A DNA stretch of 64,000 bases from Octopus vulgaris (taxonomy: Eukaryota), in the NCBI GenBank assembly GCA_951406725.2, contig OX597814.1, positions 92,256,001 through 92,320,000 on the forward strand, given 5' to 3'. The notes below the pieces were generated by a model. It was not told the origin of the DNA and made no database searches. It saw nothing but the letters and a program-made list of their open reading frames with translations. Shown here piece after piece: positions 1 through 64,000 of this stretch. Made by a program: the position numbers and the translations under genes. The number at the start of each line of letters is the position of its first letter. Position 1 is the stretch's first letter.

Positions 1-240
1 AACCCTCCAGGGCGGTCTCCTTGTTTAAGTTGTGAATGCTGCCATAATCCTTGCCTTCAGTTTATCTTTGGTTTTACAAGTAGTTTTGTTGGTTTCTCAC
101 TCAACTGTTCTTCACACATAATAATCAAGGTGGTTGCAGTCTGGAGAGTTAGATGGCCAGATGTTAGGGGTGATGTGGTCGCAGAAATTGTCTGACAGCC
201 ATGACTGGGTTCTCCTACTTGTGTAACATGGTGCAGATCC
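1..240 (-). mobile_element. Degenerate maT/DD37D-like Tc1/mariner transposase 3' fragment
   Basis: Minus strand reads TSRRTQSWLSDNFCDHITPNIWPSNSPDCNHLDYYV with stops; same family as 24282-25128. Confidence 0.75.
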
Positions 241-844
241 ACTAGCTATGAAACATATGTAGTTTAGGCTTTATTCTGCCATTCCCCAAACTTTGGATGT
301 TTTTTCGCATATACATCAACCTCTGTTGCTAACTGTGAACTATGAAATTAAGTTTTTTCAGCTTACTGTACTTCCATTCGGGAAAAATTCACAAACTTCA
401 GCGCCAATAAACCTCCATGGTACCTCAATTTTTTAAAATCTTCTACACATTGTTTGAAGCTTACTAACTTCCTATACCTTGATCCTTGGATCTTACTTCT
501 ACACACACACACATACACATATAGCTGAAATTTGGCATAGTGGCAGATCTTGTCACGAAGCAGGTCATAGACAACGTGAAATTTCATAACATGGAAAATG
601 TGACAGAGTTTATTGGGGTATGAATTACGCTGTGGAACCAGTCATATTTTACTAACTGTGTGAACGTAAATACAGACTTGCCTTGGTTGATCAATTGTAT
701 GGATGAATAGTAGTCTCTCGGAGTCTGGGAAAGACGGTTTGGCAATTTATTACTGAAAAACCTGCATAGCTGATTAGTATGTAGTGATCAAATGTGCTCT
801 ACATTAGTTCGCTCCCTCCATCATATGGAAGTTTCCTGAGCAGC

Positions 845-995
845 TGCACGGCGTAACACAAGTCAGAAGTGGAAATGAGATGAAGTTTTTGTCCTCAAGA
901 ACACAACGCCCCATCCGGCCAAGGAATTGAAACCACGATCTTGTGATCGTGAATGCAACATCCTGCTCTTCTAAAACATGCACACTCCTAACCAA
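845..995 (-). mobile_element. Degenerate tRNA-headed SINE fragment
   Basis: Minus strand has B-box-like GGTTTCAATTCC; resembles the copy near 14500-14630. Confidence 0.45.
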
Positions 996-2151
996 ATTTA
1001 TACCGTCTTACTATTCGCTACTTTGTGAATACATTTTTTAAGAGGTATTCTCATTTTCAGCACTCTATGTAATTATTAGTTTCCTTTATGCAGGCCACTT
1101 GTTACTTTATAATATTAATTTTATTGAATATATCAAATTATCAAAAAATACATTAGAGTAGCCTTTATACTTCTATGTATATAAATATGTATATAACACG
1201 CATATGTACATGAATATAGAACTTTGTACATATAGAGATCACTTTATACATATATAGACCGCAACATGTACATATATAAAAAAAAATTTTAAAGCATTTG
1301 TTTTGTTGAATACGATTAGTCTTTTTAGAAACAAAACATTCAGGAGAATGAAAAGCGAATACATTTTGTTTTTAAGAAAAATATTAATGTTAAATTTGTT
1401 TTCTTCTAAATATATTTCTATATAGCTCGCACGTACAATACCTATTTAGAAAATATTTGTCTCATTCTTTTAAAGCATGTGTGTATGTGAGTGCGTGCTT
1501 GCGTGGGTGTGCGTGTGTGCATATGAATATGTCTGGTTATGTGGAGGAGAAAAGCAATTATTCTTAATATATTCTGTGCTTTGGTATTCACAGCATTCGT
1601 CATGTATTACCTTAATGCTTCTTTGCTTTGTATATGCTAACTGTGAAGACAACACTCTATACATCTTTTGTTTTATATATATTTTGGATCAATTCAAAAT
1701 AATCATATTGATTACCTGGTGAATTACCAATTAAGTAAATTTGAATCGGTTTACTTTTACTCCTTATACATTTCGTGTACCTGTGTGCGCGTGTATACGT
1801 GTGCACCTGTGCAGACATAAATGAAAGAATGAATGAATAAAAGAAGGAAATCGGTATAGAAGGAAGAAAAAAACGAAGGTGAGAAGGAAGGAATGGGGAG
1901 GTGGGAAAGAAGGAAGGAAAGAATATCGCCCTCTTTATGCCTACAGATAAGAAGCATCAGAAACTACCACCGTTCTTCGCATCACTCGTTGCATGTTCAT
2001 GCTCTTTTCGAGATAAGTAGGGCCAGTGAGTCCTGATTTCTCTTCCAGCTTGGTGATTGACAATCTTAGTTTTCGCAAGCACTTAGGGCTCCACGTTATC
2101 ATTCTTGTCTGGCTACCCTTTCTGGGTTGCGTAAGCCGAACCACTACTTGC

Positions 2152-2188
<37 letters not shown>

Positions 2189-2569
2189 TCAGTAATAATA
2201 AAAGGGTGAAATTAATTAATTAGGGATAATTATCAATTACACCAAGTAGATTTCGGTATGTAAAAGCCCCATTCGAGGAAAATTTAAGTAATACTAAGTA
2301 ATTAAGGGTTTAGCAACGAATTGCCTCACCAACACACCGAATTTAGAAATAGCAGTCAAAGAGATATAGCTATTCCTTCTACTAAAAGGGGGATCTCAGT
2401 AAAAACACAGCACTTAAAAGGCAAACACAGACAGGTAAGAAAGAAAGAATGAAATGACGGCAATCCATCATGCAATTTTAAGTTAACTACGGACGTACGT
2501 TTCGAGATCAAGTTTTAGGATATCATAAGAATTAGAAAATTCTATATATATATATATATATATATATAA

Positions 2570-2830
2570 TGAGAATTTACAAAATTATCAAGAGACGAAG
2601 ACGTGTGTAGAAACAACAAACAGATGTATTAGTTTAACACTTGGGAAGTGAGAAAGGCTTTTACGTATCGAGCCTACGCCTTTCGACAGAAAGGGACACA
2701 GAAATAAACAGGGACACAGAAAATAGAAAAGTTTTAGCAGCAAGCAATCTATCATGGCGAATGCCGGGCAGAGGGGTCACACAGGAGATCTAGGAAGAAG
2801 GGGAGATAATAAAGTAGCGGTGATCCCAAA
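2570..2830 (-). mobile_element. (TA)n-associated repeat with degenerate hammerhead-like motif (2658-2693)
   Basis: Minus strand cttt-CTGTCGA-AAGGCGTAGGCTC-GATA-CG-TA-aaag; homologous to 53436-53580. Confidence 0.45.
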
Positions 2831-3074
2831 ACATAGGTGAGCGTGCGTATGTATGTGAGAGCGTGTATGTGCGTGTGGAAGGGGGCTGGTGACCTTGACG
2901 AGTACGTGTGTGCATGTGTATGTGTGTGGATGATGGTGTAGGTACTGGGAAGTGGTCAGTGCTAGTGTGTGCGCTGGTGTGGGTGCTGGGAAGTGGTCAG
3001 TGCTAGTGTGTGCGGGGTGGTGTGATGTGGTGTGGTGTGGCATGGTGGTGTTGTGTGGTGATGTGTGGTGTGTG

Positions 3075-3305
3075 GCGGTGAGCTGGCAGAAACGTTAGCA
3101 CGCCGGGCAAAATGTTAAGCGGTATTTCGTCTGCCGTTACGTTGTGAGTTGGAATTCCGCCGAGTTCGACTTTGCCTTTCATCCTTTCGGGGTCGATAAA
3201 TTAAGTACCAGTTACTCACTGATGTCGATGTAATCGTCTTAAAACCTATGTCTGTCTTGTTTGTCCCCTCTATGTTTAGCCCCTTGTGGGTAATAAAGAA
3301 ATAGG
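3075..3305 (+). mobile_element. tRNA-derived SINE, family A
   Basis: Head GAGCTGGCAGAAACGTTAGCACG and central GCCTTTCATCCTTTCGGGGTCGATAAATTAAGTACCAG; several copies in the window. Confidence 0.8.
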
Positions 3306-3577
3306 TGTGTGGTGTGGTGGTATGGGGTGTGGGGGAAACAAGGGTGGGATCTAAGGGACAGGTGGGATGGGATGTATAGGGATGATTGGGTTGGAATGTG
3401 TAGGGTGGGGTAACCAGGGAGGGGATGACGATGAAAGGAGCGGGTGGAAGGGTGAAGGTGGGTAGGAATGAAGAGAGGAAGTAGGTGTGAGAGGAAGAGG
3501 AGAGAGGAGGAGGAGGGTTGAGTCTATATGGCGCAAAGGAGCCGATGTGATGCAAAGCATAAATACACACATACACG

Positions 3578-3627
<50 letters not shown>

Positions 3628-3669
3628 CATATATACACATATATGTATTTTCATAGATAGTCAGATTGG

Positions 3670-3731
<62 letters not shown>

Positions 3732-3732
3732 T

Positions 3733-3849
3733 AGCCTTGTCACAATCTGTAATCCGTTGAATATCCCTGAGAACTACGTTATGGGTACACGTGTCTGTGG
3801 AGTGGTCAGCCACAGGCACGTTAATTTCACGAACCGGTTGTTCCGTTGA

Positions 3850-3885
<36 letters not shown>

Positions 3886-3997
3886 TGGCATTCCGTCGCT
3901 TAAGGCGATGGGGGTTCCAGTTGATCCCTTCAACGGAACAGCTGCTCGTGAAATTAACGTACATGTGGTGGAGCACTCCAAAGACACATGAACCCAT
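3733..3997. repeat. Two diverged copies of one interspersed repeat, inverted around a (TA)n tract
   Basis: Reverse complement of about 3781-3850 matches about 3930-3997 (caacggaaca..gtgaaattaacgt..cactcca..gacac) with many mismatches. Confidence 0.7.
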
Positions 3998-4063
3998 CAC
4001 GTACACACATAGACACACAGAAACACACTCACATTTGTATGTATTTATATATATAGGTGTGTG

Positions 4064-4105
<42 letters not shown>

Positions 4106-4108
<3 letters not shown>

Positions 4109-5689
4109 TTGCGGTCAAAATGTTCAGAACGGCATTGTTTTCGTCAGAAAAGTAGATATAAGTTTTTATCAAAGTAGTTTTATATTCTATAATTTTCACA
4201 CACAATAAATACAAGATTTTGGTGTAATTTGAGAGGATAATACAAAAGTTATGGATGATTTAGGGATTTTCTGCAAAACCCATGGCGGCCAAAATGATCA
4301 GAACGGTTGAAAAAAATAACAAAATAATCAAAATTGACAGAGAATACTGGAATTATTTAATATTTAGTGTGAAGCCCTTTAGCTTCAATCACACTCTGAC
4401 ATCTTCGACTGCATGAGGAAATTAAAATTTCAATTTCTTGCTGGGTGATCTTATTCCATTCTTCCTGAAGGGCATTCCATAATTGCTGAGTTGTTTTAGG
4501 ATTTCTGGCTTTCGAACGTTCTCTTAGAATATTTCACACATTTTCAATAGGATTGAGATCTGGGCTTTGAGCAGGCCAATCCATAACAATAACCTTTTCA
4601 GCCATGAGAAAGTTCATGACCACTTTAGCCTTGTGACATGGGGCAGTGTCCTGCATGAATATGGGTGGTCGCTTAGTTGAATTTCTCAGCACAGGCAAGA
4701 CATGATCTTTTACAAGTTGCTTATAAACTCCTGCATTTACCTTTTCATGTAATCGCACCAAAGGGCCCACACCATCTCCAGATATCATCCCCCAAACCAT
4801 GACACTTCCTCCACCGAATTTAACACTAGTCTTAAGGCATTTAGGCGACAATTTTTCACCTACTTTTCCCATCTGAGCCAAATAGCATAAACTTAGATTC
4901 ATCACTGAAATGCACCGTTTGCCATTTTTCTTGAGACCACAACACATGATCGGTTGCAAAGGTAAGACGACACTTTTTATTCTTGGAGCTGATCAGTGGC
5001 TTCACTGCAGGTCCTCTTGCTTGTAGGTCATGTTCAACTAAACGACGAGACAGTTTTTCAAGATAATGTTTTCTTCAATACAATGCTCATTTTCCGAGAA
5101 ACAGCAGCAGCAGTTTTAAATCTGTCCTTTTTAACCAACTTTACCATAGCACGATCTTCTCTCTTGGTCGTTTTTCTTGGCCTACCTTTGTGGCTTCACA
5201 CGACCCACAATCATCGTAGACCTTAAGAATACCGTGTACAACACTTTTTGACTTGTTAACAATCTTTGCAATAGATCCAATACTTAAATTATCCTTCCTT
5301 CGAAGCTTAATAATCTTCTGACGAATTGGTAACGGAGTAAGTGGCATTATATTAACAAAGTATACTGCAAATATTCTTACTAATGTTTAGTAAACGAACC
5401 GTCACGTAAACAAATGCAAAACATTAGAGTTCGCCGGTTAAATATACTAAAACACGGAGTAAAAGCAACCGTTCTGATCATTTTGGCCACCATGGGTTTT
5501 GCAGTAAATCACTAAATCATCCATGACTTTTGTATTATCCTCTCAAATTACACCAAAATCTCCGGCAATAACAAATAATATCGTATTTATTGTGTGTGAA
5601 AATTATAGAATATAAAACAACTTTGATAAAAAATTATATCTACTTTTCTGACGAAAACAATGCCGTTCTGAACATTTTGGTCGTAACTG
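4106..5689 (-). mobile_element. Full-length but decayed Tc1 transposon with long IR/DR terminal repeats
   Basis: About 200-220 bp TIRs (4106-4309, 5466-5689), each with two copies of caaaatg(t/a)tcagaacgg; TA on both sides. Confidence 0.92.
4357..5347 (-). pseudogene. Frameshifted Tc1 DDE transposase
   Basis: N-terminal HTH region, SVMVWG, FMQDTAPCH, WPAQSPDLNPIENV, ends GLHTKY*; split over frames. Confidence 0.88.
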
Positions 5690-5899
5690 TATATACATAT
5701 ATTCATTTACTAAAAATTTTTCACTTTTGCCAAATGTCGAATATAGTCCGCTATAATTTCGGAGTTATGTAGTACAAGTTATGAAATTGATCAGGTGTCC
5801 ATCTGAAAGAGTGCGACAATCCTATAGGCATCATTATGTTCCAGAATCAGATCCTAAATGTGCATTTTGGAAAAAAAATTATATTTATTTGCATGATGT

Positions 5900-6124
5900 T
5901 CTTTTACTTGTTTCAGTCATTAGACGGTGACCATGCTGTTGCACCGCCTTGAAGAAATTTTAGTCGAATGAATCGACCCTGGTACGTATTTTTATAGCCT
6001 GTTACTTATTCTATCGATTTATTTTAGGAACCGCGAAGTTACGGGAGCATAAACACAACAACATCGGGTGTCAAGCATGTGAGGGTCAAATATTGACACA
6101 AACACACACAAATACACATATACA

Positions 6125-6166
<42 letters not shown>

Positions 6167-6310
6167 GACGGGCTTCTTTCAGTTACCGTCTACCAAATCC
6201 ACTTACAAGGCTTTAGTAGAAAACACTTGCCCAAGCGGGCCTTGTTTTGGGGCTGAACCCGGAACCATTTGGTTGGGAAGCTAGCTTCTTACCACATAGC
6301 CACGCCTGTA
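5900..6310 (-). mobile_element. tRNA-derived SINE, family B
   Basis: Reverse complement of the family seen at 41859-42281, with internal microsatellite. Confidence 0.75.
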
Positions 6311-6849
6311 AATTGTTTTCCTCTCTCGATGGTTACAAATTTTAATTATTGTCTGAGAATTTCTTTTCAAAATCCAGCTACTAGACTCTTCCAAGATTTC
6401 TGAATTAGAATATTATTCGAAAAGATTTTCAATATATTGGTTGACTAGAGTGATCACTAGGGAAATAGTATTCGTACGACCAAAAGAGGAAATCGATTCG
6501 AATCGATATGAGGTAATAAATTAACATGACAAATTATAGTGGAAAGGGGTAATTGACATCAAGAAAGCAAGACAAGTAATCAAACACCAAGCAACGAAGT
6601 GTGGAAATTTAAAGAAAGCGCTATATCTGAATATAGAAATTACATAGGTTATAAATTTGACCCTGTTTTAATACATTATCTCTAAAATATTTCTAGTCTG
6701 AACCAATATATAAATATAGCCCAATGTAAGTGCTCTTCAAATTGAATGGTAACATTACAAACCAAGTCAGTGTCCCTAGAGTAATTTCAACTACTGATAA
6801 AAGGATGTATTCAGTAAGATTCAATAATTTCTCTCCTGAAGAAAGAATA

Positions 6850-7060
6850 TTCTTTTATTCTGTTATTCTTTTACATGTTTCAATCATTTGAATGTGACCA
6901 AGCTGGAGCATCACCTTGAAGGGTTTTAGTCGCACAAATCAACACCAGGGCTTATTTATTTAGCCTGGTATTGTCCCATCGGTTTCTTTTACTAAACTGC
7001 TAGTAAACATATCAACTTCGACTGTCAGTCAGTGACAGGGGGGCAAACATAGAAACCAAA
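6850..7060 (-). mobile_element. SINE family B 3' fragment, diverged
   Basis: gctggagca..ccttgaagggttttagtcg matches the family B tail. Confidence 0.55.
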
Positions 7061-7086
7061 ACACACATACACACACACACACACAC

Positions 7087-7141
<55 letters not shown>

Positions 7142-7254
7142 TACATGCATACATATACATACGCATATGTATGTATGTATGTATAGATATATAGATAGAT
7201 AAAAAGCAGACGGACGGACAGACAGACAGAAAGATAGATACATAGATAGATAGG

Positions 7255-7330
<76 letters not shown>

Positions 7331-7352
7331 CAGATAGATTGATATATAGATG

Positions 7353-7626
7353 ATATTAATCAAGGAAATTCCATCCTTGATTTTCACGCTTTATCATTTA
7401 TAATTTTTTCAATTTAACAATATTGAAATAAACTAGAACTTTCATAAGTTAAGTAACCATTAGATTTAAGTAGTGAAAATCGTGTTCTGCAACTGACAAC
7501 TTGCCAGTTGTCAATCAATTGTTCACGCATGAAGGTTACTAGTTTATTTCAATATTGTAAAATTGTAAAAATTGTTAATAATAAAACGTAAAAATCAGAC
7601 TACGCTGAAGTTTCAATTATTAATAT
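7353..7626. mobile_element. MITE-like element with about 95-bp imperfect inverted termini
   Basis: acaatattgaaataaactag pairs with ctagtttatttcaatattgt; flanking AT-rich sequence extends the match. Confidence 0.55.
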
Positions 7627-8129
7627 ATTCTTCTATTCGCAATCTTACACACTCGGATATATATACATATAGCGGCGTGCGCTATGAGTATATATATAAA
7701 CTCTGTAAGACTCATTTACTCTTTCTTTTGGCCCCTTCTCACTTTCTTCGTTCTTTCCACTTCTCTTTTTCTCGCTCCCTCTCTCACACATTTCTTGGCC
7801 TTCTCTTCATTCTCATTACTTTCTTTCCTATTTTATCTCCCTTGTACCTTACTTTATGCCCTTTCCTTTCTTTTTCTCTCTTTCTCGTCTCTCCTTAATA
7901 CTTCACTCTTTCTGCCTCCTACCTCTCTCAACTCCTTCCACGTGACTGGTGTTCCGCCAAAACTGACCTTTCTTTATTGGTTCGGCTGCCATCCGTGAAG
8001 CATCTCTTATATTCCTTCCCATGACTTTCATCCCTTATGTTCCTCTCGTAAGGCTTCACTCCACACTCGCTAGCTTAATTTGATTCGTTCTTAGTTGAAA
8101 GACACCTGTTGTTAATGTCTTTTTGTTTG

Positions 8130-8415
8130 TATTTGTAATTGTGAACCATTTGTCCTATTTTTCGTCTTTTTTCTTATACATTCGCTTGCTTTCTTCCAAA
8201 GAATCTAGTGTTCTTTGCTTAGATTTTCTTGGAGCAGGCCAGATTGGAGCAGTCTCGAGAGTAACCGGCAGAAACTGCAGGGACGATCTGGAACTCGACT
8301 GACGATAGAAAGCTCCGAATGACCCGCCCTTATTTATTCCTGTCCTTCTTTGTATCATCTGTATCCTGATGTTTTGTTGTTGCCTGTTACGTTCTTGTTC
8401 CATTTTTTGGTGTTT
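8130..8415 (+). repeat. (TA)n-adjacent interspersed repeat, homologous to 53830-54115
   Basis: Shared blocks aatcta..gcttag, ggcc..ttggagca, gactga(c/a)gat(a/t)gaa..cgaatga. Confidence 0.55.
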
Positions 8416-8421
8416 TATATA

Positions 8422-8468
<47 letters not shown>

Positions 8469-8499
8469 GTGTGGGTGTGGGGTGTGTGGGTGTGTAGAG

Positions 8500-8650
8500 T
8501 GGGTTTCTTCCAGCATCCCTCTATCAAATCCACTCACAAGTCTTTGGTCGGACGGAGGTTATAGTAGAAGTCACTTACCCAAGGTACCACGCAGTGGGGC
8601 TGAACTCCGAACCGTGTGGTTGGGCAGCAAGTTTCTTACCACACAGGCAC
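8500..8650 (-). mobile_element. SINE family B 5' half
   Basis: aaatccactcacaag..ccacgcagtggggctgaac is the reverse complement of the family B head. Confidence 0.65.
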
Positions 8651-9132
8651 AAACATTTTTTTCAAAATGAATCCTTTGGAGATTATTAAAATTGATACTG
8701 AATGGTAGATATCTTAATTCAAATAGGGGAGCAACCCCGTTGAGTTATTTCTTACATTTCTAGATGATGACTATATGTATCTACAAATATATTTCGTGGC
8801 TAACGAACGATATCAGACAAAGCAACACTGAAACAATATTCCAGGGTTTCAGACAAATTTGATTTTGATATTCAGGAAACATTACATCAACACACTTAAA
8901 AACTGCCCTTGAACAGAATCTAATATGTAAGTTCTCGTTCATCAGATACAGTGCTCTCTAGAGAACATGAACTTGCTTTAATGATTTTATCTGCAACAAG
9001 TTTACCATTTTAATTGTTGCACACGTAGAACAGGTATTTCGAAGAGACATAATTCTGCATGAAATTAACTAAGTTCTCAGTGATTCAGAAACACACGATT
9101 TAAGCGGCAAATACATATCTACCTTATGTTTA

Positions 9133-9404
9133 CTAGCAGAAAGATACCCTCCGGGCTGTTTTCTGCTGGCCACTCGGTAATATTCCCACATTTGATTCCT
9201 TATTCTAATAATGTTTATTATATTTTACGTTTAATTATTTCTTTGTGTAATAGTGCTCACTTGCTTAGTACATATTGCTTTCATTAATCTATCATTCATA
9301 ATCTTTCTTGTTAAGAGAGTCAATCTGTTGTACATATGTATCATTAATAATTGGTAGAACTTACATTGATAATTAATAGAACTTACATAGATGTGCATAG
9401 ATAT

Positions 9405-9502
<98 letters not shown>

Positions 9503-11672
9503 GGGAAGATGGATGGATGGATGGATGGATGGATGGATGGTTGGATGGATAGATGGATGGATGGATGGATGTTTGGATGGATGGATTGATCGATCGATCG
9601 ATACACACACAAAGTCAGGTGCTGTGAGAACATTTAGGAATAACGTTTCCTTACTTTTTCAAATTTACCCAAATTTCAAGAGATCTGATATAATATCAGT
9701 CATTCAGCATGTGTTGAAATATGCCAAAATAATTTAATTCCGATTCCGCATAAATATATGTTACTTTACATAAAATTAATGTGTTAATTCCATTTACTGA
9801 AACTTGCTAAAAAGCATATTTTGCTTCAAAGTAGTATCTCCTTGTAGACACAATTGTCAATAATCATACTGTTTCCATTTCTCTCAGCCAATATTTTTAG
9901 ATTAGCCATTTTTCGAAGTCTAGATAATGCAACATGCAGCTGACCATGTGAGAATAATTGTGTCGGAAGATATATTCCAATTTGTTCAAAAGTCTGTCCT
10001 GCCTTATTGCACGTCAATGCGAAAGCTGGCTTGACAGGAAATTGTGTTGCGTGTAAATGGAAATGGAAATTTAATTTCTTGAGATACATGTGGTATTATT
10101 GGGATTAGCAGAGTTGATCAGAAGCAACCTCAGTCTCGATAACATGATCATATAAACTGACAATCATGTAGTGTGTACCATTGCAATGACCATTAGTAGC
10201 ATCAAAATTTCTCAGAAGCATTATGCATGGTTTTTCTTTCAGTTTGACAATGCGTGATGGAAATCCTGATGGTGTAAGTCTGTTGATGAACTCGATTGTG
10301 TACAGAGTTTCATTATCATCTGTATCTGAGCTTCTATATATTTTAGCTCACCAGGTATCCTGTTCAAGAGAAAATCATCCACAAATTGTGCTGCTTCAAT
10401 TGTTGGAGTAACGATGGTTCTATTTGCAAGCCACTCAGGGTATGTGAAGTTAATTTTGAGGTCAGCATATACAAAATCACATAGATCTGAAAGAATACCG
10501 TTTTGAAGGCAACGATCATTGGGTGGTTTAATTTTGAATTCACCTAGGCTTTGTTCAACATAAATGTTACTATTTCTTTCATCAAGAAGGTAATTAACAA
10601 ACTTTCTTTCATCAGAATGACCTTCTGTATGAAGTCTTAGATTGGTTGTCAACTCTACTACTTCCATATGATCGCAAGAAAAGATCTCTTTAGTGCTGCA
10701 TCAACAATTTGTCATCCGACACCATTATTTTGAAGTAGAATATTCTCCTCTCGAGATACCCTAACCAGTCGGCCATGTGTAGCGGAAACAGAATCATGTC
10801 TGGGTCTGGGTCTCCGTGCATATTCAGACATCTGTCTCTGTGACATCTGATTCAGTTGACCGTCTTTCTCTCTGCCATCTTATCTTTGCTGCTAAATTTT
10901 CCTTTTCAGTCGAATATTATATATAAATGAAAGCTCATTAAAAATTATCTTGTTTAGAAAGCATGAAATAGCAACGATGACATAGTTATTATTGTAAAAT
11001 TTATAGCGTTCCATGTAGCCATACCAAAAAAATCAATTTTTCATTAAAAAACAAAAATCACACCGGCATATTAAAGAATTTTCCTTTTATCAAAACTATT
11101 CACTTAACAAACTCCGGAATCTGATAATGTTTTGGAAATTGTGCCTCGTATCAAAGTTAATATATTCAACACAAAATCCCCCAAAAATTATATCGGTATA
11201 TTAAAGATATTTCGTTTTATCAAAAATATTCATTTAAAAAACTCCAGACTGATAATATTCTTGAAAGTGTGTCTCGTATCAAAGTTATATAGCTATTTTT
11301 AAATTATAATTAATGAAAATAGAGGCGAGCAAGAATGAGAGACTGTTGCAAATAAAGACATAAGATGTTGCCTGCAACGAATTGATAGTGTTTATTATTA
11401 AACATTAAAATCTACTCCTCAGTGAATGCAATGAATATTTAAATTCATAAAGAACTTAACGCAGTGAATGCAATGAATATTTAAATTTGCGAGAATTTGG
11501 AGTTTAAAAATTTCAATAAAATTCAGAAATCGGAATTATAGGAAATTTCTTAGAACATGAAAGTATAAAAATATTTCCAGACGGTCAAGCTTTTAATATT
11601 GCTTTTCTTTCAGTACTTTTAGTGATTGTTACATATCTAATTAATTAATAGCTTTCTCCATTATAGTATAGA
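9133..11672 (-). mobile_element. Internally deleted Helitron with PIF1-type helicase remnant
   Basis: Minus strand starts A|TCTATACTATAA (11672) and ends CTAG|T (9133); helicase motifs QFPVKPAFALT, FSHGQLHVALSR, NCVYKEIL at 9826-10720; internal tandem duplications at 11050-11290 and 11420-11490. Confidence 0.8.
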
Positions 11673-12482
11673 TTTAATGCTTTCATTGAAGGAAATAATA
11701 TACTATCAACTGAAATACTATATATAAATTTCGATTCTGTCGAGCAATCACAATGGATCTCCTTGAATAAAAAGAGATTCAGTGAAAAACCAGCTGAAAG
11801 ATAATTCACTACCACAATTACTTTTCATATTTTCAAGGCAAATGTTGATGTTCAGTTTTGCAGTTCACTAAAATCGGGGAAATATGTTGGAAAATGCGCA
11901 AAAAATAAATGAATAAAATAAAACAAGAAGTGACCAACTTGTTTTTTCCAGTTCAAGATCGTAATTTGTATGCGTGTTAATTGCAATGAACAAGAAGAGG
12001 ACTTAGAGTTATTGGGATCACATTTGGGATCATATCGTTCATCTCAATGGTGACTTAAACATTGCATTTTATCAATGATGAAATGAGAGGAAATTATTCC
12101 TTTTTAGCACCGATAGAAAACAAAGAGAATTTTATAAGCCGCCAACACTACAAGTTACAGACTAAAAGGAAAATGATTTAAAGTACCATATATAATATTA
12201 CGTTTACCATTTTAGAAAATAAATCATGTCTCCATAGAAAATACAAATATACGAGCTAATTTTATTTCAGGTCTCGTATTTCCATATTCTAAACACATTT
12301 TGAAAACATTCAAATTGAAAAATCTTCTGATTTGCTTGGATGCAGGAGTTTTTTAAGAAATCAATATTCTGGGCGATTCAAATTAAATTTTCAGCAACTT
12401 ATAAATTAAATTTATGCAAAATATAGAGAAATCCTATGAGTATAGTTATTTTAGTATCAATGAACACGAGAAGGTATGTAAA

Positions 12483-12626
<144 letters not shown>

Positions 12627-13293
12627 CGTGTGTTTGTGTAGGGATATGTGCCTTTATGTGTGTATACATACCAATATCTGATTTCACCGCACTGACGTGA
12701 CTGATACCTTGTTTAACGAATTATTTTGAAAGGTATTTGACTTTACTCTTGTAACAAAACATTTCAGCGTTTAATATTCAGTTTTACACTCATAAACAAA
12801 CACCTTGACTACATAAATTTCAGTGAACTTTGTGTGTGTGTGTGTGTGTGTGTATGTGTGTGTGTGTTTGTGTGTGTGTATGTGTGCGTGCGTGCGTGTG
12901 TTTGTGTGCGTGTTTGTGTGTGTGTGCGTGTGTGTGTGTGTGTGCATGTGTGTGTGTGTGAATGCTTCTTCCGTGAGAAAACGTCAACGAAATTGCCACA
13001 TCTAAAGCATCATAGCTTCCTTGAAGTTACAGAAAGACACATTGGGAATAAAAGCAGCTGCGTTAATTAATAAGTCCTGATCGCAAATTCATAACAGATT
13101 CGCACCGCACACGATTCATTAGATTATGTTGCAATGGAAGTCAACCCTTCATATACTTCGGAGCAGAGAAATCAACTATCAACACCATTTCTCCATAAAT
13201 TTCTCGAAGAGGGAGTCCTAACACTGAAATTATAGTTAATAGTGCTAACCATGCATGTGTAGAATTTTTTTTATATCTTGCGTTGTTTTGGTG

Positions 13294-13329
<36 letters not shown>

Positions 13330-13334
13330 GCAGT

Positions 13335-13490
13335 GTAGAAGGTGTTTATAAGCCATTTAAGAAACACACAAACACCGTTAGATTCACTTCAACTTTTAAA
13401 TTTAATTTGCCAAAATATTTTCGTTGCTTTGAGACCGCGACCTGTTCACTAAGAAAAGTATGTGCTGCATCTGAGAAAGCAACAGTTAGT
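13335..13490 (-). repeat. (TA)n-adjacent repeat with a highly variant hammerhead-like arrangement
   Basis: Minus strand GTGAACAG-gtcgc..gcaac-GAAA-ATAT-TT; core is non-canonical. Confidence 0.3.
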
Positions 13491-13889
13491 TCATGATATA
13501 TATGTACGTATGTGTGTGTAAGTATATATATATGTATGTATGTGTGTGTATGTATGTATGTATGTATGTATGTATGTATGTATGTATGTATGTATGTATG
13601 TATGTATGTATGTATGTATGTATGTATGTGCGTATGTATGTATGCGTGGACATGTATGTGCGCATCCATGTGTGCATGCCTATACGCATGTATGTATATA
13701 TGAAAGTATGTATTATGTACTTATGCATGTATGTGAGTATTTAGGAGAGTGTGTAGACGTCTCTTTGTGTGTGTACATGTGTATGTACATGTGAACGTAT
13801 GTTTATGTACTTATATGTCTCAGTTCAAGTCGTATACATGACTGTTACTTTATTGGAGGTTGTATATACACACATATACATGTACATAG

Positions 13890-13920
<31 letters not shown>

Positions 13921-13925
13921 CACAT

Positions 13926-14389
<464 letters not shown>

Positions 14390-14981
14390 GTGTGCTCTGC
14401 ATCATTTTAACTTTCGAATAATGCCACCCCATTGGCAGGTTGAGCAGGTCGGCATAGACCTTGATCGGAAAGCCAGTTTGACATACGGTTAAACCATTTA
14501 CAGTTGAGTGGACTGGAGCAGCGTTAAATGATGAGTTTTGTTCGGGAGCCCAACGCCCTGCATGGCCCAGGAAGCGAACCACGATCCAGCGATCGTGAGT
14601 GAAACACTTTTAACCACTTGGTCACATGCCTTCACACACACACACACACACACACAACTATGTATATTAATATTTATACATGTGTATGTACATATGTATG
14701 TCATTTTCGTGTTGTTAAGATATAAACTCTGTAAATTCCTATGTAGTTGTTAAATATTAGGATGCAACGAACTGAAATTGAAATATCATTACCTGAGTAT
14801 TTGTTTTAGTTAACAAATCATCTATTAATTTCATGGGTAAGCAGTCTGTTTATGCCACAATGAATCACTGAGGGAATGCATTACGACAGGTGAGTCTAAT
14901 ATAAACACAGTGTTGTTTATATTTTAACAGAATTAATCAATTGAAGCGTGAATTATTTTTTGGAACGTAATACTGTGTTAG

Positions 14982-15016
<35 letters not shown>

Positions 15017-15529
15017 GTGGTGGTGGTAGGTGGTGATGGAAGTGGGGTGGGTGGACATAGAAATAATAATAATGATGACACTAATAATAATAATGATGAT
15101 GATGATGATGATGATAAAAATAATAATGGTGATGGTGTTTATTTTGTATCAACAATGGCACATTAAAAGTATAAATTTCTAACGTGTTGATGGATTTTAT
15201 AAATATAGCAAGCAGCCACAGATAACTACAAGTAATTTACACATGCACAATAACACTCTGATACGCACACAAACACATACACACACATTACGCACATACA
15301 CACACATCACGCACATGCACACACACTGAGACACACACAAACACAAACACAAACATATATGTAATGCATAGTAATTGTGCCTATAAACGTATTAGTCTGT
15401 CACTTGAGCCTGTCACTAAAGCACTAATAAGTCCAGAACTCCACTATCTACTAAATATAGAATTGCCCTGTATTTCGTGAACTGTGTTGCAAAAGGAATC
15501 AGTAAAACTGCCAAACACTCGAATACGGA

Positions 15530-15960
15530 CTTGCAACAACTTCACCGTTATAAGTAAACAAACAACGAGTTGGTAGAATAGGTACAAACACAGCTGTATA
15601 GAAAGCTTTAAACATATCTCTATAATCCTCTCGAGTCCATTTTTTGCGTTTTGCTTTAGGTGTTATTTTTGGTGGTGTCACTACAGATCTAGGGTTAGGG
15701 TTATTCTGGTTCTGGTTACCTGGTAGTTCGTTTTTATTTTTATTTTAAAGTTTGTTCAAAGCAGCAGATTTTTCGACCCTGTCTGGGTCTCCACTGGGTA
15801 ACGCGGTCTATGTCCCGGGCGATGACCGTTACTGCATGAGTTTTGGCCTATCATTAAAGCATTGACGGTGACAATAGGAGACGGGTCTAGTTGTTCAAGG
15901 TTGACTTTTTGACATGACACCGTTTCCTTGTTCTTCAAATGGATATATTTTTTTTAGGTA
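15530..15960 (-). mobile_element. Probable N-terminal fragment of an R4/Dong-like non-LTR retrotransposon
   Basis: KRKKWTREDYRDMFKAFY resembles the Myb-like N-terminal motif of RLE-type elements. Confidence 0.45.
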
Positions 15961-16131
15961 GCTATGCTTCCGGGATTAAATGTTTAGTGGTATTTTAAAC
16001 TGAATGACTAATTTGCTTCTTTTTATATTTGTTTGTGGGAAGTGAAACACTGGGGTCGATGTAAACGACTGGTTCCCTCACACTAAAATTTCAGGCTTAG
16101 TACCTTTAGTGGAAACGATTATTATTATTAC

Positions 16132-16195
<64 letters not shown>

Positions 16196-16209
16196 ATTAT
16201 TGTTATTAT

Positions 16210-16756
16210 TGAGTGAGGGAGCAGTACATGCCATCTAAGTGACATGGGATAAAATATGCTAAGCCCAGTATACCCATCATGACTACACGTCTGATAAGGC
16301 TACACCAGGCATATGCATCACAATCATATGTGCGCGACATGGTGATCTCATATCAAGATAAACAGTGCATGACCTTATAGGTGGGGCCCAATAAGAATTT
16401 TCTTTTGGTGGAGCAGTCCATCCCACTTAAAAGGTCCTTGAATAAGAGTTGTTTAACGATATTGAACGAAACACCAATGTTTCCAGGGATGAATTATCCA
16501 AACCCCAAAGAATTCCTCTCAACACATGGTTATGATGGTCCCCCACTCCTTCTGCTCGTGATCAGAGACGCACATATTGTCATCCGCCAAGGAATATGCT
16601 CCACTGGCTAAGATCAATCAAATGACAAGTAAATCTGTGGTATTGAGCAGAATATTTGCTGTAGCCCACCTTTTATACCAAGACAAAACAATGTACATGA
16701 TGAAACTTTCAATCAGTTAAGACCAGAGGCCATGAGAGCCATTGCCTGGTACTGCA

Positions 16757-16760
<4 letters not shown>
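16210..16760. repeat. About 540-bp interspersed repeat in (ATT)n, copy 1
   Basis: Collinear with 17010-17532. Confidence 0.8.
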
Positions 16761-16833
<73 letters not shown>

Positions 16834-16834
16834 G

Positions 16835-17010
16835 TAACACAGTGTAGGTAAAAATGCACCGGAGTCTTTAGCCATCAGTCAAGTCACAACAAGGACCTCA
16901 GATAGATAATAGTTTTCTTAACATTGTGCGCTGTGCCCAATAAGGCTGTTGTTTTTGCAAGACATCAATCACTCTTGCATGGGATTTCCAGTTGTCTTAA
17001 GATATCATGT
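16835..17010 (-). mobile_element. R4/Dong-like LINE 3' end
   Basis: Minus strand IDVLQK..ALLGTA..MLRKLLSI*, short UTR, then (TAA)n. Confidence 0.6.
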
Positions 17011-17532
17011 TTGAATGAGAGAACAGTGCATGGCATAAAAGTGACACTGGGGTACAATATACGAAGCCCAGTATACACATCATACCTACCAGTTTGATAA
17101 GGGCATGTGCAGACACATGCATCACAACCATATGTGCGCGACGTGGTGATCTCTTATATGAAGATAAACAGCGCATGACCTTGTAGGTGGGGCCCAGTTA
17201 GAATTCTCTTCAGGTCGAGTAGCCCATCCCACTCAAAAGGTCCCTGAATAAGGGTTGTTTAAGCATGTTGAATGAAACACCCATGTTGCCAAAGGTGAAT
17301 TATCCGAACTCCAAGGAATTCCTCTCAACACGTGGCTAAGATACTCATCCACTACTTCTGCTCGTGATCTGTGATGCACATATCATCACCCACTAAGGGA
17401 CATAACTGATTAAGGTCAAATAATTGACAAGCAAATCTGTCGTATTGAGCAGAATATTTGACGAAGCCCATCTTTTCTACCAAGACAAAACAAAGTGCAT
17501 GTTAACACTTCCAAGAAGCCATGAGAGCCACT
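17010..17532. repeat. About 520-bp interspersed repeat, copy 2
   Basis: Diverged direct copy of 16210-16760. Confidence 0.8.
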
Positions 17533-17737
17533 GGCGAGCTGGCAAAATCGTCAGAACACTGGATGAAGTGATTAGCTCTACTTTACCCCTCGCTACGTTC
17601 TGAGTTCAAATTCCACCGAGGTAGACTTTGCTTTTCATCCTTTCAGGGTCGATAAAATAAGTACCAGTTAAACACTGAGGTAATCGACTTATCCTCTCCC
17701 TTAAAATTGCTGTCCTTGTGGTAATATTTGAAATCAC

Positions 17738-17740
<3 letters not shown>
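17533..17740 (+). mobile_element. SINE family A
   Basis: ggcgagctggcaaaatcgtcag head and central domain; ends in (ATT)n. Confidence 0.7.
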
Positions 17741-17786
<46 letters not shown>

Positions 17787-17789
<3 letters not shown>

Positions 17790-18110
17790 TAGTTTTATTT
17801 TTATATCGTGATTTCGCTTCACTACCGAGCGCAGCTCTGTGTGCCTTAGGTATGTGTTGTGATTTGTTGTGATGTTCCGATGGTTATTGTATGGAAAGTG
17901 TTCTGCGTAGGATGTGTGCAGTGCCTAGTAGTGAAATTTTCTGTATGTTATATGTGTTTGTAAGTCCTGGTGTTTTTGTTATGTATTTATCTGAATATTT
18001 TTTACGATACCTAATGCGCCCACTATGATAGGAACTGTTTCTATTTTTAGATTCCACATTCGAGTTACCTCTATTTCCAGGTCTTTGTATTTTGAAAGTT
18101 CCTCCATTTC
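17787..18110 (-). mobile_element. R4/Dong-like (RLE) LINE 3' end in a (TAA)n array
   Basis: Minus strand KYKDLEIEVTRMWNLKIETVPIIVGALG..IQKISLLGTAHILRRTLSIQ*, then AATAAA and (TAA)n. Confidence 0.8.
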
Positions 18111-18134
18111 TTTTAGAGAAACGTTGTCATCTGC

Positions 18135-18162
18135 TTACTATTATTACTATTATTATTATTAT

Positions 18163-18242
<80 letters not shown>

Positions 18243-18248
18243 TCATCA

Positions 18249-18306
<58 letters not shown>

Positions 18307-18308
18307 TA

Positions 18309-18354
<46 letters not shown>

Positions 18355-18363
18355 TACTACTAC

Positions 18364-18427
<64 letters not shown>
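18135..18427. repeat. Compound (ATT)n/(AGT)n microsatellite
   Basis: Direct reading. Confidence 0.95.
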
Positions 18428-18429
<2 letters not shown>

Positions 18430-18640
18430 GGCGATTAGCTTGCAGAATCGTTATCACGCCGGGCAAAATGCTTAGCGTTATTTTGTACGTCTTTACGTTC
18501 AGGGTACGAATTCCGCCGAGGTTGACGTTGCCGTTCATCCTTTCGGTTTCGATCAAATAAGTACTTGTTGAGCACTGGGAACAATGCAATTGACTTAACT
18601 CACCCCCGAAACTGCTGGCCTTGTGCCAAAATTTGAAATC
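18428..18640 (+). mobile_element. SINE family A, diverged
   Basis: ggcgattagcttgcagaatcgttatcacgccgggcaaaatgc head plus central domain. Confidence 0.7.
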
Positions 18641-19452
18641 ATTATTATTATTTATTAATTTGTAAATGTGGTATTGGTTCATAAAATTTAGTATTACGTT
18701 GTAAAAAAAAAGATACAATTTGGTATGATTTCATTTCGACTCAAAACATTGAATTCTAATCCATTTAGGATCAACAATAAGGTTTCAACGTTCAATAACG
18801 AAAAATGCCTAATATCAAAATAATTGACATTGTGCTCTCCATAAATTGGACTATTTTTAGAACCACAACTCTTATTATAACTGTTCTTGCCGTTACTTTT
18901 CTTTGTTCTGCTATTGTTGCTTTCAACTGTATTCTGAGGAATCTCGTCTTGAAAATATTTGTTTTCTGTTATATAAGTAACATAGTTACATAATTTCTTT
19001 CTCTGATATTTTATTTCTTCCGTGAATGCAGAAATATATATTTAATATTGATGCAGAAATGTTAGTTGGAAATGTTTCCCATAATAGCAGTCTTCTATTA
19101 TTTGCAATAGCAGTCTTCTTGAAATACGAAAACATACATGACGTAATTACCGAAATAATGGCAACAATGCAATTCATAAGAATATGGGGAACTATAAAAT
19201 AGGAACAACGATACTTACATAAGCAGTAATGACGTCAGCAAGAACAATACATGTTGGAACAGTAACGGCGACTATAAATATAAATGGTGACAAATATACA
19301 ATAGTGACATCTGTAACAGGAACAACACAACTAGCACAACAATCAGTTTCCCTCTGTGCAACAGTCGTTCTACATGCAAGAACTACCACCTAAAGTTCAT
19401 TCTAATGACATTTCTTAAATGAAAGGATACACTGAATGATGTGGTTCATATT

Positions 19453-19872
19453 CCTTATTTCTTTACTGCCCACAAGGGGCTACACACAGAGAGGACAAAC
19501 AAGGACAGACAAACGGATTAAGTCAATTATATCGACCCCAGTGCGTAACTGGTACTTATTTAATCGACCCCGAAAGGATGAAAGGCAAAGTTGACCTCAG
19601 CGTAATTTGAACTCAGAACATAGCGGCAGACGAAATACCTATTACTTTACTACCCACAAGGGGCTAAACACAGAGAGGACAAACAAGGACAGACAAACGG
19701 ATTAAGTCGATTATATCGACCACAGTGCGTAACTGGTACTTATTTAATCTTCTCCTAAAAGATGAAAGGTAAAGTCGACCTCGGCGAAATTTGAACTCAG
19801 AACGTAGCGACACACGAAATACCGCTAAGCATTACGCCCGGTGTGCTAACGTTTCTGCCAGCTCGCCGCCTT
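19453..19872 (-). mobile_element. SINE family A with duplicated body
   Basis: Two tandem copies of the central/3' part; head near 19800-19872. Confidence 0.8.
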
Positions 19873-20802
19873 AATATGTAGGAAAGAAGAACAACAGATT
19901 AGATAGTCGTGGCTAAAATGCTTTTGATCGTAGGTGTTGCCTGTTTGATCAGCTCTGAACATGGGTTAAGCAACAAAACCAAGATAGTTACTGAGTTTCT
20001 ATGCAGCCTCTTAACCCACCGGAAGGAAAAGCTAATTCTCTTTCATAACTTACCCAATTGTCTTCGAAGAGAGGAAGTCCATGTTTATGATATAGTTCCA
20101 CATATCCCAAAATAGTGGTGATGGTCACGGCTGGAACGATTTTTGTCACATGTCTAATCGATCATAGAGTTAATATAATAAGCAGCAACAGCGACAGCTC
20201 AACCGGTTTCCTTGTTACAAAGATCATCATAGAACGTCATTTATAAATAAACCACACACACATATACATTCACGCAAACACGCTCAGGCATACACACACT
20301 CATACACACACACACAAACACGCTCGTACACACACACACACACAAACACACACGAACACGCACATGCATACACACCCACAAGCACACACACATACACACA
20401 CACACAAATGCACACACACGTACATACACAAACACACGCACACACACATACACGCACATACACACACCCACACACGCACGCATAACCACATACTCGCAGA
20501 ATGAAAATGAAATATCCCGATTTAAGTAAGGTGATGTACTGAATGACAGATAGACTATTTTGAATTTATTGAAGTCGTAAACGATATCGCCACAACATTG
20601 ATAGTACACACGATAGACATAATAACGAAGCAAAAGACGTTCATAAGCAAATTCACAGGTAATTATATTTGACTTACAGAAAGAAATCATATATTAGTAT
20701 ACAAGAATTCTTTCTCATGGGACCTTATTCACTCCACAATAAACAATTAACAAACTACGAAGAACTCAAAACAGCGATCTCTCTACCATTATTTACTGCA
20801 TA

Positions 20803-21307
20803 CCGTAAATCCTCGAGTATAATCCGCAATTTTTCCCCAAAACTTAATGGTCAAATTCCCTAGTGCGTACTATATACGAGGTTACAGATGAAAACATTTT
20901 CTAAGCCATGTTAGTGTCTCTATTTGCTGTCCGGCAATGTTTATTCAGACCCATTTTGGGATGCCGTGCACGAAAATACCTTTCAGCTAAACCTGAAAGC
21001 AATGAAGTCATAAAAGAATCATCTATATCTTGCAGTAAGCAACATTTAAAATAAAAGTATTCATTACACAGAATAACCTGTAACAAAAATAATTTGCAAA
21101 CATATTTACTTTCCCATATAACAGTTAAGTACATCACCATTATTGTATTAAACATGCGTGGAAGTGTTTGTTCGACTAGGTGCTGCTAGCTTAATTACGC
21201 ACGACTCAAGTTAGTGAAGGGGTGCGTTTTGGTTTTTCAGAGGTACAGCCCCCTAAAAATCCCCTTCGTATTATACTCAAGGGCAGACTATACTCGAGGA
21301 TTTATGG
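20803..21307. mobile_element. pogo/Tigger-like MITE, 505 bp
   Basis: TIR ccgtaaatcctcgagtata / tatactcgaggatttatgg, TA on both sides, no ORF. Confidence 0.8.
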
Positions 21308-22358
21308 TATACGACACGTCAAACAAACTAAACTATAACGCTAACAATAAATTTTAAAAAACGTCTCGACATGGAAGGGGCATCACGGAGCCCTAAACAC
21401 TGCATTTTAAAATCACCAATTCCCCCACCTCACTATGATATATGTACAATACTCCAGAACACTACAGAACTTAAGAACACACTACCTCTCACACTCAGTC
21501 GACGCAAACATATATAAAAGCAAATAATTAAAATAGCAGCGTTGTTGTTACTTTACAATACCAAAATACTATTCTGTTAGAGCAGTGGAGATGCAGCTAT
21601 CGTGTCATCATTGTTGTCAACACCAGACAAACAAAAAGGGAATTGGAGAATTGACACAGTGTAACTTGCACAGAGCGCAACACTGCATGACATACGACTG
21701 GCAATTGTATGTCGAGGCAAAGAGAAAGTCTTTATTAGTCACTTTTATTTGCTAGAGGTGAGAGGTAAATTTCTTAAATTACATATTGTCATCAGGTAAC
21801 ATTCCATAGTGGTTGTTCTGAGTACACATACCCACCAACACTCCAAAAAAGCAAAATGCGTTTGACTGTAACAGGTGTGGTTACAGGATGGCTCCCCAAA
21901 TGGCAGTTAAACAACAACAACATGTCAGAATGTACAGTATGGTTTTTAGAATAACAGAAATAAACCATATCCAAAGCTTCATGACAGAAGCAGTAAAAAA
22001 CATCAACTAAATCTTCTGGGTTTTGATTTCTGATGAAAAATCTCCAAGTAGATTTCGTTTTCTTTTTCTTCGAATTGAAAAACTGATTTATCGTTTGATA
22101 CAAGCACGCAGTTTTATTTAAATCATGCTCACGTTTACCAAGCCACGTGATCGGGTATGTTTTACCATTGATTTAATGTATGAAAATCTTTTTCTCTCAT
22201 TTTCAGTTTTTATTCGTTTCTAATGATACTTGATATTCTCAAAAATTTTTGTTAGATTTCGTATCCAATCCACTTTATCGATTTTGGCATTATTGAATGA
22301 ACATGTTTTTTCTTATTATTGTTATTCTTATTTGTACTCTCTCCTTTTGCATGTGTGC

Positions 22359-22418
<60 letters not shown>

Positions 22419-22809
22419 GTGCATGGGTGTGACGCGTTATATATGAGACTCTAAAGGTGTTTCTGTTAAAGTATAGATATGTGTGGGTAGAGTAATGCTT
22501 GTGCTTGTATGTGTGTGTCTGTTTAAATTTAAAAGATTCTATTGCACACATGCCATAGTGTATTTTATTGATGTGTACTATATGACAATCTCATTAGAGG
22601 TTTTCAGAAAGGGAAAGTTATAGACGTAACACAATACGCAAAAAAATAGTTTCTACTCGTTAACAATTGGAAGCTAATTTTATTATGAAAGATGTATCTG
22701 TATTTTAAAATAGTGTTCAAACTACTTTGTAGTTTCTTCTGAATTTACTCTGTTTCATTGTCTTTTTGATATATTTTTGCTTGATTTTTAATGAAGATAT
22801 AGAATAGTT

Positions 22810-23094
22810 TAGATCAGGCCGAAAATGTCGCTAGAAGCTAGGATCACCAAGCATAGATTGACATATTTTGGCCATATTATGGGGAGAAAATCCCTGGAGA
22901 AGGACATCATGCTCGGAATGGTCAGTGGCAAGAGAGGAAAAGGCCGATCAAGAACCCGCTGGCTTGACACCATCAAGAATGATACCGGAATGGACATAGC
23001 CAATCTGAAAGAAGCGGCCCAGGATAGAACTGACTGGAGGACACTGATCCATCGAGTAAACGAGAGTCGACTTCGACTGAGCGGATAGATAGAT
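22810..23094 (+). mobile_element. 5'-truncated RTE-clade LINE
   Basis: RLTYFGHIMGR..GKRGKGRSRTRWLD..AQDRTDWR C-terminus, short (GATA)n tail, exact 15-bp TSD AGATATAGAATAGTT at 22795-22809 and 23095-23109. Confidence 0.9.
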
Positions 23095-23758
23095 AGATAT
23101 AGAATAGTTACACAAATATACATTTATGAGTATATGAATGTATGTGTATAGTGTATATTTATGTGCGTATGTATGTGTTTCCGCGTAGTCATTAGAAGAA
23201 TCATTAGAGCGCTGAAAAATTGCCTGGCAGCATCTCTTTTGCCACTTCATGTTCAAGGTTCAAATCCCGCTGAAGCCACTCTTTAAATTTTATCTCTCCA
23301 GGATATTTGAAATAGGGTACCAAATAAATACAGGGCCGATGTAATTGGCAAATTTTCACCCGTCAGAATTGCTTATCTTGTGTCTCAATAGGAAACAGAC
23401 GCGCTAGCAGAGTCATTAGAGTGCTGGAAAAATTACTTGACAGCATTTGACCTTGTTTTTTTTTTTTACATTCCGAACTCAAATTCCATCTAAGACGACT
23501 TTTCCTTCCTCCTTTCAGCTGTAAATGAGTAATAACCCTGCTACATACTGGTGTCAAGTTTAGAGGGAATATCGGGATCTGGATCACTTATACGTCATAG
23601 GCCTGGCTGACAAGCTAGTGGAATGGCATCATTTGACAGCTACGACAGTGCATGGAAGCGTATTGTGACCAGCGATGAATAATAACATCTGTTAACCCGC
23701 TCAATATAATAGGTCGTGCTCCAGCATGACCGCAGCCACATGGCTGAAGCTAGTAAAA

Positions 23759-23830
<72 letters not shown>

Positions 23831-23837
<7 letters not shown>

Positions 23838-24137
23838 TTGTATAAAGTCAACATAACGTGACAGTCCCGTAGAGGGAATTACACCACCGCTATATAGCCC
23901 TAGGAAGCATCAACGCTTCCTGTCGGCTTTGACACATTTGCTGTGTCCTTATATTTGCAAAGGGGAGGCAAGCATCCCCATCAGCTAGAACTAGCAGCCT
24001 GGAGACACGCATGTTTCTGGGTCTTTCCCGTCGTCAGTCCAGGGTAGCGTGTCCTCGATGCTTTCTAGGGCCATTTAGCGATGGTGTAATTCCCTCTACG
24101 GCACTGTCACGTTATGTTGACTTTATACAACCACTCT
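23831..24137. mobile_element. Small Penelope-associated-like element with 81-bp inverted arms
   Basis: 23831-23911 pairs with 24057-24137; lies between (TA)n(GA)n and (TA)n; encloses a hammerhead. Confidence 0.75.
23998..24043 (-). ncRNA. Type I hammerhead ribozyme motif
   Basis: Minus strand cctgga-CTGACGA-cgggaaagaccca-GAAA-catgcgtg-TC-tccagg; 6-bp stem I, GUC site, mismatch at base of stem II. Confidence 0.75.
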
Positions 24138-24186
24138 ATCGCTCCACCACCGCTCATGTCTCGTTGAGACATTTAGAAATTCAGTA

Positions 24187-24281
<95 letters not shown>

Positions 24282-24284
<3 letters not shown>

Positions 24285-25128
24285 GGTATGTGTGCATTGT
24301 TTGTTTTTAATTTTGTCGACTACACAGTATAGTAGAGTCAGATGGGCATCGTCTGTGAGAAACCAGTACCATGACGCAATTCACTCTGCCAGAAATTTGG
24401 AAACAACACGCTGTACTGCTTGGTATTCGTGCCGGAAGCTCCAATACGAATATTTCTGAATGTTTGGGTGTCAATCTGAGGACAGTACAATCTGAGGACA
24501 CGTACTGAGAGTGATAAAAACCAACCATCCAGTCAACATCATAGTGTTTGGAGTGATCACTAGTGATGTCAGCGTTATGCGTCCATTCATCTTCGCTCAC
24601 AGCTTCAGAAATAACACGGTGGCCTACATCAGGTGCTGGAAGGATGTAGTGCTGCCCTAGATCAAGAGGGTGGCTTCTGAAAGACCCTATAAGTGGCAAC
24701 GGGACTCAGCACCATGCCACACAAGCAGGAGAATCCATCAATGGCTGTCAGACAATTTCTGCGACCACATCACCCCTAACATCTGGCCACCTAATACCCC
24801 AGACTGCAAACCCCTTGTGTGGGGCGCAGTTGAGCGAGAGACCAACAAAACTTCTTGTAACACCAAAGATGAACTGATGGCAAGGATTATGGCAGCATTC
24901 ATCAACTTAAACAAAGAGACCGTCTAGAAGAGTTGCAGGAGATTCCGAAGAGTTGCAGGAGATTCCGAAGAGTTGCAGGAGATTCCGAAGTCGACTGGTT
25001 GAAGCCAATGGTGATTTTATTGAATAAATTTGCCCTTTAGTATTAAAGATATTTTCATGTAATTTTCGTAAATATATCTGTTAAAATAAGATGCGTAATT
25101 TAGACAACAGTTTATTCACCGCTCCATG
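24282..25128 (+). mobile_element. Deleted maT/DD37D-like Tc1/mariner element
   Basis: WQRDSAPCHTS..WPPNTPDCKPL; TA at both ends; internal 20-bp triplication at 24927-24990. Confidence 0.75.
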
Positions 25129-25284
25129 TATGTGTGTATATGTGTGTATGTGTGTATGTGTGTATGTGTGTGTGCGCGCGCACGACATATGTGTGTGTTT
25201 GTGTGGTGTGTGTGTGTTTGTGTGGTGTGTGTGTGTTTGTGTGGTGTGTGTATTTGTGTGGTGTGTGTGTGTGTGTGTGCATGA

Positions 25285-25680
25285 ATACTCTTTTACTCTT
25301 TTACTTGTTTCAGTTATTTGACTGCGGCCATGCTGGAGCACCACCTTTAGTCGAGCAAATCGACCCCGGGACTTATTCTTTGTAAGCCCAGTACTTATTC
25401 TATCGGTCTCTTTTGCCGAACCGCTAAGTGACGGTGACGTAAACACACCAGCATCGGTTGTCAAGCAATGCTAGAGGAACAAACACAGGCACACAAACAT
25501 ATACATACACATACATACATATATATACGACAGGCTTCTTTCAGTTTCCGTCTACCAAATCCACTCACAAGGCTTTGGTCGGCCCGAGGCTATAGCAGAA
25601 GACATTTGCCCAAGATGCCACGCAGTGGGACTGAACCCAGAACCATGTGGTTGGTAGGCAAGCTACTTACCACACAGCCA
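25285..25680 (-). mobile_element. SINE family B
   Basis: Near full-length reverse copy. Confidence 0.85.
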
Positions 25681-25779
25681 CATATAATGGTTCGATAAGT
25701 TTCACCAAAAATATGGGTTACCCAAGTTTTATAAACTACAAATTAGTGGAATCTATGTCGTGACTTATGTATTATATTG

Positions 25780-25938
25780 AGGCATAGGTGTATGGTAAGT
25801 TGCTTGCTTAACCAAATACATGTTTCTGGGTTCAGCTTCACTGCGTGGCACCTTGAGAAAGTGTCTTCTAGTATGGCCTCGGGCCGACGAAAGCCTTGTG
25901 AGTGAATTTGGTAGATGGAAACTGAAAGAAGCCCGTCG

Positions 25939-26009
<71 letters not shown>

Positions 26010-26210
26010 GTGTGTGTGTCCCACTATCGCTTGACAACCGATGTTGGTGTGCTTTCGTCCCCGTAACATAGCGGTTCGGCAAAAGAGAGTGATAGAATAA
26101 GTAGTAGGCTTACAAAGAATAAGTCCTGGAACCGATTTATTCGACTAAAGGCAGTGCTCCAGCATAGCCGTAGTCAGATGACTGATAAAAATGAAAGAAT
26201 AAAAGAATAA
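25780..26210 (+). mobile_element. SINE family B
   Basis: Full-length forward copy with internal (TG)n, head-to-head with the previous copy. Confidence 0.85.
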
Positions 26211-26470
26211 ATGAATAGACAAAACGCCTTAAAACGTTTAGAATAGTCCAAGCTTCATTTGCCTTAGGCGTTCTTTAGGCTGCACCACAGAAATCGCGTT
26301 GATACATAAAATTCAGATCAGTGATGTAACTCCGACTAATACAAATCTAAGAAAAGACCTTTAGATTGTCAATAATTGCTTTTTGCTGCTTTATACATTG
26401 AGATTGTGCATGGTAGTTTTGAAGATAAAGTGTAGTTTCTCTCGTTTACTTTCTTTTCCTATTTCTCCCC

Positions 26471-26517
<47 letters not shown>

Positions 26518-27156
26518 TACACACACCTCGTTCTAAGGGTTTGAAGCTGACTAAGTTTTAGCGCCTCTGAAATCACAAATATACAAAATGAAGGAAAATG
26601 CATTATCAGTTTTTTTTGTCATTAAATGCCATGACAGTAATATTTCTAAACATGGGTGTTGTTGTAAGCGTGATGCAGAACGGATTTTTAGGGAGGACGA
26701 AAGAAGATTGCTGTGAGTTGAAGATTAGATGTAGTATTTTGATTTCCGAAATGATTTTTCAGATTGGTAGTTCATAAGAATATGTATAATTCATTTGTGG
26801 TAGACTGGGTGTCTACATATATCAGAAGGCTATGGTGTAGCGTGAATGACCTGTATAGGGATGTCGTTGTTCACGTGGTAGAGAGTAAAGTGATGCAAAA
26901 GTTGAATAAAGAAATCAGTTAATTGAGAATAACCATGATTTGTGGTATCTCACGACAAAAACTTGATAAATACGTAGGAGATTTCAAGGGTTTTACCCCC
27001 ATTTTGTATATTTGTGATATCAGAGGTGCTAAAACTTGGTCCCTAAGAACGAAAGTTGTGTGTGTGAGAGAGAGACGTGGGACAGAGAGTTGTGAGAGAG
27101 AAAGACGTGGGAGAAAGAGGAAAAGAAAGTAAAAGAAAGAAAATGATTAATAGAGG

Positions 27157-27570
27157 GCGGCCAGCTGGCAGAAACGTTAGCACCCCGGGCCAAATGCGTA
27201 GCCGTATTTCGTCTGCCGTTACGTTGTGAGTTCAAATTCCGCCGAGGTCGACTTTGCTGTTCATCCTTTCGGGGTCAATAAATTAAGTACTAGTTACACA
27301 CTGGGGTCGATGTAATCGACTTAATCCGTTTGTCTGTCCTTGTTGTCCTCTCTGTGTTTAGCCCCTTGTGGGTTACAAAGGAATAGGTATTTCGTCTGCC
27401 GCTACGTTCTGAGTTCAAATTCCGCCGAGGTCGACTTTGCCTTTCATCCTTTCGGGGTCGACAAATTAAGTACTAGTTACACACTGGGGCCGATGTAATC
27501 GACTTAATCCGTTTGTCTGTCCTTAGTTGTCCCCTCTATGTTTAGCCCCTTGTGGGCAATAAAAAAATAA
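27157..27570 (+). mobile_element. SINE family A with duplicated body
   Basis: B-box-like GAGTTCAAATTCC twice; same layout as 19453-19872. Confidence 0.8.
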
Positions 27571-28127
27571 GAAAATGATTACTAAAAATTTTGTTGGGGG
27601 CTACATTAATTTAGCACTGCATCAGCAAAGTTTTTTAGGGTTGTTTAACTTTCAGCGCTCAATATAAACTGTTGTTTACAAACGTTGAGAAGTTGAACCA
27701 AATCGATGGTGGCTTCATTTTACCTTATTTTTATTTTTATTTTTTTATTTTTTACAGTTAATCTAATTATTGAGTCATGAATTGTTTTACCTAAATAAAT
27801 AAAATAGTCTCCCTGTAACGTATTATATATGGCTCTGAAAAAGAAAATAATTTCTGCCGCAATTTTCTTGCAATATATCGTTTCGGGTTAATGCAACATT
27901 TATTGAATGTTATTTTGATAATTGGTATTTATAGCGTTTATCAAAAGCTTTTCTCGTTTTAGTTGACTTATGTACAAAAAGAATAAAGCAAAACGCATGC
28001 GTACACACATAAACACGCACATAATATCATACACATAATGTCGATTCTACGGACAAATGTAAATATAATTTCCGCTCTAAGAGGAACCAAAAGTTGTTAT
28101 ACAATACTATATACATATATATACACG

Positions 28128-28171
<44 letters not shown>

Positions 28172-28181
28172 TATATATATA

Positions 28182-28611
28182 CTAGCAGCATAGCCCGGCG
28201 TTGCCCGGGTACGTAAGAGCCCCTAGTAGGCAACAACTAATCCCAATCTAGTTCTTTCCCTCTAGGGAACGAAGGCGCATGTGTAGGTTGCAATGTCTTC
28301 TCTTCACTCGAATACTTCTGTGTATACGATGTTCCTGGCTGTCTCCCGATTGCAAGTTGCAAAAACTACAACAGAAAATGTGTTGCATATAAAAAGCTTA
28401 GATTCTCGACCCCATGTCAAATTTATTGATTTTTTCAGAACTGGTGGAACTTTTCAAAACTTTCGCTGCGTTAGTTTTGAATTATGACATTGGGCTATGT
28501 GTGTGTCAAGTTTCATCAGAATCGGTTGAAAGCCGTGATCAGGGTGAGGGTACAACCTGACAGACACACAGACACACAGACAGACAAACTGCCGTTTATA
28601 TATAGAGAAGA
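28182..28611 (-). mobile_element. Non-autonomous Helitron
   Basis: Minus strand 5' TCTTCTCTATATATAAA, subterminal GC hairpin cccggcgttgcccggg, 3' CTAG, A/T insertion site. Confidence 0.8.
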
Positions 28612-28843
28612 TATAGTAAAGCGAGTAGTGACATCAAAGTGGCAGTTGAATGTTACAACTAATTTAACCCCAGGCAGATTCTCCGCCAGCTGATTTTCGA
28701 TGCAGCCGAAAACCATATGTCTGTATGTATTTATGTATTCATACATACATACATACATACATACATACATACATACATACATACATACATACATACATAC
28801 ATACGTACGTACGTACGTACATACAGACAGACAGACAGATAGT

Positions 28844-28927
<84 letters not shown>

Positions 28928-29007
28928 CATACTGCAACTTGTATTACTACCTAAAATCCTTTGTACGATATTTTATTTTCGTGATTTATGTCAATGTTTT
29001 TCGTATA

Positions 29008-30494
29008 CACTGAACTGCAAAATAAAAACGCGATTTTTTTCAAATGTCATTTTTATATGGTAAATTCTGAAAATTTATTTCGCGGGTGTAAGTGTAAATA
29101 TTCCAAGACATTCTGATTTATTGCTAACACCCAAATTGCAGTTAACCTTTCAACTATCCCTGAAACTAGACGCCAAAACGCAGCTGCCTTGATTTCCGTG
29201 GGTGGCAGTCGCAAACAATTATCATGAAAACTGAAATGCACGTGCATCTCGTAGAGGTTATTGGTATAAAAACCAACTTGAACTGCGTTCCAAGTATTCG
29301 TAATTTGAATGCATCAGGTATAACCGGATTGTCAGCAGCGCAAAGAAAACAAGCTACAGACCGATTGCAACAAAGCAGCATATTGCGAAAGCTCACAATA
29401 TCCATGCCAGCACCATCTATCACCTGCAAAACAGATACAACACAAACAGCACTGCAGACCGTGCCCACAGAATGCGCCCACGAGTGGCAACGTCCATAGG
29501 GACTGCTTCATCCACCTGCAACACCTCTGTGATCCCTTCAGATCGCCCAGCGTGACAGTTCGCGAGACCATTGTCACAGGAAAGTAACCCATCAGTGACG
29601 ACACGGTACGACGTCGACTGACCACCAACAACCTGCGTCGCCGTCGTCCTGCTCGAAAGGCTGTCCTCATCGCCCGCCTCCGTCAGGTACGACTACAGCA
29701 CCGACATTGGCGGCATAAACAATGGAGGTCGATAGTGTTCTCTGAAGAGAGCCAGTGCTGTGTTTCCACCTCAGATGACAGTGAGGGCTTGGAGTAGGAT
29801 GGGTGAACGCTACAGAGGCGCATGTGTCATGGGGAGAGATGCGTTGGGTGGCCAAAGCATTATGGTTTGGGATGCCATAGGCTTGAATCAGAAAACTGGG
29901 CTTCATTTGTTCCAAAATGTTGGTGCAGGGAGGGGGAATGATTCTAAGACTTCACATCGTGCGCTTCTTTGCGCATCCCCATAGCCACGTAGTCCAGCAG
30001 GACAATGCTCCCTCCTACAAGGCCAAGGTCACCATGGACTTCCTGCGCCAGCACAACAGCAGAACCATGCCGTGGCCGGCTCTCAGCTCGGATTCGAACC
30101 CAACTGAACACCTGTGAGATGTAATCCAGAGACGGCTGAACCAAGTAGTCCCAAGACCGACAACTGTTTGGAATTTGGAGGCAGCTTTTCTCAGGGTGTG
30201 GGCACAGGTGTCAATGGCTTTTGTGAACTGCCTCATGCACTCCATGGACCGACGGTGTATGGCCGTTTTGGACACCCAGGGTGGACATCGACGGTATTGA
30301 ACATGTCACGTCCAACAATCTTAGTGTACTGGATTCGCCTACTACCAGAACACATGACGACGACCCATAGACTGGGGTCAAGGTGCATTCATGAAATTGA
30401 CTTTATCTGATTTATCAAAATTTATCTCTGACATAATGAACTTAAAATATATTTCACAGTCACACACATCTCGCGTTACTTTTGCGGTTCAGTG
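29008..30494 (+). mobile_element. Decayed Tc1 transposon
   Basis: TIR cactgaactgcaaaa..aacgcga / tcgcgtt..ttttgcggttcagtg, TA flanks; SIMVWDAIG, QQDNAPSYKA, WPALSSDSNPTEHL, ends GGHRRY* at 30300; frameshifts and stops. Confidence 0.88.
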
Positions 30495-31862
30495 TATACT
30501 TTGAAGAGGATGTTAATGAAAGCGTAATGCGCGTGCGCGTGCATGTGTGCAAGCGTGTGTGTGTGTGTGTGTGTATGTGTGAGGGTGGGGGGGGTGATAT
30601 CTTTTGCTAGAAAATATTATGACAGATTTGATATAGTCTAGCCTGTATAAACCCCACGAATTTTAACACACCAAACCAAATATTTGTTTCAATACACTCT
30701 CGCAAATTTCCTTTTTTAGCCTTTATTTCTTATTGATTCATTTTATCACACAATAACTCGGTAACTCGCAAAACAATTTATATCTCCTCTAATTGGACAT
30801 TTTTATGTATTTTCTAACTCAGCACTGTTGTAGCAGACTACGTGAAGTCTCAATAAAGCTCCAGTTATTTTGTCGCTTAACAGGTTTGTTCTCCGAAACC
30901 TCAAGAAAGCAAAGAAGTTAAGATTCAGGGAGGAACGAGTAGGCGTAACGTTTAGTGAAAACTGAGTAATACGAGAAGATATTCACAAGTTGAACAGCTT
31001 GATGGGCAATACCATCCCAGTTAGTCTAGTGGTCATTTCTGTAGATAGCTTACCTACCGTAATTCCTTGTTACTGACTACAATATTATCAGAAACAGTAG
31101 TTTCTTTAATTGGCATGATGCCAAGTTTTTTACGTGCCAACTATAGTTATTTAGATTAGTAACATATTTCAGAAATCCATTTATAAATGGCACAAGAGAA
31201 AGAGAAATATGATATATGTGAAATTTCAGCCATCTTTGAGTAACTTATAAACGAGCTAGGACCTCAGCGCGACCTCGCGACAGGCAAAAAAATATCTGTT
31301 CAATTTCAGTTTAACTCAGCTGTTACTAACAGTCTTAAAAAGTGAAGGAGGCAACATAATGTAGTTCTTATGCAAATATATGAAATAATCAGTCTTGTAC
31401 GCATTTAATCATATCTCTGCTAGATAAGAAATCGAAAGATGGATAAAATTAAACATGAGGTTCCTGGCCTTTGTCTACCAACTTACGAATAGTTACCTAT
31501 TTATTTCTTGATCACTTCCTCACCCCTAAACGTTACAATAGATGAAAAGCAATTCATATTTCCTCTCGATATTAAAATCGATATTGATTGATAATGTTCT
31601 ATTCTTAATCCTCAAAATAACATAAATGCTACGTTGTACTATCGTTAAAAACTGAAAGTCGTTATAAATACAAAGAAATGCAAATATATAGACTTAATAT
31701 AAAGCTTATTTATTGATTGATGAAATATTGAGAGAAGGTTTTCTTACTGAAATGGTGAAATAGTAGATTCCTTGTTATTTATGAATATCATACTTAATCT
31801 TCTTAAGATACTTTTGAGAAAAGTTTTAAATTATATATCATATATACTGAATTTATTTGTTA

Positions 31863-32837
31863 CTAGCTGTTGGACCCGGCGTTGCTCGTGTTTTCCGTGT
31901 TTAAGTTAAGCCCACCTCTGACCTTGTACTCTATGTTCCCCGTGCCAACTATTACCCATTAAAATGTTATAATTGGTTCGGCAGGCTGTTGCAGGATGAG
32001 TAGAACTGTGACAGGCACAGGAAAAAATGGTCAGAGCGGAGTTTTTGCAGCCGATGACGACTCGAAACGAGGCTGAAGTAATAAATGAAGGCTTTAAGAA
32101 CGTGTTTTAAGAAAATGAGTTCACATTTGTAAAGAGGTACTTACAGTGGAGTGGCAAGGCGGCTAGCTCCGAAGATGTCTTCATTGGAGTATTGGAGACT
32201 TGACTATTTTTTGATCTTGTTTGATGAAATTCAGTCCTGTAACGCCTCTTGGTAGACGACGTTTTTTTGTTGTTTTTTTTTTTTTTTGTCTTTTCGTCTT
32301 GGATAAAGATGAAAAGCCTTTGAGGATTGCCAACTCTTGAGCATCCTACGTATAGTTGGCCATGAGAGAAGGCAGTTTCAGTGAGGTTAAGTCCAACTAC
32401 CTCCAATGACTGGCCTTGGGCTTTATCTATACTCATGGCGAAACTGGGTTTGACTGGGAATTGTAGCCGCTTGAACTTCACATCCGAGTCAGATGGAATC
32501 AGTGGAATTCAAGAGGCATGAAAAGGACACAAATGTAAATAAGCATTTCCTTTGAGGCTATTCTATCGATTTTGTTGAAATTTTACACGTGAAAAAATAC
32601 AAAAACTGCAGGAAAAATAACATCGTTATGAGAATTTCCATTCAAATGCCCGACTGAGCTCACAAAAATTGATGCCAACTGAATATTATCGAGTTTTCGA
32701 AAAATTCGGATCTTATTTGAACTTCAGGACATGTGATCTACCTATGTTCCAAAAATTATAATCGGTTGGACGGCGTGAGAAAAGTTACAGTAACCCCAAA
32801 CACACACACAGACACTATTATACATTTACGTATAAGA
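31863..32837 (-). mobile_element. Deleted Helitron with helicase C-terminal remnant
   Basis: FKRLQFPVKPSFAMSIDKAQGQSL..FSHGQLYVGCSRV; 5' TC at 32837; hairpin and CTAG at 31863. Confidence 0.85.
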
Positions 32838-33043
32838 TTCTGTTGATTTACATACATATATACAAAATATTTTATTGGCCAAATACCATCCACATCCACA
32901 ATAAAAGACAAATTTAATCTTGCATGATCTTTTCAGAACTCACTATTTTAACGATCTAAGCTATGAGTGTAGTGAAAGTACACTGCTATTTCCAGAATGT
33001 CGTAGGGAATTTTCATTCTGTAAGCCAGTTTATTGCATTTTCG

Positions 33044-33106
<63 letters not shown>

Positions 33107-33116
33107 ATGACCACTA

Positions 33117-33261
33117 AGTGGACATCCGTATACTAGAAGTCGACCACCTATGGTCTTACCACTAAGAAAGGAATGTTCTCAAGAAAATTTAGCAAGAGAA
33201 CATTCCTGTCTTAGTGGTAAGACCATAGGGGTCGTAGAATTCTAGCATATGGATGTCCACT
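33117..33261. repeat. Hairpin with about 65-bp arms and 15-nt spacer next to (TA)n
   Basis: agtggacatcc..ggaatgttctc pairs with gagaacattcc..ggatgtccact. Confidence 0.85.
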
Positions 33262-33345
33262 GGTTTTAAATTGATATCAATCAAATTAATATTCAAATTT
33301 TCAACCTTAATATTTTTAATATATATATATATAAACTCTCATGTC

Positions 33346-33393
33346 GTCTCTGATGTAGGGATATACCTAATATCCCAGAAACAGCTGTAAGTT
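33346..33393 (+). ncRNA. Degenerate type I hammerhead motif
   Basis: CTGATGTA-gggatat accta atatccc-a-GAAA-CAGCTG-TA; 7-bp stem II and palindromic stem III, but mutated core and weak stem I. Confidence 0.5.
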
Positions 33394-33590
33394 TACCTTT
33401 CTCTTTATAAATGCCCGATAAATTCCACACAGCCTTGATTTTCTTATCTCATTTTATTTAACATATGTATGCTCACACAAGACTCTCATTACACTCCTCA
33501 CTCGTATTATTATGGAACCGAGAGTCTAGCTACAGTCCTCCCGTAGCACTTAATTAACCTTACCGGCCATCTTGGGTCTTCTGGACACCA

Positions 33591-33631
<41 letters not shown>

Positions 33632-34317
33632 ACTGCCGACACAGACAACCGTTTATATTTCAGTAATGTGAACTCTCTAATTACTGAAGGCGTTTTTTAT
33701 CAAACCTTCGAGCCTTTCTGTTACTGCAACATTCTTTGGGCAACAATAATATATTACCATCTTCTGTCTGTTTTTTGTATAATACCTTGACAAGCTATTA
33801 CCTATGAAGGTAAGTGATTAAATACTTTCAAGTACCTGAGCTGGCTCCTTCTTTGAACATTCAATAGTAAAATACATCACTAATATACTGTATTAAAAAT
33901 ATCATGGATATTCGTGACATAACAATTGAAAAGAGTAGAAATTTCGATATAGTTGATAGATAAATATGTGGTTGTATGCTTCCTATAATAACGTAAGTAT
34001 AAGAGTGGTTAGCGTAAAGTGTAAGCATAGAAATAAAGATATAAAATGTTATGCATAAAATGCCATTCAGAATTGATTTGTGTATGTATATAGAATTCGA
34101 GACACTCAAAACACTTAATGTATGTAATATTGATTTACGGGGACTTTAGAATTCATAGTTATTTGCTGTTAAATTGAGAAACTTTGCCGCAAAAATGTGA
34201 GCAATTATAGTCGGTCCTAATTATTGAAGTTCTTGGAAGTTCTTGGTTCACATGAGATGATGCTCACGTATATTTTGGTTGTATCTAAGGGCCTATAATG
34301 AATGGAGTTGTTTCGTA

Positions 34318-34434
<117 letters not shown>

Positions 34435-34435
34435 A

Positions 34436-34645
34436 GCCACTAGCTGGCAGAATCGTTAGCACGCCGGGAAAAATGCCTAGCGGCATTTCGCCCGTTGCTA
34501 CGTTCTGAGTTCAAATTCCGCCGAGTTCGACTTTCCCATTCATCCTTTCGGGACCCACAAATTAAGTACCGGTGAAGCTCATGGGTCGATGCAATCGACT
34601 GGTCTACTCTCCCAAAATTTCAGGCTATGTGCCTGTACTAGAAAG
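34436..34645 (+). mobile_element. SINE family A between (ATT)n tracts
   Basis: gctggcagaatcgttagcacgccggg head and GAGTTCAAATTCC. Confidence 0.75.
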
Positions 34646-34646
34646 G

Positions 34647-34709
<63 letters not shown>

Positions 34710-34859
34710 TTTATTATCATCATCATCATCATCATCATTATTACTATTATTATTAATATTATTATTGTGTTTTGTTGTTATTTCTGTTGTTGTTGCTGTT
34801 ATTTCATATACGCACAACTGAGTAGACTGTTCGAGAACAAAAATTCCTAACATCGGGCT

Positions 34860-35355
34860 ACAACAAGTAATCTAAGATGTCAAGAAGCTTCCTAAATATC
34901 TTAGCTGTTCCTGTTAATACTGTTTTCTGGAGCTGCACTAGATTAGCTTTTATGTCTATTTCCTCTCTCCATCTGTTCAAATCTTTAAGGATAGTTTCAA
35001 TGTACCTATAACTACAGAGATATATTTCACCCTCACTTTCCATAAGCTCTGTAACTCAGTGGCCAGGGTCTGGTATTTTGCTATTTTCTTTATGCCACTC
35101 ATATTGACTTTCTCAATCAATTATCTGACACTTTCTATTCTCTTTGTCTACCACTGCTAAATCTAGTATTTTACTAGGCTCATGTTCATACTATATATAT
35201 ATCAGTATGGTCATATCCTAGTTTTCTACACAACTCCCAGTGGATTATTATCCCTAGGTTATCATGTCTTTTCTTGTATGTTTCTATGCCAGCATGCTAC
35301 ATTCAATATGTGTATGAGTAGCACTTTCCTCCTTTGATTTACACACCCTAGTGTG
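34860..35355 (-). mobile_element. Decayed R4/Dong-like LINE C-terminal region
   Basis: Minus strand CCHC-like VCKSKEESATH..C, DLAVVDKENRKCQIID, KIAKYQTL, QLQKTVLTGTAKIFRK. Confidence 0.7.
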
Positions 35356-35868
35356 ATATAATGAAAAGTAGTTCATATTTCTAGAATGCCAAGTGACTGT
35401 GAAGAGGCTTCCTCGTTAAGTCGATTGTAAGTTAGTCTAAATAGAGGAATGATCGCCCTTAAACTTCGCAACTTTCCCAGAGTTGTAGGACGGATATTGA
35501 GAACCACATTGAACATCAGCAAGCAAGATTTGGACGTAATCGGAACTGGAACTCTGGTGCCAATGCTTGTAAAATATAACTCAGATATCATTGATTATAT
35601 TAAAGTGGGAGATGTGTTATGCCTAGCTCTCAAGAATAAGCCAAGACCTCAATTACACCCACTTCAACTGAATGTGATTGGAAATAGAATTTATTTGACA
35701 CTATTATATTTCTTAGTCCAGACTCAAGTAGCTCATACATTCGAAGGTTTCTAAAGTTAATTACAATAGTTATTTCGTTACATTACTCATTCAATTTCCA
35801 AATAATAAAGATTCCATTTTTTCTGTGAAACTAGCTTTCTCAATCTACTTTATGTTACACTACTTCCC

Positions 35869-35911
<43 letters not shown>

Positions 35912-36829
35912 TTCACTCTATCTATCTCTCTATTTTCCTCTCTTTCTCCACTCATTAATCAAGAGAGAAATTATTCAAAATCGTTTCCATTCCACTATTA
36001 AATTTATTAAAATAGCTACGTTTTTCTTTTAAACATGAGCTTTCAGGACTCGTATTTATTTAATTTTTTATAGATTTTTTTTAAATACTGATAATTGGTC
36101 CAGAGGTTTTTAATACCAAAATTTATTTTCGAATCAGTTTTCTCGCTTAAATTGGAAAGAAAACGTAAACATATATGTAGCTCTAAATAGGGAACATGAC
36201 ATTCTTTCGTTTACATTTATTTTTCATTATAATCAATTAATCTCTCCAGCCTGCTGGGTTTTTTTGGGGTTTTTTTTCAATTCTCCTTAATGGACTTAAT
36301 TTTGGAAATTGATTCCGAAATGACTATACAATGGACGTGGGTTCCTTACAAAAGGGTTAATACAGTGTGGAAAAATTAAATATAGTCCTGCAAAACTGAC
36401 AAAGGTCGTTGGTTGTGGCGTGAGTTCAATTCTTCTACTAAATATAGACAAAAATTATTTTGTTACTACGTTTGTTCCTATAATAGAAAGAATAGTTATT
36501 AGTATTGTTGCTATTGTTGTTGTTGTTGTTGTATAGACCTGGATCATACTTGATCAAGCAATAAAAGGCATTCCAGCCATGACAATCCGTCTTTCATTCG
36601 GCCCTTTTTATCGGGACTACACTATCTAAAATGTACTTTCTATAAAGATGATATCGTAAAATTAAGATTTAGGTGCCGTTTTATCTGCTCTTTCGCTTAC
36701 CCTGTATTGCTTATTATGAAACACCTAATATCTTAATGGCAAATAGCATCGCTTTAATTTTTTGCTTCGTAACTGCATATATATTTCCCCATATATACAT
36801 GCATACATGCATACATACACACATACATA

Positions 36830-37228
36830 TACTCTTTTACTCTTTTATTTGTTTCAGTCAATTGACTGTTGCCATGCTGGAGCACCGCCTTTAGTCGAGC
36901 AAATCGACCCCGGGACTTATTCTTTGTAATCCCAGTACTCATTCTATCGGTCTCTTTTGTCGAATCGCTAAGTGACGGGGACGTAAACACACCAGCATCG
37001 GTTGTCAAGCAATGCTAAGGGGACAAACACAGACACACAAACACATACACACACACACACATATATATATATATAAATATATATACGACAGGCTTCTTTC
37101 AGTTTCCGTCTACCAAATCCACGGGGCTATAGCAGAAGACACTTTCCCAAGATGCCACGCAGTGGGACTGAACCCGGAACCATGTGGTTGGTTAGCAAGC
37201 TACTTATCACACAGCCACTCCTGCGCCT
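36830..37228 (-). mobile_element. SINE family B
   Basis: Near full-length reverse copy. Confidence 0.85.
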
Positions 37229-38125
37229 ATATATATATATATATGCATACATACATATATACATACATATATGCGCACACACACACACTTTTGGCTTTGG
37301 TTCACTGGTAGTTGATAATATACCTCATAGTAACCCCAAATCGTTTCGAACTTACATGCCGATGCTCCTTTTTATTTTGTTTTGTTTTTTTTTTTTTCGT
37401 CTGTGACAAAATCTATTTCAAATAGTGGGAAAGTACGATTATTGTCGAAAGAGGTCTTTGTCGATAACATTATTTGTTTGTATCATACTATTTGGTTACC
37501 CGTTGTATTTCTTTTGAGCCTTTGTGTGATTACAGAACTAACCATAAACAGAAAAAGAATTAAAACCAGCATCACCCACACGGGGCATGCTCTTCTGTGT
37601 TTTCTACCTTTAGGTATGGCTATTAATTAGATTATCTCATCTTTCTTTGCTATGAATTCATCAAAGATTTGTGTTGTTTTACTTACTTTTCTTTTCTTTT
37701 TACTATCGTTTTTCCTTAAATCTCCAAACAATCTATATCTTTCATCCAGAGAATTTTGTTTTCACCTTTGAGCTGTCCTTGTAGTTGTCATCGTTTCAAT
37801 TTTTATATGGCATTAAAATTACATTTTTGTCTCTAAGTATCCAGATACCCCAACGGTTTGCAGAACTGGTGCAAAAACAATTAGTTTTAAATCTCTGAGC
37901 GATAAGTAAGTAGTAACAGTAAAATCTATTTGCCAATGTAAAGTGGCAGTCCTGATTAGGACAATGTTACTACCTTTTTAGCCCCAGGAAAATATTTTTC
38001 CGAATTTGTTTAAATCTGTATGGAATAATATATCAGTTGAATAAAGTTACAACGTGGTCTGTTTTTCACGTTTATTAATATTGTATTTCAGAAAGATTTG
38101 AAGTGTGCTAAATATTTAAAAAAAA

Positions 38126-38372
38126 GTACAGTTCTATATTTGAGAGATGAGGATTTATGTACATTATTTACATTTGACGGATATTTGTCCTCATCTTGTT
38201 TGTTGTTAACATAACATTTCGGCTCATATACTCTGCGTGCAGCATTCATCAGGTGTCTTGGGGAAATTTCGAACCTGGGCATATGGCGTAGTGGTTAAAA
38301 GCACGGGCTACTAACCTCAAGATTCCGAGTTCGATACCAGGCAGTAACCTGAACAACAACAACAACAACAAC

Positions 38373-38430
<58 letters not shown>

Positions 38431-38570
38431 GCATCGAACAATACCTTAGGAATGAGAAGCTAGGTTCGAAATTTCCCCTAGACACTTGATGAAGGCTGTA
38501 GAGTATATCAGCCGAAACGTGTTAACAACAAACAAGACGAAGACAAATATCTGTCAAATGTAAATAATGT
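38126..38570 (+). mobile_element. Composite element: inverted arm, tRNA-derived head, (AAC/AAT)n, hammerhead-bearing arm
   Basis: 38161-38276 pairs with 38462-38570; A box TGGCGTAGTGG and B box GAGTTCGATACC at 38277-38345; TTGATGA-a-ggctg..cagcc-GAAACGT at about 38483-38525. Confidence 0.75.
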
Positions 38571-38999
38571 ATTTAAAAAAATATATATTTAGTAATGTTC
38601 ATTAAGTTCAATTAGAACTTTCATACGTTCGTAGTAATCATCAGATTTCCAAATGTATTGACTGACTTTTGAATTGAAGTTTTAACAACTGTAATAAAAT
38701 GACTGACTTCTTCCTTTTTATACCTTTTAGAAGGCTCCGACAAGCTGAATTTATCAAATACGGTTGTGACCAATCAGCATGCAGCTTAAATGACACGGTT
38801 TGTCGAGCGCACCGATATTACTAGCATAGATCCCGCCTTTATTTTAACAAATTAACTTGCGATTTACATGTAATGGTTTTATGAGTGAGCAAACTTTGTT
38901 GGTTTGGTTTTTTTTCAATAGGTGGATCTCTTCTGTAATTTGTTCATATTCATATGTTAAAGATATTTTTTAATCCACATCATTAACTGGTTCTTATAT

Positions 39000-41000
39000 A
39001 TCATTGTTGTTATTTCCGTTCAGAACACGTCTGAACATTTTAATGAAACGTCTTTCTTTTATCTCTCTTCCAGCCTCATTTGTGTCATGCAGTTTGTGAA
39101 AAGAAACAATTAGAAACATTTTTGACCACATATTCTATACGTTCGCTCAATGGAATTTGGCGAACATTATTTTTCCAGATTTGTTGTCTTTGAACTCGTG
39201 AGATTTCCGATAATGCATTCCCTGTCTCGACAATGTATAGTTCCTCGCAGTTAGGGAATTTAATGCAGTAGATCAAATTTCTACTTTTGCAATTCATATC
39301 TGCATTTGTGAAAATCTGACCCATTCTTTTGTTCTAAAGGATCTACTAGTACGCATGTATTGACACGATCCACTTCTGTTATCATTACACTTGGGCACTG
39401 TGAATGTTTTATCGTGTTAGTTCATGTTGAATTTTGCCTATGTTAATAGTTTCTTTAGGTTATGTGGCTGCCTTTTGCTTAAGATAAGTGTTTGATTAGT
39501 TATTATTTTTTTTAATTTTCCATTTTGTTTCATGGTTCGCAAATTTGTTTTGACGATGTTAAAAATGTTTTGATGATGCGGATTGTGTATTACTAGAAAT
39601 GGTATTGTGTTGATGGGTTTGTCTTTTTCGTGTTGCCCTAAGTTGTTTTATAGGTATGACTTTTGCTCGTTGTATAAGTCGTATGTCCTACTACTTGGAT
39701 CATCAGCTATAGTACTGGCTAGACAGTAAGTACGGGATGTTGCGTTTCGTGTGTATTGAGTGGCATGATTTGATGTTTAGGTGCTGGTGAGTATCTGTGC
39801 TTTTGCAATAAATATCAATTGTGATTGTGGTGTTGTTTTAATTGCTATGTCAAGAAATGGTAATTGTGTATTGCTCATTTCTCCTGTGAATTTGAGTCTA
39901 GATTGTAGATTGTTGAGGAAGGTGCTGAATTCTTCCAGATTTTCTAGAGATTGGGTCCAAATTAGGAAACAATCATCGAGGTATCTGTTCTATGTGTCCT
40001 CTATATGCCTTGTAAAGACCATGCCATAGTTTTCTTCAATTTTTGATATAGGTTTTGTTCCAAGTGTCCCAATACTGAGTTTGCGAAAACTGGAGCAAAT
40101 CGTGCCCCCAAAGATGTACCTCCAATGTGGAGGTGTTTTTTCTGTTGGAAAGAAATGTATTGTTCTCGAGGATGAGGCTGACCGCGTCTAGTTTGAAGGT
40201 TACAGTAAATTTACTGTGGGTCACTTCTCGATGTTTCTCGACCCAATATTTTATGGAAGTATGATTCCCAAATCATGTGGAATTATCATATATAAGTTTG
40301 TTACATCAACACTAACAGTGAATTGGATCCTGTTGCTTTGAGCAGATGTGACAGGAAATCAATGTCATCCCGAATGAAACTGGATATGTGACTACATAGA
40401 TGTTTTAGGATAATGTCAATGAGGTTGCTCAGGTGATGTGTTGGACAGGCTCGACCAGCTATAATGGGTCTTAGTTTAAGGTATTTTGGTTGTAGTAGTT
40501 TTATGTATTCACTATCATTTTGTGTTTCTTCTGATATGCATTTTAGTTGCTGGATTTCGAATCAAAATTGGTAATGTAGTCCCTTTCATTAGGAGTGAGA
40601 GAGTTATAATGCTTTAAGACTAAATAATTGAGTTTCTTCATGATGTGGGAGTCAATATGTACGGGTATTTCACGGTAGAATGTTCCATCCTTCAATTTAC
40701 CTTCAGCTAAATCTCGGTAATATTCCGTATTCATTATAACATTGGCACCCCCTTTTTCCGCTTGTTTGATGACAATTCTGTTGTCATTTTTAAGGCGTAT
40801 AAGGGCAGACTTTTCTAATTTTGAAATGTTTGGTCTGACGTTGATGTTATGCCTCAGTGGAAATACGGAGAGGATATCAATGAACTGATCTAGATGTGCA
40901 TTTCGTCCTCTTGGCGGATTAAATTTTTGATTTATTTTTCACCAAGGATTCGTCATTTTCATATTTTTATCAGTAAAAACTGCATAAGTCGTATTAGTTT
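39000..41000 (-). pseudogene. Decayed Penelope-like element ORF (RT plus GIY-YIG endonuclease)
   Basis: Minus strand IVIKQAEKGG, LRPIIAG, VDVTNLY, RYLDDCFLIW, LPFLDI, CKSRNLIYCIKFPNCEELYIVETG; many stops and frameshifts. Confidence 0.88.
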
Positions 41001-41141
41001 GTATTATATTTCTACCGAGAAGGAAAATCTTCTACTATAGCGTCACGTTCACTAATACATTATGGGATGAAAGTGACACCTCTGTACAGAAGACCGTCGT
41101 ATATATGCAAGAATAAGAAAGAGTTCCTGTGTGTTTAAGTG

Positions 41142-41214
<73 letters not shown>

Positions 41215-41822
41215 GACTGTGCGTGTGTGCTTGTGTGTAAGTCTGTTTGTGCGTGTTTGTGTGTGTGTGTGCGTGGGTACGTGCGTGATGTAAATATATC
41301 TGTGTTTATATACAACTATTTAAAACGCTGCGACCTTTTAAATCAAATGATGACATCTACAATCCTTAAGGAAAATTAGGACAAAATTAGTCTGAGACTA
41401 AGTAATTGTGGTTCGAACGATTAACTAAGTCCAATGAAGCCACACTAAACCATAGCAATATTGCAATAATAGAAACCAATTACTCCTTGAGATACGTGTA
41501 ACACGCATGCTAAATATCATCAGAATGCATTTGTTAATCACGCCACAATAGGCTTCATTTTCATGGTTTTTATTTGTAAACTTATATTGCCTTGCTACCA
41601 ATCAGATTTGGTAATGAGATGAAAAAACTTACGCTCAACCTAAATGTATGTGTGTATGTGAATATAAGTATGTGCATGTATATGTACATATATATATGCC
41701 CATATATATATGCATATTTATGCATATATATATACATATGTATATATGTATTTATATATACATACACACATACACATACACACATTTATATATATTTGTG
41801 TATGTGTGCATATGCGTATGTA

Positions 41823-41858
<36 letters not shown>

Positions 41859-41860
<2 letters not shown>

Positions 41861-42281
41861 AGGCGCAGGAGTGGCTGTGTTGTAAGTAGCTTGCTTACCA
41901 ACCACATGGTTCCGGGTTCAATCCCACTGCGTGGCACCGTGGGCAATTCTCTTCTGTTTTAGCCGCGAGCCGACCAAAGCCTTGTGAGTTGATTTGGTAG
42001 AAGCCCTCGTATATGTGTGTGTGTATGTATGTGTGTGTGTGTGTGCGTGTGTATTATGTATGTGTGTATATGTTTGTGTGTCGTGTTTGACCCCCCAACA
42101 TCGCTTCACAACCGATGATGGTGTGTTTACGTCCCCGTAACTTAGCGGTTCGGCAAAAGAAGCCGATAGAATAAGTACTAGGCTTACAAAGAATAAGTCC
42201 TGGGGTCGATTTGCGCGACTAAAGGCGGTGCTTCACTATGGCCGCAGTCAAATGACTGAAACAAGTAAAGAATAAAAGAAT
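41859..42281 (+). mobile_element. SINE family B
   Basis: A-box-like GTGGCTGTGTTG, B box GGTTCAATCCC, internal microsatellite, A-rich tail. Confidence 0.85.
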
Positions 42282-42444
42282 ATATATATATATATAGTGA
42301 CGTATTTTTGCCATTTCAATATGGCTAACCCCTAAGTGGATGCTACTGTAGTTTTTAGCCCCAGGAGGACACACTCCTCCAGCTGGCCATAGACACACTT
42401 TCTGTGTCCTGTCAGTATTTGCAAAGGGAAGTCATCCTTCCGTG

Positions 42445-42503
42445 TATGATACACACGGACTCGAGTTTCGAGGTATTGACCTCGTCAGCGTGTGACAATC
42501 ATA
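42445..42503 (-). ncRNA. Hammerhead motif with 2-nt deletion at stem II
   Basis: Minus strand cacacg-CTGACGA-ggtcaatacctc-GAAA-CTCGAG-TC-cgtgtg. Confidence 0.6.
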
Positions 42504-42709
42504 GTTGTCGGCGAAATTAGATTTCCTTCACAAATACTTATACTTTTTCCAGCGTCCACTGTCGCTGATATTGAAAAAGTGAAATCAAACAATGATAAGT
42601 ATAGATACAGTAGCGGTAACACATCTGACGTATTTTTGCCATTTCAATATGGCTAACCCCTTAGGGTGGATGCTACTGCAAAGGGAAGTCATCCTTCCCG
42701 TCTTCAACT

Positions 42710-42770
42710 TATGATACACACGGACTCGAGTTTCGAGGTATTGACCTCTCGTCAGCGTGTGACAATCATA
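42710..42770 (-). ncRNA. Type I hammerhead ribozyme
   Basis: Exact reverse complement of 43141-43201. Confidence 0.85.
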
Positions 42771-43140
42771 GTTGTCGCGAGAATTAGATTTCCTTCACAA
42801 ATACTTTATACTTTTTCCAGCGTCCACTGTCGCTGATATTGAAAAAGTGAAATCAAACAATGATAAAGTATCAAAGTGAGTTATATACAGTAGCGGTAAC
42901 ACATCGTGTCGTTTTTGCCATTTCAATATGGCTAACCCCTTTAGGGTGGATGCTACTGCATCCACCCTTAGGGGTTAGCCATATTGAAATGGCAAAAATA
43001 CGTCACGATGTGTTACCGCTACTGTATATAACTCACTTTGATACTTATCATTGTTTGATTTCACTTTTTCAATATCAGCGACAGTGGACGCTGGAAAAAG
43101 TATAAGTATTTGTGAAGGAAATCTAATTCTCGCCGACAAC

Positions 43141-43201
43141 TATGATTGTCACACGCTGACGAGAGGTCAATACCTCGAAACTCGAGTCCGTGTGTATCAT
43201 A
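43141..43201 (+). ncRNA. Type I hammerhead ribozyme
   Basis: cacacg-CTGACGA-GAGGT caat ACCTC-GAAA-CTCGAG-TC/cgtgtg; stem I extends via tatgat/atcata; predicted cleavage after 43188. Confidence 0.9.
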
Positions 43202-43493
43202 AGTTGAAGACGGGAAGGATGACTTCCCTTTGCAAATACTGACAGGACACAGAAAGTGTGTCTATGGCCAGCTGGAGGAGTGTGTCCTCCTGGGGCTAAA
43301 AACTACAGTAGCATCCACCCTTAGGGGTTAGCCATATTGAAATGGCAAAAATACGTCACGATGTGTTACCGCTACTGTATATAACTCACTTTGATATTTA
43401 TCATTGTTTGATTTCACTTTTTCAATATCAGCGACAGTGGACGCTGGAAAAAGTATAAGTATTTGTGAAGGAAATCTAATTCTCGCCGACAAC

Positions 43494-43554
43494 TATGATT
43501 GTCACACGCTGACGAGAGGTCAATACCTCGAAACTCGAGTCCGTGTGTATCATA
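43494..43554 (+). ncRNA. Type I hammerhead ribozyme
   Basis: Identical to 43141-43201; predicted cleavage after 43541. Confidence 0.9.
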
Positions 43555-43755
43555 AGTTGAAGACGGGAAGGATGACTTCCCTTTGCAAATACTGACAGGA
43601 CACAGAAAGTGTGTCTATGGCCAGCTGGAGGAGTGTGTCCTCCTGGGGCTAAAAACTACAGTAGCATCCACCCTTAGGGGTTAGCCATATTGAAATGGCA
43701 AAAATATGTCACGATGTGTTACCGCTACTGTATATAACTCACTTTGATATTTATC

Positions 43756-43811
<56 letters not shown>

Positions 43812-43883
43812 TAAAAACGGTAAGATAACAAAAGAAAGAAAGAGACCTCAATATTATGTAAATAGAGGAAATTTATCTATAAA

Positions 43884-45593
<1,710 letters not shown>

Positions 45594-47774
45594 TTGCTAC
45601 TCTGCAAAAGTGTTCTGAAGCGTGGCTTTTTCAGAAAACTAAAAAGTAGTTTCACCATCCTATTTCTTTTAAGTTTCAGCTTAACAATAATACTGTGTTG
45701 GGTGCATAAAATCGTAACTCCATGCGTGTATGATATTTTGAGTGAGAAATACTTTTGCAAAACTGTCGTATCTAAGGCTTACTGCACTTTTGAAAAATGC
45801 TAAACCGTTGAACTATACTTAGACAATTTTCATATCTTGGTATCTGAAGCAGCTGGAGATACGATAGTTTGACCAAAAGAACCGGCTATCGCCAGCAAAA
45901 TTAAATATTGAAAAAAACGCATTTGCATAGATTTTGACATACAACAGTTTAACATAATAGCAACGATATATATATATATATACAGAGAGAGAGAGAGGGA
46001 AGAGGAGACAAGGTGAGAGAGAGAATGAAGAGGTAATAAAAGATGCTGGTTTATTTGATTTACACCATCAAGTTATATATGTTATGATCTGTCAGCGGTA
46101 ACTGTAGTCTTTTCATTGCCATTTCTCCACGTGTGTTTTGAATGATGTAAGTTGTCAATGGTATGTGTATGTAGTTTTCTGATGATGCTTGCAATGTAGG
46201 TGTCCACTAAATTCATAATAACTGTTTCTGGTATAGATAAAAGGCCTCAAATTTGGGTAAGGGAGTTAGTCGATTGATTCTGCCGTAGTACTTAACTGAT
46301 ACTTATTTTTTTCCACTCTGAATGATGGAAGTAAAAGCTGCGTTCAAAATAAAAAAACGCCAGAACAAATACCGTAAATTATTTTGTCCAATGCTCTTAC
46401 GATTCTGGCAATCTTCCATAAACATTACGCTTCCTCAATTATTCGTTTTTCTTAGTACAGATATTTCTTGTAAGAAGATATAATATTTCGATACAGATAT
46501 TTCATGTATGAAAAGATTACATTTCGATATTTCGGGATTAGTAGCATTTAATAGGGAGAACGTTGAAGATGGCGTGTAGTTGTTTAACATTGACAGGTGC
46601 TGTTGCATGCTCGCTTCTTTTAGAAAATAACCCCATTGCTTTATGTAAATCTCGTTTGTTCTGTTGTTAATAAATGGATTCTGTTCATAACTGAAGATGG
46701 CATCCTTGATCCACAAGTTACCAATGTTATAATCTTTTAACTTAATGATAGCTGTAGTCTTGAGATTGCTATTTCTCCACGTGTGTTTTGAATTATGTAC
46801 GTTGTCAGTGGTGCGTGTATGCAGTTTTCGGATGATACTTGCAATGTAGGAGCCACTAAATTTACAACAGATTTTGAAACACTATCTAGGTTCTCAAGTA
46901 CGTGTCCATATTGTTAGTGGGGTAGTTAACCAGTGCACACATAGTACAAGAATTCCCTAAAATAGGGACCTGTATGCACCATATGTATGTACGTTCCCAC
47001 TCTATAGATCGCTAGGTTGATTCCTGTCCTCTCTTTAACGTACATTGGCTTGGTAGTGTTTTGACGGTCTATAGTGATAACGGTCAATAGTCATAATAGT
47101 ATTACTAGGTGCAGCATGTACTGCAGAGCTTTAGATAAAACAAAACCAACCTCAAACTTTTTATCTCAAAATACTAATCATACATTCAAACGTTGGTTCA
47201 TGGTCACAGATATATATATATGTGATACGTACAGTCGCTATGACTTATAGTCAGCGCATCATTCTTATGCAAGTGACAATACAGTGCAAATGAAATGAAA
47301 CTTATGAAAATGGAAAATGGAATATGAGTGACTTGAAAAACTGAAATTCCTAGATATATCCAACAAATAATTTTTTTTAATTTAAAAACAAAGAAACAAA
47401 TTATAGCACACATTCAATCCATGTATCACAACTATTAAAAGAAAACTAAGAATTTTTTTCATTTTCTTCACGAAATTAAATCTTATCATTGAAGCTACGA
47501 CGAAACACTCAAACCAGGTTGCTGTCTTTCCAGAAGTTTATCAACTCACATAAATGGGGGAAACAAACAGGAGCCAGGTACAAGTTACCTCACTGCTGCC
47601 TTAACATATCAGTATACCGGAGTTCTCCCTACAAGTTATCTTCGTATGAAAATTGCCTGAGGTTGGCCTAAGCTAGTATACGCAATAAATGCTCTATCCA
47701 AGTTGTCAGATTCTTTTCAATTTATCTGTATATTACATTGTAAGTTGAATTACTCACGAACTCAAATCCAGGAC

Positions 47775-48658
47775 GGTACCATCTTTCTTCCGAACATGGC
47801 TACGCGAATTTCGTCCATGCAATTCAATTTTCGACTCGTCTGTCCATAGAACATTTTCCCAGAATATATCAGATTTATCTTTATGTTCATAAACAAATTT
47901 TAAACGGGCATCTCTATGCCTTTTAGTCAACAGCGGAGTTTTTCTAGGAGAGCGTGATTTCAGTTCATTCCTATGAAGTTCATTGCTGATGTTCGTAGTG
48001 TAACACTAGTCCCTGAAGCTAACAAATCTTCTTGCAACTTCTTTCTGGTGATCATTGCGTTTTTTTCCGATTCTTCGCTTCATTTTTCTTAAAGATCTAG
48101 GGGAAATCTTGCGTGGTGCACCGGATCTTATTCTGTTTTCAACAGTTCCCGATTTTTTTATATCTTTGAATAAATGAAGATATGGTAGAAAATGGAATAC
48201 AAATGGTCTCTGATATTTTCCTGCAACTTTTACCTGCTTTCCACTGTTCAATAATTAAGTTTTTCACTGAATTTGTGAGTTCTTTACTTTTCGCCATTAT
48301 TACGATACTACTTTTGTTGTCTCAGTGCTGAATGAAGAAGCTAGTGTTTTGACACTTAAAAATGACAACTGATAAGATTATTGGAACAAACGAGAAAGTT
48401 CTAGTAAAAAAATATTATTTTAACAGTATTTTGTGGCGTAGAAAATCATAAATTTATTCTGTACGAATACTTTTTTCACCCCTAAATATTTATAATTGTA
48501 TATAAATTCATTAGTTACTATAATTTATTAGTTTCTTTTGCATATTCTTAGTTTATGCATGTGTATGCAAATATAGTATTGGTATATCCCATTTATGTTC
48601 ATTAGAAATTAAATAAAGAATTTTGATGTGTACGAATATATACCCCTCCTCCCCACTG
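47775..48658 (-). mobile_element. 5' half of a Tc1 element
   Basis: TA|CAGTGGGG terminus, repeated tgtacgaata motif, MAKSKEL start at 48297, RSGAPRKIS, WENVLWTDESKIE; truncated. Confidence 0.8.
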
Positions 48659-49778
48659 TATTTCCATATGTTGTGAACTAACCTTATATGTATTAAGCAG
48701 CTTATTGGCAAAGAGTAAGAGACTTCGTTCCGAAAATATGATACAGCTCTTAATTTACGTAAATAATATAGCAAACTCACGACCAAATTTAACTTATGAA
48801 ACTCAGAATTACACTTCGTTGCTATAGACAGAGAAATTTAAAAGCTCAAACCGGAATTAATGAAGAAGACGAAGAAATTTGAAAAAAAAAAAGTTAAATG
48901 CTATTTTACCACAAAGCCAAATTGCTTAGCATTACAATGACAAATTGCTCAGCACCACAATTAACAAGTCTTGAAAAATATTAACTTACTTCAGTGAAAA
49001 TAAATATCTTTTTAAATAATAAGAAAACCTCTCAAACTGGCTTATCTTTATGTTCATAAACAAATTTTAAACGGGCATCTCTATGCCTTTTAGTCAACAG
49101 CCGAGTTTTTCTAGGAGAGCGTGATTTCAGTTCATTTATGGACTATCAAATCACTCGATGTTAAACATCAAACAACACGTTCCATACTTCCAATATCATT
49201 TGAAAGTACCAGGGCCCTCACCATTAACCATAAATTGCAATTAAGAACAACTTTTAAGAGTAACTAGTAACTAGTAGTTCCGAGCTGAGTGACTTTGTGG
49301 AAGCATGTAGAAAATATCTCTTTAATTAATGACTATTGTGTTGATGTAGGAGCCACATGTGTTTTAAACTATAATGCGCTATGCGTATTTGTTATATCTG
49401 TGTTGTATTTGGGTGTGCATTTTTGTGTTGTGTCTAGGCATTTTTTGTTGACATACTGTTTGTAAATGTTACTCAGTATTTTCGAGCTTAAAAACCTTGA
49501 TGCTTTGTATGCTTAACAATAAAACTAATTAATAGCCTATTTGCAATGGATTTTCTGATATGTAAATGGTGTTTCATAGCTAATTTTTATGTGGTTCGAA
49601 CAGTATATTTGCTAAGCTATCTTTTATATTTTACTTGTTTTAATCACTGAATTACAGCTATGCTGGAGCACCACATTTATTTATTTCAGTATTTATATAT
49701 TTCTGAAGCACTTAGTTACGGGGAGTGAATTCAACACGGATTATCGATCAGCGGAGGAAAACACACACACATGCACAC

Positions 49779-49816
<38 letters not shown>

Positions 49817-49817
49817 T

Positions 49818-49886
<69 letters not shown>

Positions 49887-49888
<2 letters not shown>

Positions 49889-50071
49889 GTTTCTTTATTG
49901 GCCACACAGGGCTGCACACAGATGGGACAAGTTACAAGGTAGAGCTTTTCTTTTGGGGGATGAAGAGAACAAAAAACAAAAAAAAAAAAGGGGTGGCGTA
50001 GGTTTTCGATCAAGATGGATCGTAAAAGGGAAGAAAAGAACAAAAACAAAAAAAAATTGAATAAAATAAAA
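49887..50071 (-). mobile_element. 3'-UTR-only copy of the Tx1-like LINE inside (GATA)n
   Basis: gtttctttatt.gccacacagggctgcacacagat matches 54961-55020; GATA arrays on both sides. Confidence 0.85.
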
Positions 50072-50091
50072 GATAGATAGATAGATAGATT

Positions 50092-50253
<162 letters not shown>

Positions 50254-50264
50254 TAGATAGATAA

Positions 50265-50341
<77 letters not shown>

Positions 50342-50739
50342 CGAGAGTCATTCACAGTTTCCAGATTCACTCACAAAGCATTGGCCGGCCGGCGTTAGAG
50401 TAGAAGACCTTTGCCCGACATACAGCGCAGTGGGACTGACGCGGAACACGCTTACAAAGCGAGCTGCTTGATCTCAAGGTCATCCCTGTATCTCTGCCAA
50501 TAACATCAATGTATTTAAATGTCTTTGTTACTTATTATGTACATCTTAAAATTGATAATTTGATAACTAAAGGATAAGAAACGTGAATACAATACAGGCT
50601 AGGTCGCTGAGTTACCGATTGCAGTACAGCTAGAGTAACTACAAAGGTCTGCCTTTGCACTGTTCAGGCTTTAGAATTATTTTGTTTTACGCATAAATTG
50701 CCAGCAAGTCAGTGGTAATATGCGGACTATTTTTCCATC

Positions 50740-50829
<90 letters not shown>

Positions 50830-50866
50830 CATCTCTCTCTCTATCTATCTATCTATCTCTATCTAC

Positions 50867-50913
<47 letters not shown>

Positions 50914-51059
50914 ACCATACATACATCTGTTTGCGTGCGTGTGCATGTGCATGTGTCAGCATATGCAATTTGCACGCGCATGTGTTTGTGTGTGTGTGTG
51001 TGTGCTGCGGGACAAGTCAGTTATAGTTCTGGTTTCCGCCGCTAGAAGCCACTTAATGC

Positions 51060-51695
51060 AATCCTCAGGCATCAATCTGCCGACCGGTGTCATCATCTGA
51101 AGTCGTACAGCCACGTAGTGCGTCTTTGTTTTGCAGTGCTTCTCCTTGTACGGTGATTTTTGCGATGGCTAAAAAGAAAGTACAGTGAAATTCCATGAGC
51201 AAAACACAAATTTAGGAGTGGTTTCCACACTTTAAGAATAGTCACTTGTCGCTTGAAGACCAACCTCGTTTAGGGCGACTGTCAACCTCTTGAACGAATG
51301 AAAACATCAGGAAAATTCATAAATTGATCTTGGAGGACCGTCGCCGAACAATTGACGAACTTGTTGATATGACTGGTGAGTCCTGGAGCTCCTGCCAACG
51401 AATTTTCAGTGAGGAACTGTGAATAATCTTCAGCGAGGAATTGTGAATAATGCAAAATTTGAGCCTTGCTTGCTCACGAAAGCAGTCATGACTGAAGGCG
51501 TGACGTGAACTGAAAGAGCAGTTGGAAATTGATCCCGACCTTTTTTCGAAGGTCATTGCAGGTAACGAAAGCTGGTGCTACGGAATTTGCAGATGTGGAA
51601 GGTGTGAAGAAAGAAACCCGAAGGCGTTAAAAGGCATCACTTCGCAAGAGTTCCAGCAGTGCTTCGAATAGTGGAAAACGCTTCTGGAACGATGC
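51060..51695 (+). mobile_element. Decayed, internally deleted mariner element
   Basis: EWF..FK....LEDQPRLGR, EDRRRTIDEL, KVIAGNESWCYG remnants. Confidence 0.7.
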
Positions 51696-51717
51696 ATGTA
51701 TATATGTATGTACATTT

Positions 51718-51753
<36 letters not shown>

Positions 51754-51864
51754 TCTACTTTATATCGTTTCCGCTCACTCACACACATTCATTCTCTTTC
51801 TCTGTATAGTGTACGTGAGTACTTACACACACATGCGCGCGTGCACACACACACACACACACAT

Positions 51865-51895
<31 letters not shown>

Positions 51896-51975
51896 AATGT
51901 GAAACAAGGTGGAAAAAAGAGTACTCAAATACCAGTGGTAGAGTAATATGCTTTATTTTAAGCAGCAGAAAATTC

Positions 51976-52081
51976 AACAAAATCTGTTACTCTGAGTTTC
52001 TCGTTGCCGTTCATCAGACAGTTTTTGCTAGCAAAAACTGTCTGATGAACGGCAACGAGAAACTCAGAGTAACAGATTTTG

Positions 52082-52083
<2 letters not shown>
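51976..52083. repeat. Perfect 108-bp palindrome with no spacer
   Basis: Centre GCT|AGC between 52029 and 52030; arms exact. Confidence 0.95.
52038..52075 (+). ncRNA. Minimal type I hammerhead motif (mirror copy 51984-52021 on minus)
   Basis: ctgt-CTGATGA-a cg gcaa cg a-GAAA-CTCAGAG-TA-acag; GUA site at 52069-52071; very short stem II. Confidence 0.7.
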
Positions 52084-52114
<31 letters not shown>

Positions 52115-52118
<4 letters not shown>

Positions 52119-52492
52119 GCGGGAGTGGCTGTGTGGTAAGTAGCTTGCTTCGTAACCACATTGTTCCGGGTTCAGTCTCACTGCGTAACCCCTTGGGCAA
52201 GTGTCTCCTACTATAGCCTCGGGCCGACCAAAGCCTTCTGAGTGGATTTGGTAGACGGAAACTGAAAGAAGCAAGTCGTATGAGTGTGTGTGTCTGTTTA
52301 TGTGCCTGTGTTTGTCCCCCACCATCGCTTGATAACCGATGTTGGTGTGTTTACGTCCCCGTAACTTCAGCGGTTCGGCAAAAGATACCGATAGAATAAG
52401 TACTAAGCGTACAAAAAAGAAGTCTTGGGGTTGATTTCATCAACTAAAGGCGGTGCTCCAGCATGGCCGGAAACAAATAAATGAATAAAAGA
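52115..52492 (+). mobile_element. SINE family B
   Basis: ggagtggctgtgtggtaagtagcttgc head; full body. Confidence 0.85.
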
Positions 52493-53435
52493 ATATAAAT
52501 ATATATACGCACACAACATTTGAATCGTGTCGAACGAGTTAGAAAAATGTTCTTATACGTGTTATGAATTACGTGTTATGATTTACGGAAACTGAATTTT
52601 TATCTCGTCACTCGACTTTCATAGAATTGTGATCGTTACTCGACAACTGTAACAAAGAAATTTACAAGTACATTTATATTACTTGATATGAGTGCAGTCC
52701 CACGATTGTGTAAGTTCAAAATTAGCTTAAATATCAATCAGCCATACAAAACTCTTCAATCGAAAATAACTGTTAAGAGAAACTAAATTCATATTCCGAA
52801 CTTAATCCGACTAATGAAAGATTTGAAATCGTTTATATCTTTTGGGAACATATGTTGTTTTTCAATAGGTAAATATAGCAGACAATAACCAAACTCAAAA
52901 AATACTCTAAAACAAACATGAATATGAAACCGCACCCACACCGACGAACGTAAATGTACTACCAAACCGAGTCGTAACAATTTTCGTCTGAAAATGACTT
53001 TGTATTTTATGTGTATTATAAATTTGAATGTTATGATAAAAGTTTTCTGTGTGAGTCGGGTTCTATGTGTATGTATTGAGCAGTTGTTTGCATTCGGGTT
53101 TTGCTGTGTGTATATCATAGTTAAGTGGTAATGGATAAAATATTTAGAATTTGATGTTGGTCAGAGTGAAAGATTCCCCACTGGTGGTGGATTTTGTATG
53201 GCTCATGAATATTTTAGCGAATTAAAGTTTTGAATAAACTCTACCATAAGACAGCATCCACCAGCAGATATAAATGTAGTAGTAGGCGGGTGAAGATCGC
53301 AGTGGCATAAAATTCAAGTCGTAAGATATACATTCAATTTCAGTAACGCATATATTTTATAAAAAGTATTGAGCACACACTTCACATTCGTTGGACACGC
53401 TTCAAATTTCGTATATATATATATATATATATATA

Positions 53436-53578
53436 CATGTTTCTATGTTCCTTTCTATGGAAGAGCGTAGGCTCGAAACGTTAAAGACGTTTTCACTTCC
53501 CGAGCGTCATACTAATACATCAGTTTGTTGCCTACACCACCTGTCTTTTGTATTTGTTTTTGTGAATTCGTGAATTCC

Positions 53579-53580
<2 letters not shown>
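53436..53580 (+). mobile_element. (TA)n-embedded repeat with hammerhead-like motif (53451-53486)
   Basis: cttt-CTATGGA-a-gagc gtag gctc-GAAA-CG-TT-aaag; stems I and II intact, core altered. Confidence 0.5.
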
Positions 53581-53628
<48 letters not shown>

Positions 53629-53829
53629 TTTGATTCCCTCTTTCTCTGTCTCTCTTTCTCTCTCTCCCCTGCAACCTGCTGCTTCTCAACCATTTCGTTG
53701 GCGATCGTATCTCGCCAACATGTGTATGTGTCCCCTCTACCGAAAAGGTAATTATTTCTACGCCAGCTGCTATGTTGTTGTTGTTTTTGTCTCATTTGGT
53801 CTAAAGTCGTAAGACAACCACCGTTATAT

Positions 53830-54112
53830 ATATTTTGTTTAACCATTACCGTTTTCAATTTCGTTTTCGTCTCTCGTATTTACATCCGTCTCGTGCGTTT
53901 ACATTCGTGTCTTCTACCAAGAAATCTAATGCCTACAGCTTAGTTTTTTTTTCTTGGGGCTGGCCGAGTTGGAGCAAATATCAGAATTGAACAGCCGAAA
54001 TTTGCGATGATGATTCGGTGTCTGACTGAAGATTGAAGGCTTCGAATGATTTGTCTGTGTTCCGTGTTTGTCCCTTCCTGTATTTCACGTTCTTTATATA
54101 TAAAATATTTAT

Positions 54113-54115
<3 letters not shown>
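53830..54115 (+). repeat. (TA)n-adjacent repeat, homologous to 8130-8415
   Basis: Shared sequence blocks, both followed by (TA)n. Confidence 0.55.
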
Positions 54116-54181
<66 letters not shown>

Positions 54182-54608
54182 ATTTATACATATAGATGTA
54201 TAAATCATATTTAATAAGAAAATGTGTATGAGTGGATGCGAAATATGATAGACTATAAGTATATGTGATATATAGATTGATTCATATATACTGATGCAAA
54301 AAAAAAAAATATATATATGCATACATTCATGCACACACGCATATATACGTGTGCGTCTGTGTGTGTGTGCATGCGTGTGTGTGTGCATGCGTGTGCGTGT
54401 GTTCAGAGAAAAACAGTGATTCACATACCACCGCTGACCTACTGGCAAATTATGGGTTAGACAAATGCGGCAACTTTAAAGTCTGAACAGTACGATGAAA
54501 TTGTAAGAAAGAATTACTGTCACGCTGCATTATGATCGGTAATGCGGCCACCTGGCACTTCTTGTATTCATGTTTCTAGTCTTTTATTTCTTTATTGATC
54601 AAATTATG

Positions 54609-54698
<90 letters not shown>

Positions 54699-54850
54699 AG
54701 AGATCGAAGATATTCAAATACATTTATATTCTTGGCAGCGATGCAGAAAAATGAAACTGATGATCTATCGAAGTTAATGTAGGCAGATATTCTTGGATAG
54801 GTGGGATGAAATTTATCTCAAGTGTGGTCCTTTTAAAATAAGAGTATCTA

Positions 54851-54961
<111 letters not shown>

Positions 54962-55333
54962 TGTTTCTTTATTAGCCACACAGGGCTGCACACAGATAGA
55001 ACAAATTACAAGGTAGAGCTTTTCTTTTGAAGGTTTAAAAAAAAAAAAAGGAAGGGGGAGTTTCGATCAAAAGGGGTCGTAAAAGGAGAGATAGAGGACA
55101 AAAAAAGGGGGGTTAAAAAAAAGGGGGAGAGGAAAAAAAAAATTTGATCAATAGGGATCGTTATCACAGAAATGTCAATATGAAGTGTAAAGGGGAGGAC
55201 AGGTGAGGTTTACCCGTGGAAAGAAAAGCCTACGGAAAAGACCACGGTAACCTCGGTCAATGGAGTCACATGTTATATTTCTTTTTCTTTTTTTTTTTGC
55301 GAATAAGCAACTCTCTGTTTTCAATTTCTGGGT

Positions 55334-58300
55334 TCATAGGATTATGCTCAAGGTGGCTTCGTCATTCATACGTGCCATTCTTGCTACATTCACCCATCTT
55401 TTTTTTAAACATTCGCTAGACAAAACTTGCCTCTCTACTCTCACTTTCCTTTTCAAGTGGTACTTGAAGAAGTTGATGAGAGATTGACCAGAGAGGAAAG
55501 TGTTTGTCTCCAATCCTTTCAGACGCGTCCACCAGATACATTCTTTCGCCATAGCCACAAGGATGATGAAAATAGCTCTTCCTTCCCGTTTGAAGGAAGG
55601 AGGCGTGACAATATTGACGATAGACTCAGCTGATAAACCGACTCGTCCCACACGTGACAGCAGTTGTTCGACATAAGCCCACAGGTCGGAAATTGTTGGA
55701 CACTGCACGAGTGCGTGCAGAACGGTTTCGTCGCTCTGACCGCATCTCGGGCAGGTCGGCCCCGTGTTTCTCGAGCCGTGTCTGTAGAGCTTATCCCGAA
55801 CGGGTAGCGCTTCTCGGTAGCACTGCCCGGCCAGGGATCTCTGGAAGTTGTCCATGGGCCCTGGCCCGAAAGTCGTCCTGAACAGGCGGGTCAGGTACTC
55901 CTCGTCGACGTCCAGGTTCGCCCCGAGCTCGTCGTCGTACCTCCCCTCCACTAAACCCCTATAGAATGCTTTGGTTGTGTTGAAGTCACTCAAGGTCGAC
56001 CCGGGACGGCAGAGTTGCTTGAGAGCAACGCGACACTCGCGGTGCCATTCGCCCTTCCTCGGCCTCTTTTTGATCCACGACTGCAGTTCGGTCATGGAGA
56101 CGAGCTGCGGGAAAGCGTGCCTCACAAACGGCGACCACACCTGTTCACCGTCGTCTACATAGAGCCAGAGATGTCGCAGTCTCAGTGCGTGTCTGCGCAT
56201 CATCAACCACGGCATGCCCAGCCCTCCTTTTAACGGGTGTTGACAGCAAATGGATCGCCTGACCATCGGGACGCATCCTTTCCACAAGAAGCGAAAGAGA
56301 ATGCGTTGTAGTTTGGTGATGGTAGGGTCGGGACAAGGTACGACGGTCAGGCGGTAGTAGATGACGGACGCGATGTACGTGTTCGCCACCTCCGCCCGAC
56401 CTTTTAGGGACAGTTTCCTCTCGGCCCATTGCCGGGCGAGAGTGACCACCCTACTCGTTATCTCGTTCCAGTTCTTCTCCACTTGGAGGTCCGGACCAAA
56501 CCAGACCCCGAGCAACTCAACCGGGCCGTCGGTCCAGCGTCCCACGACGGAGGCGCTGGTGGACGGCATGGGCTTGCTTCTCCAGGTGCCTAGTCGCAAG
56601 CCCACTGACTTTTCCCGGTTGATTTTCGCTCCTGTCACCGCTTCGTAGTTTTTCAGTGTCTCGCCGACCTGCTCGATGTGCTCGTGGCTAGACACTATGA
56701 CGGTGACGTCGTCCGCGTATGCAGACACGCTCGTCCCGCATCCCAGTTCTCGCGGGATGCCTCTCAAAGTTGCCAGCTTCCGCAATAATGGCTCGAGAGT
56801 CAATACGTATAGAAGCGACGAGAGGGGGCATCCCTGACGGACCGAACGTGCGATGTCGAAGGGTCTCGATAGATGTCCATTCACGCGAATTACCGAACGG
56901 ATGCCTCTGTACAAAGCGGCTATCCAGGAATGCTCCCGTTTTGCTGCCAGTTGCAGTACACCGCCGCCAAGAGATCTCCAAACAAGACTGGCATACAATT
57001 GTAAAGCTCGTAGGGTAGACCATCCAAACCCGGTGATTTGTCCCCCGAGCATTCTGCCATCGCTTCCTGCACTTCCGCCGCCGTGATGGCACCTTGGCAG
57101 CACCCTGCCTTTCTTGTCGAGAGTCGTGGTAGGCTATGTAGGTAGGCACTGAAGTCCACCCTACGTTCTTGCCCTCCACTCGTTCCGAACAGTCGGGCAA
57201 AATGCTGCTGAAAGGCCTCACACATTTTACTTGGCTCGAGCAATTCGCGCCCCTGTTCATCTACCAGGAACCGAAGGGTGGCTTTGTTGCCCTGTTGCGC
57301 CTCTGCCACCCGGGCCTCTCTCGCGGCTCCAACACCTTCGTTCCTTAGAGCACGCATCCTAGCTCTGACAGCACATCCTTCGTGTTTGGCGTTGAAGTGT
57401 TGGTCGAGGGCCAACCTCGCCGCCAAAACGTCGGATGCGATGCCGCTTCTAATTGCCTCTTCTAGCTTCTTAACTAGCTCACCCACTACTCTATTTCTAT
57501 CTATGGCTAGTGCTTTGCTGTACCTAATCGCTTCTGCTTTTACTGCTCTCTTGAGGGCAAACCACCATTTGTTGTTGATGATGGCTCCCGTCAAAGCCCT
57601 CTTTACTAGTGTGCTAATCCGGTCTCTGAAAACCTGTCTCGATGGGAAAGACGCGTTTAGTTTCCAGTATCCGGGACCCTGCCTAAGTGTCTTACCTAAG
57701 TCTAGCGTACATGTCACAAGTTTGTGATCCGTGTAGCTGACTATGTGGAATTGTGGACATCCTATGCTATCTCTGTCTACTGTCCTACACAGTATCCTAT
57801 CTAGATACGATCTCGACGACCCGATGCGGTTGCTCCATGTCCACGTTGGCGCATTCGGGTGGTCTAGTCGGAACCTGTCAGACAGTTGAAAGCGTCTGAG
57901 CAGGTCTCTGAGACATTTGCATCCCCGTCTATTCCTATCTCTACCCACGTAGTCTACATGCGTGTCCAAGGTAACATTCCAATCCCCCACTAAGAGTAAA
58001 GGACGAGACGTTCCCAAGAATACTTCTAGACGTTGAAAGAAATCCGCCCGACCTGATACGAGTCGAAAAGCGCACCCATTGCTGCCGTCGACATCCAGGA
58101 CGACCAGTCTACCCTCCGGGTCTACGAATGTCGTCCTTACTTTGAGATCCAGGCTCTTGTGAAAAAATGCCGCGGTGCCACTACCGCCCATTCTCGGCAG
58201 ACAGGGGGGAAAATAAATGTTGAACTGTCCGCCAAACATGGTCTTTAGGGCCCGCGGATTGTGGAGTCTGGTCTCAGTTATGGCTATGATTTCTAACTTA

Positions 58301-58383
58301 TGTGACTTTATGTCATTTAAGAGGTACCTTTGTTTCCAAGGGGACCCCAAGCCACGCGCATTTACACAACCAATCTTGATCAT
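55334..58383 (-). pseudogene. ORF2: APE endonuclease, reverse transcriptase, CCHC; broken near 56925
   Basis: GCVNARGL, ITETR, VGDWN, SYLDRIL, TDHKLV, KSPGLDG, VRQGCPLS, YADD, CPRCGQSDETVLHALVQC; frame change at 56920-56935. Confidence 0.9.
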
Positions 58384-58427
58384 AGTCCTAATGAATTAGA
58401 ATACAAGTGAAAGGAACAGAGGGTTAC

Positions 58428-60431
58428 TTACTGCTCGAAAATTTTTGCTTTCTCCTCCTTTGGTTTGTCCTCGAGGAGGTCCCAGTACAGTTTCTTTGTG
58501 AGATATTTTTGGCATTTACCAACCGCGCTGGGGAAAATGCCTTTGAGTGTGTGGTGCAGACTTTTGGAGATGTGTAATATTTTGATGTGGTCTGGTGGTG
58601 TTGTGTATGGGTGATTGTTTGTTTTTATGTCATCTTCTGTTATGTTTGTTTTTGATTGGATGTATTCCATCAAATTTGTGTTTTTGGTGTCTATAGCTGT
58701 GAGCATGTTTGCTGTATATATTTTTGTGGTGTTGGTGTGGCTGTTGTTTGCGTTGGGTTTTGAAATGTCTTCGTGAGGTGTATTTCCCCCTGCTTTGTTC
58801 GTGTTTGCATTTGGTTTGGTTGTGTTTCTGCTCTTTATTTTCCTTCTTTTTGTAGCTATTTGCCATTCCTCACTGGTTTCGTCTTCCGACGAAATTTCTG
58901 AGAATCAGTAGGGGATAGGGGTATGTTGTGGGCTTCTATGTATGTCTGTGTAAGTGGTTGTGTTGTTGTTTTCGTTGTTGTTGGTTGTTGAGTGTTTGTG
59001 TGTGTTGAGTGCGGTATAAGGGATGGGGGATCAGTTTGTGTGTGTTTTCTTTGTTTTTCTGTTCCTTTGGGTTTTGCTGTTGTTGGTGGTGTTGGTATTT
59101 TTTCAGGTGTTGGGTGGTTTTTGGTTGATGACGGATTAGCTTGGTGTGCTTCTCTTGTCGTCTTCTGTGTTGATGGTGGTGTGGGTAGTAGAACTTTTTT
59201 TCCGGAGTGCTTTGGTTGTGGTAGTGGTTGTTGTTGTTGCTCTTGGTGTGCAGTGGTTGGGCACGTCTTTTTCAAGTGTGTTTCGCTTCCACACAAATAG
59301 CAGCGTGGTCGCCTGCCCTCTACCACTATATAGAGTTTGTAACCTCCTGGCAGTTCTATAGCGGTGGGTATCTTCTCTCTTGCTGCTTCATCCAATTGAA
59401 GCAGGAATTCGATTGATTTGCCCACATAGTCTTTCTCTCCTAGAACCGCGATTTCAAGGATGTTTGTCTCTGACATTGTCTCTGTCATTTCAAAGCAGAT
59501 GGCAGAGACCAACCATTGTGTTTCGACTTCAAGTGGTATGTTTTTTATTTGGACTTTCGTGACCCTTTTGTTTAAATAGACTGGTATCATTACCAAGTCG
59601 TCCGAATGCAGCTCCAATGTGGAAAAACGTTTTGCTAAACTTTCGTTGAGGAAACGTACTTGGACTGTACCAAATTTGTTTCCCCAACTGATATATTCCT
59701 TGGAGTCCCATGCAGGACGAAGGCATTTTTCGATTTTTTCCTGCGGTGCATTTTCTGTTCTTCTTGTTTTCTTGTTTATTACTTTATAAATTATTGTTTT
59801 TTTTTTGTGTGTTTTCTACGATGTGTTGTGGAATGTGAAGGTGCAATTTGTCTCCTTCTTTGGAGAAGAGTGCCTTTGTGCGGTTTATTTCTTGTGTGGT
59901 GAATTTTACAATTGTTCTTTTTTGTTTTGTTACGTCCGCAAAATTCGTTTTGAATTTGGCAGTAGAAGCGTTAATTGTGGCAGTTGAAGTCATGGTAGTG
60001 GTGTTGGTGTTGGCGGTATTAGCAGCAGAAGGCTTAGATGTAGCATTTGACGTCGTAGTAGTGGTGTTGGTGTTGGCGGTGTTGTCTTTGGTAGGCGGCT
60101 TTGTGCCAATTTCGTTGTTGTTGTTGGTGGTGGTGATGGTGGTGGTGCTGGCATTCATGTTTTCGTTTGTATTCATTTTTGAAATCCCTTTCTCCGTCCC
60201 TTTATCATCAACAAGTGGTGTGAGGAGTGAGGGGAAATCTAAGTTAATGTCTTTGGTCGCGGCGATGGTGAATGCGACGTTAGTTTTGTTGTTGTTGTTG
60301 GTGGTGGTGGTGATGGTGGTGACAGCGGTGTTCACGCTGCGATGTTTAGCAGCTAGTGGTAGCAATAGTGTTTTGCTACCGTTCTGCATGACTGGCGGGC
60401 TAGCCACGTGGTTTCTAGTTGCCATTTTCAA
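58428..60431 (-). pseudogene. ORF1, gag-like with zinc knuckle, frameshifted
   Basis: CYLCGSETHLKKTC (CX2CX4HX4C) in 58856-59617; Thr/Asn-rich N-terminus at 59784-60431; split across frames. Confidence 0.75.
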
Positions 60432-60654
60432 AATGAAAAATGGCTAAAAAACCAACGAAAGTTTTGAAAGTTTCTGGTAATTCCGCCCATACAGGGGCGG
60501 AATTCTACGTGAATAATTCTCAGGTTTTTTAGTGAATGAACTTGCACAACGATTAAAACAAAATATTTGACAACAAGGAGTTTTAAACATGTAAAAGTGG
60601 CCAACTTACGTGGAGCCGATATGACTAGCGTCCGTCCATTGTGAGCGAGAGATT

Positions 60655-60805
60655 GGTAGGTAGGTAGGTAGGTAAGTAGGTGGGTAGGTAGGTAGGTAGG
60701 TAGGTAGGTAGGTAGGTAGGTAGGTAGGTAGGAAGGTAGGTAGGTAAGTAGGTAGGGGAGTAGGTAGGTAGATAGATACATAGAGAGAGAGAGATAGAGA
60801 TAGAT

Positions 60806-60894
<89 letters not shown>

Positions 60895-61100
60895 TTGATA
60901 GATAGATAGATAGATAGATAGGTACGTACGTATGTAGGTAGGTAGGTAGGTAGAAAGATAGATAGATAGATTGATACATACATACATGCATACATACATA
61001 CATACATACATGCATACATACATACATGCATCCATACATACATACATACATGCATACATACATACATACATGCATACATACATACATACATGCATACATA
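60655..61100. repeat. Compound (GGTA)n/(GATA)n/(CATA)n microsatellite
   Basis: Direct reading. Confidence 0.95.
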
Positions 61101-62279
61101 ACTAATATAGACAGCGGTGTGCAATGCGTTACCAAAAAGGAAACTATAATTGCCATTAAATATGACTAAAGGTGTCACAACACTAACATTGCTAGAAATA
61201 AGAGATAAAGATAACCTGCTCTAATGCTGTATTCAAAACACATAATTTCAACTATGACCATCCAGTTATTTTGTAGGGATATATATGGACACAATCATCT
61301 TCTTTTTTTAAATCAAAGGTGTTAAAGTTTTATTGGAAGGAAATATAATTTTTTCTAGAAAATCAGTCTGCCAGTTAGAAACGCACTTGAAGGAAAGGTT
61401 GTGATTTGAGTTTAGCTCATATTATTAATATCTTGTTCAATCGCAGTACTTCGGTCCGCTAGATGACTGTGTCTTTTGGTAATGATGAACATTTTGACTG
61501 ACAACCTTTATTGAGTGTTTTGATTGCGGCTCACTAAATATCTTTAACAAGATATGTATCTCCATGTATTTCATTATAGTTTGGTATCGTTGAAACGTTA
61601 CTGATTCAGTTAAAAAAAAAATTAACTTTGGAATTTGTAAAGGTTGCATCTGCATATAGATTATATTTCGCTACTATGCTCACATTATCGATTTGTGTTT
61701 AGTAATTTCTTAATTGAATTTTTTTCATTGTAAATTTTATCTGTGAGAGATATACCTCGCTCGCATACATCCCTTAGCTCCAATCTCTCTGTCTTTCATC
61801 TCTCCCTTTCTCTTTCACTCTTTCTTGTATATGGTGCTCGCCATCTCATTTCAGTATAACAAATTTCTAATATCTATATGTTTGAAACAAATTTTATAGC
61901 ATTTCTAACATAGAGCCTCAGATGCTTATTAGTCCTGAATTTTTTTAATTTGTTTTCTAAAGAATCACCCCAAGCGCAGCTCCACATTTGTTAATTTGTC
62001 ACAAATAGATTTTCAGCCTAGACATCGATGAACACAGCATTGGCTACACAGAACAAAAGCGCTCCTCTGATTTTCTTGTAGTTATATGCAAATAAGGAAC
62101 CTGTGATGACCTCCAAGTTAGTGACCTTCATGGATTGCATCCTGCTACTAAAAGCATAATGCAAACATTTACTGCTCAGGCAAGAGTAAATTTGAGCTTT
62201 CTAGCATACACAGCCTCAACATCCTGCAACTTTTGGACATTACATATCATTATTCCATGGACGTTTCGAATTTTCTCAA

Positions 62280-62420
62280 ACTCTTCAGGCTATTCTTTTA
62301 AATTATAGGCAGCCATTCGCCTCTCTTTTGTGCAACATTTTCCCAATGAATGTAATTTATGTTCAACGACTTAGGTTTTGACAATACTTGGTTGCATAAT
62401 ACTTCTACTGTTCTTCATAG
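62280..62420 (-). mobile_element. Possible ancient RTE 3' remnant
   Basis: Minus strand KSLNINYIHWENVAQKRGEW resembles an RTE C-terminus. Confidence 0.3.
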
Positions 62421-63576
62421 TGTATATTTTTCATTTATACTTACTATGGTAATAGATTCAGAAAATCATTGTGCTATGGGAAACATTAACGGAGATATGT
62501 CAATATAAAACTAAAATTAGAAATATAAAACTAATAAAAGGTGAAATGAAATACTCGCAGGAAAATAAATATGTTTTGAGATATCATTAATCCAGAACCA
62601 TATTCTTTATTAAAATAGAGCTCCGAAAATATTTTCTTTTTGTTTCACGGCACGCCTGCATATTGGTTAAATGTTAGTCAATTTTTTCTTTCTAAGAAAT
62701 CAAGCGGAAATGACCATGATGTATGCTTACTAAATTACCCCACGTCGCATCAATTGCCAGCAAATCCAATGAATAATTTCAATTTCCGAAAAGTCTTTCA
62801 AAGACTTCCCTCAATTCAATAATTTCATTTCGAAAGCAGACATCCAATATTACTAACTACACTAAATCTCTCCAGACATGTTTGTTTTTTCATAATACGC
62901 ATTTTGCGGCCGCCATTTTGATTGGGTAGCATATGAAAATTATTTCCTCAACAACTCGAAAAGAAATATTTACAATTTTATCATTATTTTCTTTAAATTT
63001 CTATTACTACTCTTTCTAAAATTTCTTTACAGCAACTTTCATTATTACTTCATTATCTTAAGCTTGTTCTTGCTTCATTCGATCCCCTCTTACTTTCGTC
63101 GGAGACTAGTCAATTAACTTGTGTCTATATTGACTTATTTACTAATGTTATCATTTAAGGGAAACTATTCTATCAGGTTTTCTCTTCTTCATTCATTCGA
63201 TATACATTGTGTTAGGTACAAGAATCCTTTTCATCTCTAACTAATGAATCCGGAAAACATGACCAGTGAATGTTAACCTACAGAGGTCAATATTAACTCG
63301 AAATTTGTTCATTTAGTTAATAAAATCTATTCCTCTTCAAGTTACCTTTATCCAAATTTTCTTTTTTTATTTATTTTCACAAAAATGTAGTAGTTTAGAG
63401 ACATAGCTATTGTCTTTTCACTGCTAAATTACCATTACATATTAACCTAATCTTTAAGAAACGCCTCTTCTTTGGCAAGTTTTACAAATACGCACTCATA
63501 CAATGAAAAGTAATTGAACTAATCGACATGAAATCCTTCATCATTATACACCAACAACTGCTTCATAAATGTACTG

Positions 63577-63648
<72 letters not shown>

Positions 63649-64000
63649 GTTGCTGACGTAATTCACAAGTCACTTTAATTAATCACCTTTTCCTTGCCTT
63701 TCTTTACTGGAGTCGAATGCATTGCAAGCGTTAGGATAAAGCCGATTACTTCCAGCTTTTCGTTCCCACTGAAATGTCCGTGGGTACGACCTTCTCCACT
63801 TTTATTAATCTTTTAACAAAAGAAAGGCGATGTTTGAATTACTTTACATTGGAAAGGTCTTCATCTCAACAGTTTAGTGTCAATTAATCCAGCAGTAATA
63901 TTATGCATGAAATAATCTATGAACAAGGTCTTGTACAATTCAATAGTAAAAAGTAGGTGTATAGTATGATATAGGATATTTACCTAGAGTTTTCCACAGT

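Follow-up and report, generated by a model that had tools for sequence, protein, structure and literature searches.

A 353-nt hammerhead repeat of Octopus vulgaris, very probably a retrozyme, with paired Penelope-type insertion ends

Insertions of a non-coding 353-nt hammerhead repeat of Octopus vulgaris end at two internal sites that are used as a pair, and not at the predicted ribozyme cut, a feature overlooked by the initial annotation of the 64,000-nt stretch of DNA analyzed here (the window; contig OX597814.1, positions 92,256,001 to 92,320,000). We regard it as very probable that this repeat belongs to the metazoan non-LTR retrozymes. The class of element is already known; what the 353-nt family provides is a record of its own insertion reaction. 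With rather better than even confidence, we propose that it is a non-coding hammerhead retrozyme inserted by a Penelope-like enzyme that primes at both sites on one RNA, probably a 353-nt circle.

Structure of the array and its hammerheads

The array lies between a left (TA)n target (42280..42296) and a right one (43759..43808) and consists of two arms, described here with units numbered so that u1, at 43189, is the nucleotide immediately 3' of the predicted cut. The right arm (42958..43758, plus strand; u123-353, u1-353 and u1-217) is a tandem repeat with a 353-bp period, 2.3 copies and 99% matches, and its 3' end corresponds to a position that we call site B (43758). The left arm (42297..42958, minus strand; u118-353, u1-46, u118-353 and u1-171) has its 3' end at a second position, site A (42297), and both of its passes start at u118. 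The 46-nt segment between sites A (u171) and B (u217), the "tail", is present at the right end only (43713..43758, plus strand). The two arms meet in the motif GGATGC-TACT-GCATCC (42948..42963), a near-symmetric, snap-back-like inversion junction at which the left arm begins at u118 and the right arm at u123; matches to miRNA families at this position were rejected as artefacts of the palindrome. The left arm has accumulated 12 indel events over 667 nt, or 18 per kb, the highest rate among the arms scored (on average 1.2 per kb), which may reflect hairpin-related decay or consensus error.

Our analysis identified four hammerhead motifs in the window array. Three of them, at 43150..43194 and 43503..43547 on the plus strand (predicted cuts after 43188 and after 43541) and at 42717..42761 on the minus strand (predicted cut 42723/42722), are intact type I motifs that match RF00163 with 32.2 bits each (E 1.1e-5), while the fourth (42452..42494, minus strand; predicted cut 42458/42457) is damaged by a 2-nt loss at stem II and scores 26.7 bits. 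The near-identical plus-strand copies, the type I hammerheads, the fold-back near 42957 and the (TA)n on both sides of the array were all present as the initial annotation had described them. The Rfam scan that it had proposed does match Hammerhead_1, at scores below the gathering score of 34, and Rfam profiles at their gathering thresholds gave zero matches in the window; its two further minus-strand copies are indeed an inverted arm, but not two full copies; and the predicted monomer or circle at 43189..43541 (plus strand) is a complete cut-to-cut 353-nt unit, but the sole one in the array.

The hammerhead at 43150-43194 is composed of stem I (CACACG/CGUGUG), CUGACGA, stem II (GAGGU/ACCUC), GAAA and the self-complementary ACUCGAGU. 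In a covariation test based on a few related sequences (6 copies) and on a structure specified by the analyst, 95% of 102 cells were paired and 7 of 17 pairs had changed on both sides, compared with 52% paired in the best slid control. A relaxed hammerhead pattern matched 877 times genome-wide, and among the first 100 of these matches stem III was ACTCGAGT in 52, ACTATAGT in 38, ACCTGGGT in 6 and a one-base variant in 4, being self-complementary in 96; a further copy carries ACTGCAGT. All four main forms are self-complementary, one of them through G-U pairs, which fits the expectation for a hammerhead acting as a dimer (PMC4209133). Since the stems covary and stem III is always self-complementary in these forms, the ribozyme cleavage step is predicted.

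When folded as a circle, the 353-nt unit reaches -116.9 kcal/mol (z -6.7, 100 shuffles), and the hammerhead is absent from the minimum-energy fold of both monomer and circle. The longest ATG frame on the closed unit has 38 codons, and no protein-coding ORF (RT or GIY-YIG) was found in the unit or the array, so that the repeat is not itself an autonomous Penelope-like element. We also identified three 358-nt sister units in two subfamilies, 59-69% identical to the 353-nt unit, that close on themselves, end at the matching two sites and likewise give circular folds with strong pairing (z -2.6 to -4.0, four units folded); across sister units, 17 of the 82 pairs of the whole-unit fold are compensatory. 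Judging from these sequences, the lineage is an old RNA under structural constraint with a young burst, rather than a fresh stump. The sister subfamilies (L262-L264, on contig C1) have U at core position 3 and G at position 8, a wobble, where the young 353-nt family has a C3-G8 pair, and the activity of the two kinds of hammerhead may differ.

Several other elements lie nearby in the window. The right TA run is shared with an adjoining unrelated and older fold-back element (43809-45485) with arms about 85% alike and a hammerhead-like motif with a CCGAAGA core in each arm (45392, plus strand; 43972, minus strand); its family also flanks locus L075. A short hammerhead element with an inverted arm is found at about 23830-24190 (motif at 24042, minus strand) and has a distant likeness to u24-74 (76% over 51 nt). 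By eye, we also recognised a decayed relative of u100-220 at about 37890-37995 (minus strand) and a further hammerhead-like inverted repeat that surrounds an (ATT)n run at 38150-38560. Finally, long frames of 319, 491 and 599 aa at 55337-59815 (minus strand) presumably belong to a LINE-type retrotransposon, which they resemble.

Genomic distribution and insertion anatomy

The 353-nt family is young and dispersed on many contigs of the 2.8-Gb assembly. A DNA search with the unit yielded 2415 candidates; among the 40 that were scored, nearly all full-length units are about 99% identical. The exact 45-nt hammerhead occurs 407 times genome-wide and its reversed control 0 times, which excludes chance. 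Contigs C1-C3 (624 Mb) hold 95 exact hammerheads, predicting about 427 genome-wide, and because 407 were observed we conclude that there is no large satellite block in the assembly. The family shows several of the features by which retrozymes are recognised, namely at least two consecutive hammerheads in units of about 170-400 nt (here a 353-nt period, in arms of up to 2125 nt), non-coding sequence without LTRs, and dispersed mobile copies (the 407 exact hammerheads, together with target duplications). The sequence is also represented in 20 public runs from 10 studies under seven organism labels, none of them listed as an RNA run, with 73-97% of the words sampled from the unit present. In two runs of one study, the unit is spanned by contigs of 383 nt (353 + 30) (runs X5 and X6; RNA status guessed), a length equally expected from a circle or from tandem DNA and therefore not used as evidence. 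The inversion joint of the window was not among the 15 of 19 joints listed from run contigs, and one loose end in these contigs proved to be a single diverged non-autonomous copy and not a parent element. We found no published description of the 353-nt family in the literature covered, which lay outside subscription papers, supplements, Repbase and Dfam.

To describe how copies end, we analyzed 82 loci, comprising every exact-hammerhead match on C1-C3 (57 loci), 24 score-ranked loci and one taken by chance, a sample in which copies lacking an exact hammerhead are under-represented. Insertions present twice together with their flanks (L032/L037 and L014/L015), which are segmental or assembly duplicates, were counted once, L037 being dropped and L015 treated as a duplicate of L014, and the complex locus L061 was not classed. 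Over these loci, 3' ends cluster at site A (u171-174) and site B (u216-221), 46-49 nt apart, an interval that corresponds to the Penelope "tail". With classing windows of u165-176 for A and u212-223 for B, 36 of the 41 independent inverted loci are A+B, none is AA or BB, and five have one odd end; all 36 inverted loci with two canonical ends are therefore A+B (0.5^36 = 1.5e-11). The 39 single-arm loci end at A (29), at B (5) or elsewhere (5). As in Penelope-type insertion, targets are AT-rich or microsatellite DNA (a TA run adjoins 110 of 123 3' ends), duplications are short (7-11 nt at three of the four non-TA sites checked), poly(A) tails are absent, and two fixed 3' ends are combined with an inverted, 5'-truncated second arm. 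We read the inversions as twin priming with occasional snap-back, and we consider paired priming at A and B likely. We found no published account of such obligate A+B pairing within the literature covered, subscription papers and supplements excepted.

The same end pattern recurs in autonomous Penelope-like families of this genome, which also contain the minimal hammerhead form. One young family, NepA, was reached via locus L013, has copies 97-99% alike, and matches RVT_1 (E 2e-8) and GIY-YIG (E 8e-4). We tentatively call it Neptune-like, because of its C-terminal endonuclease and of a CxxC motif before GIY-YIG, as is found in Neptune, Nematis and Naiad endonucleases (PMC8557442). Three further families (NepC, NepD and E) have long open frames, and NepB is older. 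The two ends of NepA are spaced by about 35 nt, and a long end occurs with a short one in all 7 inverted loci that show both; NepD pairs long with short in 10 of 10 loci picked as opposed pairs, and in 10 of 11 with the addition of locus L236, which is short at both ends (AA). Over three families, A+B pairing is found in 53 of 54 loci. The genome-wide anatomy thus supports the retrozyme reading of the initial annotation, and the fixed 3' ends, 5'-to-5' inversions, (TA)n targets, short target duplications and the recurrence of the A/B pattern bear out the Penelope-type helper that it had suggested. Penelope-type mobilisation of the 353-nt retrozyme is, in our view, highly likely.

None of the five Penelope-like families examined has sequence likeness to the 353-nt unit, and no RT ORF was linked to the unit, in frame or in sequence, at the 82 loci. 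At one chimeric locus (L013/L101, C17:47.711-47.714 Mb), a 5'-truncated NepA copy and a retrozyme array meet 5'-to-5' and have no TA separating them; TA runs bound the whole block, and NepA ends at its own long end while the retrozyme ends at u270. This single locus, weakened by the odd u270 end, hints at NepA as a helper of the retrozyme. Other candidate associations were rejected: no Penelope ORF lies between two C2 hammerheads that are separated by 3.25 kb; retrozymes beside Penelope copies at L079, L110 and L154 look like separate insertions at a shared TA run; and sister hammerheads spaced by 1.38 kb correspond to a local tandem duplication with no tblastn match to four Penelope proteins.

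The window itself contains a broken Penelope-like RT/GIY-YIG ORF (39000-40923, minus strand), 27-55% identical to NepA by piece, of which NepD, located elsewhere in the genome, is a young intact relative (775-aa frame, 4271-bp tandem period). In NepA and NepD the coding sequence is mostly split into two overlapping frames (L235, L239, L143 and L145), which an intron or a programmed frameshift might explain, and one NepD copy has a single 1199-aa frame. Close protein relatives of NepA filed as bacterial gill symbionts of bivalves (P0027, P0067, P0072, P0075, P0081, P0098 and P0118) are likely host DNA in the symbiont assemblies.

Template, proposed mechanism and alternatives

Allele composition and junctions provide information on the template. 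At seven common polymorphic sites, allele pairs agree in 1664 of 1691 comparisons within loci and in 741 of 749 across arms, compared with a mean of 71% and a maximum of 76-77% in shuffled controls (2000 shuffles), although the pairs are not independent and post-insertion conversion could also homogenise arrays. Mixed haplotypes occur in 5 of 71 multi-pass loci. Locus-private substitutions are present in every covering pass (13), in one pass (137) or in some passes (6, including the u209 variant of the window). The variant of L070 has six genomic matches, all within L070 and in both arms, and the haplotype of L111 is also unique in the assembly; two other genomic matches to the L111 variant are unrelated haplotypes, and its source unit was not found there. 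The 181 junctions across the cut site are exact in 179 cases and carry one substitution in two, with no indels. Five of 123 5' ends were flagged near the cut, against 2.4 expected; on inspection, three of them start at least 4 bases upstream, one is ambiguous and one lies at u2, and 5' ends do not pile up at the cut. Given the seamless junctions, the lack of a 5' pile-up and the allele agreement, the template was unbroken through the cut site and mostly of one haplotype, that is, a circle or an uncut multimer. A circular template appears fairly probable to us.

In the mechanism that we propose, arrays would be transcribed and paired hammerheads would cut after GUC, freeing 353-nt units that a host ligase would close, as suggested by PMC7229834. 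A Penelope-type GIY-YIG/RT protein, likely a dimer, would make a staggered cut in (TA)n, with one DNA end priming at A and the other at B, a step for which the ends, their pairing and the duplications are observed. Each cDNA would then cross the cut site, often several times, to give tandem units of one haplotype, as a circle would allow, and the two cDNA ends would be joined by microhomology or by a short snap-back, producing the inversion. Priming from a single end would occur mostly at A, as the 29 of 39 single-arm loci suggest. More tentatively, and with somewhat less than even confidence, the two Penelope start sites may be the halves of one dimer reaction, in which the protein places the two ends of a staggered DNA cut on one RNA, at A and at B respectively, a circle yields double rolling-circle copies and the retrozyme, recognised by its shape, borrows an active Penelope family. 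If this were true, retrozyme arrays would be direct fossils of double rolling-circle reverse transcription, and the retrozyme would be an old independent lineage, recognised by RNA shape and not by shared pLTR sequence.

Penelope paired priming would remain unchanged if the template were instead a linear transcript that reads through a multi-unit array and is left uncut, with any circles as a side product, an alternative that we consider rather unlikely. It would equally predict that junctions are seamless and that 5' ends do not accumulate at the cut, and the anole Penelope protein used mainly uncleaved RNA as its substrate in vitro (PMC11167929). In L070, the two arms, each read from its outer end, carry their unit variants in one order (G,C,G,G and G,C), and therefore a multi-unit template fits this locus better than a monomer circle; the variants common only to the inner passes in L042, L089 and the window also speak for it. 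Yet arrays copied from linear RNA would shorten at each round, whereas at least five distinct haplotypes include arms of 1.3-2.1 kb, there is no sign of a master array, and the two haplotypes present in all passes (L070 and L111) occur nowhere else in the assembly. Furthermore, unit length, rod-like fold and ribozyme have been kept over 30-40% divergence.

A different origin of the inversion, in which the cDNA folds back and copies itself and the tail comes from resolving an intermediate (Arkhipova et al., 2013), seems improbable to us as the general explanation. There are more near-symmetric junctions than chance would give (11 of 41, with 5 expected; p 0.008), so self-priming contributes, and in its favour are also the hairpin junction of the window and the variants that, in several loci, the two arms have in common in their inner passes. 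Nevertheless, the other 30 of 41 junctions are asymmetric, arm lengths are uncorrelated (Spearman about 0), either arm may be the longer (the A arm in 24 of 36), a pure copy of an A arm cannot gain a B tail, and both sites serve as RT starts in vitro (PMC11167929). That the array consists of stumps (pseudo-LTRs) of an autonomous Penelope, or is an assembly fold-back, is already largely refuted and can retain only a very small probability: its anatomy equals that of Penelope stumps and the left arm is unusually rich in indels, but the 181 junctions show the unit closing on itself with a length of 353 nt, no RT ORF link exists at the 82 loci, and the sister subfamilies keep a closed 358-nt unit. 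Misassembly, which the initial annotation had named as a possible refutation, is answered by family-wide anatomy, since a read fold-back predicts like ends and mirrored flanks, and both the end sites and the flanks differ between arms, in the window as in the family.

Relationship to known retrozymes and Penelope-like elements

Metazoan non-LTR retrozymes have units of 350-390 bp in mussel and of 330/350 bp in axolotl, and their circles have been demonstrated in mussel, coral and axolotl, with Penelope as a strong helper candidate (PMC7229834). The octopus repeat resembles them in its non-coding tandem unit of about 350 nt with one type I hammerhead each, its self-paired predicted circle, its dispersed copies and the presence of Penelope elements in the genome. 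It differs in that their cleavage and circles were established by experiment whereas the octopus unit is known from its sequence and predicted fold, and in its fixed ends and inversions, which are not described for those retrozymes in the parts of PMC7229834 consulted; the words octopus, cephalopod and microsatellite are absent from the main text of that paper. A 2026 preprint (10.64898/2026.07.22.740005) argued for a Penelope origin on the grounds that, in 31 vertebrates, 3 insects and a coral, the two kinds of element occur together and the repeats resemble pLTRs; its consulted sections include no mollusc and no analysis of insertion ends. It also reported that only one of nine predicted Xenopus retrozyme dimers cleaved, which counts against the proposed ribozyme step, as do the Rfam score below the gathering threshold and the lack of a hammerhead in the best fold. 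The preprint and our analysis agree that such repeats depend on Penelope elements; in contrast to that work, the octopus unit has no similarity to the Penelope pLTRs examined, and the link is insertion anatomy. The helper of retrozymes has thus earlier been argued from co-occurrence and sequence likeness, while here a Penelope footprint is found on the insertions themselves.

For Penelope elements, the tail and the inversion are known and have been called optional, or in many cases confined to one end (PMC3846280; PMC8557442). In PMC11167929, the tail was linked in vitro to two internal positions at which the RT starts, cleavage affects both DNA strands and the protein is predicted to act as a dimer; the start sites were alike on both strands, and paired use is not proposed in the consulted text of that study. 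Self-priming was the preferred source of inversions in Arkhipova 2013 (PMC3846280), inversions were listed as unexplained by Craig et al. 2021 (PMC8557442), and the consulted portion of a review (PMC11722881) contains nothing further on insertion ends. The 353-nt family shares with endonuclease-bearing Penelope-like elements the two 3' end points, the inverted 5'-truncated second copy, the (TA)n or AT-rich targets, the short duplications and a hammerhead upstream of the start sites, and it differs from them in having no ORF and a tail of 46-49 nt instead of 30-40. Similarly, it shares with the minimal Penelope hammerheads (PMC4209133) a helix III that is short and has a palindromic loop, together with predicted dimer action, and departs from that form in its canonical 6-bp stem I, 4-5-bp stem II and 8-nt stem III region. 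The strict A+B pairing over the three families turns the "optional tail" into a rule and speaks for twin priming rather than self-priming as the chief origin of inversions in Penelope elements. Together with the evidence for a single template, this pairing rule opens both the mechanism of Penelope insertion and the life cycle of the retrozyme to direct tests.
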